Positions 1 to 64,000 are shown, counted from the stretch's first letter. The stretch: DNA of 64,000 nucleotides from an uncultured Tateyamaria sp. (GCF_947503045.1 NZ_CANNCF010000005.1:47085-111084); one strand, 5' to 3'. Program-made: numbers and translations. The notes: a model not told the origin generated them from the sequence alone.

Positions 1-13
1 ACGGGCCTCGAAA

Positions 14-943
14 TTGCCGCTCAGCATTGTCCAAACCCGCGAAATCCTGCGCTTTGATGCGACGCCGACCCCCTTCCGCGTAGCCAACGGCCGCCCCGTG
101 CCCGTCCCTGCGGCGCTCGCCTCCTACAACCGCAAGCGTGCGGCGTTCCAGGCCGAGGTCCGCAAACAGATGCGTCTGGCCGACAGGCAAGAAGTCGTCA
201 TCTTTGTGCATGGCTTCAATAACAGCTTTGAGGACGCGGTGTTTTCGCTAGCGGACATCTGGCACTTCAGTGGCCGCAGCGGCGTACCGATTGCCTATTC
301 CTGGCCGGCAGGTGCAGGCGGCTTGTTCGGGTATTTCACGGATCGGGAATCCGGCGAATTCACGGTCTTTCACCTCAAGGAATTCCTGCGGCAGCTCGCC
401 GAAATTCCGGAACTCAGGAAAATCCACATCGTCGCCCACAGCAGGGGCACGGATGTGACAACCACCGCATTGCGAGAAATGATCATTGCGGTCCGTAATC
501 AGGGCAGGAATCCCAAGAAGGTTCTGAAGATCGCAAATCTGATACTGGCGGCCCCTGATCTTGATTTTTCGGTCGTGCGCCAGCGGCTGATCGCTGAAGG
601 GTTCGGCGCCTCCATTGGACAGATCACCGTCTACATGAACCGTGGTGACACCGCCTTGGGGCTGGCGCAGCGCCTAATGTCCGGAGAGAGGTTCGGCAGG
701 CTGAGCGCTGGTGATGTCGGTCTTGAGGAACGTGCGATCTTTGACGAGGTCAAAACGGTGAATTTCGTGAATGTCGAAGGGGTCAGCGGCCTGACCGGAC
801 ACGCCTATTATCGGACCAACCGCAACGTGTTGTCCGACATCGCGGTGCTGATCCGCGAAAGCCCGCCGCCCGGGTCGGCGGCCCGACCACTGGTCCGAAT
901 TCAGGGCAACTTCTGGACCATGCCGGAAAGGTATCCCTTGTGA
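14..943 (+). CDS. Alpha/beta hydrolase, DUF900-like (N-terminus may lie before the window)
   Basis: Motifs VIFVHGFNNSF, YSWP, HIVAHSRGT (nucleophile elbow), ILAAPDLD and a C-terminal GHAYY; the stop overlaps the next start (GTGA). Confidence 0.8.
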   Translation: MPLSIVQTREILRFDATPTPFRVANGRPVPVPAALASYNRKRAAFQAEVRKQMRLADRQEVVIFVHGFNNSFEDAVFSLADIWHFSGRSGVPIAYSWPAGAGGLFGYFTDRESGEFTVFHLKEFLRQLAEIPELRKIHIVAHSRGTDVTTTALREMIIAVRNQGRNPKKVLKIANLILAAPDLDFSVVRQRLIAEGFGASIGQITVYMNRGDTALGLAQRLMSGERFGRLSAGDVGLEERAIFDEVKTVNFVNVEGVSGLTGHAYYRTNRNVLSDIAVLIRESPPPGSAARPLVRIQGNFWTMPERYPL

Positions 944-1605
944 GAAACCAGCATGTTTCGACCAGCCAGAGGCGTTTGATCATCGCCACCGGACTGGCCG
1001 GCTTATTCGCCTCGATCCTTGTCGGAGTTGGCGAGTTTCTCCTGCACTACGACCCGCAGGCCCGTTACGCCGAGGGTTTTGCCTTTTTCGAAGGGGTGAC
1101 CCGCGACCGCGCCACAATTGGTCATTTCATCGGCGTGTTCGGTGCGCCACTTTACGTGGTGGGGGCCTGCCACATCTACCTGATGCTGCGGCCTGCCGGT
1201 GAAACCGCGGCCCGGATCGCCGGGGTGGTGATGGCCTATGGCTGCATCATCGGCGCGGTCTGGATTGGCTCGCGCGCCACAGCGGTCGAGTTGGTCGCAA
1301 CTGGAAGCCCGGCGGATCAACTGGCCCTGTACGAATTGCGCTATGAAAACCTGCTGCAGGTCGTGCGGGTCGCCGTGCTGGTGCTCTCGGCGCTCTTCGT
1401 CTGGCTCTGCCTTACCGGGCGGACACACTACCCGCGCTGGCTGGCGCTGCTCAATCCGATCTTTCTGATCATCCTTGCCTTCGCGATCTTCTTCACCGCC
1501 CCTGCGGTCGGGAAGTTCATCATGCCGATTGCGCTGAACGTCGCCTATTTTGCCTTGTTCGCGGCATCGCTCATCTACGCATTGAAACTGAACGAAAAGA
1601 GCTGA
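940..1605 (+). CDS. Multi-pass membrane protein of unknown function (DUF6796-like)
   Basis: 221 aa with about 6 hydrophobic segments; translationally coupled to the neighbouring genes. Confidence 0.65.
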   Translation: MRNQHVSTSQRRLIIATGLAGLFASILVGVGEFLLHYDPQARYAEGFAFFEGVTRDRATIGHFIGVFGAPLYVVGACHIYLMLRPAGETAARIAGVVMAYGCIIGAVWIGSRATAVELVATGSPADQLALYELRYENLLQVVRVAVLVLSALFVWLCLTGRTHYPRWLALLNPIFLIILAFAIFFTAPAVGKFIMPIALNVAYFALFAASLIYALKLNEKS

Positions 1606-1608
1606 AAC

Positions 1609-3234
1609 GTGCTTGGTAAATTGAAATACATCCCCCGCGTCATGATGGCCCTGATCCTGATGATGATGATCGCCATGGCTGCCTATACGATAAACGACAG
1701 GCGCGTGGATTATGACGTTGATCTGGGCGACACAGTGGTGCCCGAATTCACACAGGTCGAGGTGCCGTTCGACCAACAACACGCGGATGCAACATCGCTG
1801 CCCATTACCGGGAGCGCGGCAATCGACATCGATGGAGATGGCACCGAAGAGCTGTTCATTGGCGGCGGCTATCAACAGGAAAACGGCGTTTTCAAATTCG
1901 AGAATGGAAGTTTCGCAGAGGTCCCGGATCAGGCGGGTCTGTCCAAACAGGCGGACGGCACGGCGCTTGGCGCACTCGTGATTGATCACAACAAAGACAG
2001 TCAACCCGACATGTTGGTCACTCATCCCGAGGGCATCTGGCTCTACACCAATACCGGCGGGACTTTCACCGCACAGAAACTAGATGCCGAGATGAACGAC
2101 AAGACCACAGGTTTGTCGATAGCTGTTGCGGATGTGAATGGTGATGGCCACTTCGACATGTATATCTCTGGCTACATCCGGAACGAATTGATCGAAGGTC
2201 TGAACATATTCAATAAAGAGGGCTATGGCGGCACGTCGGAGCTGTTCATCAACAACGGCGACAACAGCTTTTCCAACGAAACCAAAGCGCGCGGATTGCA
2301 ATATCTGCACAACACCTTTCAGGCCGCTTTCGGTGATTTTGAAGGGGACGGTGATCTGGATCTGATCGTGGCCCATGACACGGGCCATGTCCGCACCTAC
2401 CTCAATGACGGCACAGGCAATTTCACGAACGTGGCCAATCCGAATTCGGATCTGCCATCCTACCCGATGGGCATTGGCATTGCCGACCTCAACAACGACG
2501 GGTTGACCGACTACAGCTTTTCAAACATCGGATCGACACCGCCGACCTTTATGGTGCGCGGCGATTTGCGCGAGGACCAGCCGTTGCATCGCAAGTGGAT
2601 TGCTTTCGTGGCAGATGGCAAGGGCGGGTTCACCGATCAAGCCGAGGCCTTGAAGATCGCGGATTACGAATTCGCGTGGGGAATGAGCCACGAAGACCTC
2701 AATCTCGATGGGCGCGAGGACCTGATTGTATCGCAGAACTTCGTCTCTGCCCCTTTCCACAAGATCGGCTGGCTGCGCCTGCCCGGGCGCATGTTGGTCC
2801 AGACCGCCTCTGGTGAAATGGCCGAAATAGGAGCGATGAACGGGGTCGTGAACCGACAATACTCCATTTCGCCGCTGACCGCCGATTTCAACGGCGACGG
2901 ACGCCCCGACGTGGTGCATATCAACATCGCGGGCAAATCGCAGGCATTTCTCAGCCAGGGCGACACGGCCAATGGCTATCTGAAGATAGTGTTGCCGCAA
3001 GACGTTGACAGCATTGGTGCAATGGTGGAGATCACGCTGGAGGACGGCACAGTTTTGCACAAACCCTATGTCTCAGGCGAAGGGCTGGCCTCTGACAGCA
3101 GCCGGGTGATCATCGCAGGACTGGGCCAGCAACAAGCCACATCCGTGGTGGTGCGTTATCTCGGAGGTGCAACCGAAACACAGCGCGGCAGCTTCCGGGA
3201 TGAAACCCTAGCCTTTGAAAATCCGGGCCTGTGA
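1609..3234 (+). CDS. CRTAC1-like FG-GAP/VCBS repeat protein with C-terminal ASPIC/UnbV-like domain, N-terminal anchor
   Basis: Repeated DxDGDG-type Ca-binding motifs (DIDGDGTEEL, DVNGDGHFDMY, DFEGDGDLDL, DLNNDGLTD, DLNLDGREDL, DFNGDGRPD); C-terminal IGAMVEI...SGEGLASDS...GLG. Confidence 0.85.
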   Translation: MLGKLKYIPRVMMALILMMMIAMAAYTINDRRVDYDVDLGDTVVPEFTQVEVPFDQQHADATSLPITGSAAIDIDGDGTEELFIGGGYQQENGVFKFENGSFAEVPDQAGLSKQADGTALGALVIDHNKDSQPDMLVTHPEGIWLYTNTGGTFTAQKLDAEMNDKTTGLSIAVADVNGDGHFDMYISGYIRNELIEGLNIFNKEGYGGTSELFINNGDNSFSNETKARGLQYLHNTFQAAFGDFEGDGDLDLIVAHDTGHVRTYLNDGTGNFTNVANPNSDLPSYPMGIGIADLNNDGLTDYSFSNIGSTPPTFMVRGDLREDQPLHRKWIAFVADGKGGFTDQAEALKIADYEFAWGMSHEDLNLDGREDLIVSQNFVSAPFHKIGWLRLPGRMLVQTASGEMAEIGAMNGVVNRQYSISPLTADFNGDGRPDVVHINIAGKSQAFLSQGDTANGYLKIVLPQDVDSIGAMVEITLEDGTVLHKPYVSGEGLASDSSRVIIAGLGQQQATSVVVRYLGGATETQRGSFRDETLAFENPGL

Positions 3235-3647
3235 TCTGGATCAGCCGCCTGTTGCGCGCAGCTGTACTGCTTGCCTGCCTCGTGGTGCTGGGCAGGATTG
3301 TCCCGATTTCGCTGACGCAGATACAAACCGGGAATGCCTGCCCGATGCTGGGACCGATACCGGCCTGCCATGTGGTCTCCATATCCTATGCGGCGATGGG
3401 CGCGGCGGTCAGTATCGGGTGGCGGGGCCTCAAATGGCTCTTCTTTGTCGGGGCGGCACCGGTCGTCGGCCTGGCGCTGGCAGGCACCAGTCTTGAACTG
3501 GCTGGCATACCCACCTGTCCGCGTTCCGAAACCGGCCGACCGCTGTGCTATTCGTCACTGATGATCGGGCTTGGCCTGCTTGCGGGATTCAGTCTTTCCA
3601 TCTGGATAGACAGAAAAGCCAGCATATTCCCGCCTGACAAGATATAG
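3231..3647 (+). CDS. Small 4-TM membrane protein with two Cys pairs
   Basis: 138 aa, four hydrophobic stretches, CPMLGPIPAC and CPRSETGRPLC; GTGA overlap with the upstream stop. Confidence 0.65.
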   Translation: MIWISRLLRAAVLLACLVVLGRIVPISLTQIQTGNACPMLGPIPACHVVSISYAAMGAAVSIGWRGLKWLFFVGAAPVVGLALAGTSLELAGIPTCPRSETGRPLCYSSLMIGLGLLAGFSLSIWIDRKASIFPPDKI

Positions 3648-3721
3648 TTCTGCCACGACATTCAACCACCGGCCACGGTCTTCCCAATGTTCGATTGAAG
3701 GGCCTCTAGGACGCGTACGCT

Positions 3722-4651
3722 CTAAGTTTTCCGGCCCGAAATCACGATCACCGCAACAATAATAGCGCCTGTGAAGATCAGGCGGAAGCCAGCGGACAAA
3801 CCGAAGGTGTTGAGCATCGACACCAGCAGGAACATGAACAGTGACGCGCCCCAAAGACCGGTCAGGTTGGCAAAACCGCCAGCCACGGATGTTCCACCGA
3901 TGACGACGACGGCGATGGACATCAGAAGGTATTGCTCGCCCATGTTCAGCGCCGCGCCACCGGAGAAACCTGCAAGGAAGAACCCGCAAATTGCGGCCAG
4001 CACGGCGCACATGACATAGGTGACAAAGCGCACACGCTCGACCCGGACTCCGGCCAGTTTCGCGGCTTTTTGGTTTTGCCCGATCGACAAGACCGACAGG
4101 CCGAACCGGGTGCGGTGCAACAGGAATGCCATCGCGACCGTCAAAACCAGTGCGGCGAGTGTCAGGAAGGGCACCCCGAACACCTTTGCAACCGCGAAGT
4201 CGCCCAAAAGCTCAGGCGGTTTGACGCGCAATCCCCGGTTCGACCAGATGGCTGTTGATTGATAAAGAAACGACGCTGACAGCGTGGCGATGATCGGTGG
4301 AATACGCAAAAACAGGATGAGCAGGAAGTTCAGCGTGCCAATCACCAGACCAACGCCCAAGGAGATCAGCAGCCCTGGCAGCAAAAGAGACGGATCCCCG
4401 TTCATGAACTTCATGGCCAGAGTCGCGGACAGCGTCATGCAGGCGGGAATGGACAAATCAACATTGCCCGGCCCCAAGGTTATCACGAACATCTGTCCGA
4501 TGGCGACGATGACAAAAAAGGTTCCGAAGGAGGCAGCAGCAGACATCACTTCGGCTCCTGCACCGATGTCTGTGACGATGGTGATGATCAACCACATGGA
4601 AACAGCGCCAATCCACGCCCAGATCCACGGCTTTTGTATCAGCGCGGTCAT
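3722..4651 (-). CDS. Sugar ABC transporter permease (RbsC/BPD_transp_2 family)
   Basis: GNVDLSI, PPIIATL, IGQNQKAAKLAGV and IAVVVIGGTSVAGG motifs; start moved to MTALIQ (ATGA overlap with the upstream gene). Confidence 0.9.
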   Translation of the reverse strand: MTALIQKPWIWAWIGAVSMWLIITIVTDIGAGAEVMSAAASFGTFFVIVAIGQMFVITLGPGNVDLSIPACMTLSATLAMKFMNGDPSLLLPGLLISLGVGLVIGTLNFLLILFLRIPPIIATLSASFLYQSTAIWSNRGLRVKPPELLGDFAVAKVFGVPFLTLAALVLTVAMAFLLHRTRFGLSVLSIGQNQKAAKLAGVRVERVRFVTYVMCAVLAAICGFFLAGFSGGAALNMGEQYLLMSIAVVVIGGTSVAGGFANLTGLWGASLFMFLLVSMLNTFGLSAGFRLIFTGAIIVAVIVISGRKT

Positions 4652-5586
4652 GACCGGTTCTCTCTTGCGCTGATCAGCAGCCTTAGCGCCAACACCAAAA
4701 TCAGGATCGCGCCTTGCGCCCCGATTTGCCAATCCGGGTTGAGTCGCAGGAAGCTTAGGAAAGAACCCGCCAATGCAAGGGTGATCGCGCCGATGACCGC
4801 TCCGATAGGAGAGACGCGGCCACCGACAAATTCGCCGCCGCCCAAGATGCCACCGGCGATCGAAAGGAGTGTGTAGCGCAGCGCAATGTTGGCATCTGCC
4901 GAGGTCGTGAGCCCGACAAGCGCCATGCCAGAGAGCACGCCGAACAGACCAGCGAGGGAGAACATTGTCACTTTCACCCGCAACAGCGACCATCCTGCAC
5001 GTTCAACGGATTTCGGATTGCCGCCCGCACCGCGCAGCACCGCCCCTGTGGCCGAGCGCATCAGGCCGATATGCACCACAAGCGCAATGACGACCGAGGC
5101 GATGATCGGGAACGGGACAAAGGCGGGTTTCAGCGTCATCAACGTTCTGATCCAGTCGGGTGCCGACCCGCCCGGTGTCGGCAGGATCAAGACGGCAATG
5201 CCGGTCCAGACAAAAGACATGCCCAGAGTCACCACAATGGACGGCAGGTTCCGCAGGTGGATCAGTGCGCCCATCACGCCATAGGCCGCAATGCAGGCCA
5301 ACAGTGCGAGGATGCCCAGAAAGGGTGTGTCGAACAGCCAAGTTGCCGTGATACAGGCGGTCAGCGAGATAAAGGCGCCCAGCGACAGATCAAGATCGTT
5401 CACGCATAGAATGAACATCTGCGCGATTGTGGCCAGCGCAATGGGAACGGCCAGATTGAGCAGAAGGTTCAGGCCGAAATAGCTCATCGTGCGCGGTTGA
5501 AGATAAAAGATTGCGCCAAGCAGGGCTGCCAGGGAGAGAACCGGCAAAAGCGTACGTAGGGCATTGGGGGTTAGAAAACGTTGCAC
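4648..5586 (-). CDS. Sugar ABC transporter permease (RbsC family)
   Basis: DLDLSLG, LPSIVVTLG, GGNPKSVERAG, IAGGILGGGEFVGG; the GTG start is approximate. Confidence 0.88.
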   Translation of the reverse strand: MQRFLTPNALRTLLPVLSLAALLGAIFYLQPRTMSYFGLNLLLNLAVPIALATIAQMFILCVNDLDLSLGAFISLTACITATWLFDTPFLGILALLACIAAYGVMGALIHLRNLPSIVVTLGMSFVWTGIAVLILPTPGGSAPDWIRTLMTLKPAFVPFPIIASVVIALVVHIGLMRSATGAVLRGAGGNPKSVERAGWSLLRVKVTMFSLAGLFGVLSGMALVGLTTSADANIALRYTLLSIAGGILGGGEFVGGRVSPIGAVIGAITLALAGSFLSFLRLNPDWQIGAQGAILILVLALRLLISARENRS

Positions 5587-5587
5587 C

Positions 5588-7030
5588 TTATGCGTCTTCT
5601 TTATCAAAGGAATTGCTCAGGATGTTCGCCTCGGTCAGATCATCGCCCGAGAGTTCAGCCATGATTTTTCCTTCGCGGAATACATACACGCGGTCGCAGT
5701 GTTTCAGCTCGTCAGTTTCGGTTGTGTACCAAACCAAGGCGCGCCCTTTTTCAGCCTCTTGCGACAGGATTTCATAGACATCTTGCTTGGTTCCCACATC
5801 CACACCGCGCATCGGGTCGTCCATCAGGATGATCGGGGCCTTGGCGCCAAGTGCACGGGCGAAAAGTGCCTTTTGCTGGTTGCCGCCAGAGAGTGACAGG
5901 ATGTTGTTTTTCATATCCGGCGTGCGGATCGACAGCGTTTTTTGCCACTGCTGGGCTTCATCTTCGGCTTGCGCGAAGTTGATGGCGAGCCCTTTGGTCA
6001 GGCGTTCCAGAGAGCTGACGAAGATGTTTTGCGAGATTGACCAAAGCGGGAAGACGCCGTCGGTCTGTCTGTCGCCCGCGACGAAAACCGCAGGTTCGCT
6101 CACACTTAGCGTGTTGCGTGCGCCTTGGGATGCCTCAAAAATGCGTACCAGCGTGTCGGTTTGACCGTGCCCGCTGAGGCCTGCGAACCCGATGATTTCG
6201 CCAGGATAGACCGTGAGCTCTCCTCCGGAAATCACCGCTGGCGCATTTTGTTTTGTTGAGGCGCGGCCGCCGAATTTGCTGGTTTCAGTCAGTACATCGC
6301 CCATGTCGCGCACCAGCCTGTCGCGATCAAAATTGCTTGCCGCGTCAACCGCGACAGTACGTCCATCTTTCATCACGACGATCTGGTCAGAGGCTTCGAG
6401 AATTTCGCCCAGCAGATGCGAGATCAAAATGACGCTGCCACCATCCGCCACGAAACTGCGCACAAAGGCCACCAGTTGCGCGGCTGTGTTCTGATCAAGC
6501 GAGGACGTCGGCTCGTCAAGAATGACAAGTTCAATACTGCTTTCAACTTTGGAAAAGGCCCGGGCGATTTCGACGATTTGACGCTGCGCAATCGACAGGC
6601 TGCCCACTTCGGCATCGGCCGAAATTCCATGGCCGGGAAACATCTGGTCAAGCTGATCTGCGATGACATTGCGTGCGGATTTGCGCCAGCCAAAACCTTT
6701 GATCGACGGGTGAGAAATGCGCAGGTTTTCTGCCACTGTCAGGTTCGGACACAGTGAGAGTTCCTGAAAGACGGTGCGCACGCCAAGGCTTGCCGCGCGC
6801 GCTGTGTCATAGCTGGCGTCCAAGGGTTCGCCGCCGATTGAGACATGCCCTGCGTCGGCTTTGATCACGCCCGAAAGCACGTTCATCAAGGTAGATTTGC
6901 CTGCACCATTGTGGCCAACCAGACCAACACAGGCCCCGCGCGCCACTTCCAGATCAACACCTGTCAAAGCGCGAGCGGCGCCGAAACTTTTTTCGACGCC
7001 GCTCATCGAAACCAAGGCTTTGTCCCGCAT
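5588..7030 (-). CDS. Sugar ABC transporter ATP-binding protein (two NBDs)
   Basis: Walker [24 protein letters not shown], and a second-half LSGGNQQK / [11 protein letters not shown]. Confidence 0.92.
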
Positions 7031-7078
7031 GTTGTTCTCAATTCACTAAGTTCATGCGGTTCAAAAGCCCAGGGAGGA

Positions 7079-8089
7079 TCAGTTACCCGAGATAACCGCT
7101 TTCGCGTCATCCAGAGAGTACTCGACATTTGCGACACCACCAGCCTGCGTGTTGGACAGACTGACCTCAAGTGTATCTTGTGTGATGGTCAGAAATGGCA
7201 CCGACAAGTCTTGTGGCACTTCTTTGCCGTCAAGCACTTGCTGAGCCACCCAGAACGCAAGGGTCGACACACCGGGCGCAATCGAGACTGACATTGTCTC
7301 ATAGCCGTTTGCGTCTTTTTGCTCTTTCCACCAGGTCAGCTCGTCATGGCGGTTGCCCATCACGATGATCGGTGTTGGACGACCCGCTGCCTTAAAGGCC
7401 TGTGCTGCGCCATATCCGTCACCGCCTTGGGTAACCACGGCCTTGATCTCGGGCAGGCTTGGCAAGATGCCAGCCACAGCTTTTTGAGCTACGTCTTGCG
7501 CCCAATCGCCATGCACGGAGCCTTGGATTTTGAATTGCGCGTTTTCGGCGACACCTTCATGAATGCCTGCGGAAATCTCGTCATCGACGAACACGCCAGC
7601 AAGACCTCGAATTTCCAGAAGATCGCCGCCGTCGATGCGGCCTGCAAGATATTCGACCTGTACTTTGCCCATGTTTTTGAAATCAACTGCAATCCGGTAG
7701 GCGCACGGCTCTGTCACGATGCCGTCAAAGGAAACGACAACGACGCCAGCGTCGCACGCCTCTTTTACAGCGCCGTTCAACCCTTCGGGAGACGCGGCGT
7801 TGATGACGATGGCATCATAGCCTTGTAGTATCAGGTTTTGGATTTGTGCGGCTTGTTCGGTCACCTGGTTTTCAGCTGTGGTGAATGCGTCCGCGGCTGC
7901 GACGGTGCCATCTGAAACGGCTGAACCTCCGACTTTTTCCCAGCTTGTCAGCATCGCCTGACGCCACGAATTGCCCGCATAATTGTTGGACAATGCGATG
8001 CGCTTGTCTGACGTGTCGGCGATGGCAGATGTGCTCATCAAACCAGCAGCGACCGTCAGGCAAATTGTACCCAGTGTTGAAGCTTTCAT
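7079..8089 (-). CDS. Sugar ABC transporter periplasmic binding protein (RbsB-like)
   Basis: Signal peptide MKASTLG...AIA, then IALSNNYAGNSWR, YDAIVINAAS, VVSFD; RBS ggaggaagaa. Confidence 0.9.
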   Translation of the reverse strand: MKASTLGTICLTVAAGLMSTSAIADTSDKRIALSNNYAGNSWRQAMLTSWEKVGGSAVSDGTVAAADAFTTAENQVTEQAAQIQNLILQGYDAIVINAASPEGLNGAVKEACDAGVVVVSFDGIVTEPCAYRIAVDFKNMGKVQVEYLAGRIDGGDLLEIRGLAGVFVDDEISAGIHEGVAENAQFKIQGSVHGDWAQDVAQKAVAGILPSLPEIKAVVTQGGDGYGAAQAFKAAGRPTPIIVMGNRHDELTWWKEQKDANGYETMSVSIAPGVSTLAFWVAQQVLDGKEVPQDLSVPFLTITQDTLEVSLSNTQAGGVANVEYSLDDAKAVISGN

Positions 8090-8228
8090 TTCTTCCTCCC
8101 AATTCAAGTCAGTTTTGGTTGAACGGCTGATTTTCTTGTGAACCACCCTTTCTTGTTCTTATTATGCGTCAGTTTATGGCTGCGTTGTCGTTGCGGAACC
8201 TGCCTTAGCGACGCTAGGGCTGCGTGTC

Positions 8229-8990
8229 TTAACAGCGCTTCATGCGGGTTCCCGCATCTGTTTGGCCTTCTGCATTATGCTGCTGATCCAGCCACGTGCG
8301 CATTTCGGCATCCGCCACGGACATGCCTTCGAGGTTCAACAGGCCGCGCGACAATGCGATGGCCACAGCGCGCGTGCGCGAGTTGAACGGATTGGTTTGC
8401 GCGTTTCCCGGATCGATGCCCAGTTTTTCATAGAGCTGCTTCAGGCGGCTTTGGACTGACCGGGTCGATATAGAGCGGCGCATGGCGATGGATTTGTCGG
8501 TCATGCCAAGGGCGATATCGATGAGCACTTCGAACTCGGTGTTTGAAAGACCTTCGTGAAGATCTTCGCTGCGCTGCTGCACGCCTCTGATCTCGCGGTC
8601 GATGATGCATTGGTCTTCCTCAAACACGCCGCGCACGGCCAGTTCAAGCCGGTGCTCTGATGCGGTCTTGAGCAGGTAGCCGTAGACCGCCTCCTTGGGT
8701 ACGATCTTGGAGATGCCGCGCACATACGCTTCGTCAGAATAGTTCGACCAGAAAAGAATGCGCATATCTGGGCGTTTCGACCAGATTGACGAGGCTGCTG
8801 CGATGCCGCTGACATTGGGCATCTGCAGATCCATCACCACCCCGTCGATCTCGTGTTCCAGCGCCAGCGAGATCGCCTCACTACCGTCGCGTGCCTCGTG
8901 CAGTGTATCGCAATTGGGCAAAGCGCTGCGCACTGTGCTTGACAGAAATGATCGATGAAAAGGGTCATCCTCGGCAATCAGAATATTCAC
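8229..8990 (-). CDS. NarL/LuxR-type response regulator
   Basis: Receiver ILIAEDD...VMDLQMP; C-terminal HTH LSNTEFEVL...GMTDKSIA...TRSV. Confidence 0.9.
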   Translation of the reverse strand: MNILIAEDDPFHRSFLSSTVRSALPNCDTLHEARDGSEAISLALEHEIDGVVMDLQMPNVSGIAAASSIWSKRPDMRILFWSNYSDEAYVRGISKIVPKEAVYGYLLKTASEHRLELAVRGVFEEDQCIIDREIRGVQQRSEDLHEGLSNTEFEVLIDIALGMTDKSIAMRRSISTRSVQSRLKQLYEKLGIDPGNAQTNPFNSRTRAVAIALSRGLLNLEGMSVADAEMRTWLDQQHNAEGQTDAGTRMKRC

Positions 8991-10304
8991 TTAAACGTCC
9001 TCAGTATGAAGCTGTGCACCAAAAGCAGTCTCCAAGCCTTGGAAAGTAGGCCCTTCATCCGCATCAGGCTCGCCTTGTTCTTCAAGCTCGGCCAATGGGA
9101 CAGTCAGGATGGTCTTGCTGCCTGTGCCGCATGGGTTCCGCACAAAGGCCACCGTCGCCCCGATCAAATCCGCACGCACTTTGATGTTGTTCACGCCACG
9201 CGGCGAACGACGCCACCCTTCGGCGGGTTCGACCCCATCGTTGGACACCTCGACCCGGATTGCGTCGTTTTCTTGTGACAACGCCACGCTGATCGCCCCG
9301 CACCCCGAATGCTTGACGGCGTTGGTTACCGCCTCTTGCACGATGCGGAACACGGCCAGACGAATTCGATATGCACCACGATCCATTGCGTTGTTTGTGC
9401 TGTCCGTGATCGAAGTGGCAATCTGGCGATCAAGCCCTTGGGTCGACCGGATGAGCTGAGCCTCGATGGCTTGGGTCAGTCCAAAAAGATCAAGAACACC
9501 GGGCTTGGCGTTTTCGATGATGCCGCGCAATTCGGCCATGCTGCGCGAAATTGTATCAGACACATGACGCAGCTCGCGTCCTTCCGGTTGTGGGACCTCG
9601 GCGAGCCGCTCCACCCTTCGATAAATCGCCGACAGATCTGCCAATGTCTGATCATGAAGTTCCATCCCCAAACGCTGGCGTTCAGCCTCCATCGCTTCGG
9701 TCAGTTTCTGCGCGCCCAGCCGCAGGGATTGTTCCCGACCGCGTGCGGCGCCTTCTGCCAAAGCCGACACGCGCGCCTGTTCACCCATCGACAGGGCGTA
9801 AATGTAGGGCGAGATCAGATCAGCAATATTGCGCGCCACTTCGACGTCGTTCTCGCTATATGCGTTTTTCTTGTGCGACGAGATGTTGAGCGCGCCCAAA
9901 ACCTCGCTATGCACGTTCAGCGCCACATGAATTCGGCTGTGAAGGTTGGCTGCAAAAATCGGTTCATCGAACGAGCCTTCGAAGTGAAACCTGGGGTCTT
10001 CCCATGCATCGCTCGTCGTCAGGAGATCCACCTCACCTGACAGCATTTGGCGGATCGGTGAAAACTTGTTTTCCTGATGTTTTCCATCTCGTCCCCAAAA
10101 GGTTTTCACACCGGTTTCGATGGCGACGTGCATGGATTTGTCGCTTGGCAATATAACAGCGACGTCCATGTGATCGTAATCGAGCAGCGTGGATTTCACC
10201 GCGCCCGCGATCCGATTCAACACGTTTTGAAAATCGAGTTCTCCGCCGATGGCACGCGAAATCGCCAGATAGTGCTCCAGTTTGATGGCGTCACGATCAC
10301 TCAT
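8991..10304 (-). CDS. Soluble GAF-domain histidine kinase (HisKA_3 type)
   Basis: GAF-like N-terminus (LGALNISSHKKNAYS), H-box ERQRLGMELHDQ, FRIVQEAVTNAVKHS, GVNNIKVRA; no TM segment; start at MSDRDA after RBS ggagg. Confidence 0.88.
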   Translation of the reverse strand: MSDRDAIKLEHYLAISRAIGGELDFQNVLNRIAGAVKSTLLDYDHMDVAVILPSDKSMHVAIETGVKTFWGRDGKHQENKFSPIRQMLSGEVDLLTTSDAWEDPRFHFEGSFDEPIFAANLHSRIHVALNVHSEVLGALNISSHKKNAYSENDVEVARNIADLISPYIYALSMGEQARVSALAEGAARGREQSLRLGAQKLTEAMEAERQRLGMELHDQTLADLSAIYRRVERLAEVPQPEGRELRHVSDTISRSMAELRGIIENAKPGVLDLFGLTQAIEAQLIRSTQGLDRQIATSITDSTNNAMDRGAYRIRLAVFRIVQEAVTNAVKHSGCGAISVALSQENDAIRVEVSNDGVEPAEGWRRSPRGVNNIKVRADLIGATVAFVRNPCGTGSKTILTVPLAELEEQGEPDADEGPTFQGLETAFGAQLHTEDV

Positions 10305-10489
10305 CAAGACTCCTCCGCCAGCAACGCTAGGCCATCGCAGGTCGTCCGCCAAGCTTCTCTTTGGAATGCAGGCTGCACCTTCCAGCACAATGACGTGCGG
10401 AAACCCGCAAGAGCCGCTGCGCCGAACCGCGACAGGATCTGCTCGATCCACCCGCCGCACGTAGTCGCCAGCGTCCCGAAGCTTGTCGC

Positions 10490-10597
10490 TACGGCTATCG
10501 CATGGTTACGGGTTTGCTGAACAAAGCGGGGTGGTTTGTGAACCACGAGCGGGTCGAACGCATTTGGCGACGCGAAAGGCTGAAGGTCCCGCAACGC
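10490..10597 (+). mobile_element. IS3-family transposase OrfB remnant (HTH region)
   Basis: Translates YGYRMVTGLLNKAGWFVNHERVERIWRRERLKVPQR, the typical IS3 OrfB N-terminal motif; no flanking coding sequence or TIRs seen. Confidence 0.8.
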
Positions 10598-10989
10598 CAC
10601 GCGAACTTGAGACGGACGACGACAAAGCAAAGTTCAACTAAAAGTTGGGCAACTGGTGAAGCAGAAGCCGGAAGACAAAAAGCCTTGAGTGATACCCTAA
10701 AGATGGCCGTGATCTTCGGTTTTAGCTGCCATAATCTGCACCTGTGCCAAGAAAGACGGTGGCCGAGGACCCCAAACTAAACCCGATTGTAATCGGACAA
10801 ATCCCGTTCGCAATACTGGCAAAAAATAGGCGATCACCGCAGCCTTGGCTGGTTAAAATGGCACCATCATTTCATCGATGCGTCCTTAGCTTGCCCCATC
10901 GGGTGGTTCAGGTTGGTACGTTCTTCCGGCATCGTGCGAAAAGTAAGGTGTGACTGTTTCGGCTTTGTTTTACGTGATTGCTTCGCGAT

Positions 10990-11140
10990 ACTTTGAATTG
11001 TGCCGCCAGCTTGCCAGTAGACTCGGGCGTTGCACAGCTCACAGCGACACCTCTGGTGCGGGCAGCAAGTCGGGCGCATTGCCGACAGGATCATCGTCAC
11101 CCACAGCCGCCTCGGCAAAGGCGCTAGCCTGTGGATAACT
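10990..11140 (+). pseudogene. Possible histidine kinase ATPase C-terminal remnant
   Basis: SRLG...TSGAG, then in a shifted frame GRIADRIIVTHSRLGKGASLWITF, resembling the G2 box and end of a HATPase_c domain. Confidence 0.3.
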
Positions 11141-11358
11141 TTCGGCTCAGACCTGAAAACTAAGGATCAATCCTTTAACTCTTCAAGAAGCTCCGGCGCA
11201 GAACAAAGTGCTAGGCGGTTCCCCTCCGGTGCACCAAAATGTCTGACGTCAGGCACCTGAAGCCACTTTTGGTGTACCAAGCACAGCGCACTTAGGATAA
11301 GCTTGACTCTGAGCAGGACCACACGATCAGGCGCATATTTTTCAATGAATCCGGATCG

Positions 11359-12078
11359 ATGTGTTATCTATACACATGTAGACTAGTAAGGGCAGATATG
11401 GACCAAGGGACGCGAAACATTCTCACCTGGATCGAAGTTACGATCTATGTATTTTTAGCAGCGATCATTGCTATTGGGTTTTATTTGGCGTTCTCCGATG
11501 AAGAATTCTTCCGCAACACTTACGTGCCTGAGGATGGAATATTAGAGACGTCTACAGCGATTATGTTGTTTTCGGCGGCAATCATATTGGCAATCCGCTT
11601 TCTTCGGGAACGTGAAACGCATCCGCGTTGTTTTTCAGTTTTCAGCGTTCTCATGATAGTAGCGCTGATTTTTGTGTCTGGGGAAGAAATATCTTGGGGT
11701 CAGAGAATCTTCGGCATAGAAACCGGAGAATTCTTCTTAGAAAATAATCGTCAGAGTGAAACAAATCTACACAACCTCGAGGTGCGGGGTGTTAACCTGA
11801 ACAAATTGGTCTTTGGCAAGATACTTGGTCTATTTCTTGTGGTTTTCTATCTAATCTTGCCTGTCCTTTATTCGCGGCGAAAGCGTGTACATCGATTGGT
11901 CTCCAGCCTTTATTTTCCAGTGCCCAAAATTCACCATGGCATTGCAATGTTGACCTTCGCGATAGTTATCGATCAGATTCCTTCGTCGAAACGCGGAGAA
12001 CTGAACGAGGTCTGTTTAGGCGCCTTTGCGCTGCTTCTTGTGACGAGCGCGCAGAACATTAAGCGACGGCGGGGGTAA
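11359..12078 (+). CDS. Multi-pass membrane protein of unknown function
   Basis: Several TM segments, EDGILE and GEEISWGQRIFG...NRQSETNLHN motifs; the true start may be MDQG at 11398; AT-richer codons. Confidence 0.7.
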   Translation: MCYLYTCRLVRADMDQGTRNILTWIEVTIYVFLAAIIAIGFYLAFSDEEFFRNTYVPEDGILETSTAIMLFSAAIILAIRFLRERETHPRCFSVFSVLMIVALIFVSGEEISWGQRIFGIETGEFFLENNRQSETNLHNLEVRGVNLNKLVFGKILGLFLVVFYLILPVLYSRRKRVHRLVSSLYFPVPKIHHGIAMLTFAIVIDQIPSSKRGELNEVCLGAFALLLVTSAQNIKRRRG

Positions 12079-13205
12079 TGAAGGGCTTTCGTTTTCAAGC
12101 GCTCACAGCTTGTTCACTATCCATCATACTGACGGCATACGTTTTAACCACTGAAGAGCCCCTCTCCTGGGAATTTGCTGTGGTAGAATCACCCGCCACA
12201 GGCGGTGACCCACTATTCATGACAGTGTTCGACTACGAGTCTAGCCCAGCCTCGGCACATGCGCCTGCCATTAGAACTTTTGAGGATCGTGTGCAGGTTG
12301 TGTGGTTCGAAGGCACACGGGAAAGTCACGAAGATGTCGTGATCAAGAGTGTGGATATCACTCTTAAGGACGGCCAGAGTGACTGGAAGGCAGAAGATGT
12401 CAGTGAGTTCTTTGATCGCCACGATTTGGTGAGAGCGACACAACCGTCACAGGAAATATGGTCGCTCGGAAACACGATACAATTCGCTGAGGGGGAGAAA
12501 GCGGCGCTTGCAACCGTGGTGTCCGTGGGTGGTTGGGCTGCGGCCTCCATCGCGCGGGTAGAGTTTGTGGGTGATGAAGTCTCAACGGTTCGTAAGCTGC
12601 GGCTTTCACCGATGTTAAACCGCTCATATCTGGTCCGGAATTCAACTCTGCGCTACGTGGATGGCAGCGTTGCCATCCCGGCTTACTTCGAGATGGGGAA
12701 TGCCTTTGGAGAACTTGTACGGCTAGATCAAGCGGGAAACGTGGTCGACAAACGTCGCATTACGCAAGGTCGCTTTGCAATTCAACCGGAAGTCGTAGTG
12801 CTGGGGCCTAAAAAGGCCGTGGCGCTATCGCGTAACTATGACAAGGATTCAGACAGGTTAATCGCGTCTTGGACCGAGGATGGCGGACAAAGTTGGGGTG
12901 CGCCAAAACTACTTGGGTTGCCAAATCCAAATTCGCCGGTCGCTGCAACCCGGCTGAATGATGGCCGCGTCTTGATGGCTTTCAACGATGATCCTACCCA
13001 TAATCACACGCTGACGCTCGCTATCTCTGCTGATGACGGGCATGAGTGGGAGCGTATTGCGGTGCTTGAAAACGGCGAAGGTGAAGTGCGCTATCCGGAT
13101 TTCGCGCAACTGCCTGATGGATCGCTTTTGTTAGTATACTCGTTCGGAAGTAAAAAGGGGATCCGGGCCCATGTACTCAATAACGCATGGGTTGATGCTC
13201 AATGA
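12078..13205 (+). CDS. Exported sialidase/BNR-repeat family protein
   Basis: Asp-boxes SWTEDGGQSW and ISADDGHEW, PNPNS, a C-terminal RYP motif, and a hydrophobic N-terminus; TAATG overlap. Confidence 0.75.
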   Translation: MKGFRFQALTACSLSIILTAYVLTTEEPLSWEFAVVESPATGGDPLFMTVFDYESSPASAHAPAIRTFEDRVQVVWFEGTRESHEDVVIKSVDITLKDGQSDWKAEDVSEFFDRHDLVRATQPSQEIWSLGNTIQFAEGEKAALATVVSVGGWAAASIARVEFVGDEVSTVRKLRLSPMLNRSYLVRNSTLRYVDGSVAIPAYFEMGNAFGELVRLDQAGNVVDKRRITQGRFAIQPEVVVLGPKKAVALSRNYDKDSDRLIASWTEDGGQSWGAPKLLGLPNPNSPVAATRLNDGRVLMAFNDDPTHNHTLTLAISADDGHEWERIAVLENGEGEVRYPDFAQLPDGSLLLVYSFGSKKGIRAHVLNNAWVDAQ

Positions 13206-13768
13206 ACTTTGACCTTTTGGCCTGGTTGATCATCGCTTTCTGGATCGGTTTCCGGGTGGCTCTGACTGTTTCGCAGCTTAAAGTAGCGCTTGGGCTAGGG
13301 GTAGTCGTTGCAGTCGCCAGCCTCGTATTGCCCAGTGTTATGCCGCTCATGGTGGCAATCCTCGCACCATTTGGTTTTCTTCTTCCGGCATTGGCCTTAC
13401 GCGACGTGCTTGGGCGTACGTGGATTGAGATCGCGCCATTTCACACCCTAGACGTCATTTTGGTGCTGATCGTTTCCACTCTTTTTATTGCAGCCTCCAT
13501 CGGAGTGTTTACCGTCGATCCTTATCGGATGGGCTATGGCCCTCTCGCTCCGGCAGTTGTGACCTTAGTTGGCATACTCTGGACACTTTGGCGGCGGCAT
13601 TTTTTCATTCTGGCGACGCTCCTTGCTGCTCAAATCACATGGACCTTTGGTTATTTGAGCACTAATTTCTTCGATTTAATTTTGCATGCGATACTAGTGC
13701 CCGTCTGTGTCATTTGGCTAATAAAACGAAAGCTCGTCGAGATTTCTCGCCACGCCCGGTCAGTGTGA
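13202..13768 (+). CDS. Hydrophobic membrane protein of unknown function
   Basis: 188 aa, almost entirely TM segments, DPYRMGY loop; ATGA overlap. Confidence 0.65.
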   Translation: MNFDLLAWLIIAFWIGFRVALTVSQLKVALGLGVVVAVASLVLPSVMPLMVAILAPFGFLLPALALRDVLGRTWIEIAPFHTLDVILVLIVSTLFIAASIGVFTVDPYRMGYGPLAPAVVTLVGILWTLWRRHFFILATLLAAQITWTFGYLSTNFFDLILHAILVPVCVIWLIKRKLVEISRHARSV

Positions 13769-14357
13769 CCAAGCGATAATACAAGACATAGCGTGTCCGT
13801 CGTCAGGGGTATTGGAACAGATGGCGGCCAGAGCTAAGAGAGGATCTGGCTCATCATTCTGTTTGATTTTGCGACGGTTTGGCGGAGAAGTAAGCGCCAG
13901 GTTCACGACGGCACAACTCCTGACCTGCTCCCCACTGCGGCCGGGTTTTAGAGTTCCATTCGCTTTCGTTTGCTGACAAAACCACGGCTTGGTCGGTTTT
14001 GAGACAACCGGATTGTCACCTTGATCGAAGCGGTCATCGTTTTTGATTAATCGATTGGTTGTTCCGCGAAGCATACATTCTCCAATGAAAAAATGCAGAA
14101 CAATGACACCAGCAGTTTGACGGCTATGGGCCGTCCCCGTGGAGAGGGGCGTGACCCCCCGGATGCCCGCTGTATCCGAGGTCGGCAATGGGCCCGTCGC
14201 GGGAATTTCTGATTTGTACCGGGCACTCGATGAACCGGCCCAGTCGAAAGGGCACGTCCTTCCTCAGTGCTCACCGATCATTAGCTACGAACATTTCACA
14301 TCTCTCCTTCAAACACTCACATTTGGACCGGCAAGCGCCTACGCCGGTTGAGCGAAG

Positions 14358-15065
14358 CTACCCTTGGCATGCCGCGAGGTAGGCATCGAAGGCGTTCCAA
14401 ATTTGAGTGCTCGATTGCTGTTTTGCCGGGTGAACCAGCACGAAATCAAATTCGCTGCTTTCGGTTGCCGTCAGCTGCTCAGCCATCTCGACTGCGTAGT
14501 CAGCAACCGTCATCCGCGCAGATTTGGGCGCAATTCCATACTGAGCCGAATCCATGGCCTGTCCGCCGATTGATGCGGCAATCGCGCCTGAGTGCATCGC
14601 ACCTTTGGACACAAGGGCCTGGCCGCCCGCAGCGCGGCTGATTTTATCATGGTCCACCTTGGATGCATCGAACCGGGTGCTGAACAGGTCGATCGAAGAC
14701 ACATTGCGCCGGCTGATGTGAAAGTAATTCGCATAGTAGAGAATCTGAGCGTTACAATCTGTCCCTCGAATGATCAGGCCTGAATCGTCACCCTCGTACT
14801 GAGCCACAGTGCGCAATGCTTCCAAAGCGGCTGGCGCGTCAGTGGGCGTTTCTGGTTCTGCCTGACTTGTCTGTTGTTCCAGCAAGGTCGATACAGCGTT
14901 GAAACAGGCAATCTGTTTTGCTGGATCTTTCACCAGAGTCTGGCAATTCTCCATCAGGGCCGTCAGCGTGTATTCTCTTCCATCTACGGTCAACAAGACT
15001 TCGGCGCTGCTGCTTGAGGACATAATCGCCAACGAGACCGCGAAGCCACTCATAATCTTTTTCAT
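14358..15065 (-). CDS. Secreted hypothetical protein with Cys pairs
   Basis: Signal peptide MKKIMSGFAVSLAIMSSSSSA; ENCQ...IACF; coherent codon usage. Confidence 0.65.
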   Translation of the reverse strand: MKKIMSGFAVSLAIMSSSSSAEVLLTVDGREYTLTALMENCQTLVKDPAKQIACFNAVSTLLEQQTSQAEPETPTDAPAALEALRTVAQYEGDDSGLIIRGTDCNAQILYYANYFHISRRNVSSIDLFSTRFDASKVDHDKISRAAGGQALVSKGAMHSGAIAASIGGQAMDSAQYGIAPKSARMTVADYAVEMAEQLTATESSEFDFVLVHPAKQQSSTQIWNAFDAYLAACQG

Positions 15066-15213
15066 CGTCTTCACTCCGGGAAACACCAGCCGCGACCTGC
15101 GCGGCGCATTCCCTCATTCTGGATTTGACAGATTTCCGTCTGCCTCTGTGGCCAAGGCAAGTCCGTTTCGGATTGCCTTGGCTAAGAACGTCAGTGACGT
15201 CGAGATCCAAAGA

Positions 15214-16521
15214 TCAGGTGTTGAGCACCAGGCTACTTTGATCAATCCCGACATCCTCGGCGTCGGATGTCACGCGCAAGCCGATGGACTTGTGCAGCAC
15301 GTACCAGACGAAACCTGATGCGACCGCCACATAGGCCATGACAATCGCAACGGAGACGAGTTGGCCAAAGATGGTAGCGTCCGCATTGGTGAATGCGACG
15401 GCAATTGTGCCCCACACACCGCAGAACAGGTGAACCGGAATGGCACCCACAACATCGTCGATCTTCAGGTCTTCCAGAAGCTGGATCGCAAAGAACAGGA
15501 TGAGACCCGCGCCAACACCGATCGAGAACGCCATCAGCGGTGTCGGGAACAAAGGTTCCGCCGTGATTGCGACCAGACCACCCAGCGCGCCATTCAGCAT
15601 GAACGACAGATCAAAGCGGTTCTCTTTGAAGTAGGAGATGAACGCCGCAGCGATAACCCCGCCAGCAGCCGCCATGTTCGTATTGAGGAAAATGCGCGCC
15701 ACGTTCGTTGCGTCTGCATCCGACGAGAAGCTGAGGTAGGAGCCTGCGTTGAATCCATACCAACCCATCCACAGGATCAATGTGCCAATGGTTGCCAGCG
15801 GCATTGACGCGTTGCCAAGAGGAACGGTCTTGCCATCAACAAACCGGCCTGTCCGCGACCCGACGACAAGCGCACCAATCAGTGCTGCTGTGCCTCCGAC
15901 GACGTGAATGACGGTGCTGCCTGCCAGGTCCTTGAAACCAAAGTCAGATGCAAGGAAACCTCCACCCCAGGTCCACGAGGCCTGAATGGGATAGATAACG
16001 GCTGTGAAGATCGCCGTGAAAATGAAGAATGGCGCCAGTTTCATACGTTCCGCAACTGTCCCGGATACGATTGAGGCAATCGCCACACAGAACATCGACT
16101 GGAAAAAGATGTCAGCGGCACCAGCGTGCCCGCGTCCGACGAAGTCGCTGCCATAGTCTACGACATCCGTGATTTCGATGACCCCGTCATATCCCAGGAC
16201 ACCGGGAAGGATCCATGCGCCGTTCGGAAACATAATGCCGTAACCCGTCAGGATGAAGGCCGTGGAAGCAATCGCGAATAGGCCAATATTCTTGGCGCAT
16301 TGTGCGACGACGCTTTTGGTTTGTACGTAGCCCACTTCGAGCATCGCAAAGCCCGCGGCCATCCACATAACCAGAACGCCGCAGAAGACGACGAACAGTG
16401 TGTTCATGACATACGGAGACACACCTGATGATGCCTGTTGTGCGGCTGCAGGTCCGGCGATAATGCCAGCTAATACAGCGATTCCAAGTACTTGTTTGAT
16501 CATTTTTCTACTCTTTCTCAA
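15214..16521 (-). CDS. amt: Ammonium transporter
   Basis: LVMWMAAGFAMLEVG, IVSGTVAER, DLAGSTVIHVVGG, LWMGWYGFNAGS, IDDVVGAIPVH. Confidence 0.95.
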   Translation of the reverse strand: MRKSRKMIKQVLGIAVLAGIIAGPAAAQQASSGVSPYVMNTLFVVFCGVLVMWMAAGFAMLEVGYVQTKSVVAQCAKNIGLFAIASTAFILTGYGIMFPNGAWILPGVLGYDGVIEITDVVDYGSDFVGRGHAGAADIFFQSMFCVAIASIVSGTVAERMKLAPFFIFTAIFTAVIYPIQASWTWGGGFLASDFGFKDLAGSTVIHVVGGTAALIGALVVGSRTGRFVDGKTVPLGNASMPLATIGTLILWMGWYGFNAGSYLSFSSDADATNVARIFLNTNMAAAGGVIAAAFISYFKENRFDLSFMLNGALGGLVAITAEPLFPTPLMAFSIGVGAGLILFFAIQLLEDLKIDDVVGAIPVHLFCGVWGTIAVAFTNADATIFGQLVSVAIVMAYVAVASGFVWYVLHKSIGLRVTSDAEDVGIDQSSLVLNT

Positions 16522-16778
16522 TAGTTCTGATTACCGGATCGCTGAAATTTTAGGCAAATTTATGTCCAGTTTGAGAAAAAAACTGACGGTTTTTCAAAGA
16601 AGTATATTGGCGGCGCACAACAGTCCGCCAAGATCGCGCATGAGTTGTCGGAAAGCTCGGAATGCGTGTGATCCATCAGCAAAAATCTCAATTAGATCAG
16701 AAAGATGCCACGTTCCGGACAATTTTATTCAATTCAATAAGCGGTGAATTATGTGTGTAAATACGGTGGATTTTCGGT

Positions 16779-18929
16779 ATGGGGCATCCCAAAGCAATAG
16801 AACCTGATTTCGATGGCGCAACGAGCGACGAACTGGCGCCTGGCCACAAATTGATGCAGGGGCAGTATACGATCGACTCTTTCCTTCAAGCGGGCGGATT
16901 TGGCATCACTTACCTTGCGCGAAATTCGCTGAATCGTAAGGTCATCATCAAAGAGTGTTTCCCCGGCACATTCTGCCGCCGGTCCGCCACATCCGTCCGG
17001 GCGCGCAGCAGTTCGCACGTCAAGGGATTCACCTCCATCGTGAGCAAATTCGTTGACGAGGCGCACAGCCTGGCCAAGGTCAAACACCCCAATATCGTGG
17101 GCGTGCATCAGGTCTTTGAAGAAAACGAAACCGCCTATATGGCGCTTGATTACATTGATGGCTCTGACCTTCTGGAAGTGATCGAAGGAAAGCAGGACCG
17201 CCCGGAACCGGAACAGATCGAGGTGATCCTCACCAAGGTGCTGGGTGCTGTTGGCGCAATCCATGATCGGGGCATGTTGCACCGCGATATTTCGCCCGAC
17301 AACATCATGCTGACATCGGATTTGGAGCCGATCCTGATCGATTTTGGCGCCGCACGCGAAGATTTTGGGCTGGAAAGCCGACAGCTCTCCGAATTGCGTG
17401 TCATCAAGGACGGATACAGTCCGCAGGAATTCTACGTCTCGGGTGCCGCTCAGGGCGCGTTCAGCGATCTATATGCCTTGGCGGCGACCTTTTATCATCT
17501 GATCACTGGCGACCTTCCCGCCGGTTCGCAAACGCGCCTTGCGGCCGTTGCAGCCGGTGAAGGTGATCCTTACGTGCCCGTCGCTGGACGGATGTCGGAA
17601 TATTCCGATCCGTTCCTGCGGGCGATTGATACCGCCATGGCGATCCTGCCCAATGACCGTATCGCATCTGCAGATCAATGGCGCGAACTCCTGCAGGGCA
17701 CGGGTCCCTCCGGAGGGGTCAAGGCACCTGCAAAATCGAAAGACGGCAACATACTGGCGTCCAAGCCAGTGTCCGACACGACGAACAAAACCAAAGCACG
17801 GTTGTTGGGCGGTATTGCACTCGTCATTCCGATCATCGGTGCCGTCTATATCCTGCAAAGCAATGACACCGCCCCGACAACTAACGAGACCACAGCGGCA
17901 TTCACTGCTGCTGAGCCGACCCAAACTGCGGCTCTTGCTCTTTCAGAGCCAGACCAAAGCGCGGCTCTTGTTCTTGATGAGCAAGTCCAGACTGCGGCCC
18001 TCGCACTTCCAACAGATGCTGTTGTATCTGGTCCGTCCGAGAGAGCGACGCCTGCTGCGGATCTCAGTGCACTCCTGAATATTCCGGCGGCGGCGACAGA
18101 ACCCGAAGCCGAGACCACGGCACAGGATGCCCCCGAAGCAATACTCTCCGACGCGATCGCAACCGCATCGCTCGTAGAAACGGATGTGGCATCCGATGTT
18201 GTGGCAGCGGAGAATGTGCCGGCACCGGAATTTTCGCTGGCCAGCATTCTGAATCCGGCCCTTGCCGAGGATATTGACCCGGCACTTGCCGACAGCGCCG
18301 CCGAGGACGAAATTGTATCCGCTGGCCTCAGCCTTGAGCAAGATGAGGCAACGGTCGAAGCCGAACTGGTGTTAGAACCGCTGGCAGACACGCCTGAAGC
18401 AGCACCAGACTTTCTGGTCGAGAGTTTTGACTTGCCTCAAGTCACGTCGGCCTGGTCCGTTGATTTGACCGGCGTCCTGCCAGTCGCGACCGACACGGTA
18501 TATGCAATCAACGGCATGTCGTTGGAGGCCAATTCAGAGATCGACTCTGCGCTACATCAGATGATGCAGGCTCCCGAGGGTGGCACGATGCAGTTGTCCA
18601 TTCTGGCTGGCGCTTCCCAGAACGAGGCCGCGGTTGAATTGGTTTCGGCGGCTGTGATCCACAAGACCTCGCTCCTCGACGGCACAGCTTTCGAAGCCCG
18701 CATGATCGACGGCGCGTGGTCCACGGTTGTGACAGACGTGTCCGCGGGCAGCGAATTTGAAGTCGGTGACATCCTGGTCGGCGATTTGAGATCGGAAACA
18801 CCATTCAATAAACGCACCTCGCTGCCGGAAATCCTGGTCCAGGCAAACGCCCAGAACCTTGACCGGCTCACCCTCGCTGTTCGCCGGAATGACGATATGT
18901 CAGTGGCCAGTATGCTGGTTCCGCGCTGA
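16779..18929 (+). CDS. Membrane-anchored Ser/Thr protein kinase with long extracytoplasmic tail
   Basis: GGFGITYLA, VIIKE, HPNIV, HRDISPDNIML, DFGAAR, DLYALA; one TM (LLGGIALVIPIIGAVYIL); acidic linker and possibly PDZ-like C-terminus. Confidence 0.88.
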   Translation: MGHPKAIEPDFDGATSDELAPGHKLMQGQYTIDSFLQAGGFGITYLARNSLNRKVIIKECFPGTFCRRSATSVRARSSSHVKGFTSIVSKFVDEAHSLAKVKHPNIVGVHQVFEENETAYMALDYIDGSDLLEVIEGKQDRPEPEQIEVILTKVLGAVGAIHDRGMLHRDISPDNIMLTSDLEPILIDFGAAREDFGLESRQLSELRVIKDGYSPQEFYVSGAAQGAFSDLYALAATFYHLITGDLPAGSQTRLAAVAAGEGDPYVPVAGRMSEYSDPFLRAIDTAMAILPNDRIASADQWRELLQGTGPSGGVKAPAKSKDGNILASKPVSDTTNKTKARLLGGIALVIPIIGAVYILQSNDTAPTTNETTAAFTAAEPTQTAALALSEPDQSAALVLDEQVQTAALALPTDAVVSGPSERATPAADLSALLNIPAAATEPEAETTAQDAPEAILSDAIATASLVETDVASDVVAAENVPAPEFSLASILNPALAEDIDPALADSAAEDEIVSAGLSLEQDEATVEAELVLEPLADTPEAAPDFLVESFDLPQVTSAWSVDLTGVLPVATDTVYAINGMSLEANSEIDSALHQMMQAPEGGTMQLSILAGASQNEAAVELVSAAVIHKTSLLDGTAFEARMIDGAWSTVVTDVSAGSEFEVGDILVGDLRSETPFNKRTSLPEILVQANAQNLDRLTLAVRRNDDMSVASMLVPR
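17913..18011 (+). repeat. Three imperfect 33-bp tandem repeats inside the kinase gene
   Basis: gagccgacccaaactgcggctcttgctctttca / gagccagaccaaagcgcggctcttgttcttgat / gagcaagtccagactgcggccctcgcacttcca (EPTQTAALALS, EPDQSAALVLD, EQVQTAALALP). Confidence 0.8.
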
Positions 18930-19015
18930 TCATCGAAATGATCGCAGACCGCACCACAGCATTCTGCTCGCCAAGTGAACGGCAGCAGTGGGGCGTCTTG
19001 GTAAGTTGAAATCAG

Positions 19016-19495
19016 TTATGCGCCCCGACGCACAGCCGGTGAATTGGGGAACGTGCTCAAGGCGGTGTTTTCAATATCCTTCTCTGCCCCTTGAGGGCCT
19101 GCCATTGCGGTGCGGAAGGTGGCGAGTGCTTCTTTTTCGTATTGAAACACGCCGCAACCAAGCGTCGGTTTTTCGGGCGAAAGGCCGAAGAACCACATGG
19201 GCGGCTGCGCTACTGCACTTTCCGGTCGCAAGGCGATGTGGATATGCGCGTTGTACGGCGTCTTGTCCTTTGAAAAGCGGATGTCGCGATGAATCCGAAA
19301 AATCTTGCTGCCGTGCGGTTGGCCGGTCAGATCGCCAAGCGCGCTGGCCAGGTCATTCGCAAAGGTCTTGGTGGGTTCCTTGATGTGTTGTTCGTAAGTC
19401 ACCTTGTTTGCAACGAACCAGTCTTTGGTGTTGTTCGCTTTCAGGTCGCGCAGGAAGTGCAGCGCGTCCGGGCTGTAACTGTCAAATGTGCTCAT
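19016..19495 (-). pseudogene. DUF2461 (TIGR02453-like) protein, probably 3'-truncated
   Basis: FLRDLKANNTKDWF, IFRIHRDIRFSKDKTPY; only about 159 aa, and the tail after MAGPQGAE looks unrelated. Confidence 0.6.
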
Positions 19496-19505
19496 GAGAT
19501 ATGCC

Positions 19506-19850
19506 TTATTCTTTCGCGGGCAGGGCTGCCGCATGTGCAAGGCACATCTGCAACCAGCGCTGCATCGACGGATCCGGGCAATCGGCCTCATCCACCAGGA
19601 TGAAGCCGCCCAGCTTGCGTGTGCCGTGGATGACTTCACTGGCTGCCGGGTCTGCCAAGGCCACCGCTTCGTTGTCTTTCCCGACGCGGAACATGAACCG
19701 TCCGACGCCGTCTTTGTGGCGACGCGCACCGCACAGCATGTTGCCGTTGAGGAAGAAACAGAGGCCACCCATCATCCGCTTTTCGGTGATGCCCACATGC
19801 GCGGCGAGCGCGTCGCGCATGTGCTGGTTGAGGCTCTCGTCAAAGGGCAT
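19506..19850 (-). CDS. TfoX/Sxy N-terminal domain family protein
   Basis: EKRMMGGLCFFLNGNMLCG...MFRVGK motif. Confidence 0.8.
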   Translation of the reverse strand: MPFDESLNQHMRDALAAHVGITEKRMMGGLCFFLNGNMLCGARRHKDGVGRFMFRVGKDNEAVALADPAASEVIHGTRKLGGFILVDEADCPDPSMQRWLQMCLAHAAALPAKE

Positions 19851-20248
19851 CAGGCGGCCACAAGAAGGTGCCAGAGGATGGCAACGGCAAGCACAAGCAT
19901 TGGCAGGTTTGTCAGTCCGGCCCCGATGGCGCGCCCTTTGCTCTCTGCCGAGGCCCGCAGTCCAAAGTAGTGGATGAGTCGCGCCAGGATGAGGACCCCA
20001 CCGCAGCTCGCAACCAGCCATGGCGCCGCTCCGGCAATTTCCGCACCGGCCAGAGCCAGCAGTGCGAGCGGTACATATTCGACAAAGTTGCCATGGGCCC
20101 GGATCAGGCGCAGCAGCGCGTCATCGTCACCATGCAACAGCAGGATGCCTGTTTTGGCCCGGTGCACCCCGACCAAGATCGCCATCGGGATGCTGAGCAG
20201 GACGAAAATCGCCGTAACGACCAGCGCGATTTGTGGCGTGTGTTCCAT
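19850..20248 (-). CDS. MAPEG family membrane protein
   Basis: LIRAHGNFVEYVP, LARLIH motifs; 3-4 TM. Confidence 0.88.
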   Translation of the reverse strand: MEHTPQIALVVTAIFVLLSIPMAILVGVHRAKTGILLLHGDDDALLRLIRAHGNFVEYVPLALLALAGAEIAGAAPWLVASCGGVLILARLIHYFGLRASAESKGRAIGAGLTNLPMLVLAVAILWHLLVAA

Positions 20249-20260
20249 CTGGGGGACCTC

Positions 20261-20659
20261 TTATTCCTGCGTCTCAGCCATCATGCTTTCATAGGTGATC
20301 ACGGCAAAACGTGCCCCCTGCGGATCGGTTAGTGTCGCCATGCGGCCCACCCCAGGCATATCCATGGGTGGCTGCAGGACGGTGGCACCTTTCTCCGTCG
20401 CCGTGGCGACGCTGCTGTCAACGTCGGCAACGGTGAAAAAGATCGTCCAACTGCCACTATCCTCGGGCATGGGAGAGAACCCGCCAATCGCCGTTTCGCC
20501 CACTGCAACCGCCGAATAGCTGGACCCGTCCTGCATCGGCATGTTGTTGATCGTCCAGCCCAGGACATCTTGATAAAAGGCTTTGGCCTTGTCCTGATCC
20601 GGCCCGGCGTGCCCGATCCAGCCCGCGTTGCCGATTGCCGTCATGTCAAGAATACTCAT
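20261..20659 (-). CDS. VOC/glyoxalase family protein
   Basis: AKAFYQDVLGW, WTIFFTVADVD, GRMATLTDPQGA. Confidence 0.88.
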   Translation of the reverse strand: MSILDMTAIGNAGWIGHAGPDQDKAKAFYQDVLGWTINNMPMQDGSSYSAVAVGETAIGGFSPMPEDSGSWTIFFTVADVDSSVATATEKGATVLQPPMDMPGVGRMATLTDPQGARFAVITYESMMAETQE

Positions 20660-20702
20660 CTGTTGTCTCCCTTGTGTGTGCCCGCACACTGCGGGTCTGA
20701 TA

Positions 20703-20733
20703 CAAGGACGCACGACCGCACCCGATCCCTACA
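20703..20733 (-). promoter_or_regulatory. Putative ECF-type promoter upstream of the VOC gene
   Basis: Minus strand TGTAGG-N17-CGTCcttg; near-identical architecture to the element at 22371-22402. Confidence 0.55.
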
Positions 20734-21964
20734 GGTCGGGCGACTCTTTTTTGCTGAGCGCTATTTTTTCTTCGACGGCTATGCGCTCTGGTGCCGTCGG
20801 ACCGAGAGACAGCGCGGTTTCAAAGGCCGTGATGGCCGCCGGATGATTGCCGGTATCCTGCAAAAGGCCCCCCCGCATGGCATGGAACCAGCGGTACTGT
20901 GCCAACTCGTCAGCCAGTGGCTCCAATGCGGCCAACGCGTATGCCGGGCCTTCAATCTTTGCCTGCGCTGCGATTTGGTTGAGGCGCACGACCGGCGAAG
21001 GTTGCAGTGCATAGAGAGCGGCATAATGCGCCGCGATCATCGACCAATCGGTGTCTTCGGCCGTGCGCGCGCGGGCATGGACCGCTGCAATAGCGGCCTG
21101 AATGATATAGACGCCCCTGTGATTGATCCGCTGGGCTTTTTGCAGCAGTGCGGTTGCTTCGGCGATCTGGGACATATCCCATTGGCTGCGGTCTTGATCG
21201 TCCAGCGCGACCAGCCGACCGTTGGCATCCATGCGGGCATCGCGCCGCGAATGCTGGAACAGAAGCAGCGACAAAAGCGCCACTTGCTCGCCCATGGCAG
21301 GAAACAGATTGGCCAGCAGACGCGCGAGGCGGATCGCCTCTTCGCAGACTGTCAGTTTGATCTGGGTCTCGCCGCCAGAAGCAGACCAACCTTCGTTGAA
21401 CATCAAATAGACCATGAGCGAGACCTCACCCAGCCGCGCGCCTCGCTCTTGGGGGGAGGGCGTTTCAAAGGCGACGGAGCCACTGCCGATCTTCTTTTTG
21501 GCGCGGGTGATCCGTTGTTCCATCGCCTTGGGCTTGATCAAGAAGCCGCGTGCAATTTCCGCGACGCTGAGCCCGGCGACAATCCGTAGTGCGATGGCGA
21601 TCTGATCGCGCCGCTCCAGCTCCGGGTGGCAACAGATGAACAACAGGCGCAGCACATCATCGCGCAGTTCATCAGGGTCGGGTGTGGCCTCTGTCATGGT
21701 TTGAAACTCTGCACTGTGGCGCGCGAGGATGGCATGGTGCCGCTGGGACTTGCGCAGAGTGTCGAGCCCCGCGTTCCGGGCGGTGGTCAGCAACCAGGCC
21801 AGCGGATCACGCGGCGCGCCTGCCTGCGGCCAGACCTTCAGGGCCTTGAGGCAGGCCTCGGCAAAGGCGTCTTCCGCCACGTCGATATCGCGAAAGTAGC
21901 GGGTAAGTGCGGCCAGCGCTTGAGGGCGCTGTTGCGTGAAAGTCGCCGTTAACCAATCCGACAC
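20729..21964 (-). CDS. ECF sigma factor with C-terminal TPR-like extension (ECF42-like)
   Basis: Sigma2 (AEDAFAEA...WLLTTARN), sigma4 (LRLLFICCHP...GLSVAEIA), extension YLMFNEG...DQDRSQW...SPVVRLN; preceded by a DGPF/YciI gene. Confidence 0.88.
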   Translation of the reverse strand: MSDWLTATFTQQRPQALAALTRYFRDIDVAEDAFAEACLKALKVWPQAGAPRDPLAWLLTTARNAGLDTLRKSQRHHAILARHSAEFQTMTEATPDPDELRDDVLRLLFICCHPELERRDQIAIALRIVAGLSVAEIARGFLIKPKAMEQRITRAKKKIGSGSVAFETPSPQERGARLGEVSLMVYLMFNEGWSASGGETQIKLTVCEEAIRLARLLANLFPAMGEQVALLSLLLFQHSRRDARMDANGRLVALDDQDRSQWDMSQIAEATALLQKAQRINHRGVYIIQAAIAAVHARARTAEDTDWSMIAAHYAALYALQPSPVVRLNQIAAQAKIEGPAYALAALEPLADELAQYRWFHAMRGGLLQDTGNHPAAITAFETALSLGPTAPERIAVEEKIALSKKESPDL

Positions 21965-21968
21965 GTCC

Positions 21969-22340
21969 CTATTCCGACGAAATCGTGCCACCCGCCCATG
22001 CCACGGGCCGCACTTCGAGCCGCGCCACCGGGGACGAGATCATTTTGGCATGGGCCAGCGCATCGTCGAGGTTGTCAAATTCCGCTGCGTAGAACCCCAG
22101 AAAACTCTCTTTCGTTTCGGCATAGGGTCCGTCTACGATCAATGGGGGCTGATCCGCGGCGGGGGCGGGTTCAAGCATCACTGCCGAGGTCGGCGGCATC
22201 AGCTTGATCGAGACGAACTCACCCCTTTTTCTCAGCGCCTCTTGCAGCGCACCATGCCCGGCCATCACTTCGTCCTGCCGTTCCTTGGGGAGTGACTCGA
22301 ACAGCCCTGCTTCTCCATAGATCGTAATTGCATAGATCAT
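21969..22340 (-). CDS. YciI/DGPF family protein
   Basis: DGPYAETKESFLGFY...EVRPV. Confidence 0.88.
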   Translation of the reverse strand: MIYAITIYGEAGLFESLPKERQDEVMAGHGALQEALRKRGEFVSIKLMPPTSAVMLEPAPAADQPPLIVDGPYAETKESFLGFYAAEFDNLDDALAHAKMISSPVARLEVRPVAWAGGTISSE

Positions 22341-22370
22341 CGTTTTCTCCGTTGCTGTCATCACATGCTG

Positions 22371-22402
22371 CAAGGACGCGCGAGGCAATGCAATTCCGAC
22401 TA
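22371..22402 (-). promoter_or_regulatory. Putative ECF42 autoregulatory promoter
   Basis: Minus strand AGTCGG-N17-CGTCcttg, about 30 bp upstream of the yciI start. Confidence 0.55.
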
Positions 22403-22523
22403 TGTCCGCGTGGTTTTTTGAACAGTAGCGATCGAAGGCCGCGCATTTGCCCTCCCTTGTCGCAGCGATGGTTATCCTATGAAGGTGGTTTTCAAAAAAA
22501 TGCTGCGCGGCGCACAAATGGCC

Positions 22524-22640
22524 TCAGTCAGGCTAGCCAGCCTCGAGCAGAGCTTCGGCAAGGCGTTCGAAATCGCCTGATTGCCGCCACATGGTTTTGA
22601 ACCCTCGTGCAAGTGTTGCGACGGTGTCGTCCGTTACCCG
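22524..22640 (-). pseudogene. Possible remnant of a TPR/adenylate-cyclase-type protein C-terminus
   Basis: Reads DDTVATLARGFKTMWRQSGDFERLAEALLEAG*PD*, resembling the RLxEGLRKAGLPE tails of such proteins, with a nonsense change. Confidence 0.3.
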
Positions 22641-22706
22641 GATAAGGCAACCACCACTGGCTTGGTGCCTGCGGGTCGCCCGTCTCTGGCGCTGAGGATC
22701 AGCGAT

Positions 22707-23381
22707 TCAGTCGTTTCTTTGCAGACGCGCAACCATCTCGGTGTATCCGCGCGCTTTGGCATGTTGGAGCGGTGTGACGCCCGCGCGGTCCGCAAGTGTT
22801 CGGTCGGCCCCGGCGGAGAGAAGCGCGTCGAGCACGGTCAGATGATCCGGTCCGCCATCGCCCAGCACCACCGCCTCCATGACGGCCGTCCAGTGCAGGT
22901 TGTTGATGTGATCGAGCGGTGCGCCCGCATCGATCAGACGCCGCACAACCTCGACATGACCGAGATGGGCGGCCGCGATAAGGGCGGTGCCATCATAGGG
23001 GCTGGTGACAAGCCCCGGATCATTGCCGAGGTCAATCGCCAGCGACATCAGTTGGGGATCGTCCGCCACAGCGGCAATGGTCACGACATCATAGGCCCGG
23101 TGTTCAAGCGCGTTCATGTCCGCTCCGGCCTCGGCAAGCGCGCGCAACGTTTCATCTTCGGAGGCGAAGGCGGCGACGTGCACCGGGGTGCGGCCACTGG
23201 AGTCGCGGGAATTGACGTCAGCACCTTGCGCGACCAGTTGCTCGATTCCGGCGACGTCGCCCTGATACGCCGCACGGAAGAGACCGTCATAGGCCGCGAT
23301 TTCGCGTGCCGAGGGGGCGGTTTGCGCCCAAAGCGGGGCGGACAGACCAATGAGAAGGGCAATCAAGGGAAGGCGCTGCAT
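22707..23381 (-). CDS. Exported ankyrin-repeat protein
   Basis: Signal peptide MQRLPL...LWAQ; repeats GRTPVHVAA, GTALIAAAHLGHVEVVRRLIDAGA, GVTPLQHA. Confidence 0.9.
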   Translation of the reverse strand: MQRLPLIALLIGLSAPLWAQTAPSAREIAAYDGLFRAAYQGDVAGIEQLVAQGADVNSRDSSGRTPVHVAAFASEDETLRALAEAGADMNALEHRAYDVVTIAAVADDPQLMSLAIDLGNDPGLVTSPYDGTALIAAAHLGHVEVVRRLIDAGAPLDHINNLHWTAVMEAVVLGDGGPDHLTVLDALLSAGADRTLADRAGVTPLQHAKARGYTEMVARLQRND

Positions 23382-23451
23382 GGAAATTACCTTTCTCAAA
23401 AGGGTTCATGAAGGAGGGACCGCGCGCGCATCGCGCGAACCCAGCAATAAC

Positions 23452-23934
23452 TTATTCAGCGCCGATGACGTCCAACCCGACGCGGGCGCAGGCCTCGTCG
23501 AGATGCCCGCCAGGTGCACCTCCGACACCGATACCACCCACCAGGGCGCCGCCGATACGGATCGGCAGGCCACCGCCCTGGATGACCATCCGTGCATCCA
23601 TATAGCGCAATCCGTCATGCTGCGGGTTCTCGCCAATAAACTGCGCAAGACCGGCAGTGTCACGGCCCATCGAGGCCGATGAGAAGGCCTTGCCCTGTGC
23701 GCTGCCAACAGTATGCGGGCCCGAGCCATCAGCCTTCAGGTGCACCTTGGTTGCACCGTCACGGGCGACGATGGCAACGCTTACACTGTAGCCGTCAGCC
23801 GCACAGGCTTCGAGCGCCGCGCTCGCAGCTTCGCTCGCCATGGTGAGTGGCAGATAAGGGCTGGTCGGCAGGTCTTGTGCTGCGGCGGCTATGGGGGCGG
23901 CAAGGACGGCGAGAAGTGCGGTTGTTCTGAGCAT
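23452..23934 (-). CDS. Exported GlcG/HbpS family haem-binding protein
   Basis: Signal peptide; VSVAIVARDG, KAFSSA, QGGGLPI...GGIGVGGA...DEACA. Confidence 0.88.
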   Translation of the reverse strand: MLRTTALLAVLAAPIAAAAQDLPTSPYLPLTMASEAASAALEACAADGYSVSVAIVARDGATKVHLKADGSGPHTVGSAQGKAFSSASMGRDTAGLAQFIGENPQHDGLRYMDARMVIQGGGLPIRIGGALVGGIGVGGAPGGHLDEACARVGLDVIGAE

Positions 23935-24013
23935 GTCGGTTCTCCTTTGCTGGTGATGGGGAGACTTTTACGCCGAGGGCGGGCCCTGACCCATTCGTAG
24001 GTGGATCCGGTGC

Positions 24014-24031
24014 CTCCGTAGAACTACGGAG
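24014..24031. promoter_or_regulatory. Perfect palindrome CTCCGTAG-AA-CTACGGAG, candidate response regulator site
   Basis: Centre 88.5 bp upstream of the hbpS-like start; near copy at 26257-26273. Confidence 0.65.
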
Positions 24032-24632
24032 CGCTCTCGGCCTCGATCCAGAGACGCGTCATCTCTGCGGGGGAGGTGGTTCCGAGCTTGGCCCCGATAG
24101 CGGCGCGATGGCTTTCCACGGTTCGAGGTGAGACATCGAGTGCCACGGCAATGTCTCGGGTCGCGAATCCGCGCGCCACGAGTGATAGAACCTCTCGTTC
24201 GCGCGGCGTCAACCCGGCCATGAGCGCCATGGTTTCTACCCGCTCGGCGTCCGCTTCGGCCGCCCGGCCGAGCACCGCTTGACCCTTTTGAATGGCGTCG
24301 ATGAGGTCCTGTTCGTCGATCGGTTTGGACAGGAAGTCGATGGCGCCATTGCGAAACGCCTTTCGGCAGGCCTCGATATCGCCGTGGCCCGAAATCACCA
24401 CCGTCGGCCAGGACACGCCGCTTGCGGTCAGGCGTTCCTGAAGTTTCAACCCCGAGATCGCAGGCATCCGAATGTCGAGGATGAGACATCCCGGATCGAG
24501 CTTTGGCAGGGCCGACAGGAAGTCCTCGGCGCCGGGAAAGGCCATGACGTCAATCCCCACCGTCGAGAGAAGCAGCGAGAGCGCGTCACGCACCGCCGCA
24601 TCGTCGTCAACGAGGTAAACCGGCGCGGTCAT
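24024..24632 (-). CDS. FixJ/LuxR-type response regulator
   Basis: YLVDDD, LDIRMP, ISGHGD, FLSKP; HTH LTPREREVL...SPRTVESHR. Confidence 0.92.
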   Translation of the reverse strand: MTAPVYLVDDDAAVRDALSLLLSTVGIDVMAFPGAEDFLSALPKLDPGCLILDIRMPAISGLKLQERLTASGVSWPTVVISGHGDIEACRKAFRNGAIDFLSKPIDEQDLIDAIQKGQAVLGRAAEADAERVETMALMAGLTPREREVLSLVARGFATRDIAVALDVSPRTVESHRAAIGAKLGTTSPAEMTRLWIEAESAP

Positions 24633-26176
24633 TCCGCGGCCTCCCGGACAGTGCGGGCGAGCGGCAGGCTGATCAGGAATCGCGCGCCCTCGCGGGTTTC
24701 GACGACGGTCAGGTCACCGCCGGCCCGCTCGACCAGACGATGGCTGAGCGCGAGGCCAAGGCCCGTACCATGTTCCCGCGTTGTCACGAACGGTGTGAAC
24801 AGCCGGCCCCGTATGTCGGGCCGGATGCCAGGGCCGGTGTCACTGACATCGATCACTGCCGTATCGCCGTCCAAAAAGGCCGCCACGCCGACCTTGCGGG
24901 CGCCTGTACTCTCGGCAACCGCATCAAGGGCGTTTCGCATCAGGTTGAACAGGACCTGCTCCAGTTCCACGCGATCACCCTCCACTGATAGCGGCGCTGA
25001 TGGCACCGCCACGTCGAGAAGGGCACCAAGTTCTGCCGCTTGCCCGGCGAGCAAGGTTTCGGCGACGCGGACACATTCTCTCAGGTCGATTGCTTCGGCA
25101 TTTCGCTCTCTGGGCCGGGTCCAGGTGCGAAGGCGCGCCAGAATCTCAGAGGCGCGCCGCGTCTGCCCGACCACGTCATCAAGGACAGCCGCGACGCGCT
25201 CAGTGTCTCCGCGTGCGGCAAGATGCCGGGCCGCCTGCGCCTGTGCCAGAATAGCTGTCAAAGGCTGGGTCAGTTCATGAGCCATTCCGCTTGCCATCTC
25301 GCCGAGCGCGTTCACTCGTGAGGCATGGCTGAGCCGGGTCTCAAGACCACTCAACTCGACCCGCGCTTCGGCGGCGCGCACCTTGGCGCGTTGCCGTCCT
25401 ATCGCGCGCAGCGCAAGGGCACCAAGTGCGATGAGGGCAAGAACAATGGCGACCCGACCGGGAGGCAAAACGTCCGAAACTGTCATGCGGATCGCCGTCT
25501 TCAGTTCAAGTGGTTGGGTGCCGCTCGAAAGCGCGCGGACGAAGTGCGGCGCGGGGCCGTCGCTGTCCACACCGACGAGCAGGGTCTGGTCGGGAAGGGC
25601 CAACCAGCGCGACGCCTCTGCCTGTGTCCAGTAGGCGGAATCTCCATTCAGCAGGGCGGCGGCGTCGATAACGAGGGCGAGCCCGTAGCGTGCCGCGTCG
25701 GAGTTGGGGCTCCGTTTGACGATCAGATAGGCCGGGCGGTCTGACGGATACCGCACAAGGACCGGGGTGCCAGTCGAGCGGTTGACCGCCGCGCGGATCA
25801 CATCCGTGATCTCGGCCTCGTTGATCCCGATCTCCAGCAGGCTGCTTTCTCCATCGAGCGGTACAAGGGAGATCCCGATGATCCGGGGGTAAAACTGCAT
25901 GATCGCGGCCGCGACATCGCGAAAAAGGTCCGGACGCTGCTCCACTCCGGCCACCGCGATGGCCGAGAGAGCCGTCAGGTGTGCATCATGCTGGTCTACG
26001 CGTTGCGACGCGACGGCGTGTAGGCGCTCGCTTTGAGCCGTCAGGTCAGCCAGCCGTGTACTGCGCTCAAAACCGGCGAGCACTGCAAGCGCAAGGCCAC
26101 AGATAAGCGCCCAGGCGATCACCCGTGCCATCGGTCGGCGCATGAATTCTGGGGCTGATCGCATTGTTTCTGCCAC
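24629..26176 (-). CDS. Membrane sensor histidine kinase
   Basis: Two TM segments around a periplasmic domain; LGEMASGMAHELTQPL, QVLFNLMRNA, DTGPG, FVTTREHGTGLGL. Confidence 0.92.
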   Translation of the reverse strand: MAETMRSAPEFMRRPMARVIAWALICGLALAVLAGFERSTRLADLTAQSERLHAVASQRVDQHDAHLTALSAIAVAGVEQRPDLFRDVAAAIMQFYPRIIGISLVPLDGESSLLEIGINEAEITDVIRAAVNRSTGTPVLVRYPSDRPAYLIVKRSPNSDAARYGLALVIDAAALLNGDSAYWTQAEASRWLALPDQTLLVGVDSDGPAPHFVRALSSGTQPLELKTAIRMTVSDVLPPGRVAIVLALIALGALALRAIGRQRAKVRAAEARVELSGLETRLSHASRVNALGEMASGMAHELTQPLTAILAQAQAARHLAARGDTERVAAVLDDVVGQTRRASEILARLRTWTRPRERNAEAIDLRECVRVAETLLAGQAAELGALLDVAVPSAPLSVEGDRVELEQVLFNLMRNALDAVAESTGARKVGVAAFLDGDTAVIDVSDTGPGIRPDIRGRLFTPFVTTREHGTGLGLALSHRLVERAGGDLTVVETREGARFLISLPLARTVREAAE

Positions 26177-26256
26177 GTGGTCGGTTCCGTTACGAGCGAT
26201 GGGGGAAGTGCATCGTTAAGTCAGGTCAAGCATAACCTCTTGGCGTGGTTTTGAAA

Positions 26257-26273
26257 TCCGTAGGACTACAGAG
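26257..26273. promoter_or_regulatory. Second copy of the palindromic site (TCCGTAG-GA-CTACAGAG)
   Basis: 2 mismatches to the 24014 copy; same 88.5-bp distance to the kinase GTG start. Confidence 0.6.
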
Positions 26274-26719
26274 GTCTGTTGGGGTCGTTCTGCGCGCAGT
26301 GGACGTCCGGAATTTAGACTGCGATCGCAGCGTATGAACGCCGTCACAAATGACTGTAGTGGGTTGCTACGCCCGGAAAAGGTTTCTTGGAAAATCGTAG
26401 CTTTTGAAACCTCAAGGCGCCGCTATGTGCATGACGGAGCACTGCGTCAATGTCTTGCGTCATTTCTGCAAAATGGAGAGTTGTCCTGGCACGGGCCGCG
26501 AAGGCCCGAGAAGAACGGCGTCCGAAAACTGTTGAAACAGCGGATCGGCTATTTTGGCAGCATAGTAGAACTGCATTCCTGCGTGGAGATTCTTTGTGAA
26601 GCTGCGCGTTGCGCTGCCAGTGTCTGAGTTGCCATGGCAAGCCAACGCGCAAAACAAACGCTTTTTGCGACGCGAGTGACCGCTCTGGGCAGTGTCAGCA
26701 TATGGTGACGAATTAATGC

Positions 26720-28210
26720 TTACATGGGTCCCATTGCGCTCGTCACCACAAGGAAAATCGTCGCCGACAGCAGAGCCGCCGCAGGCACCGTAATCACCCA
26801 AGCCGCGATGATGGTCATGAAGTGAGAGCGGCGGACCAGTTTCCGTCGCCGCCGCTCTTCAGGCGCGAAAGCCGTCCGATCAGGCATTGCAAGCCTGGCA
26901 TTGCGAATCCTGCGCTCGGCATCCCACTCACGAAAGAAACCGACGCCGAAAACACCGCCCACCGCGATATGTGTTGAACTGACAGGCAAGCCCAACCAAC
27001 TCGCGACGATGACGGTGATCGCGGCTGACAGGGCGACGCAATACGCGCGCATTGGATTGAGTTTGGTGATCTGGCTGCCCACCATGCGGATGAGCTTTGG
27101 GCCGAACAGGAAGAGGCCGAAGGATATCCCGAACGCCCCGATGATCATCACCCAGATGGGAATCTGGACTGCCTCGGTAAAGTTGCCTGATTGCGATGCT
27201 TGGACGATGGCGGCGAGTGGGCCAACGGCATTTGCGACGTCATTGGCACCGTGCGCAAAGCTCAAGAGAGCTGCAGAAACGACGAGCGGGATACCGAACA
27301 GGACCTTGAGCGACTTGTTCCGGTTCTCGAGCCCTTCGGATTGTTTGCGGATGATCGGGATCATCACCACCCAGACCAGAGCACCAATTGCCGCGCCAAT
27401 CAAAAGCGCGGTTGGCAAGTCGATCTTGATGATCTTCTTGAGCCCCTTGAGTGCGAGATAGGCTGCAAACGTACCGGCCATGATGCCGACGAGAACGGGC
27501 ACCCAGGTGCGGGCCGCGGCAATCTTGTCCTCTCGGTAAATGATTCTCGACTTGATCAGGGCAAGAAAGAGCGCCGCGACCGCACCACCCAGAACCGGCG
27601 AAATAACCCAACTGGCCGCGATGGCGCTCATCGTCGGCCAACTGACGGCGGCGAAACCAGCCGCTGCGATGCCCGCACCCATAACGCCGCCAACAACGGA
27701 GTGTGTGGTCGAAACCGGCGCACCGACCCAAGTGGCCAGATTGACCCAAAGCGCTGCTGACAAAAGCGCGGACATCATGGCCCAGATGAAGACTTCGGCG
27801 GTGCCCATGCTTTCTGGTGCAATGATCCCTTTGGCGATCGTGGAAACCACATCCCCGCCAGCGATCAACGCCCCGGCGCTTTCGAAAATGACAGCAATTG
27901 CAATGGCCCCGCCCATCGTGAGCGCATTCGCTCCGACTGCTGGACCCATGTTGTTTGCAACGTCGTTCGCCCCGATGTTCAACGCCATATATGCGCCGAA
28001 ACATGCGGCCACGATCACGATCAGCGAATTGTTCGCCTGCCCGAAAAACAGAGCCGCAGCGAGACCAGCCAAGACCACAAAGACAAGCGATATCCCCGGT
28101 CCCACCAACGGGCGCGACACATAGCTTGTGGCCATCTCAAGGTTTGAAAAACGGTCAAGATCGCGATCCAGCGTCTCAAGATGGCGTGCATCGCCCTGTT
28201 GATCAGTCAT
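26720..28210 (-). CDS. Inorganic phosphate transporter (PiT family)
   Basis: GANDVANNMG, PVSTTHS, a second AHGANDVANAVG, PVSSTH. Confidence 0.93.
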   Translation of the reverse strand: MTDQQGDARHLETLDRDLDRFSNLEMATSYVSRPLVGPGISLVFVVLAGLAAALFFGQANNSLIVIVAACFGAYMALNIGANDVANNMGPAVGANALTMGGAIAIAVIFESAGALIAGGDVVSTIAKGIIAPESMGTAEVFIWAMMSALLSAALWVNLATWVGAPVSTTHSVVGGVMGAGIAAAGFAAVSWPTMSAIAASWVISPVLGGAVAALFLALIKSRIIYREDKIAAARTWVPVLVGIMAGTFAAYLALKGLKKIIKIDLPTALLIGAAIGALVWVVMIPIIRKQSEGLENRNKSLKVLFGIPLVVSAALLSFAHGANDVANAVGPLAAIVQASQSGNFTEAVQIPIWVMIIGAFGISFGLFLFGPKLIRMVGSQITKLNPMRAYCVALSAAITVIVASWLGLPVSSTHIAVGGVFGVGFFREWDAERRIRNARLAMPDRTAFAPEERRRRKLVRRSHFMTIIAAWVITVPAAALLSATIFLVVTSAMGPM

Positions 28211-28497
28211 TCTGCTCCCGCCGGAATTTTCAAAGCGTTTAGCTTGAGGGGATAACAACTATCAATCGGAAGTTTTCGGGCGCCTTGTGCAGCGTGATCG
28301 CGAAACAAGTGCTGAAGTTTGAATTCGCCGATCATCGTGGCTGCGGCTCGGGTCAAAACCCGTTTTCGCTTCAGTGCTTTCAATTTCGGATGACACGCAG
28401 GCAAGGTCCATGATTGATGCGGACTGGACCAGTGTTTCGACATTGACGGCACATCGTATTGCGGGATGTTCTTCCGTCTCCGACGACGCCAAAACGT

Positions 28498-28962
28498 CTA
28501 ACGTGCGGACTTCCAAATTGAAATCGCATCACTCAAATGCCTTGCATGATCAAGGTCCATAAAGATTGGCCAACTCTTGCGGTCGCTCAGGTTGAGTGCC
28601 GCCACGCCCGGGAGAAATGGCACATTGCGTAACTCGACAACTTGGTCCCAGTCATACTGCGTCTTTTCACTCCAGAGCCAGCCAATGGAGACACCATGCT
28701 GATCAAAAGAAACCGGTTTTGTATGTACGATGAACAACACACTCAAAGTGAGCGACACAAACAAGATCAGGATGAGCAGCACAAGAAAATCGCTGGCGGA
28801 AGCTGGATTTGAAGAGGTAAGGAGCGAGACAGTGGCAATCACAACCGCAGCTATCAAGATCAAGCTCAGGTACCACCGGATGCCAACCGTGCCTGCGTTT
28901 CGTTCAATCAGTTCGCGCGCTTCCTGCTGAGAAATCGGGGTTTCTTCATGGTCCTGTTCCAC
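28498..28962 (-). CDS. Hypothetical 2-TM membrane protein (possible PH-like C-terminus)
   Basis: 154 aa, two hydrophobic helices, then a soluble domain; no recognised motif. Confidence 0.55.
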   Translation of the reverse strand: MEQDHEETPISQQEARELIERNAGTVGIRWYLSLILIAAVVIATVSLLTSSNPASASDFLVLLILILFVSLTLSVLFIVHTKPVSFDQHGVSIGWLWSEKTQYDWDQVVELRNVPFLPGVAALNLSDRKSWPIFMDLDHARHLSDAISIWKSAR

Positions 28963-29116
28963 TTCAGGACACTCCGAGCCATAGTGACTTTGTTACGGGC
29001 CAACTGCCTTCCGCTTGCCCTAAACGATTAAAGTGCAATGATTGCATCTGCAAAGCGGAAATTTGCATCAGAAAATACCAAGTCGGCTCTGTCGGCACGC
29101 GTCGGTCCGCGCCCAA

Positions 29117-29210
29117 TGGACGACGATTTCACATAGTTTGTACCGCGGACGGTTGGCTCCAGATTGCGGCTGTCATCGATCTGGTCTCGCGGCGTGTTGT
29201 CGGCTGTTCC
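29117..29210 (+). mobile_element. IS3-family integrase-core (rve) remnant
   Basis: Restoring one deleted base gives [29 protein letters not shown], matching the IS3 DFTY.W.T.EGWLY.A.V.DL.SRR.VGW consensus. Confidence 0.75.
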
Positions 29211-29299
29211 CTTCTTGGCCGCTGGCCGCAACTTCAAAGCGAGCTTTGATCGCCACTACTCAGGCCCAGTTCGAAGTCAGGGCTCTTTTTTTATCCGCC

Positions 29300-30292
29300 C
29301 TAAATGCGCAGCCCATCTGCGTTGAAGTAAAAAGCCCGCCCCGGCGAAAACCCGAAGTTGACCGTTTCACCTTGATGGATTGAATGCTGTCCGAACAGGC
29401 GGGCGGTGATCTGGGTGCCTTTCACCCGAGCGACGACATTGGTGTCACCGCCAAGGTGCTCCACATGCTGGACCGCCGCGGACAGATCGCCATCCGGTTG
29501 CAGGCGGAGATCTTCGGGGCGTACGCCAAGCGTTCTTGTGTCGCCTTCGGAGACAAACCCAGCAGGCATGAAGTTCATCGCAGGCGAGCCGAGGAAACCC
29601 GCGACGAACTGGTTGACCGGATTGTTGTAGAGCTCCATCGGGCTACCGATCTGTTCGACCCGACCGTCCCGCAACACGACAATCTTGTCTGCCAGTGTCA
29701 TGGCTTCGGTCTGGTCATGGGTCACGTAGATCATCGAGGCCGCCAGCGTGTCGTGCAGGTTCGCGATCTCAAGCCGCGTGTTCATCCGCAGCGCGGCATC
29801 GAGGTTCGACAGTGGTTCGTCAAAGAGAAAGAGTTTTGGTTCGCGCACGATGGCGCGGCCGATGGCAACACGCTGGCGCTGGCCACCCGACAGTTCGGAC
29901 GGGTAGCGGTCAAGATAGGCCTCAAGGTCCAGCATCTTGCTGGCTTTCGCGACCCGTTCCTCGATCACGGCCTTGCTTTGACGTTCCTGTTTCAGGGCCA
30001 GCGACATGTTCTTGCGCACATTCAGGTGCGGATAAAGCGCGTAGCTTTGGAACACCATGGCAATGCCGCGTTTCGACGGTGGCGTGGTGTTGACCAGAGT
30101 ACCGCCGATATGCACTTCGCCCGACGTCGCATCCTCCAGCCCCGCGATCACGCGCAAAAGCGTGGATTTGCCGCAACCCGATGGGCCGACGAACACGACA
30201 AACTCGCCATCCTCGACCTCGATATTGATGTCTTTCAGCACGTGAACGTCGCCAAAGGACTTGTTCACATTTGTCAGGGTCAAAGCAGTCAT
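29300..30292 (-). CDS. Carbohydrate ABC transporter ATP-binding protein (MalK/UgpC family)
   Basis: GPSGCGKST, VFQSYALYPH, LSGGQRQRVA, FDEPLSNLD. Confidence 0.95.
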   Translation of the reverse strand: MTALTLTNVNKSFGDVHVLKDINIEVEDGEFVVFVGPSGCGKSTLLRVIAGLEDATSGEVHIGGTLVNTTPPSKRGIAMVFQSYALYPHLNVRKNMSLALKQERQSKAVIEERVAKASKMLDLEAYLDRYPSELSGGQRQRVAIGRAIVREPKLFLFDEPLSNLDAALRMNTRLEIANLHDTLAASMIYVTHDQTEAMTLADKIVVLRDGRVEQIGSPMELYNNPVNQFVAGFLGSPAMNFMPAGFVSEGDTRTLGVRPEDLRLQPDGDLSAAVQHVEHLGGDTNVVARVKGTQITARLFGQHSIHQGETVNFGFSPGRAFYFNADGLRI

Positions 30293-31317
30293 CGATTTGG
30301 CTCCTTGAGGGATACGGGCGCACCGGTGCGGATGCTTTCATCGGCAGCCAGGCAAATGGCAAGGGATTGCACCGCGTCATTCATGTGGCGGGTGAGGTCG
30401 ATGTCGTCGTGAATGGCGCGCAGCACATAGGCCTGCTCGGCGTCGCACAGTTTCTGATGGCAGGGCTCGTCCGGCATCTCGATGGTCTGATCCCCGTCCG
30501 GGCGATGCACAAGGATGCCGCCGACTTTCGTATGGCCGTCGATGTCGCTTGAGGCGCCCTTGTTGCCGTCGGTGATCGAAACAGAGCCATTGGGGGAGAC
30601 GATGTCTTTTACAAAGAACGCGGTCTCGGACATCATCGGCCCCCATCCGGCCTCGTACCAGCCGACCGACCCGTCCTCAAAGACGACCTGAAACTGGCCA
30701 TAGTTGTACATGTCCTCGGCGATCTCGTCCGACAGGCGCAGACCCATGCCATGCACGCGCACCGGATCGGCATCGGTGATCTGACACATCACATCCACAT
30801 AGTGCACGCCGCAATCGACAATCGGGCTGGTGGTCTGCATCAGCGCCTTGTGGGTCTCCCACTCCGCGCCGGACGATTGTTGGTTGAGGTTCAGGCGAAA
30901 CACATATGGCCCGCCAAGGCCGCGCGCCTCGTCGATCAGGCGCATCCACGACGGATGATGGCGCAGGATGTAACCCACGACCAGCTTGCGGTTCAGCCTT
31001 TGGGCCGTTTCCACAACGCGGCGCGCATCAGCAACCGTGGTGGCCAGTGGCTTTTCGACAAAGACATGCGCACCTGCCTCCATCGCCGCACAGGCGAAAT
31101 CCGCATGACTGTCGGAATAGGTCGCAATGACGACGAGGTCCGGCTTGGTTTCCATCCCCTCTTCGAAACTTTTGAAACGCGGGTAGCCGGCCAGCGTGTC
31201 GGGCAAGGCAACCTCGGATCGGTTCACCAGTCCGACAATCTCTGACCCCGCGTGGTGGTGGGCCAAGGCATGGGACAGGCCCATATTCCCCAATCCTGCA
31301 ATCAGAACACGGGTCAT
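30289..31317 (-). CDS. Gfo/Idh/MocA family oxidoreductase
   Basis: IAGLGNMG Rossmann start, HVFVEKPLA, DCGVHYVD. Confidence 0.9.
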   Translation of the reverse strand: MTRVLIAGLGNMGLSHALAHHHAGSEIVGLVNRSEVALPDTLAGYPRFKSFEEGMETKPDLVVIATYSDSHADFACAAMEAGAHVFVEKPLATTVADARRVVETAQRLNRKLVVGYILRHHPSWMRLIDEARGLGGPYVFRLNLNQQSSGAEWETHKALMQTTSPIVDCGVHYVDVMCQITDADPVRVHGMGLRLSDEIAEDMYNYGQFQVVFEDGSVGWYEAGWGPMMSETAFFVKDIVSPNGSVSITDGNKGASSDIDGHTKVGGILVHRPDGDQTIEMPDEPCHQKLCDAEQAYVLRAIHDDIDLTRHMNDAVQSLAICLAADESIRTGAPVSLKEPNR

Positions 31318-32153
31318 TTGACGGCTCCGGATGTCAGGCCGCGGATCAATTGCCGCGAAAAGATGACGTAGAGGATCAACACCGGCAGGATGGCCATGGA
31401 CAGGGCCGAAAGGACCGCGTTCCAGTCTGTGACGAACTGACCGATGAAGACTTGCGACCCCAGTGTCAGCGTCTTGGTTTCTTCGGCGGGGGCCAGGATC
31501 AGCGGGAACCACAAATCGTTCCAGATCGGGATCATGTTGAAAACGGCCACGGTCGCCATGGCAGGGCGCACCAGCGGCAGGACAAGCTGGAAGAAGATCG
31601 CATATTCGCTGAGGCCATCCACGCGGGCGGCGTTCTTGAGATCATCGGACACCTGCCGCATGAATTCGCTGAGGATGAAGACCGCCAGTGGCAGGCCCTG
31701 TGCCGTATAGACAAGGATCAGCGCCCAAAGCGTGTTCACCAAACCACCCGCCACCATCATCTCGAGGATGGCCACCGTACCGATGCGGATTGGGATCATG
31801 ATCCCAAGCGCCAGATACAGCCCCATCAGCGTGTTGCCCTTGAACCGGTATTCGGCCAGCGCAAAGGCCGCCATGGCACCAAAGAGCAGGACAAAGAACA
31901 GCGTTGCGACCGTCACGATCATCGAATTCTGGAAGTAGAGGAAGAAATCCCCCTGCTTCATCACGGTCTGATAGCCGATCATCGAAAAGCTTTCGGCATC
32001 CGGCAAGGCAAGGGGTTCGCGAAAGATCGCCTTGCGGGTCTTGAAGCTGTTGATCAGGATCACGAAAACCGGGAAGAGCGCGATCAGCGTGTAGAGGATC
32101 AACGCACCATGCATGGCGGTCGTGTTGAATGGGTTTGTGCGGGCTTTGTTCAT
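31314..32153 (-). CDS. Carbohydrate ABC transporter permease (MalG type)
   Basis: YFQNSMIV, EAA-like loop NAARVDG, WNDLWFPL. Confidence 0.92.
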   Translation of the reverse strand: MNKARTNPFNTTAMHGALILYTLIALFPVFVILINSFKTRKAIFREPLALPDAESFSMIGYQTVMKQGDFFLYFQNSMIVTVATLFFVLLFGAMAAFALAEYRFKGNTLMGLYLALGIMIPIRIGTVAILEMMVAGGLVNTLWALILVYTAQGLPLAVFILSEFMRQVSDDLKNAARVDGLSEYAIFFQLVLPLVRPAMATVAVFNMIPIWNDLWFPLILAPAEETKTLTLGSQVFIGQFVTDWNAVLSALSMAILPVLILYVIFSRQLIRGLTSGAVK

Positions 32154-32163
32154 CTTAGCATCC

Positions 32164-33078
32164 TCACATTTGATACCGGCGCATCCGGGTCTGGATGCCA
32201 AACAGGTAGATACAGACCCCGAGGAGGATGATTGCAAACATACCGCTGGCAATGGCCGATCCCATATGTGGATCCCCCAGCTGCAGCTGGAACCCGAAAA
32301 AGGTGCGGTACATGAACGTGCCAAGGATATCGGTCGAGAAATCAGGGCCGGCCAGCGCGCCCTGGGCGGCATAGATCAGGTCAAAGGCGTTGAAATTGCC
32401 AACGAATGTCAGGATCGAGATAATCCCGATGGAGGGCAGGATCAGCGGCAGCTTTATCTTCCAGAAGGCCGAGATACCGGTGATACCGTCCACTTCGCCC
32501 GCTTCAATGATTTCCTCGGGGATCGACAGCAGAGCGGCGTAGATCAACATCATCGGGATGCCGACAAACTGCCACACAGAGATCAGCGCCAGCGTGGTCA
32601 GCGCATATTCTTCCTTGCCCAGCCATGGCGAGAACAGTGATTTCAGACCAACAAAGTCCAGCATGCTGGGTGCGATGCCCCAGATCGGCGACAGGATCAG
32701 TTTCCACGCAAAGCCGACGATCACGAAAGACAGGATCGTCGGGATGAAAATGGCCGAACGGTAGAGCGCGGCAAAGCGCAAGCGCGGGTGGCTCAGGATC
32801 GCGGCCAGTGCCACGCCAATCGGGTTCTGCACCAGCATGTGTACGATGAAGAACCAGAAATTGTTTCCAAGCGCGTTCCAGAACTGTTCGGACCAGAACG
32901 GGTCAAAGAACAGGGTGCGAAAGTTGTCGAGGCCGACATAGATACGTTCCTGATCCACTTTGCTGTAGAGCGCGAGGCGCAGCGTGTTGAACAGCGGAAA
33001 GATCATGATGGCGGTGTAGACCAGCACGGCGGGTGCCAGGAACACAGCGATGTGCCAGCGTGTACGAGCGCGTTGCAT
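32164..33078 (-). CDS. Carbohydrate ABC transporter permease (MalF type)
   Basis: YVGLDNF, IPEEIIEAGEVDG, FNAFDLIY. Confidence 0.92.
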   Translation of the reverse strand: MQRARTRWHIAVFLAPAVLVYTAIMIFPLFNTLRLALYSKVDQERIYVGLDNFRTLFFDPFWSEQFWNALGNNFWFFIVHMLVQNPIGVALAAILSHPRLRFAALYRSAIFIPTILSFVIVGFAWKLILSPIWGIAPSMLDFVGLKSLFSPWLGKEEYALTTLALISVWQFVGIPMMLIYAALLSIPEEIIEAGEVDGITGISAFWKIKLPLILPSIGIISILTFVGNFNAFDLIYAAQGALAGPDFSTDILGTFMYRTFFGFQLQLGDPHMGSAIASGMFAIILLGVCIYLFGIQTRMRRYQM

Positions 33079-33096
33079 TTGGAAATCTCCTGAAGG

Positions 33097-33122
33097 GTCC
33101 GGGCGGGAAAGGCCGCCCGGAC
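33097..33122. other. GC-rich intergenic stem-loop between the SBP and permease genes
   Basis: gtccgggcgg-gaaagg-ccgcccggac, 10-bp perfect stem; typical mRNA-stabilising/attenuating hairpin. Confidence 0.6.
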
Positions 33123-33141
33123 AAGGCAGTAACGGGAGGGG

Positions 33142-34395
33142 TTACTGCTGTGGTTCGTACCAGCTGGCGAGGCCGGTCTGCAGCTCGGCGCCCAGTTCCT
33201 CGGGCGACGAGGTGCCCTTGATGGCCGCAACGGACGCGCCCCAGGTCTCGTTTTCGAGGTTCGGCGTGCCGCGCGACAGGATCTGGTAAGTAGAGCGGAT
33301 CGTGCTCTCGCACTCACCACGCCAGCCAACGATTTCCTTGGCCAGCGGATCGCTCAGTTCGACCGGCTCTTTTGACAGCGGGAAGAAGCCGGGCAAGGCA
33401 TTGCCAAAGATCACCGCGAATTCCGGGCTGCCGACCCAGGCCAGAAAGGTCTTGGCCGCTTCGGGATTGTCGGTCGCTGCGTTCATGCCGATGCCGATGT
33501 CGGTGTGGTCCGAGATGTAGCAGGTGTCGCCTGCGTTCTGCACCGGCGGCTTGAAAGCGCCCATTTCGAAATCGGCCTGCGCATTGAATCCAGAGATCTC
33601 CCAAGAGCCTGCCGGATAGATGGCCGCACGGCCCAGCGTGAACAGGTTCTGGCTGTCGGGATAGGTCTGCGCCTCGTATCCGTCGCCCAGATAGTCACCC
33701 CATTTGGCAAGCGTCGCGTAAGGGGCCGTCCATGCCGCATCGGTCAGCTTCTGTTCGCCCGCGATCAGCGCGCGCCGGCCTTCTTCGCCCTTCCAGTAGT
33801 TGGGACCGATGTTGTTGTAGCCCATGGTCGCGGCTTCCCATTGGTCGTTGGTGCCCATGGCCATTGGGATGTAGGTGCCGTCTTCCTTGAATGCCTCAAG
33901 CACGGCAAAGAACTCGTCTTCGGTGTTCGGCACATCGACGCCCAGTTCGGCAAAGGCGTCCTTGTTGTAGATAAAGCCGTGGATGACCGACGCCATTGGC
34001 ACACAGAAGGTGGCCGCGCCGTCATCCGTCTGCCACGCCGATTTCGCAACGTCCGAGAAGTTGCTCATCGCGTCCATGTCATCAAGGTCGGCCAGATGGC
34101 CCGCCTCGAACAGCGCAAGCGAGGCATCGAACGGACGACAGGTGATGATGTCACCGGCAGAGCCCGCATCGAGCTTGGAGTTCAGGACGGCGTTGTATTC
34201 GGCAGGGGCGGAGGGTGTGAAATTCACCTTGATGCCGGGATGCTCGGCCTCGAATGCCGGAATGATCTTGTCCTGCCAAAGCACCAGATCGTCGTTGCGC
34301 CAGCTTTCGATTGTAAGCGTGACGTCTTGCGCCATGGCTCCTGTGGCGGTGAGCGCGGTGCTCAGCAATGCCAGTTTGATCGTGTTGCGTGTCAT
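33142..34395 (-). CDS. Carbohydrate ABC transporter substrate-binding protein (SBP_bac_1)
   Basis: Signal peptide; FEAEHPGIKV, GFIYNKDAF, GRAAIYPAGSW. Confidence 0.92.
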   Translation of the reverse strand: MTRNTIKLALLSTALTATGAMAQDVTLTIESWRNDDLVLWQDKIIPAFEAEHPGIKVNFTPSAPAEYNAVLNSKLDAGSAGDIITCRPFDASLALFEAGHLADLDDMDAMSNFSDVAKSAWQTDDGAATFCVPMASVIHGFIYNKDAFAELGVDVPNTEDEFFAVLEAFKEDGTYIPMAMGTNDQWEAATMGYNNIGPNYWKGEEGRRALIAGEQKLTDAAWTAPYATLAKWGDYLGDGYEAQTYPDSQNLFTLGRAAIYPAGSWEISGFNAQADFEMGAFKPPVQNAGDTCYISDHTDIGIGMNAATDNPEAAKTFLAWVGSPEFAVIFGNALPGFFPLSKEPVELSDPLAKEIVGWRGECESTIRSTYQILSRGTPNLENETWGASVAAIKGTSSPEELGAELQTGLASWYEPQQ

Positions 34396-34431
34396 TATTG
34401 GTTCCTCCCAGATTGCAACTCATGTGATGTC

Positions 34432-35319
34432 TTAAACCGTGCGCTCCAATGCGGGGCGCAAATGTCCATGTGTGTCTTTCAGCCGGGCCTGTGCCGCATC
34501 CCGCGCCAACCCCGTGGCGGCCATCAGAACAGCCGTTTTGACGTGGCCCCCTGCGGCATCCAACGTGTCGCGCGCGGCTGTCTCGGGCACACCGGCGATC
34601 TGGGCAACGATCCCGCAGGCCCGCGCACGCAGTTTGATATTGTCGGCGTGCACATTGACCATCATGCCGTCATGCACGTGCCCCAGATGCACCGCCATCA
34701 GCACCGACAGCGTGTTGAGCGCAATCTTTTGCGCCGTCCCGGCACCCATGCGGGTCGATCCGGACAAGACCTCGGGCGGCGTTGCCAGCAAGACGGCATG
34801 GTCTGCCATGTTCAAAAGGTCAGAGCCTGCGTTATTGGCAATCCCGATAACTGTTGCACCCTTTGACTTGGCAATGCGTGTGGCCTCGATGGTGTAAGGC
34901 GTCGATCCGCTGGCCGAGACCGCGATCATCGTGTCTTTTTCGGACAGCTCGGCCATTGCCGCCGCCAGCCCATCCGTGGCGTCTTCGGTGTCGCCCGGCA
35001 TCTCGACGCCCATGGGCAGTCCACCGGCCATATGTATGCGCAATTGTGCGGCAGGGATTGAAAAGGTTCCGCCAAGTTCCTGCGCATCCGCGGCTGCCAT
35101 CAGCCCCGATGACCCCGCAGCGGCATAGTGGAGGCAGGCGCCGGCGTTGATCGTGCGCGCCATGGCTTCTGCGCCAGCGCAGATAGCAGGGATTGCCTGC
35201 TGAACACATGCGGCGGCGGCAACTTGTCCGGACGCGAGAAGTGCAGCGATCTCCACCGGAGGCCGCTGATCCAAACCGACCGCGCTATCGTGCAAATGTT
35301 CCGTGGTGTTCGCTGACAC
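34432..35319 (-). CDS. murQ: N-acetylmuramic acid 6-phosphate etherase
   Basis: YAAAGSSG, DAQELGGTF, VSASGSTPY, PEVLSGSTRMGAGTAQKIALN, MMVNV. Confidence 0.85.
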   Translation of the reverse strand: MSANTTEHLHDSAVGLDQRPPVEIAALLASGQVAAAACVQQAIPAICAGAEAMARTINAGACLHYAAAGSSGLMAAADAQELGGTFSIPAAQLRIHMAGGLPMGVEMPGDTEDATDGLAAAMAELSEKDTMIAVSASGSTPYTIEATRIAKSKGATVIGIANNAGSDLLNMADHAVLLATPPEVLSGSTRMGAGTAQKIALNTLSVLMAVHLGHVHDGMMVNVHADNIKLRARACGIVAQIAGVPETAARDTLDAAGGHVKTAVLMAATGLARDAAQARLKDTHGHLRPALERTV

Positions 35320-35345
35320 GCGATTCTCCCTCAAGCTTCGATCAA

Positions 35346-35375
35346 CATACCTTTTAGATACCATTTGTCTACCAT
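35346..35375 (-). promoter_or_regulatory. Three direct repeats with 11-bp period (TGGTAGA/TGGTATC/AGGTATG), NagQ-like operator
   Basis: Minus strand aaTGGTAGAcaaaTGGTATCtaaaAGGTATG upstream of murQ. Confidence 0.65.
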
Positions 35376-35467
35376 TTAATTTTTCGCCACATTCTTGCCA
35401 TAATATTCAGGCCTATAGCAGTCGATGTGAGACGGTTGGTACTATTTAGGCCTTTAAAATGCACAAT

Positions 35468-35485
35468 AGGTATTATAAAGGTATC
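35468..35485 (+). promoter_or_regulatory. Direct repeat AGGTATT-N4-AGGTATC, NagQ-like operator
   Basis: Immediately upstream of the kinase ATG at 35489. Confidence 0.6.
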
Positions 35486-35488
35486 TAC

Positions 35489-36370
35489 ATGACAGATTCG
35501 CCCAACACCTCAGTCCTTGCCGTCGATGGCGGCGGAACGCGGTGCCGTTTTGCTTTGCAAACCGCTCAAGGGCGCGTGGTCGCCGAAGCAGGGCCAGCCA
35601 ATGTGTCAACGGATTTCGACGGTGCGGTGCGGCGGCTGCAGGATGGGATCGCCGCTCTGGCGGGCTTGGCGGATACAAGCGTTGAAACCCTGTACGACCT
35701 GCCAGCTTTTGTCGGGTTGGCCGGAGCGACGGGACCGGCAGAGGTCCAACGTTTGAAGTCCAAGCTGCCGCTGCAAAACGTGTGCTACGCCGATGATCGG
35801 CGGGCTGCGCTGCGGGGTGCTTTGGGGCAGGGCGACGGGTTTGTCGCCCACTGCGGAACAGGTTCCTTTTTTGCGGCGCAAACGGGCGGCAAGGAACGAT
35901 TTGGCGGTGGTTGGGGCGCAACCCTGGGGGATGAGGCGTCTGCCCAATGGGTTGGACGCAAGGCGCTGACACAGTATTTGCGCGAGGTGGATGGGTTCGC
36001 CCCTGCCTCCGCATTGGTGGGCGACTTGAAGGCCCGGTTCCAGAGCGCCGAGCGCGTGGCGGAATTTGCGCGCTCCGCACGGCCTGCCGACTTTGGCACG
36101 ATTGCCCCGCATGTGACAGTCAATGCCAAAAGTGGTGATGCAGTCGCACTGGCCATCCTGCAAGCCGGGGCTGACCATATCGCGTTCGATCTCCGGCAGA
36201 TGGGGTGGACCCCCGGTCTGACCATTTGCCTCACTGGGGGGATCGGGCCGCACTACGCGCCCTATATGCCTGACGACATGAAACCCGACCTCGCCGAACC
36301 GCTGGGGCAACCGCTTGACGGGGCGATTGCACTCGCGCGGGAGATGGAGATGACACATGGACATTGCTGA
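35489..36370 (+). CDS. BadF/BadG/BcrA/BcrD-type sugar kinase (GlcNAc kinase-like)
   Basis: VDGGGTRCR, AGPANV, GTGSFF, GWGATLGDEAS, LTGGIG. Confidence 0.85.
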   Translation: MTDSPNTSVLAVDGGGTRCRFALQTAQGRVVAEAGPANVSTDFDGAVRRLQDGIAALAGLADTSVETLYDLPAFVGLAGATGPAEVQRLKSKLPLQNVCYADDRRAALRGALGQGDGFVAHCGTGSFFAAQTGGKERFGGGWGATLGDEASAQWVGRKALTQYLREVDGFAPASALVGDLKARFQSAERVAEFARSARPADFGTIAPHVTVNAKSGDAVALAILQAGADHIAFDLRQMGWTPGLTICLTGGIGPHYAPYMPDDMKPDLAEPLGQPLDGAIALAREMEMTHGHC

Positions 36371-37112
36371 GTTCCTGCGCCCCGAAGGCTGGCTGACCCG
36401 CTCTGCCGGACCGCGCTATGTGCAGTTGCGCAGACGGCTTGAGGCGGGGATCGAAGACGGCATTCTTGCGCCGAACTCGTCGCTGCCGCCTGAGCGCGAG
36501 ATTGCGGAGATCACCGATTTGTCCCGCGTCACCGTGCGCAAGGCCATTCAGGAACTGGTGCGCGAGGGCACCGTGGAGCAGCGCCAGGGGTCGGGGTCAT
36601 TCGTGCGCGAACCGGTCACGCGAGTGGAACAATCGCTGTCGCACCTGACCTCATTTTCCGAGGACATGCAGCGGCGCGGGTTGGAGACCACGTCCAAATG
36701 GCTTGAACGGGGGATCTTCATGCCCTCTCCGGACGAGGTGCTGGCCCTTGGTCTTGCTGCAGGCGATCAGGTGTCGCGGATTTACCGTTTGCGCGAGGCG
36801 GGGGGGCGGCCCATGGCGCTGGAACGCGCGGCGCTGCCGCTTGATATCCTGCCAAATCCCACTGCGGTGACGACGTCACTTTATGAATTACTGGAACAGT
36901 CCGGCATGCGCCCGATCCGCGCTGTCCAGAAAATCTCTGCCATCAATCTGGAGGCGCAAGAGGCGGAGTTGTTGAACGTCGCCGAAGGCACAGCCGGTCT
37001 GCGCATTCAACGCACATCCTATTTGCAAAGCGGGCGGGTCGCGGAGCTCACCCGCTCGATCTATCGTGGTGACGCCTACGATTTCGTGGCCGAACTGCGC
37101 CTCTCTCATTGA
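36357..37112 (+). CDS. GntR/HutC (UTRA) regulator, NagQ-like
   Basis: LPPEREIA...SRVTVRKAI...RQGSGSF; LTSFSEDM; UTRA C-terminus; located in the nag cluster. Confidence 0.9.
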   Translation: MDIAEFLRPEGWLTRSAGPRYVQLRRRLEAGIEDGILAPNSSLPPEREIAEITDLSRVTVRKAIQELVREGTVEQRQGSGSFVREPVTRVEQSLSHLTSFSEDMQRRGLETTSKWLERGIFMPSPDEVLALGLAAGDQVSRIYRLREAGGRPMALERAALPLDILPNPTAVTTSLYELLEQSGMRPIRAVQKISAINLEAQEAELLNVAEGTAGLRIQRTSYLQSGRVAELTRSIYRGDAYDFVAELRLSH

Positions 37113-37125
37113 AAGGGTCGCCGAG

Positions 37126-38154
37126 ATGACCTCTGACACCACCCTCATGCGCCGGGAAATCCTGGAAATCCCGGATGCCGTTGCACGTCTATTGTCGCAC
37201 GGGGGCGATGACATCCGCACCGCCGCTGCGGCGGCCCGCGCGATGGACCCGACCTTTCTTTTGTCTGTGGCGCGTGGGTCGTCCGATCACGCCTGCACCT
37301 ACCTGAAATATGCCAGCGAACTGGTGCTGCGACGCCCCATGGCCTCGGTCGGGCCATCTGTAAACTCCATCTACGGCGTCGATCTGATGGCCAAAGGCGC
37401 GCTGTGCCTGTCGGTCTCGCAATCGGGGATGAGCCCGGACATCGTGCGCATGACGAATTCCGTTGCGGGCGCAGGTGGCATGACCGTCGCCATCACCAAC
37501 GACCCGGCTTCCGATCTGGCGCAGGTCGCCTCCAACACGCTGCCGATCCATGCCGGACCAGAACTCAGCGTCGCCGCGACCAAGACCTTTGTCACATCGC
37601 TGGTTGCCGGGCTTTGGCTGATTGCCGAAATCAAGCAGGACGCCGATCTTGTGGCTGCGATCCACGCGCTGCCCGCCCATCTTGCAAGCGCAACTGCCTG
37701 TGACTGGTCCGATGCCGCCGCAGCGATGGACGGGCGATCGCTGTTCACGCTGGGACGCGGACCCTCTTGGGCCATCGCCAACGAGGCAGCGCTCAAATTC
37801 AAGGAAACATGCCTGATCCACGCGGAAAGCTATTCGTCCGCCGAAGTGCTGCATGGCCCCGTCTCCATCGTTGAACAGGGGTTCCCGGTGATCGGCTTTG
37901 CCGCTGGGGACGCCGCCGAGGGCAGCCTGGCCGAGGTCGCAGACGCGTTGGCAAGCAAAGGCGCGACGGTCTTTGCGACATCGGCCAAAGTCGAACAGGC
38001 CACCGCGCTGCCGCACACAAGAACCGACCATTGGCTGACCGACCCCATCGCCGCCATCGTGTCGTTCTATGGCATGGTCGAAACGGTCGCCCGTGCCCGC
38101 GGCATCAACCCGGACACGCCGCGCCACCTCAAGAAAGTGACCGAAACCGTATGA
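37126..38154 (+). CDS. SIS-domain protein (GlmS-isomerase-like glucosamine-6-P deaminase, NagB-II type)
   Basis: VARGSSDHA, VSQSGMSPD, AGPELSVAATKT, EAALKFKE...SSAEVLHGP, PRHLKKVT. Confidence 0.88.
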   Translation: MTSDTTLMRREILEIPDAVARLLSHGGDDIRTAAAAARAMDPTFLLSVARGSSDHACTYLKYASELVLRRPMASVGPSVNSIYGVDLMAKGALCLSVSQSGMSPDIVRMTNSVAGAGGMTVAITNDPASDLAQVASNTLPIHAGPELSVAATKTFVTSLVAGLWLIAEIKQDADLVAAIHALPAHLASATACDWSDAAAAMDGRSLFTLGRGPSWAIANEAALKFKETCLIHAESYSSAEVLHGPVSIVEQGFPVIGFAAGDAAEGSLAEVADALASKGATVFATSAKVEQATALPHTRTDHWLTDPIAAIVSFYGMVETVARARGINPDTPRHLKKVTETV

Positions 38155-39320
38155 CGCGCGCGACCAGCACATTCATTGGCGGCCGCGTTTTTGACGGCGA
38201 GCGTTTGTACGACGGCACTGCCGCGCAGTTTCGCGATGGTGTGTTTGTGGGTCTGGCGCCGGACACCGGGAGCGGGCCTGATGATCGCGTCATTGATCTG
38301 GACGGCGACATCCTGGCACCGGGCTATGTCGATCTTCAGGTCAATGGCGGCGGCGGCGTCATGTTCAATGATGATCCAAGCCGCGAGACACTGGCGCGCA
38401 TTGCCGAGGCACACCGATCCCTCGGGTCCACCGCGATCCTGCCGACGCTGATCACGGACCGCCCGGACAAGACGACAGCGGCCATCGAGGCTGTATGCTC
38501 GGCTCTGCATGCAGGTATGGCTGGGGTCAAGGGGCTGCATCTTGAGGGGCCGCACCTGTCCGTTGCGCGCAAAGGGGCCCATGATGCTGCGCTGATCCGA
38601 CCAATGGACGATGCCGATCTTCAGCAGTTGCTGGCGGCGAAAGCCGGCATTCCGGTCCTCAAAATCACCATCGCACCGGAAAGTGTCACGCCGGATCAGG
38701 TGCGCCAAATGATGCAGGCGGGCATCCTTGTCTCACTTGGCCACTCGGACGCCGATTTCGAGACCTGTCGCACCTATGCAAAGGCGGGCGCGTCTTGCGT
38801 GACGCATCTGTTCAACGCGATGAGCCAGCTTGGAAATCGCAAGCCGGGTCTGGTCGGCGCAGCCCTAAACTTGGGCCAACTGTCCGCCGGGGTGATCGCC
38901 GATGGGATACACGTCCATCCCGCATCTCTGCGGTCGGCGTGGGCAAGCAAGCGAGAACCGGGTGCGTTGTTCCTTGTCAGCGATGCAATGGCCGTGGCAG
39001 GGACAGACATGGCCGAATTTCATCTTGATGGGCGCCGAATATCCCGCAAGGACGGCCGCTTGACGCTGGAGGACGGCACGCTGGCTGGTGCCGATCTGGA
39101 CCTGACCACGGCGGTGCGCGTTCTTGTCGACCGGGTGGGCATTGATCTTGCGGATGCGCTGCGGGCGGCCACAACGGTTCCTGCGCGTATCATCGGCCTG
39201 CAGGGTGGATTGGTGCCTGGGAAAACCAGATTGACCGACGTCAATCGGATATCTGGGACTTTGACGGGCCTGCAAACGCTTGGTGTCACGGCAAACGAAC
39301 ACCATTCGACAGGCCCGTAA
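38151..39320 (+). CDS. nagA: N-acetylglucosamine-6-phosphate deacetylase
   Basis: PGYVDLQVNGGGG, GLHLEGP, GAH, LGHS, THLFNAMS, IADGIHV, VSDAM, LAG. Confidence 0.93.
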   Translation: MTRATSTFIGGRVFDGERLYDGTAAQFRDGVFVGLAPDTGSGPDDRVIDLDGDILAPGYVDLQVNGGGGVMFNDDPSRETLARIAEAHRSLGSTAILPTLITDRPDKTTAAIEAVCSALHAGMAGVKGLHLEGPHLSVARKGAHDAALIRPMDDADLQQLLAAKAGIPVLKITIAPESVTPDQVRQMMQAGILVSLGHSDADFETCRTYAKAGASCVTHLFNAMSQLGNRKPGLVGAALNLGQLSAGVIADGIHVHPASLRSAWASKREPGALFLVSDAMAVAGTDMAEFHLDGRRISRKDGRLTLEDGTLAGADLDLTTAVRVLVDRVGIDLADALRAATTVPARIIGLQGGLVPGKTRLTDVNRISGTLTGLQTLGVTANEHHSTGP

Positions 39321-39368
39321 CGAAACGCGCGGGACCTGCCCGGTTACTGTCAAACTAGCCTTGCCCTG

Positions 39369-40211
39369 ATGGGAGATCGGATCGCCATGCATTTCGACGT
39401 TATTCAGACCGTTAGCGTCAACGGAAACGCCCAAAAACCGAACGATGACCGGTGCGGGGCAAACACCCATCTCGCCTGGGTCATTGACGGGGCAACCGAC
39501 ATGTCCGAACCGGGCTTGCTTGGGTCTCAGGGTGGTGCTGCATGGCTCGCATCAACCGCAAGTGCTGCCTTTGCCGTCTCAGAGGCGCGCGACATGCAAA
39601 AAACGTGTCAAACTGCATTTTCGCGGATCGAAGATCAATTTGTGGCGCAAAGGACAAGGGAGGTCGCCGCCCCATGGGAGGTGCCCAAGGCCGCCTTTGC
39701 CGCCGCCCTTCTGATAGAAGAAAAGCTATCTGTCGCCTGGGCCGCCGATAGTCCGGTCTTGCTGATGTCGGGGGATGACGCGGTGTGGTGCACGGGCGAG
39801 CCCGACACGAGCGCGGAATCGGCAGATGCATTGTCCCTTGGACCCGGCGTAGGCGCCGCGTCTGTCTTGTCCGATACCGCGCTGGAAAACCGGCGGGCGC
39901 ACCGCGCGCGGGCAGACCACATTGCGCTCAGCCCGGACGCGCAGGCATCCGCGGGAGTGACGCGATATGCGGATTTTGACGTCTCTGTCGGCGACGAGTT
40001 GCTTTTGATGAGCGACGGGTTCGCCAGTATTGTCACCGACTACGCAGCATACACCGCTCGAGAGATGGTTTCCGTCATACGGTCCGAAGGGCTTGGGAGA
40101 ATTGTCGATGATCTGCGCGCAATCGAGCAAGCTGATGCGGCCTGCCTCCGGTTCCCGAGATTCAAGGTCAGCGACGACGCCACGGCCATTTGGGTACGGG
40201 TATCTGGCTGA
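39369..40211 (+). CDS. PP2C-like (PP2C_2) phosphatase domain protein
   Basis: NDDRCG, WVIDGAT, LMSDGF, SDDAT acidic metal motifs. Confidence 0.7.
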   Translation: MGDRIAMHFDVIQTVSVNGNAQKPNDDRCGANTHLAWVIDGATDMSEPGLLGSQGGAAWLASTASAAFAVSEARDMQKTCQTAFSRIEDQFVAQRTREVAAPWEVPKAAFAAALLIEEKLSVAWAADSPVLLMSGDDAVWCTGEPDTSAESADALSLGPGVGAASVLSDTALENRRAHRARADHIALSPDAQASAGVTRYADFDVSVGDELLLMSDGFASIVTDYAAYTAREMVSVIRSEGLGRIVDDLRAIEQADAACLRFPRFKVSDDATAIWVRVSG

Positions 40212-40444
40212 GAACAGCTTTCCCGACCCACACTTGCAGATGTGCCACCGATGCTATTGCTACGGTGCGGCCCGCCAAATTGGCCGGGCGCTGCAGGCGC
40301 CAAGTTTCCGGCTTGGCCGACTGAGGTAATGCGGAAAAGGCGACGCTCGGTCAGCATTAAATGCTGGAATTCAAAATGCACCTATCGTCAACTGTCTCAG
40401 TCAGCCCGTAAGGTGCCAACACTGGAGAACAAAGGAGCAAAAAA

Positions 40445-41083
40445 ATGAATATGGTCAGATGCTGCGCACTTTTCCTGTTTTGTGCATCTCCACTGTTTGG
40501 GCAAACGTTGTTGGCACCAAATTCGCCTGAGATGTTTCTGAAGACCTTCTCCGTTATTGCTGGTTTTGCGCTGCCGCCGTGGAGTTCGCGCGAGTCCTTG
40601 ACTCCGGGAAGTTCATTCACAGACAGCGAGGTATTTCAGGACCAGCGATATATCGGCGACGACCATGAAATGGGCATTTGGGAGATGATCCCGAAAGGCG
40701 AGACCTTCGATAACTGGACAAAGCTATATGCAGTCACGGCAGAGAATGCGTTGACCGGCAATTTAGACACCTACGTTCAGGGCCAAATCAATTACTACAC
40801 AGACATTTGCCAGACAACGGTCGTCCGGTTTCCCAAGAAAGAGCCCGACATAGGTGCGCAGTTTGCCATCTACTGCGACAGTTACAAATCAGACCCGGAT
40901 ACGGGAGAGGTTGGGTTTTTCAATATGCAGTTGAAGGACGAAACCCTCGTAAAGAATTTCTATCACATTCGAATGCCAAGTTTCGATCTTAGCGATCCCA
41001 AAAAGCTTCCTCTTAACGCCACGGAAGCTTGGACGGCTGCGGCACATGTCGCTGTGCTGGAACTGTATCCCCGATCCGATTGA
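40445..41083 (+). CDS. Secreted hypothetical protein
   Basis: Signal peptide, good RBS (aaggag), WEMIPKGETFDNWTKL, two spaced Cys; AT-richer codons. Confidence 0.6.
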   Translation: MNMVRCCALFLFCASPLFGQTLLAPNSPEMFLKTFSVIAGFALPPWSSRESLTPGSSFTDSEVFQDQRYIGDDHEMGIWEMIPKGETFDNWTKLYAVTAENALTGNLDTYVQGQINYYTDICQTTVVRFPKKEPDIGAQFAIYCDSYKSDPDTGEVGFFNMQLKDETLVKNFYHIRMPSFDLSDPKKLPLNATEAWTAAAHVAVLELYPRSD

Positions 41084-41460
41084 ATAACCTAGGCTCCAGC
41101 CTGGGCAAAACGGCCAATTCCCTTGAAGGGGTGTCGGCTCCGGGCTTATAGCCGTACTTGGATCCGGGGCCGCATCATTTTTTTGCAAAAGCCCCGGACC
41201 CGCCGCGCGGCCTAGAGCAACCCTTGGTCTCAATAGTTGTTGTAGTAGCGCACTTCTGTAAATCGGACATCTGTCATCCTCACCGCATCCTGCGGATTGA
41301 CCAACCACAACGCGGAAAAAAACAGTATGCGTGACGATTGCCTCACCCGCCGCTGTCCAAAACCTGGCATCAAGACATCAATCACTGGCCAAGACGCTTC
41401 GCAAGACTGGACCTATGCGGAATGAAAAACCGTCGCTAAGCTCCTGAGCAGGGAGAGGCG

Positions 41461-43350
41461 ATGGAAGCAACAGTTCTGACTTTCGAAATGATGGTGGTCC
41501 TCGGGCTTCTGGGTTTGACGGTGTTTCTGTTCGTCTCCGAGATCATTCGCATCGACCTGGCGGCTATCCTCGTCATGGTGATCCTGGGTGCCCTCAGCAC
41601 TTTGCCCGGGCTGGAAAACCTCGCTGATCGGTCAGAGCTGTTTTCAGGTTTCTCGTCAAACGCGGTCATTTCAATCATAGCCGTCATGATCATCGGGGCC
41701 GGGCTGGACAAGACGGGCCTGATGTCGAAAGTCGCCGCGCTGATTTTGAAGCGCGGAGGGACGAGCGAAACACGCATTATTCCGATCGTTTCGGGCACCG
41801 TGGGTGTCATCAGTTCCTTCATGCAGAACGTGGGGGCAGCCGCCCTGTTCCTGCCTGTCATCAGTCGAATTTCCGCCAGAACGGAAATTCCAATGAGCCG
41901 TCTGGCCATGCCGATGGGGTTTTGCGCCATCCTCGGGGGGACCATTACGATGGTCGGGTCCTCTCCGTTGATCTTGCTGAATGACCTGTTGATTTCGGCG
42001 AACCGGACATTGCCGGACGATCAACAGATGGTGCCCTTTGGTCTGTTTTCGGTCACACCGATTGGCGTGATGCTGGTCCTCACCGGCGTTCTCTACTTTG
42101 TGCTCCTGGGGCGTTGGATCTTGCCCGGACAGCGGGGGCGCGGTGAGGACGCAGGCGCGGCACGCTCAATGCAGACCTATGTGGAAAACACCTATGGGCT
42201 GCGCGCCGATATGTTCGAGGTCCGCGTTCCCGAAGGGTCGATCCTGATTGGTCAAACGCTGGCCGATATCATGGTCGCGCACCATATCTACATCCTAGGC
42301 ACCTCATATCGAGGTCACAAGGTCATAGCACCAATGGCGGATACCACGATCGAGGCGCCCGCGCGCCTGGCCGTTCTCGGCCTGCGGCGGGTGCTGCAGG
42401 ACGAATTTGCCGAACCCTACAGTCTGGAGATTTTGCCCGGCCTCGATGTGTTCGCCGATGACTTTGCCGCGACCGAGTCGGGTGTCGCCGAAGTCGTGGT
42501 TCCGCCGGGGTCGTCTGTCATCGGTCAATCGCCCATCGAACTCCGCCTGCGTCAAACACACGGTCTGTCCATTCTGGCGATACATCGTGGCGAAGAAACT
42601 CTGAGCCATGTTGAAACCGAAGATCATGTCGCCACCCATATCGGCGAAGTGCTTCTGCAAGCCGGCGACACGCTGGTTGTCCACGTCCAATGGGAACGGC
42701 TCACGCGTCTCAAATCTGACCAGAACTTCGTTGTTGTAACGTCGGATTTCCCGCAAGAAGAGCTGCGACCACACAAAGTGAACTGGGCGCTCGGCTTCTT
42801 CTTTATGACGCTCGGCCTGATCCTGTTTACGGATTTGCTGTTGTCACTTGCCCTGCTGCTGGGTGCGGTCGGGATGATCCTGTCACGGGTTCTATCGGTC
42901 GACGAAGCCTATGGCGCGGTAAGCTGGAGCACTGTGTTTCTTTTGGCGTCCCTGATCCCCTTGGGGACTGCGGTCCAAAACACGGGAACGGCCGCATGGA
43001 TTGCAGAACAAATTCTTGCACTGCTTGATGGCTGGCCACTTTGGTCGCTGCAGGCTGGGCTCGCCATTCTGGCAACGATCTTCACGCTGGTGATGTCAAA
43101 TGTCGGCGCTACCGTATTGCTTGTGCCGTTGGCGATCTCAATCGCGATCTCGTCGGGAGGCGATCCAGCCGTCTTTGCTTTGACGGTTGCGATCTCGACC
43201 TCGAATTCGTTTCTGATCCCGACACATCAGGTCAATGCGCTGATCATGGGCCCCGCAGGCTACCGGGTCGTGGATTTTCTTGGCTCCGGCAGCATAATGA
43301 CCATCCTGTTCCTGATCGTGTCCATGACTGGGCTCACACTCTTTCTCTGA
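41461..43350 (+). CDS. SLC13/CitMHS-like permease with two TrkA-C domains
   Basis: SGFSSNAVI, SSFMQNVGAAA, LGGTITMVGSSP, two RCK-C-like repeats, MSNVGA, SFLIPTHQVN. Confidence 0.9.
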   Translation: MEATVLTFEMMVVLGLLGLTVFLFVSEIIRIDLAAILVMVILGALSTLPGLENLADRSELFSGFSSNAVISIIAVMIIGAGLDKTGLMSKVAALILKRGGTSETRIIPIVSGTVGVISSFMQNVGAAALFLPVISRISARTEIPMSRLAMPMGFCAILGGTITMVGSSPLILLNDLLISANRTLPDDQQMVPFGLFSVTPIGVMLVLTGVLYFVLLGRWILPGQRGRGEDAGAARSMQTYVENTYGLRADMFEVRVPEGSILIGQTLADIMVAHHIYILGTSYRGHKVIAPMADTTIEAPARLAVLGLRRVLQDEFAEPYSLEILPGLDVFADDFAATESGVAEVVVPPGSSVIGQSPIELRLRQTHGLSILAIHRGEETLSHVETEDHVATHIGEVLLQAGDTLVVHVQWERLTRLKSDQNFVVVTSDFPQEELRPHKVNWALGFFFMTLGLILFTDLLLSLALLLGAVGMILSRVLSVDEAYGAVSWSTVFLLASLIPLGTAVQNTGTAAWIAEQILALLDGWPLWSLQAGLAILATIFTLVMSNVGATVLLVPLAISIAISSGGDPAVFALTVAISTSNSFLIPTHQVNALIMGPAGYRVVDFLGSGSIMTILFLIVSMTGLTLFL

Positions 43351-43440
43351 CGCGGTTGCAAGATGTTGCTTCGGACGTGGCTTGCCAATTTTCTTGTGCA
43401 GCGCGGTGGTCTTAAAGCGGATGCTCAGAATGGGGACGGG

Positions 43441-44097
43441 CTAAAGCTGTCCCAACCAGTCGGACACTTCTTGCTGAACAGTGAAATGCGCGAAGCACAG
43501 CAATCGATCTTGTGACGCAAGTTTGGTGGCCGTGCTTACGTCCAGCCCATTGACCCGCAGGGTTTTCAGCTCTGGGAAAGCCGTCCGGATCGTGTCCAAG
43601 GGCAATATGGCGGCGCCGGAATACTTATACTCGACGAGTTGATCGCCATTGGGGAACTCGGCAAGAACGGTGCGGCTGTCGGCGCTTGCCCATCCCAAGT
43701 GCAGTAGTCCTTTTTCAACAAAACCGCACATGGTGACATCCAGCCGTTCACTGAGGGCCAGAAAACAGGCAGCCAAGACCGCCAGCACCATATAGATGAT
43801 TGTCGCCAAACCAGAGTCGTCCTTGGCACTCAGGAGACCCAGAATGATCGTGGACAGAACTGTCATGACGCCCAGATTGCCGATCACCATCAGTGATGAC
43901 AGAATTTTGCGCCGCGCAGCGTGGCGCATGACTTCTTCGGCTTCCGAAGTGGTAAAGCCGGTGCCTGAGAATGCCGACAAGGCCTGAAAACGCGCGGCGG
44001 CTTGGGACATGCCGGTCAGGCGCAACGCCGTACTGCCGATGCGAACGACAATCATCGACAGCGCCAGCAGGCAAAGCAATGTCAGCGCGGCAATCAT
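43441..44097 (-). CDS. Membrane protein with K-channel/TrkA-C-associated architecture
   Basis: ARFQALSAFSGTGFTTSEAE...RKILSSLMVIGN motif, 3 TM. Confidence 0.7.
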   Translation of the reverse strand: MIAALTLLCLLALSMIVVRIGSTALRLTGMSQAAARFQALSAFSGTGFTTSEAEEVMRHAARRKILSSLMVIGNLGVMTVLSTIILGLLSAKDDSGLATIIYMVLAVLAACFLALSERLDVTMCGFVEKGLLHLGWASADSRTVLAEFPNGDQLVEYKYSGAAILPLDTIRTAFPELKTLRVNGLDVSTATKLASQDRLLCFAHFTVQQEVSDWLGQL

Positions 44098-44948
44098 GAC
44101 ACTTTCAGTGCTGTGCGCCCGATGTCGAAGGCGCGCTGCAAAAACTGCTGGGTTCCGGTGCAAATATCCGGTTGCGCAAGCAACTCATCACCTGTTGCCA
44201 CAGCCCCGGCAAAGCCATTTCTGTGCCAGTGGCCCGGTTCGATCGCACCGCTCAACGCGCCGCTTTTGTGTTGTGGCCACGGGTACATGTAGAAATAGGG
44301 CTGATCGTAGCTTTGGTCGCCCGGCGAAAGCCCCACGCCGATGCCGCGCGCGGTTTCGGCATCACCTTCTTCGAGCGCCACGTATGTTGCGATGTCGAAA
44401 TGATGCGGCCAGCATCGGATCTGGCTCGGACCCGGTCTCACGTCGGCCAGCCCGCGCGCCAAAGGCGTGATTGTTCTCACGGCGAGGCTGTACCAACCCA
44501 TCAATGCATCGAGACGCAAGCCGGACATACTGGGGAACACGTCAATCTGCGCCACGTCTTCGGGCAGCGCGTAGGGGATCTTTGCGACCGAGGCGGGCAG
44601 CATGCCTTCGTCCTCAAGCTGTTCGTCGAGCCAGGCCATTGCCTCGGCACAGCTGCGTCCCGGCAGGTCAAGCTGGCGCGACGGCCCATCCGAGCAGACA
44701 AAGACCAGGATCATCGATGCGGGCGACAGACCCACCTGACAGTGACCTTGGCCGACGGGCATCGGGTGAGTGAGAAACGCCTGTTTCTCTGGTGACCATT
44801 CCAGATTGGAATGGCTGTCATCCGGTGCCGCCCGGAGGTTGGCCCGTGCCGCGGCTGTCAGGAATTGCACGGCCCTGTGGGCCACCGCGCGGGACGGCGC
44901 CAGTGCCTTGGGCGTGCCGAGGCTGCGTTTCAGATCGGACATGTCCAT
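44094..44948 (-). CDS. Conserved hypothetical protein (DUF5996-like)
   Basis: DDSHSNLEW, CWPHHFDIA, GLSPGD...PYFYMYPW. Confidence 0.65.
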   Translation of the reverse strand: MDMSDLKRSLGTPKALAPSRAVAHRAVQFLTAAARANLRAAPDDSHSNLEWSPEKQAFLTHPMPVGQGHCQVGLSPASMILVFVCSDGPSRQLDLPGRSCAEAMAWLDEQLEDEGMLPASVAKIPYALPEDVAQIDVFPSMSGLRLDALMGWYSLAVRTITPLARGLADVRPGPSQIRCWPHHFDIATYVALEEGDAETARGIGVGLSPGDQSYDQPYFYMYPWPQHKSGALSGAIEPGHWHRNGFAGAVATGDELLAQPDICTGTQQFLQRAFDIGRTALKVS

Positions 44949-44956
44949 TTCCTTTC

Positions 44957-45253
44957 TCAGACCAGCGCGGCATCAGTCATGAATTCGCCTCGCGCCGCAC
45001 CTTTGACATCGTTGGCTGCGGCGGTGGCGGGCGCGATATCCTCGTACTTTGTGACCTTCTTTCCATGGCCGCCGCACAGACCGGCAAGGGATGGGTTCAC
45101 GAGTTTGGTTTCCCAGACCGGCCATTCGCCGGCACTTGCCATCGAAATGAACAAGGCAGATTGATATCCTGCGGGCGGTGGCGGTATTTTCGCGCCCTCG
45201 GGCAAATCATCGACACGACCGACCGCAATCCAGTCGAGTTCCGCAGAGCTCAT
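44957..45253 (-). pseudogene. Internally deleted Rieske + TPP-dependent (pyruvate oxidase-like) gene
   Basis: N-terminus WIAVGRVDDLPEG (Rieske start) joined to AGEWPVWETKLVNPS...LCGGHG...MTDAALV (TPP enzyme C-terminus); RBS intact. Confidence 0.6.
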
Positions 45254-45265
45254 CTGAAGTCCCCT

Positions 45266-45442
45266 TTACTGAATGCCACTGAACGCCACGCCAGACAGCG
45301 CGGCCACCTCGCACTTCCAAGTCGTCAGATCGTCGGCATTGAGTCTTGGCAGGTGATCGTGCCCAAAGGCGCCCGTCAGTGCAGGGATAGTCGGTTTGCG
45401 GTTCGGCAGGTTCTCCGATCTGGCAATGAGCACCTTTTTCAT
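45266..45442 (-). pseudogene. Internally deleted Rieske + FMN glutamate-synthase-like gene
   Basis: MKKVLIARSENLPNRKP joined to GHDHL...DDLTTWKCEVAALSGVAFSG, the typical terminal segment of this family; only 58 aa. Confidence 0.6.
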
Positions 45443-45509
45443 GAGCTTCTCCCTACGTGACTGGTTTGTTTCGTGCGTGTGAACTGGACGCGTCCGTGAG
45501 TGGTTATGG

Positions 45510-46730
45510 CTACTCGTCCTGCCCTTGTGTTTCCGGGCAGTCGCCCTTTGCCGCAATCCTCCGGCCATACCAGCGGGCCGCCGGGGCCGCGCTCACTCCG
45601 TGTAACAGCGCGCTGATCCAGACCGCGTTGATCGCCAGATACAAAATCTGGTCTCCGGCCCGATGCGGCAGAGTTTCAAGCACCAGCAGCGCAAAGAGCG
45701 CGGTGGCGAGACCCCGCGGCCCGAACCAGCCAAAGAAAAGCCGCGTCGTCCCGGATGCGTCAGTGCCCATGAGCGACAGCCAGATGGCCAGCGGGCGCAC
45801 CACGAAAAGACTGACGAGGATCAGTGCCAGCATCGGCCAGGTCAGATGCGCGATGGCCTCGGGGACGAGGCCCGCGCCAATCAGCAGAAATGCCGCCCAG
45901 GCCAGAATTTGGCCGTCGCCCTCGGTGAATTCATAGACGAACTTGCACTGTCCTTTGACCACGCTGCCGAAACACAGCCCGGCTACAAAGGCCGAAATGA
46001 ACCCGTTGCCGCCGATCAGGTCAGACAGAAAATAGGCACCGGCTGCCATCGCAATGGCTGCGATGCCCTCGTAGGCTTCGGACGTCGATGATAGGGTCTT
46101 GGCCCGCAACAACGCCCAGCCCCCAAGCAACCCGACAGCAATGCCCGCCACGGGCCCAAGCACCAGTTGCTTGGCACCGAAGATCAACCAGCCGGTCGAG
46201 CTTTGAGACATGTCGTGGCTGACCAGGGCTGCAAAAAGCAGGATCGCGGGAAGTGCCAGACCGTCATTCAGACCGCTTTCGACAATCAGAGCGCGGCGCG
46301 GGCGCAAAGGTACATCCGGGTTTGTCACAACCGGCTGGCCGAGGGCAGCATCCGTCGGCGACAAAATGGCGGCGGCGAGTGCTGCGGTCAAAAGTGGCCA
46401 GTCCGGCATCAGTGACCAGGCTGAAAAAGTGCCAAACAGAATTGCCAGCGGCAGCCCAACCAACAGCATCCGTTGCGGCCAGACATGCCGGCGCTTCAAC
46501 GTGCGCAGATCAATCTGCGCGGCGTCGAGAAACAGCAGCACGATCAAGGCCACTTCGGCGACCAGATGCAGAACGTCGTGGATTTCTCCGGCTGGCAGCA
46601 ACCCTGTTTCAGACAACACAACGCCCATGGCGAGAAACAGGATCGGAGCTGTTATCACTGTACGCGACAGGCGCACGGCCATCAGGCAATAGGCCGCGGC
46701 TACAAAACTGATGATGACCAAACCGATCAA
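45510..46730 (-). CDS. Cation:proton antiporter (CPA1/NhaP type)
   Basis: LLFLDA, ILSPTDAAL, ESGLNDG, GWFGPRGLAT. Confidence 0.92.
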   Translation of the reverse strand: MIGLVIISFVAAAYCLMAVRLSRTVITAPILFLAMGVVLSETGLLPAGEIHDVLHLVAEVALIVLLFLDAAQIDLRTLKRRHVWPQRMLLVGLPLAILFGTFSAWSLMPDWPLLTAALAAAILSPTDAALGQPVVTNPDVPLRPRRALIVESGLNDGLALPAILLFAALVSHDMSQSSTGWLIFGAKQLVLGPVAGIAVGLLGGWALLRAKTLSSTSEAYEGIAAIAMAAGAYFLSDLIGGNGFISAFVAGLCFGSVVKGQCKFVYEFTEGDGQILAWAAFLLIGAGLVPEAIAHLTWPMLALILVSLFVVRPLAIWLSLMGTDASGTTRLFFGWFGPRGLATALFALLVLETLPHRAGDQILYLAINAVWISALLHGVSAAPAARWYGRRIAAKGDCPETQGQDE

Positions 46731-46952
46731 GCTCTGCCCCCTCTGACGCGGATGCGCGCCTTGTTGTTAACCTACTGTTACGACTTCAGATGCATCCACA
46801 GCGCCCCGCGTTACAGTTTCGTTGAATTTAAACCGCTGCGGGTAACCGAAACGCCATTTCCGGGTCGCATCGCAGCGAACGGCGCTCAGAATTGCCCGGC
46901 AAGCAGCACCTTGGTGTCACGCCGCCGCGGGCCGGGAGCAAAACTGCAAACC

Positions 46953-47267
46953 CTATCTCGGCGGTTTGTCATCCTTGGTCGCCAGAATCGCTTCGATCAG
47001 GTCTTGGGGCACGGTTTCCTCAAGCGCGTCATAATCTTTTTGTAGGGCTTTGGTCGCCGCCAGCGTCCGCCGGTAGGCGGCCAGATACAAGCGGCAGGAT
47101 TTGCACACTTTCAGATGCAGTTCGAACAGGCGTTTCTTGGCGGGCGGCAATTCGTCCTCGAGATAGACCAGGATGAAATCCTCGAACTCGTTGCAAGTGA
47201 TCATCCCCGGGAACTTGAACAGAACCCCGTGCATGCGCCGTGTCATCGTTCGCCCGGACTTACTCAT
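46953..47267 (-). CDS. zf-HC2 anti-sigma factor
   Basis: ITCNEFEDF...HLKVCKSC (HxxxCxxC); ATGA overlap with the sigma gene. Confidence 0.85.
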   Translation of the reverse strand: MSKSGRTMTRRMHGVLFKFPGMITCNEFEDFILVYLEDELPPAKKRLFELHLKVCKSCRLYLAAYRRTLAATKALQKDYDALEETVPQDLIEAILATKDDKPPR

Positions 47268-47899
47268 AGCGCACCTCCCCGCATCATGGGCTCCAGCAGT
47301 TTCTTCAAAGCAGCTCTTGCACGGTGCAGCCGGACCTTGACGTTCGCCTCGCTCATTTCCAGAGCTTCCGCAACGTCACTTGTCGGCATCTCTTCGATGT
47401 CACGAAGCACAAGAACGATACGATAGGGCTCTGGCAATTCGTCGATTTTTTCTTTCATGATCTCGCGCACCTGCCGCGATTGCAGCTGATCTTCGGATGT
47501 TTCCGAAACGGTAAACGGATCGTCGACGCGGCACCCATTGGCATCAAATTCGGGCAGCAGCGGGTCGATCGGGTGTACGTTTTCACGCTTTTGCTTGCGC
47601 AGCATCATCAGCGCCTCGTTCACAACAATCCGGTGCATCCACGTGCTAAGGCGTGATTTGCCCTCAAAACCCTCCAGCTTCCGGTGAATTTTCGCAAATG
47701 CCAGTTGCACGGCGTCTTCGGCCATCGACGGGTCTCTCAGAATACGCCGGGCGACCGCAAGCATCCATGCAATATTGCCCCGGACAATGTCCTCAAACTC
47801 GCCGTCCGGCGCCACAAAAGAGGTGCCATGTAAATCGCGTCTCTGGTCCTTGTCTGGCGATTTGCCGTCCATTTGACCTGTTGTCCCGGAAGAAACCAT
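47264..47899 (-). CDS. ECF RNA polymerase sigma factor
   Basis: AEDAVQLAF, STWMHRIVVNEAL, LRDIEEMPTSDVA...VKVRLHRAR. Confidence 0.92.
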   Translation of the reverse strand: MVSSGTTGQMDGKSPDKDQRRDLHGTSFVAPDGEFEDIVRGNIAWMLAVARRILRDPSMAEDAVQLAFAKIHRKLEGFEGKSRLSTWMHRIVVNEALMMLRKQKRENVHPIDPLLPEFDANGCRVDDPFTVSETSEDQLQSRQVREIMKEKIDELPEPYRIVLVLRDIEEMPTSDVAEALEMSEANVKVRLHRARAALKKLLEPMMRGGAL

Positions 47900-48319
47900 T
47901 CAGATCAGACTAGGAGAAACGGCCCGGCGGCACAACGTCACCGCCGCTGGTGGCCCATTCCACCTGATCCCGGTGCAATTGCCTACGGAGTGCCGACGAG
48001 CGTCATTTTGATGGGCTGGCGCCATCGTAGTTGGCGATCATTGGCTGTACATTTGAATGTCGCAACACGTGCTCGGAGCCGACCTTGGCGACAGCATGGC
48101 ATCGACGAGTCCTTCTGGCTCGCCAGCCAAAGTTGATGGTTCGATCCGTGCATCCAGCATGCGGTCACGATGCTTCGGTGCGGGCCGTTTCCTGCGGTAC
48201 CAAGATCCCTGGGTGTGCGCATTCGCAGAAGCGGGACCGAAGCAGCATTTCCCACTGGGAAAACCGATCTCTGCTATCGCCATTCCAGATAGGAAAAGAC
48301 ACTTCGCACCAAAGGATCG

Positions 48320-49216
48320 TCATCCTTGACTAAACCTGGAAAGCACGTCTCTTGCGGTTGAAATGACTTCGCTCACGATGGTCGATGGATGTACGCCGGG
48401 CTTTAGTCCTGCGACGTATTCGTAGGTGAGTTGCGGACGGAAAGGGCGTGTGACGACGCCGTTTTGTTCCCAGATTGCTGCGCTGAACGGTTCCATAAGA
48501 GCGATGCCCAATCCCCGCCGCACCATGGCGTAGGCCGAGGCGGAACTATGGCAGTAAAGGTTCTGGGTGACGTTGACCTTTGCGTCCTCAAAGAGCCGTT
48601 CGTGCTTTAGGAACAATCGCTTGTCCTCCTCCAAAAGCGAAATCATGGTTTCGCCTTCTAGATCGGAGACGTGGATTTCGTCCTTGCCGACCAGTCTGTG
48701 GTCTGACGGAAGTGCACAAATGAAATCCACTTCTGCCAGAGGAACCTGCTTCATCGTGCTTTCGAAACCGATGCGGTTACCCAGAATGACATCGAATTCG
48801 GTTTCGCAATGGGCCTCGAAATAGCTGTTCTTGTCGACGGTCAACACCTGGACACGCAAATCGGGAAACTTCTGCAGCATCCGCGCCATCACGTCGGGCA
48901 CGATGGTCATCGAAAATGCGAAAGAGGCGGTGATACGAATTTCGCGGGCGGAGTCATCGCGCAAATCCTGCGCGACAGAGCCAAGCGAAGTGAACGCGCT
49001 GAAGACTTCCTCGACCCGGCGATAGAATTGCAAACCTTCGTGGGTCAGGTGCGCGCGCCCTTTCTCTCGGCGAAAAAGCTGCACCTGCAATGTGCGTTCC
49101 AGTTCGATCAGGTGGCGGCTGATGGTGGGTTGGCTGGTCCGCAACGCTTCGGCAGCGGCGGACATTGTGCCTTCGATGACGGTCGCGCGAAATGCTTCAA
49201 GCTGGCGGATTTTCAT
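48320..49216 (-). CDS. LysR family regulator
   Basis: LEAFRA...GTMSAAAEAL..SQPTISRHLIELE; divergent from the TRAP operon. Confidence 0.93.
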   Translation of the reverse strand: MKIRQLEAFRATVIEGTMSAAAEALRTSQPTISRHLIELERTLQVQLFRREKGRAHLTHEGLQFYRRVEEVFSAFTSLGSVAQDLRDDSAREIRITASFAFSMTIVPDVMARMLQKFPDLRVQVLTVDKNSYFEAHCETEFDVILGNRIGFESTMKQVPLAEVDFICALPSDHRLVGKDEIHVSDLEGETMISLLEEDKRLFLKHERLFEDAKVNVTQNLYCHSSASAYAMVRRGLGIALMEPFSAAIWEQNGVVTRPFRPQLTYEYVAGLKPGVHPSTIVSEVISTARDVLSRFSQG

Positions 49217-49431
49217 GATCTAAATATACGCTTTTTGTATGTAACTATGCAGAACTATACATTGCTTGCGCAATGGGTCGAGACGTAACCTGTCTCGGGT
49301 GAGCGTGGGGCGTTGCAACAAATGAATAAATCACGACATGTTGGCCGAATTCGAGGCGCCGCGCGGGCGCCAGACTACAGGCTTTTGCGCAATATGATGC
49401 CCTTGCCGCACAAATCGGCAACTGTTGATTG

Positions 49432-50016
49432 ATGCAGTCCCTGCACAGTGCCTTGCAACGTATATCACTCTGGCTGGCATGGCTGGCCGGGGCGATCATC
49501 ATATTTGGTTGTGCGATACCTATTTGTCTGGATGTGGCAAGCCGGGCAATCACCGGGTCAACACTTGTCGAAAGTTTTGAGGTTTCGGGCTACGCTCTGG
49601 CGGCCTGTATCGGACTGGGAATGGGCTATACCGTCACCACCAAAGCGAATATCCGGGTCGATATCCTGACAGCGAAACTACCGCAGCCACTGCGCAGAAC
49701 AGTGGACCTGATCGCCTCGGTGTCACTGGCGGTGACGGCATTGGCACTCGCGTATTTCACGTTCGACGTCCTGTCGGACAGCTGGAAACTTAACGCGCGA
49801 TCCGAGTCGACACTGCAAGTCCCACTGGTCATTCCGCAAAGCATCTGGTGGATGGGCCTCGTCTGGTTTGCGACCGTTGCTGTGCTGACGCCCCTCTATG
49901 CTGTGGTGCGGATATGGGCTGGCGATGCGCCGGCTTTTGATGCCGCATTGTCAAATGCCAGCCTGACGGACGAGTTGGAACAGATTGGTATGCCGACACC
50001 GGGTGACCCGCCGTGA
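49432..50016 (+). CDS. TRAP transporter small permease (DctQ)
   Basis: 4 TM, ANIRVDIL motif. Confidence 0.88.
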   Translation: MQSLHSALQRISLWLAWLAGAIIIFGCAIPICLDVASRAITGSTLVESFEVSGYALAACIGLGMGYTVTTKANIRVDILTAKLPQPLRRTVDLIASVSLAVTALALAYFTFDVLSDSWKLNARSESTLQVPLVIPQSIWWMGLVWFATVAVLTPLYAVVRIWAGDAPAFDAALSNASLTDELEQIGMPTPGDPP

Positions 50017-51308
50017 TCAAGGCATCCCTCATCCTGTTGCTTGTCGGGCTTGCCCTAAGCCTGCCCGTTGCGGCCGTTCTGGCGATTACGGGCTACATTC
50101 TGTCCGAGAACTTTGCGTTCATTCCAATGACCGCCGCCGCTGGCACAGTCATGTGGAGCCATTCCAACGATTTCATCCTGATCGCCGCCCCGATGTTTAT
50201 CATGATGGGCGAGTTGATGCACCGGTCCGGTGTATCCGAGCGCCTGTTTTCCGCCTTGTCCCCTTGGTTTGCCAAGGTGCCCGGTCAGCTTATCCACACC
50301 AACATCGCTTCAAGCGCGGTATTTGCCGCGACCTCCGGATCTTCGCTAGCAACGGCGGCGACGATTGGCACAGTGGCTGTGCCGAATATGGACAAGGGTG
50401 GTTACAACCGCCCCCTCTTTTTGGGGTCGATTGCCGCAGGTGGCACGCTGGGCATTCTGATCCCGCCGTCGATCAACATGATCATCTATTCGGTGTTGTC
50501 GCATACATCGGTTGTCGATCTCTATGCCGCTGGCTTCATTCCGGGCTTTCTGTTGGCGCTGCTGTTTTCGGGCATTGTGCTGATATCGGTGCTGCTGGTG
50601 CCGTCACTGGTGCGCGGTGATCGGACCGAAGGATCACTGTGGGCAGCGCGCATTTCAGGCTTACCCCATCTGTTGCCGCCCTTGGGGCTGTTTCTTGTGG
50701 TTGTGGGGTCGATCTATGCAGGTCTGGCCACCCCGACCGAGGCTGCCGCTCTTGGATTGATGGCGACCTTTGGGCTCGTCGCGTTGAACGGGCAGTTGTC
50801 CTTGCCTGTTGTCCTGCGCGCCATCGAAGGAACCGTGCGCACAACTTGCATGATCATGCTGATTGTCTTGGCAGCCTTCTTTCTGAACCTCGTGATGGTG
50901 TCGATCGGGCTGGTCGAAGCGATCACCAGTTCGATCCTCAGCATTGGCTGGCCGCCGCTTGGCATGTTGCTGGCAATCATCGGATTTTACCTCGTGCTGG
51001 GGTGTTTCATGGAGACCATCTCGATGATGATCGCCACCACACCCATCGTTGTCCCGGTGATCGTGGGGCTTGGCTATGATCCTGTCTGGTGGGGGATCAT
51101 CTTTGTGATCCTGATCGAAGCCGCCCTCATCACGCCACCGGTGGGACTGAACTTGTATATCGTCCAGGGTGTGCGAACCAGCGGATCCATCGGTGATCTT
51201 TTCAAAGGGGCACTGCCGTTCCTCATAGCCATGCTGTGCATGATCGGCCTTCTGATCCTGTTTCCCGGCTTGGCCCTGTGGCTGCCCGAATTTCTAAATC
51301 CAAACTAG
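50013..51308 (+). CDS. TRAP transporter large permease (DctM)
   Basis: AAPMFIMMG, SGSSLATA, GGTLGILIPPS, TPTEAA, ITPPVGLNLY. Confidence 0.95.
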   Translation: MIKASLILLLVGLALSLPVAAVLAITGYILSENFAFIPMTAAAGTVMWSHSNDFILIAAPMFIMMGELMHRSGVSERLFSALSPWFAKVPGQLIHTNIASSAVFAATSGSSLATAATIGTVAVPNMDKGGYNRPLFLGSIAAGGTLGILIPPSINMIIYSVLSHTSVVDLYAAGFIPGFLLALLFSGIVLISVLLVPSLVRGDRTEGSLWAARISGLPHLLPPLGLFLVVVGSIYAGLATPTEAAALGLMATFGLVALNGQLSLPVVLRAIEGTVRTTCMIMLIVLAAFFLNLVMVSIGLVEAITSSILSIGWPPLGMLLAIIGFYLVLGCFMETISMMIATTPIVVPVIVGLGYDPVWWGIIFVILIEAALITPPVGLNLYIVQGVRTSGSIGDLFKGALPFLIAMLCMIGLLILFPGLALWLPEFLNPN

Positions 51309-51350
51309 GCCGGCTCTGTCGGTCATACCAATCAACAAGGAGGTCAACTA

Positions 51351-52382
51351 ATGAAACGTAAATCAACCTGTGCCGCGCTCGTGGCGGCATCCATTTTGGC
51401 GGTGCCTGCCATGGCTGACACCGAATTGAACGTGGTCGGCTCGATCAGTGTGTTGTCCATGTACAAGGACATGGAACAGCCGTTCTGGAACGAAACCATT
51501 GTCGAGGCATCGGGCGGCAGCATCAAGGCCAACCTCAAGCCATTCAATGAGCTGGGTTTCAAAGGGGGCGAGCTGTTCAATCTCGTCTCGGATGGCACCG
51601 TGCAGATGGCCCATCAGGTTCTGGCCTACACGTCCGGCTCTGTTCCAATGAATGAAGCAACCGACCTTGTCGGCGTCGTCGAAGATGTCGAAGCGGTATA
51701 CAATGCGGCAAAAGCGTTCCGGGCCTATCACACCGAACAGCTGGCCGAGACGCACAACATCAAGCTGTTGGGATATGGCACGTATCAAAGCCAGGTCATC
51801 TATTGCCGCGACGCCTTTTCGGGAATTGCGGATATGAAAGACCGCAAAGTGCGCGCTTCGGGGGCGTCCCAGCAGGTGTTCATCGAATACCTTGGTGGTT
51901 CACCAATTGGCATGGCCTTTGGGGAGGTTCCAACCGCCATGGCCAACGGCACGATCGACTGCGCCATTACCGGCGCGCTTTCGGGGTTCCTGGCCAAATG
52001 GCATGAACCTGCCAACTACATCTCGGCCTTGCCGATCAATCACGGAGTCATCGCGCATATCGCCAATATGGACTGGTGGAACAGTGTCGATCCTGTGGAT
52101 CAGGCTGTTATCGAATCCGGACTGATGGAGCTTGAGGGCAAGATGTTTGCGCTGGCGACCACGGAAACCGCGGATGGTCTGTCATGCAACACCGGTGGTG
52201 CCTGTCCCTATGGTGACGCCGCAGACATGACGCTTGTTCCGATCTCGGATGCGGATATCGCGCTGCGAAACGAGGCTGCGAATATGGCCGTCCTTCCGGC
52301 CTACAAAGAGCGGTGCGGCGACGCCTGTGCTGCGGCCTGGAATGAAACGATAGGCGCGGCTTCTGGATTCGAGATCAAGTAA
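51351..52382 (+). CDS. TRAP transporter substrate-binding protein (DctP)
   Basis: Signal peptide; MKDRKVRAS, GEVPTAMANGTIDC. Confidence 0.9.
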   Translation: MKRKSTCAALVAASILAVPAMADTELNVVGSISVLSMYKDMEQPFWNETIVEASGGSIKANLKPFNELGFKGGELFNLVSDGTVQMAHQVLAYTSGSVPMNEATDLVGVVEDVEAVYNAAKAFRAYHTEQLAETHNIKLLGYGTYQSQVIYCRDAFSGIADMKDRKVRASGASQQVFIEYLGGSPIGMAFGEVPTAMANGTIDCAITGALSGFLAKWHEPANYISALPINHGVIAHIANMDWWNSVDPVDQAVIESGLMELEGKMFALATTETADGLSCNTGGACPYGDAADMTLVPISDADIALRNEAANMAVLPAYKERCGDACAAAWNETIGAASGFEIK

Positions 52383-52384
52383 TC

Positions 52385-53197
52385 TCAGTCTTGCAGGACG
52401 GGCGGGTTCGCTCGCTCGTCCACATCCGTGATCAGCATTGCGCCGGGCCTGTGCGACAAGAAGACCGGCAGCTGAGCCCTGATCGCAGCATTTTGCGGCG
52501 TCACGCCGCACGCCCAAAACACGCAGACCTCACCGTCGCGGATGTCAACGGCGTCGCCCCATTCGGGCGCGTTGATGTCAGTGATCCCGATTTCGCTTGG
52601 GTCCCCCACATGAACCGGTGCGCCATGGGCCAAGGGGAACTCGGCACATATGGATCGAACACGCTCGATGTCTTGGGGAAGGAGCGGGCGCATGGAGACA
52701 ACCATTCCTCCACCGAATGGTCCTGCCGGTACAAGATCAAGGGATGTTCGATACATCGGGACGGTGCGGTTCTGATCGATGTGGCGCATGGCGATACCGG
52801 CCTTTGCGAGCGCATGCTCGAACGTAAACGAGCATCCCAGCGCGAACGTAACGAAATCATCCTGCCATATGTCCGAAATGTCCGTTGGTTGCTGTTGCAA
52901 GACACCGTTGTGATAGACGCAATAGCCCGGTGCATCGGTATCCACCCGCAAGTCGTGCCCCAAAGTGTGCAGAACCCGCTCACCGGTGTCACTGACACCA
53001 ACCAGTGGGCAAGGTTTCGGATTTCGCTGGCAAAACCGCGCGAAATCGAGGGCGAATTCTTCGGCCATGATTGCCAGATTGACCTGCAACCGATCCGGCG
53101 CGAGCCCGGCCGTATGGCCGCTATAACTTCCGTTGCGAATGGCCGTGCGGATGTCGCTCGGATCAGCCGTTCGCAGCGCCTCATGGTCTAACATCAT
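52385..53197 (-). CDS. Putative hydro-lyase, DUF1445/YcsI (D-glutamate cyclase-like)
   Basis: HTAGLAP..LQVNL, FCQRNPKPCPL, FALGCSFTFE, VPMYRT, FWACGVTPQ, HRPGAMLITD. Confidence 0.88.
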   Translation of the reverse strand: MMLDHEALRTADPSDIRTAIRNGSYSGHTAGLAPDRLQVNLAIMAEEFALDFARFCQRNPKPCPLVGVSDTGERVLHTLGHDLRVDTDAPGYCVYHNGVLQQQPTDISDIWQDDFVTFALGCSFTFEHALAKAGIAMRHIDQNRTVPMYRTSLDLVPAGPFGGGMVVSMRPLLPQDIERVRSICAEFPLAHGAPVHVGDPSEIGITDINAPEWGDAVDIRDGEVCVFWACGVTPQNAAIRAQLPVFLSHRPGAMLITDVDERANPPVLQD

Positions 53198-53534
53198 CAG
53201 TTTCGTCCAATTCGCTTTGCCCGGACTGCAGGAAGGCACGGGACCCGTCAATGTAGTACGCTTGAACCACGTCCTTAGCTACCCATTCCAGATAGAACAC
53301 GTTTTTGGACCCGTCGCGAAACGCCCTGTATTTCGTCCAATAGGTCTCTCCGGCGATCCCCCAATGTCCGTCGTCTCCGCCTCCAGCCTCGAACAGAGCG
53401 CTGCATTCACCATTCGGATGATACATCACAGTCGCGACCCGTTTCAGGGTGGAGGGATCAAAGGCGTAGGTCGTCCGGTTCGACAGGAATGCCTCGATGT
53501 CCTTTGATCGCAGGCGAGGTTCATTGGCGGGCAT
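53181..53534 (-). CDS. Small hypothetical protein (DUF995-like beta protein)
   Basis: 117 aa, GDDGHWGI...YWTKY; overlaps the DUF1445 start. Confidence 0.55.
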   Translation of the reverse strand: MPANEPRLRSKDIEAFLSNRTTYAFDPSTLKRVATVMYHPNGECSALFEAGGGDDGHWGIAGETYWTKYRAFRDGSKNVFYLEWVAKDVVQAYYIDGSRAFLQSGQSELDETDDVRP

Positions 53535-53690
53535 CTTGAAACCTCTTCGTCAGTCATACTTTGATACTTCAACGGCCTTCGGCAGGATGCAAGCAAACCT
53601 ATTGAACGCTGTGTTTTGCGGACACGTTGATGCCACTGCTTGAAGCAAACAGTGGTCGGCGGTTAGGACCCGTGACTTGTGGTAAATTCG

Positions 53691-55286
53691 CTAAAACCCA
53701 ATCGCGGCTCCGTCCTTTCTGGGGTCAGAGCCCGCGATGTAGCCCTGTCCCGGTAGCTTTTGAATGATCTGGGCACCGCCAAAGCCGAACGCATTGTCGG
53801 GCTGTTCGAGGGAAATCTGGTGCCCTTTTGATTGCAAAAACGACCGTGTCGCTTCGGGCATGGCCGTCTCGCAAGCCACGCCAAGCCCGTCGGTCACCCG
53901 CCAACGCGGTGCATCGATGGCTGTTTGCGGGTCCTGACCAAAGACTTGAGTGCGCAGAACCATCTGGATATGTCCCTGAGCCTGCATCGGCCCGCCCATC
54001 ACTCCAAAGCTCATCAAGGGCGCCTCGGGTCCCATCAAAAAGCCCGGGATAATGGTGTGGAATGGACGCTTGTCCGGTCCGACAAAATTCTGGTGCGCCG
54101 GGTCGAGCGAAAATCCTGCGCCACGGTTTTGCAATGCGATCCCCGTCCCCGGAACCACGACACCCGAACCGAAACCGGCGTAATTCGACTGAATGAAGGA
54201 CACCATCATCCCGTCGGTATCCGCGGCTGTCAGATAGACCGTCCCGCCGTGTTTCGGAGCGCCCGCTGCAAAGTCAGTTGCCGCATTCTCATCAATCTCT
54301 TTCGCGCGTTCGCACAGGTACCAGTCATCCAGCAGATCAGCCATGGTGACGGATTTCATGTGGTCCGGATCAGAGACAAATTGCTCCGTATCGCGCAACG
54401 CGAGTTTCATGGCCTCGATCTGAAGATGCGCCGCCTGCGGGTCGTCAACGGCCATGTTTCGGATATCTGTCTGGGACAGGATCCCCAATGCCATCAGCAC
54501 AGCGATACCCTGACCGTTTGGCGGGATTTCGTGGAGCGTTTTGTCATCAAAGCTGCGGGAGATCGTTCCACACCAGTCAACGCGATGATTGCCCAGGTCA
54601 TCGACCGTCAATGCGGCGCCATGCCCCTTGGCATAGGCTTCGATCTCTTCCGCGATTTCGCCTTCGTAAAAAGAACGACCATGTGTTTCGGCGATGGCTT
54701 TCAAGGTTCTTGCATGTCCGGGGCTGCGAAAATAAGTGCCCGCGGACGGCGAACGCCCGTCCACCAGGAATGTCTCGGCAAAGCCAGGTTGGTCACGCAA
54801 CTCGGTCGCGGCACGTTGCCAGAGACGTGCGATAATCGGCGATACCGGAAACCCGGATTCTGCATAGCGGATCGCGGGTTCAAAAAGTGTGCTGAAAGGC
54901 AATTTTCCAAATTTGTCTGCGCAGGCGACCCACGTTGAAACCGCACCCGGGACAGTGACAGACTCCCAACCCCGATACGGCATCTCGGTGAGGCCGCTGA
55001 ACCGTTCTGGCCGCCATCCCGACGGCGACCGCCCGGAGCCATTGAGGCCGTGTAACCTCGATCCATCCCAGATGATTGCGAATGCATCCGATCCGATCCC
55101 GTTGCCGGTTGGTTCAACGACAGTCAACGCGATCGCAGTGGCAATTGCGGCGTCCACGGCGTTCCCACCCCGCGCCAGCATCGATATCCCAGCCTGCGCG
55201 GCAAGGGGCTGTGACGTCGCCACGATGTTATCGGCGATCACGGCAGAGCGGCGAGATGAATAGAGCGGGGTAGGGGGGATATGCAT
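53691..55286 (-). CDS. ggt: Gamma-glutamyltransferase family protein
   Basis: GGNAVDAAIA, EPTGNGIGSD, EIPPNGQG, autocleavage GTVYL, LQNRG, RPFHTIIPG, FGVMGG..Q.QG, SDPRKDG. Confidence 0.92.
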   Translation of the reverse strand: MHIPPTPLYSSRRSAVIADNIVATSQPLAAQAGISMLARGGNAVDAAIATAIALTVVEPTGNGIGSDAFAIIWDGSRLHGLNGSGRSPSGWRPERFSGLTEMPYRGWESVTVPGAVSTWVACADKFGKLPFSTLFEPAIRYAESGFPVSPIIARLWQRAATELRDQPGFAETFLVDGRSPSAGTYFRSPGHARTLKAIAETHGRSFYEGEIAEEIEAYAKGHGAALTVDDLGNHRVDWCGTISRSFDDKTLHEIPPNGQGIAVLMALGILSQTDIRNMAVDDPQAAHLQIEAMKLALRDTEQFVSDPDHMKSVTMADLLDDWYLCERAKEIDENAATDFAAGAPKHGGTVYLTAADTDGMMVSFIQSNYAGFGSGVVVPGTGIALQNRGAGFSLDPAHQNFVGPDKRPFHTIIPGFLMGPEAPLMSFGVMGGPMQAQGHIQMVLRTQVFGQDPQTAIDAPRWRVTDGLGVACETAMPEATRSFLQSKGHQISLEQPDNAFGFGGAQIIQKLPGQGYIAGSDPRKDGAAIGF

Positions 55287-55475
55287 GCTGGCTCCGGCAA
55301 AGACTTCGCGAACCCGCCAACTCTAGGTTCAATGGAGGCATGTGACAATTTCATGCGGTGGCCAAAGCCGGCTGGAGCGACAGAAAGAGTGACAAAACCG
55401 ATAATTGGAGCTGCCGCAGATGAATGTCTGCAGAGAGGGCTGCGCCATTTTCAGCTGCAAAAACTAACACATGTA

Positions 55476-55483
55476 TAGATAGA
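55476..55483 (+). promoter_or_regulatory. TAGATAGA half-site upstream of the SDR-TetR operon
   Basis: ctaacacatgtaTAGATAGAc; imperfect version of the TCTA-N8-TAGA box. Confidence 0.4.
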
Positions 55484-55598
55484 CAAAGTCATTGATACAA
55501 ACCCGCGCTCGCATTATGTGAAGGCGGAAATGGCGTTATCGGTATGCCGCAGATGTAAAAGCGTAGCCAGCAATCGGGTTGGCAGAAAGGTGATCAGG

Positions 55599-56312
55599 AT
55601 GACGCAATCAGCAGGTTCCGCGATCATTGCAGGCTTTGGACCGGGGTTGGGTGAAGAGACGGCGCTCAGACTGGTTGATGAGGGCTTGCGCGTCGGGATG
55701 ATCGCGCGGTCTGTCGGCCCGCTTGAGAACGTGGCTGCAAAGCACGGGGCGGGATTGGTCCCGGTTCCGGCCGATGTGACCGATGCCGCAGCGGTTGAGT
55801 CCGCAGCGGTTGAGTCCGCAGTGGATCATGTGGAACGCACTCTTGGCCCAATCAAATGCGCTGTTTTCAATGCCGGGGCCTTTTTGAAAGGGTCGATCCT
55901 TGATTTCGCACCGAGTGAATTCGAACGCGCTTGGCGGGTTGGAACCTACGGCGGATTTGTATTCGGGCAGGCCATCGCAAAACGGATGGTAGCACGAGAG
56001 GAAGGCACGATCATCTTTTCGGGCGCGACGGCCTCCTTGCGTGGCAATGCCACCTCGTTCGGGTTTTCCGGGTCCAAATTCGGACTGCGATCCGTGGCGC
56101 AATGCATGGCGCGAGAGCTGGGGCCACGGGGCATTCACGTCGCCCATGTCGTCATTGACGGTGTCATCAAGGGCCACAAACACGCTGATCCCGGGGGAGA
56201 TGCACATATGGACCCCAAAAACCTTGCCGAAATCTACGTGAACCTCCACAAACAGCCACGCTCGACCTGGACGCACGAGCTTGATGTGCGTCCGTGGTGT
56301 GAAAAGTTCTGA
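55599..56312 (+). CDS. Short-chain dehydrogenase (SDR, atypical; no YxxxK tyrosine)
   Basis: IAGFGPGLG, FNAG, FSGATAS, SKFGLRSVAQ, VAHVVIDG, WTHELDVRP. Confidence 0.9.
   Translation: MTQSAGSAIIAGFGPGLGEETALRLVDEGLRVGMIARSVGPLENVAAKHGAGLVPVPADVTDAAAVESAAVESAVDHVERTLGPIKCAVFNAGAFLKGSILDFAPSEFERAWRVGTYGGFVFGQAIAKRMVAREEGTIIFSGATASLRGNATSFGFSGSKFGLRSVAQCMARELGPRGIHVAHVVIDGVIKGHKHADPGGDAHMDPKNLAEIYVNLHKQPRSTWTHELDVRPWCEKF
55786..55821 (+). repeat. In-frame 15-bp tandem duplication
   Basis: ccgcagcggttgagt x2 + ccgcag (AAVES-AAVES-A). Confidence 0.9.
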
Positions 56313-56326
56313 AGAAAGACGATCAA

Positions 56327-56860
56327 ATGACAGACACAAAAACCCGCATTCTCGACCTCGCCGAGAATCTGACGCAGTCAAAGGGCTTTAACGGGTTCAG
56401 CTATCTGGACCTTGCGGCGGAGGTTGGCATCAAGACGTCGAGCATCCACTACCATTACAAATCCAAGGCTGATCTGGCCCTGGCTTTGGTCGAGCGTCAC
56501 CGCGAGGCCCTCGAGGCTGCATTCAAGCGTCTTGACGACGACGTGGCGAACCCGGCGGACCGTCTTGAATCGATTGTGACGCATTTTAAAGGGTATATCG
56601 GCGAAGAGAAGATCTGCATGTGCGGCATGATGGCAGCGGAATTCGAAAGCATCAGCCCGGCTGTGCGCAAGGCCCTGGCGCTGTATTTTCGCGACTTTCA
56701 GAACTGGCTGGCCAAGCAGTTTTCGGCCCTTGGGCATCCAAACCCACCGGCAGTTGCGCTGCAATATGTGAGTGCGCTGGAAGGATCGCTACTGTTGGCG
56801 CGGTTGGAAGGGGACGCCTCTGTCGTGGATCGCTCACTTGACGGATTCGTGAACACATAG
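56327..56860 (+). CDS. TetR/AcrR family regulator (NemR/YxaF-like)
   Basis: RILDLAE...GFNGFSYLDLAAEVGIKTSSIHYHYKSK; ICMCG. Confidence 0.92.
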   Translation: MTDTKTRILDLAENLTQSKGFNGFSYLDLAAEVGIKTSSIHYHYKSKADLALALVERHREALEAAFKRLDDDVANPADRLESIVTHFKGYIGEEKICMCGMMAAEFESISPAVRKALALYFRDFQNWLAKQFSALGHPNPPAVALQYVSALEGSLLLARLEGDASVVDRSLDGFVNT

Positions 56861-56879
56861 GCTAAGTCACCACTTGATA

Positions 56880-56899
56880 TCTACTGGTATATAGATAGA
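56880..56899. promoter_or_regulatory. TCTA-N8-TAGA(TAGA) candidate TetR operator
   Basis: TCTActggtataTAGATAGA, about 35 bp upstream of the NTF2 gene. Confidence 0.6.
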
Positions 56900-56933
56900 T
56901 TGTCGGCAGAGAGACTTCCATTTGGAGAGACCA

Positions 56934-57353
56934 ATGCCCGACGGAACACAGACAGACCTGACAAAACTGACCGCAGCAGACGAAGCGCACAGCTTTGGCG
57001 AATATGCTGCAATCAAAGCCGCACTGGATATTTATCTGAAAGCGGCCAAACTGGGTGACGGCGCGTTGTCGCGCAGCGCCTTTTACGATCATGCTTATGT
57101 TGTCGGCTCGATCGCCGGCGAAACCTTCGAAATGGACGCCGATACATTTGGCGGTGCCGTGACCGAAGGTGGCGCGTCCGACAACATTCAGCACCATATC
57201 GCCTGGATCAACATCTCTGGTCCGGCGGCTGCTGCGCGCGTCGAAATCCTGGATTGGAGCGGTATGCGCTACACAGACTTCTTTGTGCTCTACAAGAAAG
57301 ACGGCACATGGAAGATCAGCAGCAAGGTTTTTGACTCGCACGCCAAAAACTGA
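56934..57353 (+). CDS. NTF2-like (Lumazine_bd_2-type) protein, cytoplasmic
   Basis: RSAFYDHA...GPAAAARVE...YTDFFVLYKKDGTWKISSKVF. Confidence 0.82.
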   Translation: MPDGTQTDLTKLTAADEAHSFGEYAAIKAALDIYLKAAKLGDGALSRSAFYDHAYVVGSIAGETFEMDADTFGGAVTEGGASDNIQHHIAWINISGPAAAARVEILDWSGMRYTDFFVLYKKDGTWKISSKVFDSHAKN

Positions 57354-57480
57354 ACGACGGCCTGCCGGGTCTTGTCCGGCAGGTTTCCTCCTCCCTCAAC
57401 TCAATAGCCTTTCGTTTTTGATGTCTGCACCGTCGGTGCAGGCCACTCGAAACGTGCGGCCCAACATAAGGAAATCAAAA

Positions 57481-58056
57481 ATGAGCCATCTGCCCGTACA
57501 AACCAAAGACACCGCCCCCGAAGCCAGCAAACCATTTCTGGAACAGGCCGAAAAAGCCTATGGGTTCATCCCGAACCTGACAGCCGTGTTCGCCGCATCG
57601 CCTGCGATGATCGAAGCCTATGGCGTCCTGTCCAGCCACTTTGAAAAGACCGATCTGACCCCGACCGAACGCCAGATCGTCATGATGACCAACAGCCGTC
57701 TGAACGGGTGTACCTACTGCATGTCCGCACACTCGACCATTTCGCAGATGCAAAAGGTTGACGCCGATGTCGTTGCCGCCCTGCGCAATGGCACAGAGAT
57801 CGCTGACCCCAAACTGCAAGCGCTGCATGTGTTCACGGCACAGCTGAACGAAGCACGCGGCTATGTCACACAAGCCCAGGTCGATGCGTTCCTCGCCGCC
57901 GGTTACACCGAGGCGAACATTCTGGATGTGATCCTTGGCACAGGTCTGAAGACGCTGTCCAACTACACCAACCACATTTCGGAAACACCCATCGACGCGC
58001 CGTTCCAGCCGACCGCGTGGGACGTGCCAAAAGAGAAAGTTGCCGTCAACGCCTAA
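57481..58056 (+). CDS. Carboxymuconolactone decarboxylase/AhpD-like protein
   Basis: YGFIPNL, NGCTYCMSAH (CxxC), KTLSNYTNH. Confidence 0.88.
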   Translation: MSHLPVQTKDTAPEASKPFLEQAEKAYGFIPNLTAVFAASPAMIEAYGVLSSHFEKTDLTPTERQIVMMTNSRLNGCTYCMSAHSTISQMQKVDADVVAALRNGTEIADPKLQALHVFTAQLNEARGYVTQAQVDAFLAAGYTEANILDVILGTGLKTLSNYTNHISETPIDAPFQPTAWDVPKEKVAVNA

Positions 58057-58079
58057 GCGGTGATGCCAGCAACCGGTGA

Positions 58080-58162
58080 GGAAACCGCAGAGTGGACACC
58101 ACATGCGGTTTCCAAACCAAAAGAAAGGTGACCAGAACGCCTCCGCCTGGTCACCTTTTTTC
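58080..58162. terminator. Two hairpins, including a probable bidirectional intrinsic terminator
   Basis: ggaaaccgca...tgcggtttcc, then aaaggtgaccag...ctggtcaccttt followed by a T-run, between convergent genes. Confidence 0.75.
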
Positions 58163-58191
58163 TTGTCAAATCCTGATCGGGCCGTTGCGCG

Positions 58192-58953
58192 TTACAGGTG
58201 TTGGCCGCCATTGATCGGGATTTCAGCCCCGTTCACGTAAGACGATTTTGAACTGCACAGGAAGCTGACCACTTCGGCCACTTCCTGAGGGCTGCCGAGC
58301 CGTTTCATCGGCACATCCCGTTCGACCATTTCCTCGGTGCCGGGGGACAGGATCGATGTGGCGATCTCGCCCGGCGAAACAGCGTTCACCCGCACGTTCC
58401 GACCGGCAAGCTCGAAAGCGAGTTCGCGGGTCAACGCCGACAGCCCGGCCTTTGACACCGCATAGGCCGCACCGGCAAAGGGGTGGACCTGCGTTCCCGC
58501 GATCGAGCTGACATTCACGATTGACCCCTTGGCCTGTTCCAGCGGTTCAAGCAGTTCCTGACACAGCATCAGCGGTGCGATCAGGTTGATCATCTGCACC
58601 TGCTGAAACGTCTCCAGGCTGGTTTCTGTCGCTGTCAAGCGCCCGCCATCCTTGGTCTTAGGCGAGATGCCCGCATTGTTGACCAGTGCATTCAGGCCGC
58701 GCCCGCCCAGTTGCTGGCGCAGGGCCTGGGCGGCTGCGCAGATCGAGTCCTTGTCACCCAGATCCACCTCGATATGTTTCACGATGCCTTCTGCCCAAGG
58801 GCAGACTTGGGAAAACGGCGTGCGGGCGAGCGTAAAGACCTCCCACCCCGAAGTGTGGAATTCCTTGACGATCTCGTGGCCAATGCCACGGCTGGCCCCG
58901 GTGACGGCGACGCAGGGTTTTTGGTACGGGCTGTTGTCGGCGGCTTTGGTCAT
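58192..58953 (-). CDS. Classical SDR oxidoreductase
   Basis: VTGASRGIG, LVNNAG, NVSS, YAVSK, VNAVSPG. Confidence 0.93.
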   Translation of the reverse strand: MTKAADNSPYQKPCVAVTGASRGIGHEIVKEFHTSGWEVFTLARTPFSQVCPWAEGIVKHIEVDLGDKDSICAAAQALRQQLGGRGLNALVNNAGISPKTKDGGRLTATETSLETFQQVQMINLIAPLMLCQELLEPLEQAKGSIVNVSSIAGTQVHPFAGAAYAVSKAGLSALTRELAFELAGRNVRVNAVSPGEIATSILSPGTEEMVERDVPMKRLGSPQEVAEVVSFLCSSKSSYVNGAEIPINGGQHL

Positions 58954-59125
58954 GGGGGTCCCTGTATGGGTTGCATCAGGTGTAAATATTGTTGAACAGG
59001 TGGATCCGGCATCGCGGTGGTTGCATTGGCTGGCAAGAGGTCGGTTTCGTTCATTCGAAACATCGGGCCGGGTGCACTGCCCTGGCGCCTTTTATATGCA
59101 GGATTGCCTCCTAGCACGTCAGCGA

Positions 59126-59536
59126 TCAGGCCGTAACCTTTTTCGCGGCCACGGCTTCGATTTCGATCATCAGGCCGGGCAGTGCCAGCTTGCTGATTTC
59201 GAAGATCGAAGAGATCGGCGGCGGGCTGGGCAGGAACGCCTTGCGTGCATCAGACACTTCTTGCCGGCGATCCATGTCCGTGACGTAGACGCTCATCTTG
59301 AAGACATCTTCGAAAGATGCGCCATTCGCTTCGAGAACGCTTTGAATGTTTTTCAGGGTCTGCTGGGTCTGCGCGAACATGTCATTTTCGCCGACCAGAT
59401 TGCCATCGATGTCGGTGGACCATTCTCCGGCGACAAAGATCAACTCGACATCACCGATCGTGACGGCAGCGGTGTGCGAATAAGGGCCCGCGGGCGGGGC
59501 AATCGTATCTGGGGTCTTCAGGTTGATAAGGCTCAC
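59126..59536 (-). CDS. RidA/YjgF family protein
   Basis: GPYSH, IFVAGE, QTQQTLKNI, MIEIEAVA. Confidence 0.9.
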   Translation of the reverse strand: MSLINLKTPDTIAPPAGPYSHTAAVTIGDVELIFVAGEWSTDIDGNLVGENDMFAQTQQTLKNIQSVLEANGASFEDVFKMSVYVTDMDRRQEVSDARKAFLPSPPPISSIFEISKLALPGLMIEIEAVAAKKVTA

Positions 59537-59866
59537 GGGGGATATCCTCTCTTGTCGTTCAGGTCATTCAACGGACAGCGCGCAACAGGCCCAGACGCAT
59601 TTGGACCCTGCCGGTTGCCTGTTGGTGGTGGCCTGGTCGGGCGCGCGTTCAATCATGTGGTGAACACCAATCTATGTGGCAGAAGAGGGCGCGGTACATA
59701 TCCCCATCGCGGTAGCAGCGTCGCCCGGTTTTGCACAATTTCTGTGCTTCGGGGGAATATACGGTGTGCGACACCTGCGGCACAAAAAGACCCAAAGCTG
59801 CCATGACCCGTCCCTATCCTGCACGTGTGCTGCGTCCTGATTGTGTGACAGACGAGGAGAAATCAC

Positions 59867-60723
59867 ATGAACATCATGCCCAATTCACAAGAAGCCCGCG
59901 ACATCGCTTATCACATGCACGCCTACACCAACGCCGCGCGCCATGCCGAAATTGGGCCGACGGTCATGACCGGCGGCGAGGGCATCTATGTCAAGGACAA
60001 CACCGGCAAGCGTTACATCGAAGCGATGGCAGGCCTTTGGAGCGTCGCGGTCGGGTTCAGCGAGCAGCGCCTGATCGATGCGGCGACGCGGCAGATGCAG
60101 GCCCTGCCATTTTACCACAACTTTACCCACAAGTCGCACGGACCGGCCATCGACCTTGCCGAACGGCTGATCAATATGGCGCCCGTCCCGATGAGCAAGG
60201 TGCACTACACCAACTCCGGCTCCGAGGCCAACGACACGATCATGAAACTGATCTGGTACCGCTCTAATGCGATGGGCAAGCCGGAAAAGAAAAAGATCAT
60301 TTCCCGCGAGCGGGCCTATCACGGTGTAACGGTGGGTGCAGCCAGCCTCAGCGGTCTGCCCTACATGCAGCAATCCTTTGATCTGCCGATTCCGGGGATT
60401 TTTCACACCACCTGTCCGCACTACTGGAAAGAGGGCCGCGACGGAGAAAGCGAAGAGCAATTCGCCACGCGTTGCGCGCAGGATCTGGACAATCTCATTC
60501 AAGCCGAAGGCCCCGAGACCGTTGCCGCCTTCTATTCCGAGCCGTTGATGGGCGCAGGCGGAGTCATCATTCCGCCCAAGACCTATTGGGAGAAAATCCA
60601 GGCCGTTCTCGACAAGTACGACATCCTGCTGGTGGCGGACGAAATCATCTGTGGGTTCGGCCGCACCGGGAAGATGTTTGGGAGTGAGACATTTGGCATC
60701 AGGCCGGATGTGATGATTATGTC
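59867..60723 (+). pseudogene. Class III aminotransferase, C-terminally truncated
   Basis: YIEAMAGLW, SGSEAND, YHGVT, EPLMGAGG, ADEIICGFGRTG, ending at PDVMIMS where the PLP-Lys region begins; roughly the last third is missing. Confidence 0.85.
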
Positions 60724-61740
60724 ACCGAAGCAGCCCTGTTGTCACGTGAGACCAAAACACCGGTGCGCGTACAATGGACGCGGAAAGACGACGTAAAGCA
60801 CTCGTTCTATCACACCATCTCGGCGCAAAAGATCGAAGTGGCGCTGGACGAAGCGGGCAAGGTCACCGGGTGGCATCATCGGGCGGTCCAACCGTCGATC
60901 CTGTCAACCTTTGCACCTGATGAAGGCAACGTTTTGCCGCTTGAGCAGGGTATGGGACTGACCGATTTGCCATTCGACATCCCGAACATCCGGGCCGAGA
61001 ACGGTAAGGCTTTGGCGCACACACGGATCGGCTGGTTCCGAGCCGTGTCGAACCTGCCGCATGCCTGGGCGATTGGGTCCTTTGTCGGAGAATTGGCCGA
61101 TGAACTGGGCAAGGATCAGCTGACCATGTGGCTGGAATTGCTCGGGACACCGCGCAAGCTGGACTATGCCGAAGCTGCGTTCCCAGAGAACTTCTGGAAC
61201 TATGGCGAGTCCTGGGACGAGTTCCCGATCGACACGGGCCGGATGGCCGACACGCTGAAGCTGGCCGCGGATGGCATCGGTTATGGCAAGGAGCTGCCGC
61301 CGGGTGAAGGGATTGGCCTCGCTGTGCATCGCAGCTTTGTGTCGTACGTGGCCTGCGCCGTGCATCTGAAGATCGTGGATGGCACCATCACCATCCCCGA
61401 AATGCACATGGCCATCGATTGCGGATTTGCCGCCAATCCCGAACGTATCGAAAGCCAGATGCAGGGCGCGGCCGTCATGGGCATGACCACGGCACTGCAT
61501 TCCGGGATCACCTTTGAGGACGGCGCGGTCGTGCAGGAGAACTTCTACGACTACGACGTTGTGCGGGCGGATAACTTCCCCCGCAAGGTTGTGACGCACA
61601 TCGCCAAGCACCCGTTCTCGGTGCCCGCGACAGGTGTAGGAGAGCCCGGCCTGCCACCGGTTCCGCCAGCCATCGCCAACGCGCTCTTCGCCGCGACAGG
61701 CGAACGGCGGCGTCGGCTGCCACTGGGCCTCGATGCATAA
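60715..61740 (+). pseudogene. Xanthine dehydrogenase/IorB-like molybdopterin-binding subunit, N-terminally truncated
   Basis: YVTEAALLSRETKTPVRVQWTRKDD, IGWFRAV, IESQMQGAAVMG, GVGEPGLPPVPPAIANALFAATG; no own start or N-terminal half. Confidence 0.85.
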
Positions 61741-61742
61741 AA

Positions 61743-61787
61743 CAAAAAAACCCCCCGCTGCGACCTGGTGCGCAGCGGGGGGTTTTA
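61743..61787 (+). terminator. Intrinsic terminator
   Basis: aaaaccccccgctgcg...cgcagcggggggtttt. Confidence 0.8.
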
Positions 61788-61882
61788 TCCGACCAGCAGT
61801 GAAGCGGTCCTGCATCAGATTGACAGATTAGGTGTTCTTCGTTTCGTGACCTCACCATCGTGGTACCCGGTCCAGAATCAAG

Positions 61883-61912
61883 AAGGGGGAGCCTGCAATA
61901 GGCTCCCCCTTC
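61883..61912 (-). terminator. Intrinsic terminator of the YHS gene
   Basis: aagggggagcct-gcaat-aggctccccctt. Confidence 0.75.
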
Positions 61913-61928
61913 TTTGTATTTCGCGCTC

Positions 61929-62417
61929 TTACAGGTCAGTTGCAGCAGTGCTGCGAATGTTGACCCAGTTTTCGTCCGCTTTGGTAATGATGCCTGTTTT
62001 GTCTTCCATGAACTGGTTCAGAACGTCGCCGTTCAGGAAAACGTACAGCTTGCCGTCGACAACAGCCGAGTACTCGGGGTTGCCGTCCAGTTTCTTGGCG
62101 AAGGCCACGCCGAATGTGCAGAAGCCGCCGTTCTGAGGCATGTACTTGGCGGGGCTCGCTTCGAACGCGGCTTTGTTGGCTTCGCTTGTGAAGTAATAGG
62201 CAACGCCATCATAGGCGGCAAAGAACTGAGGATCGCCGTCCACTTGCGTGCCGTCCAGCAGGGCAACGGGGTCAGCGCCGTGCAGGCCCAGCGGTGCGCC
62301 AGCATAGGTCATGCCGGGTGCTACATTGAATTCATCGGCGGCAAAGGCGGGGGTCATGGCGAAAGCTGCGCCCAGCAGAGACAGTGCGACGACGCCGGAT
62401 GTTGCGAGGTTTTTCAT
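61929..62417 (-). CDS. Exported YHS-domain protein (YHS/selenoprotein-like family)
   Basis: Signal peptide; LHGADPV, YYFTSEANKAAFEASPAKYMPQNGGFCTFG, VVDGKLYVF. Confidence 0.85.
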   Translation of the reverse strand: MKNLATSGVVALSLLGAAFAMTPAFAADEFNVAPGMTYAGAPLGLHGADPVALLDGTQVDGDPQFFAAYDGVAYYFTSEANKAAFEASPAKYMPQNGGFCTFGVAFAKKLDGNPEYSAVVDGKLYVFLNGDVLNQFMEDKTGIITKADENWVNIRSTAATDL

Positions 62418-62464
62418 AGGTCTATCCTTTTAGAGGTTTGGTCGTGAGTGGTAGCTTGCAGGTA

Positions 62465-62480
62465 TCTATCTACAGATAGA
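62465..62480. promoter_or_regulatory. Palindrome TCTATCT-AC-AGATAGA (TCTA-N8-TAGA) upstream of the YHS gene
   Basis: Perfect 7-bp arms, about 50 bp upstream of the start. Confidence 0.65.
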
Positions 62481-62558
62481 ATTTGTAGAGATACGGGTGG
62501 TGCAGCAAGTCAAACATTCGTTACCGATCGGTTCCGAATTCTGAGCGAGCAAACTGGC

Positions 62559-63026
62559 CTAGTTGTTTGTGTGAGAATCGTAGACTTTGCCGCTGATTTT
62601 CCATGCACCTTCCTCTTTGTAGAGGATGAAGAAGTCGGTGAATCTGTTGCCGCCCCAGTCAATGAATTCGACGCGCGCGGCTGCGGCAGGACCTGATACG
62701 TTGATCCACGCGATGTGGTGGCGCACGTTTTCTGACGGGCCGCCTTCGGCCACGGCGCCTGCAAATGTATCGGCGTCCAGATTGTACACCGTGCCGCCAA
62801 TCGAACCCAGGATATGTGCATGGTCATAAAAGGCGGAGCGCGTTAGAGGGCCTTCGCCTGTGCGCGCCGCTGTGATGTAGGGTTGCAGGGCTTCTTCGAT
62901 GGCGGCGTATTCGTCAAAGCTTTGTTGTTCAACAATTTTATCGTCTTCAGACGCGTAGACCGCTTGCAGTGGCAGGGCCAGCAGGCTGAATGCAAGTGCG
63001 GTACTCTTGAGTGTCTTACCAAGCAT
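62559..63026 (-). CDS. NTF2-like protein with signal peptide (paralog of 56934-57353)
   Basis: MLGKTLKSTALAFSLLALPLQAVYA signal; hand alignment gives 79/120 identical residues with the 56934 protein. Confidence 0.85.
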   Translation of the reverse strand: MLGKTLKSTALAFSLLALPLQAVYASEDDKIVEQQSFDEYAAIEEALQPYITAARTGEGPLTRSAFYDHAHILGSIGGTVYNLDADTFAGAVAEGGPSENVRHHIAWINVSGPAAAARVEFIDWGGNRFTDFFILYKEEGAWKISGKVYDSHTNN

Positions 63027-63068
63027 TTTGTTTCCTTTCAGGGAGGGTGATCGTGAGCGGTGGATGCG

Positions 63069-63365
63069 TCAGCTGAATGCGTGGGAATCCCAGGCTTTGC
63101 TTTCGATCATCCAGGTCTTGTCGTGCTTTTGCAGCACGTAGAGATCCGTGAACGACGAGCCTGTGCAATCGGTGAACTCCACCAGTGCTGCGGCTTCGTC
63201 TCCGACCAGATCAATCGAGGACACATGGTGCGCCCGGTCGTGGCAGGGCTGCGTTGAAGGGGTCGATGCCTCGATGGACTCGGTGAGGAGATTTTCGATG
63301 ATGGAGATATCAGCGCTAAGAACGCTGTCGATCAGTTGCGAAGGTGCGGAGCGTGATGCAAGCAT
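63069..63365 (-). CDS. Short divergent NTF2-like protein (possibly degenerate)
   Basis: C-terminal GDEAAALVE...FTDLYVLQKHDKTWMIESKAWDSH matches the paralogs; N-terminal half is shorter and divergent. Confidence 0.6.
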   Translation of the reverse strand: MLASRSAPSQLIDSVLSADISIIENLLTESIEASTPSTQPCHDRAHHVSSIDLVGDEAAALVEFTDCTGSSFTDLYVLQKHDKTWMIESKAWDSHAFS

Positions 63366-63396
63366 GGCCTTATCCTTTCAGCTACAATGTCTAACT

Positions 63397-63416
63397 TCTA
63401 TCTATATGCATGTAGA
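63397..63416. promoter_or_regulatory. TCTA-TCTA-N8-TAGA candidate TetR operator
   Basis: TCTATCTAtatgcatgTAGA, about 30 bp upstream of the 63365 start. Confidence 0.6.
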
Positions 63417-63719
63417 AAATCTGTGTAGGGTGAAAGTCGACTCCTCACAGAAAGTTCAATCACAGGTGTTCTGATGCGCCTGACGGTCATTCCCGAGAAG
63501 GTTGGCGAGGGGACCTATCTGCCTGCCCAAATGTAATGACAGCAATGCTGCAGCAGCAGCAAAGCTCAGCCCAGCAGGCGTTTGAGATATGACTTGCGTG
63601 CCTTGGCCGTGCTGTCTGAAAACGGATGCGCGTGGTGCAGCGCCGGATGTCATGCGGCGCGCATCAAGTGCGACACCTGTAACAAACGACAGTTCGGGGA
63701 ATGGGTGACGCGTTGACGC

Positions 63720-63998
63720 TTACGCTTTTTCAGCCGCGTCTTGGGCGGCCTTCGCCATGTCCCGTAGGCCATTGGCGAGGACCAACACATCGATTCCCAC
63801 CGCAACGAATGTCGCTTTGTGAGCGAGGCACTCAACAATGAAGCCTTGATCCAGTGTCAAAATGCCCGGCGCCTTTCCACTGGCCGCGATCTGGTCGATG
63901 GCGTCCAGAACGATGGCCCTGATCTCGGGTGCATCCGCTGTCGGCGCAAAGCCCAGATCGACGGACAGATCAGCCGGGCCAATGAAAACGCCATCAAC
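63720..63998 (-). CDS. HpcH/HpaI aldolase family, C-terminal part (runs off the window)
   Basis: VDGVFIGPADLSVDLG...AIDQIAASGKAPGIL...FVAVGID. Confidence 0.88.
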   Translation of the reverse strand, partial: VDGVFIGPADLSVDLGFAPTADAPEIRAIVLDAIDQIAASGKAPGILTLDQGFIVECLAHKATFVAVGIDVLVLANGLRDMAKAAQDAAEKA

Positions 63999-64000
63999 AC

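Follow-up and report, generated by a model that had tools for sequence, protein, structure and literature searches.

The 64,000-nucleotide stretch of uncultured Tateyamaria DNA analysed here (the window) carries a tetR gene in the company of genes for a short-chain dehydrogenase, three NTF2-like proteins, an AhpD-like protein and a YHS-domain protein, together with copies of a palindromic box with the core TCTA-N8-TAGA. These gene calls, which had been made in a preliminary description of the same DNA, were all confirmed by Pfam and NCBIfam. The features are the following.

11365-11384, unstranded: operator-like site S5, TATCTATACACATGTAGACT, 23.4 bits, genome rank 3, 13 nt before a membrane-protein ORF
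55462-55481, plus: degenerate candidate operator S4, AACTAACACATGTATAGATA, 12.8 bits, rank 9, 117 bp before SDR1-tetR
55599-56312, plus: SDR1, short-chain dehydrogenase, Pfam adh_short 97.5 bits
56327-56860, plus: TetR-family repressor with invariant C97-x-C99, TetR_N and TetR_C_13_2
56874-56901, plus: sigma-70-like promoter TTGATA-16-TAGATT around S1, consensus scan, 9/12 matches
56878-56897 (core 56880-56895), unstranded: candidate operator S1, TATCTACTGGTATATAGATA, 25.9 bits, rank 2
56934-57353, plus: NTF2a, cytoplasmic NTF2-like protein, PF12893 (Lumazine_bd_2), 72.5 bits
57481-58056, plus: CMD/AhpD-like protein with CTYCMSAH (CxxCxxxH), PF02627 34.2 bits
58127-58162, plus: terminator-like hairpin and T-run at the end of the NTF2a-CMD unit, inverted repeat I10
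61929-62417, minus: member of the YHS-domain (seleno)protein family, Cys form, predicted exported, NF041384 and PF04945
62463-62482 (core 62465-62480), unstranded: candidate operator S2, TATCTATCTACAGATAGAAT, 19.8 bits, rank 4, 47 bp before the YHS gene
62559-63026, minus: NTF2b, PF12893 paralog, N-terminus signal-like, 71.8 bits
63069-63365, minus: NTF2c, short divergent PF12893 paralog, 32.2 bits
63399-63418 (core 63401-63416), unstranded: candidate operator S3, TATCTATATGCATGTAGAAA, 26.1 bits, rank 1, 35 bp before NTF2c

SDR1 lies 14 bp upstream of tetR in one operon, and the same gene pair, 65% identical, is present in a Rhizobiaceae MAG (L024). The regulator scores 39.2 bits with TetR_N (PF00440, cutoff 24) and, in its C-terminal domain, 39.2 bits with TetR_C_13_2 and 27.4 bits with TetR_C_13 (cutoff 27); its closest solved relatives, matched over the full length, are 3on4 (E 5.7e-28) and 2g7s (E 5.9e-22). 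Identity with AcuR, the acrylate-responsive TetR, was rejected (NF051457 gives 29.4 bits, with a cutoff of 247). NTF2a, on sequence grounds the signature target of the proposed regulon, has an AF2 model with a pLDDT of 91 and target-normalised TM-scores of 0.88-0.89 to 3blz and 3fka; these two and 3duk are its nearest structures, none with an assigned function. Both the NTF2 cone fold and the Pfam gathering score place the protein in PF12893. The CMD/AhpD-like protein matches the AhpD structure 6e8l (E 2.6e-37) and scores 77.5 with TIGR01926, slightly below the cutoff of 81.8; the arms of the inverted repeat I10 that follows its gene are at 58116-58135 and 58147-58166. The YHS protein reaches 103.8 bits with NF041384 (cutoff 70), and its signal-like N-terminus, like that of NTF2b, was assessed by eye. 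Orthologs of NTF2b, 84-85% identical, occur in three of the loci compared below (L028, L029 and L031), and homologs of NTF2c, 53-63% identical, stand in the same place behind a box in L028, L030 and L031; since NTF2c is conserved, we ruled out that it is an eroded copy.

The core box occurs four times in the window, at the three positions listed for S1, S2 and S3 and at 11367-11382, against 0.03 expected from shuffles, and the earlier estimate of 0.4 chance copies per 64 kb was thus too generous. Eight copies are found in the whole genome (4.74 Mb), four of which are on the window's contig. The three boxes that had been placed 30-50 bp before start codons are where they were said to be, with gaps of 38 bp to NTF2a (ATG 56934), 47 bp to the YHS gene (ATG 62417, minus strand) and 35 bp to NTF2c (ATG 63365, minus strand). 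The half-site TAGATAGA reported before SDR1-tetR is indeed present at 55476, and it recurs at 56892, 62465 (minus), 63397 (minus) and, inside a gene, 11846, making five in the window where 0.17 are expected. TATAGATAGA, common to S1, S3 and S4, has only three copies in the genome, all of them within the TetR locus. The additional TCTA/TAGA unit attributed to each copy turned out not to be general to the box, and the TAGA in question at S1 is probably part of a -10 hexamer. A simple consensus scan detected no sigma-70-like promoter at S2 or S3; the core of S3 is palindromic at 7 of its 8 pairs.

Sites were ranked with a matrix trained solely on the ortholog loci of other genomes and scanned over the 4.74 Mb, and the four full sites of the window (S3, S1, S5 and S2) took genome ranks 1-4. 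S1 occupies the position at which the box sits in 27 tetR-to-next-gene spacers elsewhere. The degenerate S4 matches, position by position, the likewise degenerate box before SDR1-tetR of L024 and is, from its sequence, probably a weak autoregulatory site of this operon. A further site, at rank 6, is located 10 kb beyond the window, where it precedes a fourth NTF2 paralog (PF12893, 79.6 bits) followed by genes for a membrane protein, a Nu-class GST and a glyoxalase-like protein, with a terminator-like hairpin between the last two. The glyoxalase-like gene was rejected as GloA (TIGR00068, 95.2 against a cutoff of 120) and its product can be called a VOC/glyoxalase-fold protein only. The preliminary description had set the regulon at 55460-63420; the box locus stands, but the proposed regulon reaches past these coordinates. 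The ORF after S5 (11398-12078) encodes a 226-aa membrane protein in a low-GC patch and has no homolog among the 36 ortholog loci, and whether S5 belongs to the regulon is uncertain. The remaining high-scoring matches in the genome are inside coding regions.

The case had been made to depend on the motif being kept upstream of orthologs, and it is found beside tetR, NTF2 and CMD genes at 36 loci. The full element is a palindrome of 16-18 bp, yCTAyAT-N2-ATrTAGr, of which TCTA-N8-TAGA is the core, and at the ortholog loci it is the symmetric ACCTACAT-AC-ATGTAGGT. These loci, whose TetR proteins are 47-68% identical to the one in the window, are from several phyla; all records are marine and many are MAGs. 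At a threshold of 14 bits they contain 86 boxes in all, 27 of which had served as the training set of the matrix, against 1.7 +/- 1.1 in block shuffles. Upstream of tetR there are 31 sites within 90 bp of the gene, usually at about 15-50 bp and commonly with 15 bp left to the start codon, and 3' of tetR there are 27, situated 22-80 bp (usually about 25) past the stop and before a PF12893 gene; a palindrome conserved before and after the regulator's own gene is what is expected of a TetR-family operator, and in the window a degenerate site stands before SDR1-tetR. The gene order is tetR followed by PF12893 and then, optionally, by CMD, membrane-protein, VOC or GST genes, and the NTF2 gene is the first behind the box in 25 loci. 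Other genes found directly behind boxes encode an OYE reductase (in one locus), DUF3237, Tautomerase_2, Flavodoxin_2 (azoreductase-type), AhpC/TSA (peroxiredoxin-like), glutaredoxin, Zn-ADH, GST, glyoxalase and CMD proteins. Around a constant TetR-NTF2 core the other genes differ between genomes, and the set of genes around this uncharacterised NTF2-like protein is small and horizontally spread. Taking the computed rarity, positions and conservation of the box with its co-occurrence with TetR, we consider it very likely, at the level of sequence, that the boxes and the TetR constitute an operator regulon.

Among 37 TetR orthologs, conservation reaches 95% or more for the recognition helix (S38-S39-I40-H41-Y42) and for C97-x-C99. 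The CxC that had been pointed out in this TetR reads C-M-C and is invariant in all 37, part of this invariance being due to ascertainment as the search patterns included KICMCGM; many of the orthologs read KFCLCGM and must have entered through another pattern. The two solved relatives share the recognition-helix motif (SIHYHF or SIHHHF), and at the place of the CxC 2g7s keeps C-V-C while 3on4 has C-L-G. Neither was assigned a function by its depositors, and the sources searched describe no operator or regulon for either. The flavonoid-responsive TetRs LmrA/QdoR (YxaF) of B. subtilis belong to the best Pfam C-terminal match, TetR_C_13_2, but the relationship is distant, with a weak match to the YxaF structure 1sgm (E 1.4e-4). 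Their targets, an efflux pump and a quercetin dioxygenase, are unlike the gene set found here.

Documented electrophile-sensing TetRs which control glyoxalase and oxidoreductase genes are NemR and GbaA (PMC3739934, PMC8693949). Like the regulator proposed here, NemR of the E. coli NemR-nemA-gloA system, which senses electrophiles and HOCl, is a TetR-family autorepressor with TetR_C_13 / 13_2 C-terminal matches. The likeness extends to the targets, among which would here be the glyoxalase-like gene and, at one of the ortholog loci, the OYE reductase. The position of its sensing Cys106 is retained as the invariant C97 (BLASTP, E 4e-9), although 24% identity over 120 residues is too low for the two proteins to be called orthologs. 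The NemR operator is likewise a palindrome of TAGA/TCTA units, as had been claimed, but the order of the half-sites is opposite and the inner bases differ: the sites here have TCTAyAT-N2-ATrTAGA where NemR has TAGACC-N4-GGTCTA, and the box read upstream of E. coli nemR is TAGACCGACTGGTCTA. The present system further differs in the second invariant Cys of the CxC, in having as its signature target a PF12893 NTF2-like protein, which nemRA-gloA is without, and in a predicted exported arm (NTF2b and YHS). GbaA of S. aureus, by description also a TetR repressor, has two conserved Cys, controls glyoxalase, oxidoreductase and SDR-type genes and confers resistance to electrophile and disulfide stress (PMC8693949); its Cys are 50 residues apart (C55 and C104) instead of forming a CxC, and operator and target set are different. 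Since the thiol switches of GbaA leave DNA binding unchanged in vitro (PMC8693949), conserved Cys are no proof of a thiol switch.

The explanation which we favour, with some confidence, is that of an autoregulated NemR/GbaA-like TetR repressing a regulon for electrophile or quinone detoxification; binding to the box, repression, the class of inducer and cysteine sensing are what we infer from the data above. A TetR dimer would bind the 16-18 bp palindrome, which would overlap or lie within the target promoters, and would repress its own gene; at S1, which fills the TTGATA-16-TAGATT spacer, bound repressor would block RNA polymerase. Probable targets in the window would be SDR1-tetR (through the weak site), NTF2a with the CMD/AhpD-like gene, NTF2c with NTF2b, and the YHS protein (the last two putatively exported), and outside it the fourth NTF2 paralog with its membrane protein and Nu-class GST, the glyoxalase-like gene lying beyond the hairpin; the membrane protein at 11.4 kb may be a further one. 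The inducer would be a thiol-reactive electrophile (quinone-like, an alpha,beta-unsaturated carbonyl or hypohalous acid) which modifies the C97/C99 pair or binds a pocket lined by it, and release of the repressor would switch on reductive and thiol-dependent detoxification in cytoplasm and periplasm. A role in electrophile or oxidant defence is probable, and this part of the earlier reading has gained from the box-linked OYE, azoreductase-type, glutaredoxin, peroxiredoxin-like, GST, glyoxalase and tautomerase genes and from the correspondence of C97 with Cys106. A Cys-based switch in the TetR is possible, but we would not count on it. PF12893 is without known activity, so that its part in detoxification is deduced from neighbouring genes.

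A fairly unlikely alternative keeps the same repressor and operators and has as its signal a specific ligand bound non-covalently, on the model of LmrA/QdoR; a phenolic, a flavonoid-like compound or another marine natural product would be examples. In that case the genes would be a dedicated pathway for transformation of the compound and the CxC would have a structural or pocket role. Most TetRs do sense their ligands non-covalently. The top C-terminal match is to the family named 'LmrA/YxaF-like', the PF12893, DUF3237 and tautomerase proteins resemble enzymes or binders of small molecules, and the exclusively marine origin of the ortholog records would suit such a compound; however, the variable genes are mostly those of generic thiol and redox detoxification and compose no fixed pathway, and the CxC is invariant at the very position of NemR Cys106. 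A response to copper, another soft metal or selenium, with the CxC as the metal ligand and YHS as a periplasmic metal handler, is very unlikely. YHS domains are found in copper ATPases, and the YHS protein here belongs to a (seleno)protein family, but only 2 of 37 loci have a YHS gene, and at the 36 loci none of the genes behind a box encodes a metal efflux pump, chaperone or oxidase. Sensors of the ArsR and CopY types do use a CxC to bind Cu(I), Cd or Pb, and among TetRs ComR is linked to copper, but the similarity to ComR is marginal (E 0.004) and, according to the review, direct binding of metal by ComR has yet to be demonstrated (PMC11672702). It is very improbable that the box is instead a promoter element for an alternative sigma factor, a site for some other regulator, or a small repeat or mobile element: TAGATAGA overlaps the -10-like hexamer at S1 and within the window the right half of the box is better conserved than the left, but the ortholog element is a symmetric palindrome that accompanies tetR across phyla on both sides of the gene, the copies are alike over 20 nt only with unrelated flanks, and the box lies within the promoter spacer and does not alone form the hexamers.

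No description of such a regulon was found in the literature searched. Within the favoured explanation, a tentative and on balance doubtful extension is that PF12893 is the main effector in a marine cassette for electrophile defence that moves horizontally and is controlled by a CxC subfamily of TetR. If this were true, PF12893 would represent a detoxifying enzyme or scavenger of a new kind, active in both cytoplasm and periplasm, perhaps served in some genomes by one gene with two start sites, and a role would be given to a family with three unexplained structural-genomics structures; the regulators would make up a large, previously unrecognised subfamily of thiol-switch sensors with operators of the CTAC-N6-GTAG type. 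Across the genus the NTF2 gene is present in 3 of 41 genomes, including both of those found with the TetR, and the window's genome holds separate NemR-type boxes elsewhere (contig C1).

The TCTA-N8-TAGA boxes from which a TetR regulon had been proposed, at 56880, 62465 and 63401, were all found again in the window, and a further copy at 11367 brings the matches to four, against 0.03 expected from dinucleotide-preserving shuffles. There are five copies of TAGATAGA in the window against 0.17 expected, four of them known from the preliminary description and one intragenic. In the whole assembly of this genome (4.74 Mb, 60.7% GC) the 16-mer pattern TCTA-N8-TAGA occurs eight times, four of these on the contig of the window (the window being C5:47085-111084), while TATAGATAGA is present in three copies, every one in the regulon locus. 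The gene calls made earlier were upheld by Pfam and NCBIfam, as follows:

55599-56312, SDR1
56327-56860, TetR with TetR_N and TetR_C_13_2 domains
56934-57353 (NTF2a), 62559-63026 (NTF2b) and 63069-63365 (NTF2c, the short NTF2), three PF12893 'Lumazine_bd_2' NTF2-like proteins
57481-58056, CMD/AhpD-like protein with CxxCxxxH
61929-62417, member of the YHS (seleno)protein family NF041384

The box, which is here of the CTACATACATGTAG type, lies upstream of NTF2a, the YHS gene and NTF2c, with 38, 47 and 35 bp respectively between core box and start codon. The box at site 1 is situated inside a sigma-70-like promoter (TTGATA-16-TAGATT; 56874-56901). The extra TAGA unit previously ascribed to each copy is present at site 1, where it is best explained as belonging to the -10 hexamer, but it is not general, many orthologs having GGTCAG after the palindrome. 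Likeness between the box copies is confined to 20 nt, which argues against a mobile repeat, and that reading was rejected. SDR2 and RidA (58192-59536), which have no box, were left out of the regulon. SDR1 contains a 15-bp in-frame tandem duplication (55786-55825) resulting in AAVES-AAVES. Between the two halves of the regulon, at 60715-60723, the frame of a class-III aminotransferase continues into the C-terminal part of a molybdoenzyme of the aldehyde-oxidase/xanthine-dehydrogenase type, both ORFs (59867-60796 and 60739-61740) being truncated at this deletion/fusion junction.

The distribution of the regulator was addressed by searching other genomes. Of the 37 genomes first sampled from the genus, only that of the window and one more (64% identity) were found to encode TetR, and in the family it was present in 2 of 301 sampled genomes; a PF12893 gene of the regulon type occurred in three of 41 genus genomes, among them both genomes found to carry TetR. 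A scan of one genome per species identified 36 loci encoding TetR orthologs with 47-68% identity, in Rhodobacteraceae (Roseovarius, Octadecabacter, Tateyamaria and Ruegeria), Rhizobiaceae, Hyphomicrobiaceae, Rhodospirillales, Stappiaceae, Granulosicoccaceae and other gammaproteobacterial MAGs, Leptolyngbya-type cyanobacteria, and delta-proteobacterial, Acidimicrobiales and Pirellulaceae MAGs. A tblastn search of the PLSDB plasmids gave no match to TetR at 1e-30, so that no plasmid vehicle turned up. The cassette is rare within the family, yet it occurs in Alphaproteobacteria, Gammaproteobacteria, filamentous cyanobacteria and other marine lineages, which points to a shared marine chemical stress. 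Synteny is kept, tetR being followed by the PF12893 gene and often then by CMD, an unnamed membrane protein, a VOC gene or a GST.

Nearly all ortholog loci carry a palindrome like ATCTACATACATGTAGGT or TCTATCTACATATAGATAGA in the spacer after tetR, which makes TCTA-N8-TAGA of the window the core of an operator of 16-18 bp, yCTAyAT-N2-ATrTAGr. Boxes scoring 14 bits or more number 86 in the 36 loci (block shuffles: 1.7 +/- 1.1), and 27 of the 86 are sites on which the matrix was trained. Loss of the motif upstream of orthologs, which by the preliminary description would speak against the regulon, was looked for and not observed. Twenty-seven boxes are located 22-80 bp past the tetR stop, ahead of the next gene. 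A further 31 are found in the 90 bp ahead of tetR, where they commonly end 15 bp short of the start codon; this is where boxes would be expected for autoregulation. The half-site reported upstream of the SDR1-tetR operon (AACTAACACATGTATAGATA) is degenerate; it aligns without gaps with the box that precedes this gene pair in a Rhizobiaceae MAG, and is similar to left halves, likewise degenerate, of further autoregulatory boxes, e.g., AACTGATATACATATAGGTG. Conservation of the recognition helix of TetR (S38-S39-I40-H41-Y42, K45 and K47, kept in at least 95% of 37 orthologs) is in line with the conserved operator core.

When a matrix trained only on the TetR loci of other genomes was run over all 4.74 million positions of the window genome, 63399 ranked first (26.1 bits), 56878 second (25.9), 11365 third (23.4) and 62463 fourth (19.8), with the 'half-site' at 55462 ninth. 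Sixth place was taken by a site on the same contig 10 kb past the window (C5:120423-120442), 40 bp upstream of a fourth PF12893 paralog. Downstream of this paralog, with no change of strand, come a conserved membrane protein without Pfam family and a Nu-class (YfcG/YghU-like) GST. The VOC/glyoxalase-like gene of this cluster stands past a terminator-like hairpin, and its membership of the operon is thus not taken as certain. Behind the site at 11365-11384, in a low-GC patch, lies an ORF for a 226-aa membrane protein; since no homolog of this gene was found in the ortholog loci, it is regarded as a possible target only. The patch itself (10500-13800, 44-52% GC) contains an IS3-type transposase fragment, the 226-aa ORF with the high-scoring operator-like box 13 nt ahead of it, a BNR_2 (sialidase-fold) gene and a second membrane-protein ORF. 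The intervening matches and the other hits of the matrix in the genome (C6:71347, C1:969700 and C4:171306) fall within coding regions, and these other hits were treated as chance.

The genes directly behind boxes in other genomes encode OYE flavin reductase (Oxidored_FMN), DUF3237, Tautomerase_2, Flavodoxin_2 (azoreductase/NQO type), AhpC/TSA-like, glutaredoxin, Zn-ADH, Cupin_2, GST, VOC/glyoxalase and CMD/AhpD-like proteins. Known regulons for electrophile and quinone stress have this same repertoire. The earlier interpretation as a candidate TetR regulon responsive to a small molecule or electrophile is supported. The regulator belongs to the TetR family, and its motif C97-x-C99-G-M is invariant in 37 of 37 orthologs, a figure biased to some extent by the search pattern. 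Both NemR and GbaA of S. aureus are documented as Cys-containing, electrophile-responsive TetR repressors of glyoxalase and oxidoreductase genes (PMC3739934, PMC8693949). C97 aligns with Cys106 of E. coli NemR, which also matches the same C-terminal domain models. On the grounds of the box-linked detoxification genes, C97-x-C99 and this likeness, we propose that TetR would act as a NemR/GbaA-like autoregulated repressor, one that thiol-reactive electrophiles would release. Thiol oxidation of GbaA, however, left DNA binding unchanged in vitro (PMC8693949). A serious rival is that the signal is a non-covalent ligand, against which speak the alignment of C97 with NemR Cys106 and the invariance of the motif. 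A metal-sensor reading of the system has a low probability.

The regulator is not a NemR ortholog, as identity is 24% and the operator half-sites stand in the opposite order (the NemR box upstream of E. coli nemR is TAGACCGACTGGTCTA), and it is not AcuR, whose model (cutoff 247) gave 29 bits. Among solved structures 3on4 and 2g7s are the nearest relatives, and both are without assigned function. NemR-type palindromes, TAGACCGATTGGTCTA and TAGACTGATCGGTCTA, are present elsewhere in the window genome (C1:266256-266271 and C1:1012044-1012059), which probably has a separate NemR/RutR-like regulon with that opposite order.

The analysis defines an operator and a narrow ortholog group, with eight of 1.84 billion cluster representatives reaching E <= 1e-30; of these eight, just two match over their full length with more than 50% identity. 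The enclosing subfamily has 1,495 representatives at E <= 1e-10, and CxC is kept in 119 of the best 150 of them (P0001-P0150). TetR paralogs of the genus (L003-L020) with 30-38% identity keep a SIHYHF-type recognition helix and an LCLC motif, and are adjoined by CTAC-N6-GTAG-like boxes. This looks like a large CxC TetR subfamily, of which no characterised member was found; a literature search gave no description of the operator, the regulator, or PF12893 in a regulon role. The mechanism is that of an ordinary TetR switch. What goes beyond the routine is conservation across phyla despite rarity, the invariant CxC, and an uncharacterised NTF2-like signature target in cytoplasmic and predicted exported forms. 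The regulon would also offer a testable electrophile/quinone/oxidant-defence context for several uncharacterised families: PF12893, DUF3237, the unnamed 3-TM membrane protein and the YHS (seleno)protein with its putative export signal.

The PF12893 proteins of the module are 55-85% identical across phyla, with invariant polar residues E17, Y34, R47, D52/H53, E104, R112, T114-D115, K127, K131 and H136. The AF2 model is confident (pLDDT 91); its nearest structures are 3blz, 3fka (Ruegeria pomeroyi) and 3duk, all NTF2-like 'of unknown function', followed at a greater distance by ketosteroid-isomerase and SnoaL-like folds. Signal-like N-termini, judged by eye, are present on one NTF2 paralog of the window and on the YHS protein, and a YHS-NTF2-GST cluster was seen again in one gammaproteobacterial MAG. 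At two TetR loci of other genomes (L049:6609-7118 and L052:6585-7085) an N-terminal extension resembling a signal peptide is in frame with the NTF2 gene that follows tetR, and an internal ribosome-binding site and ATG stand where the mature domain starts; this one gene may give both exported and cytoplasmic forms. Other module members that are met again in several genomes are DUF3237 and an unnamed membrane protein of ~135-148 aa with three predicted hydrophobic segments and no Pfam family (DUF3237/membrane-protein examples: L071:7065-8036, L069:7659-8201 and L058:8459-8905). Finally, a lower-GC contig of the window genome carries two TAGATAGA...TCTATCTA palindromes 90 bp apart (C7:109229-109244 and C7:109319-109336), which may be an operator pair of another regulator.
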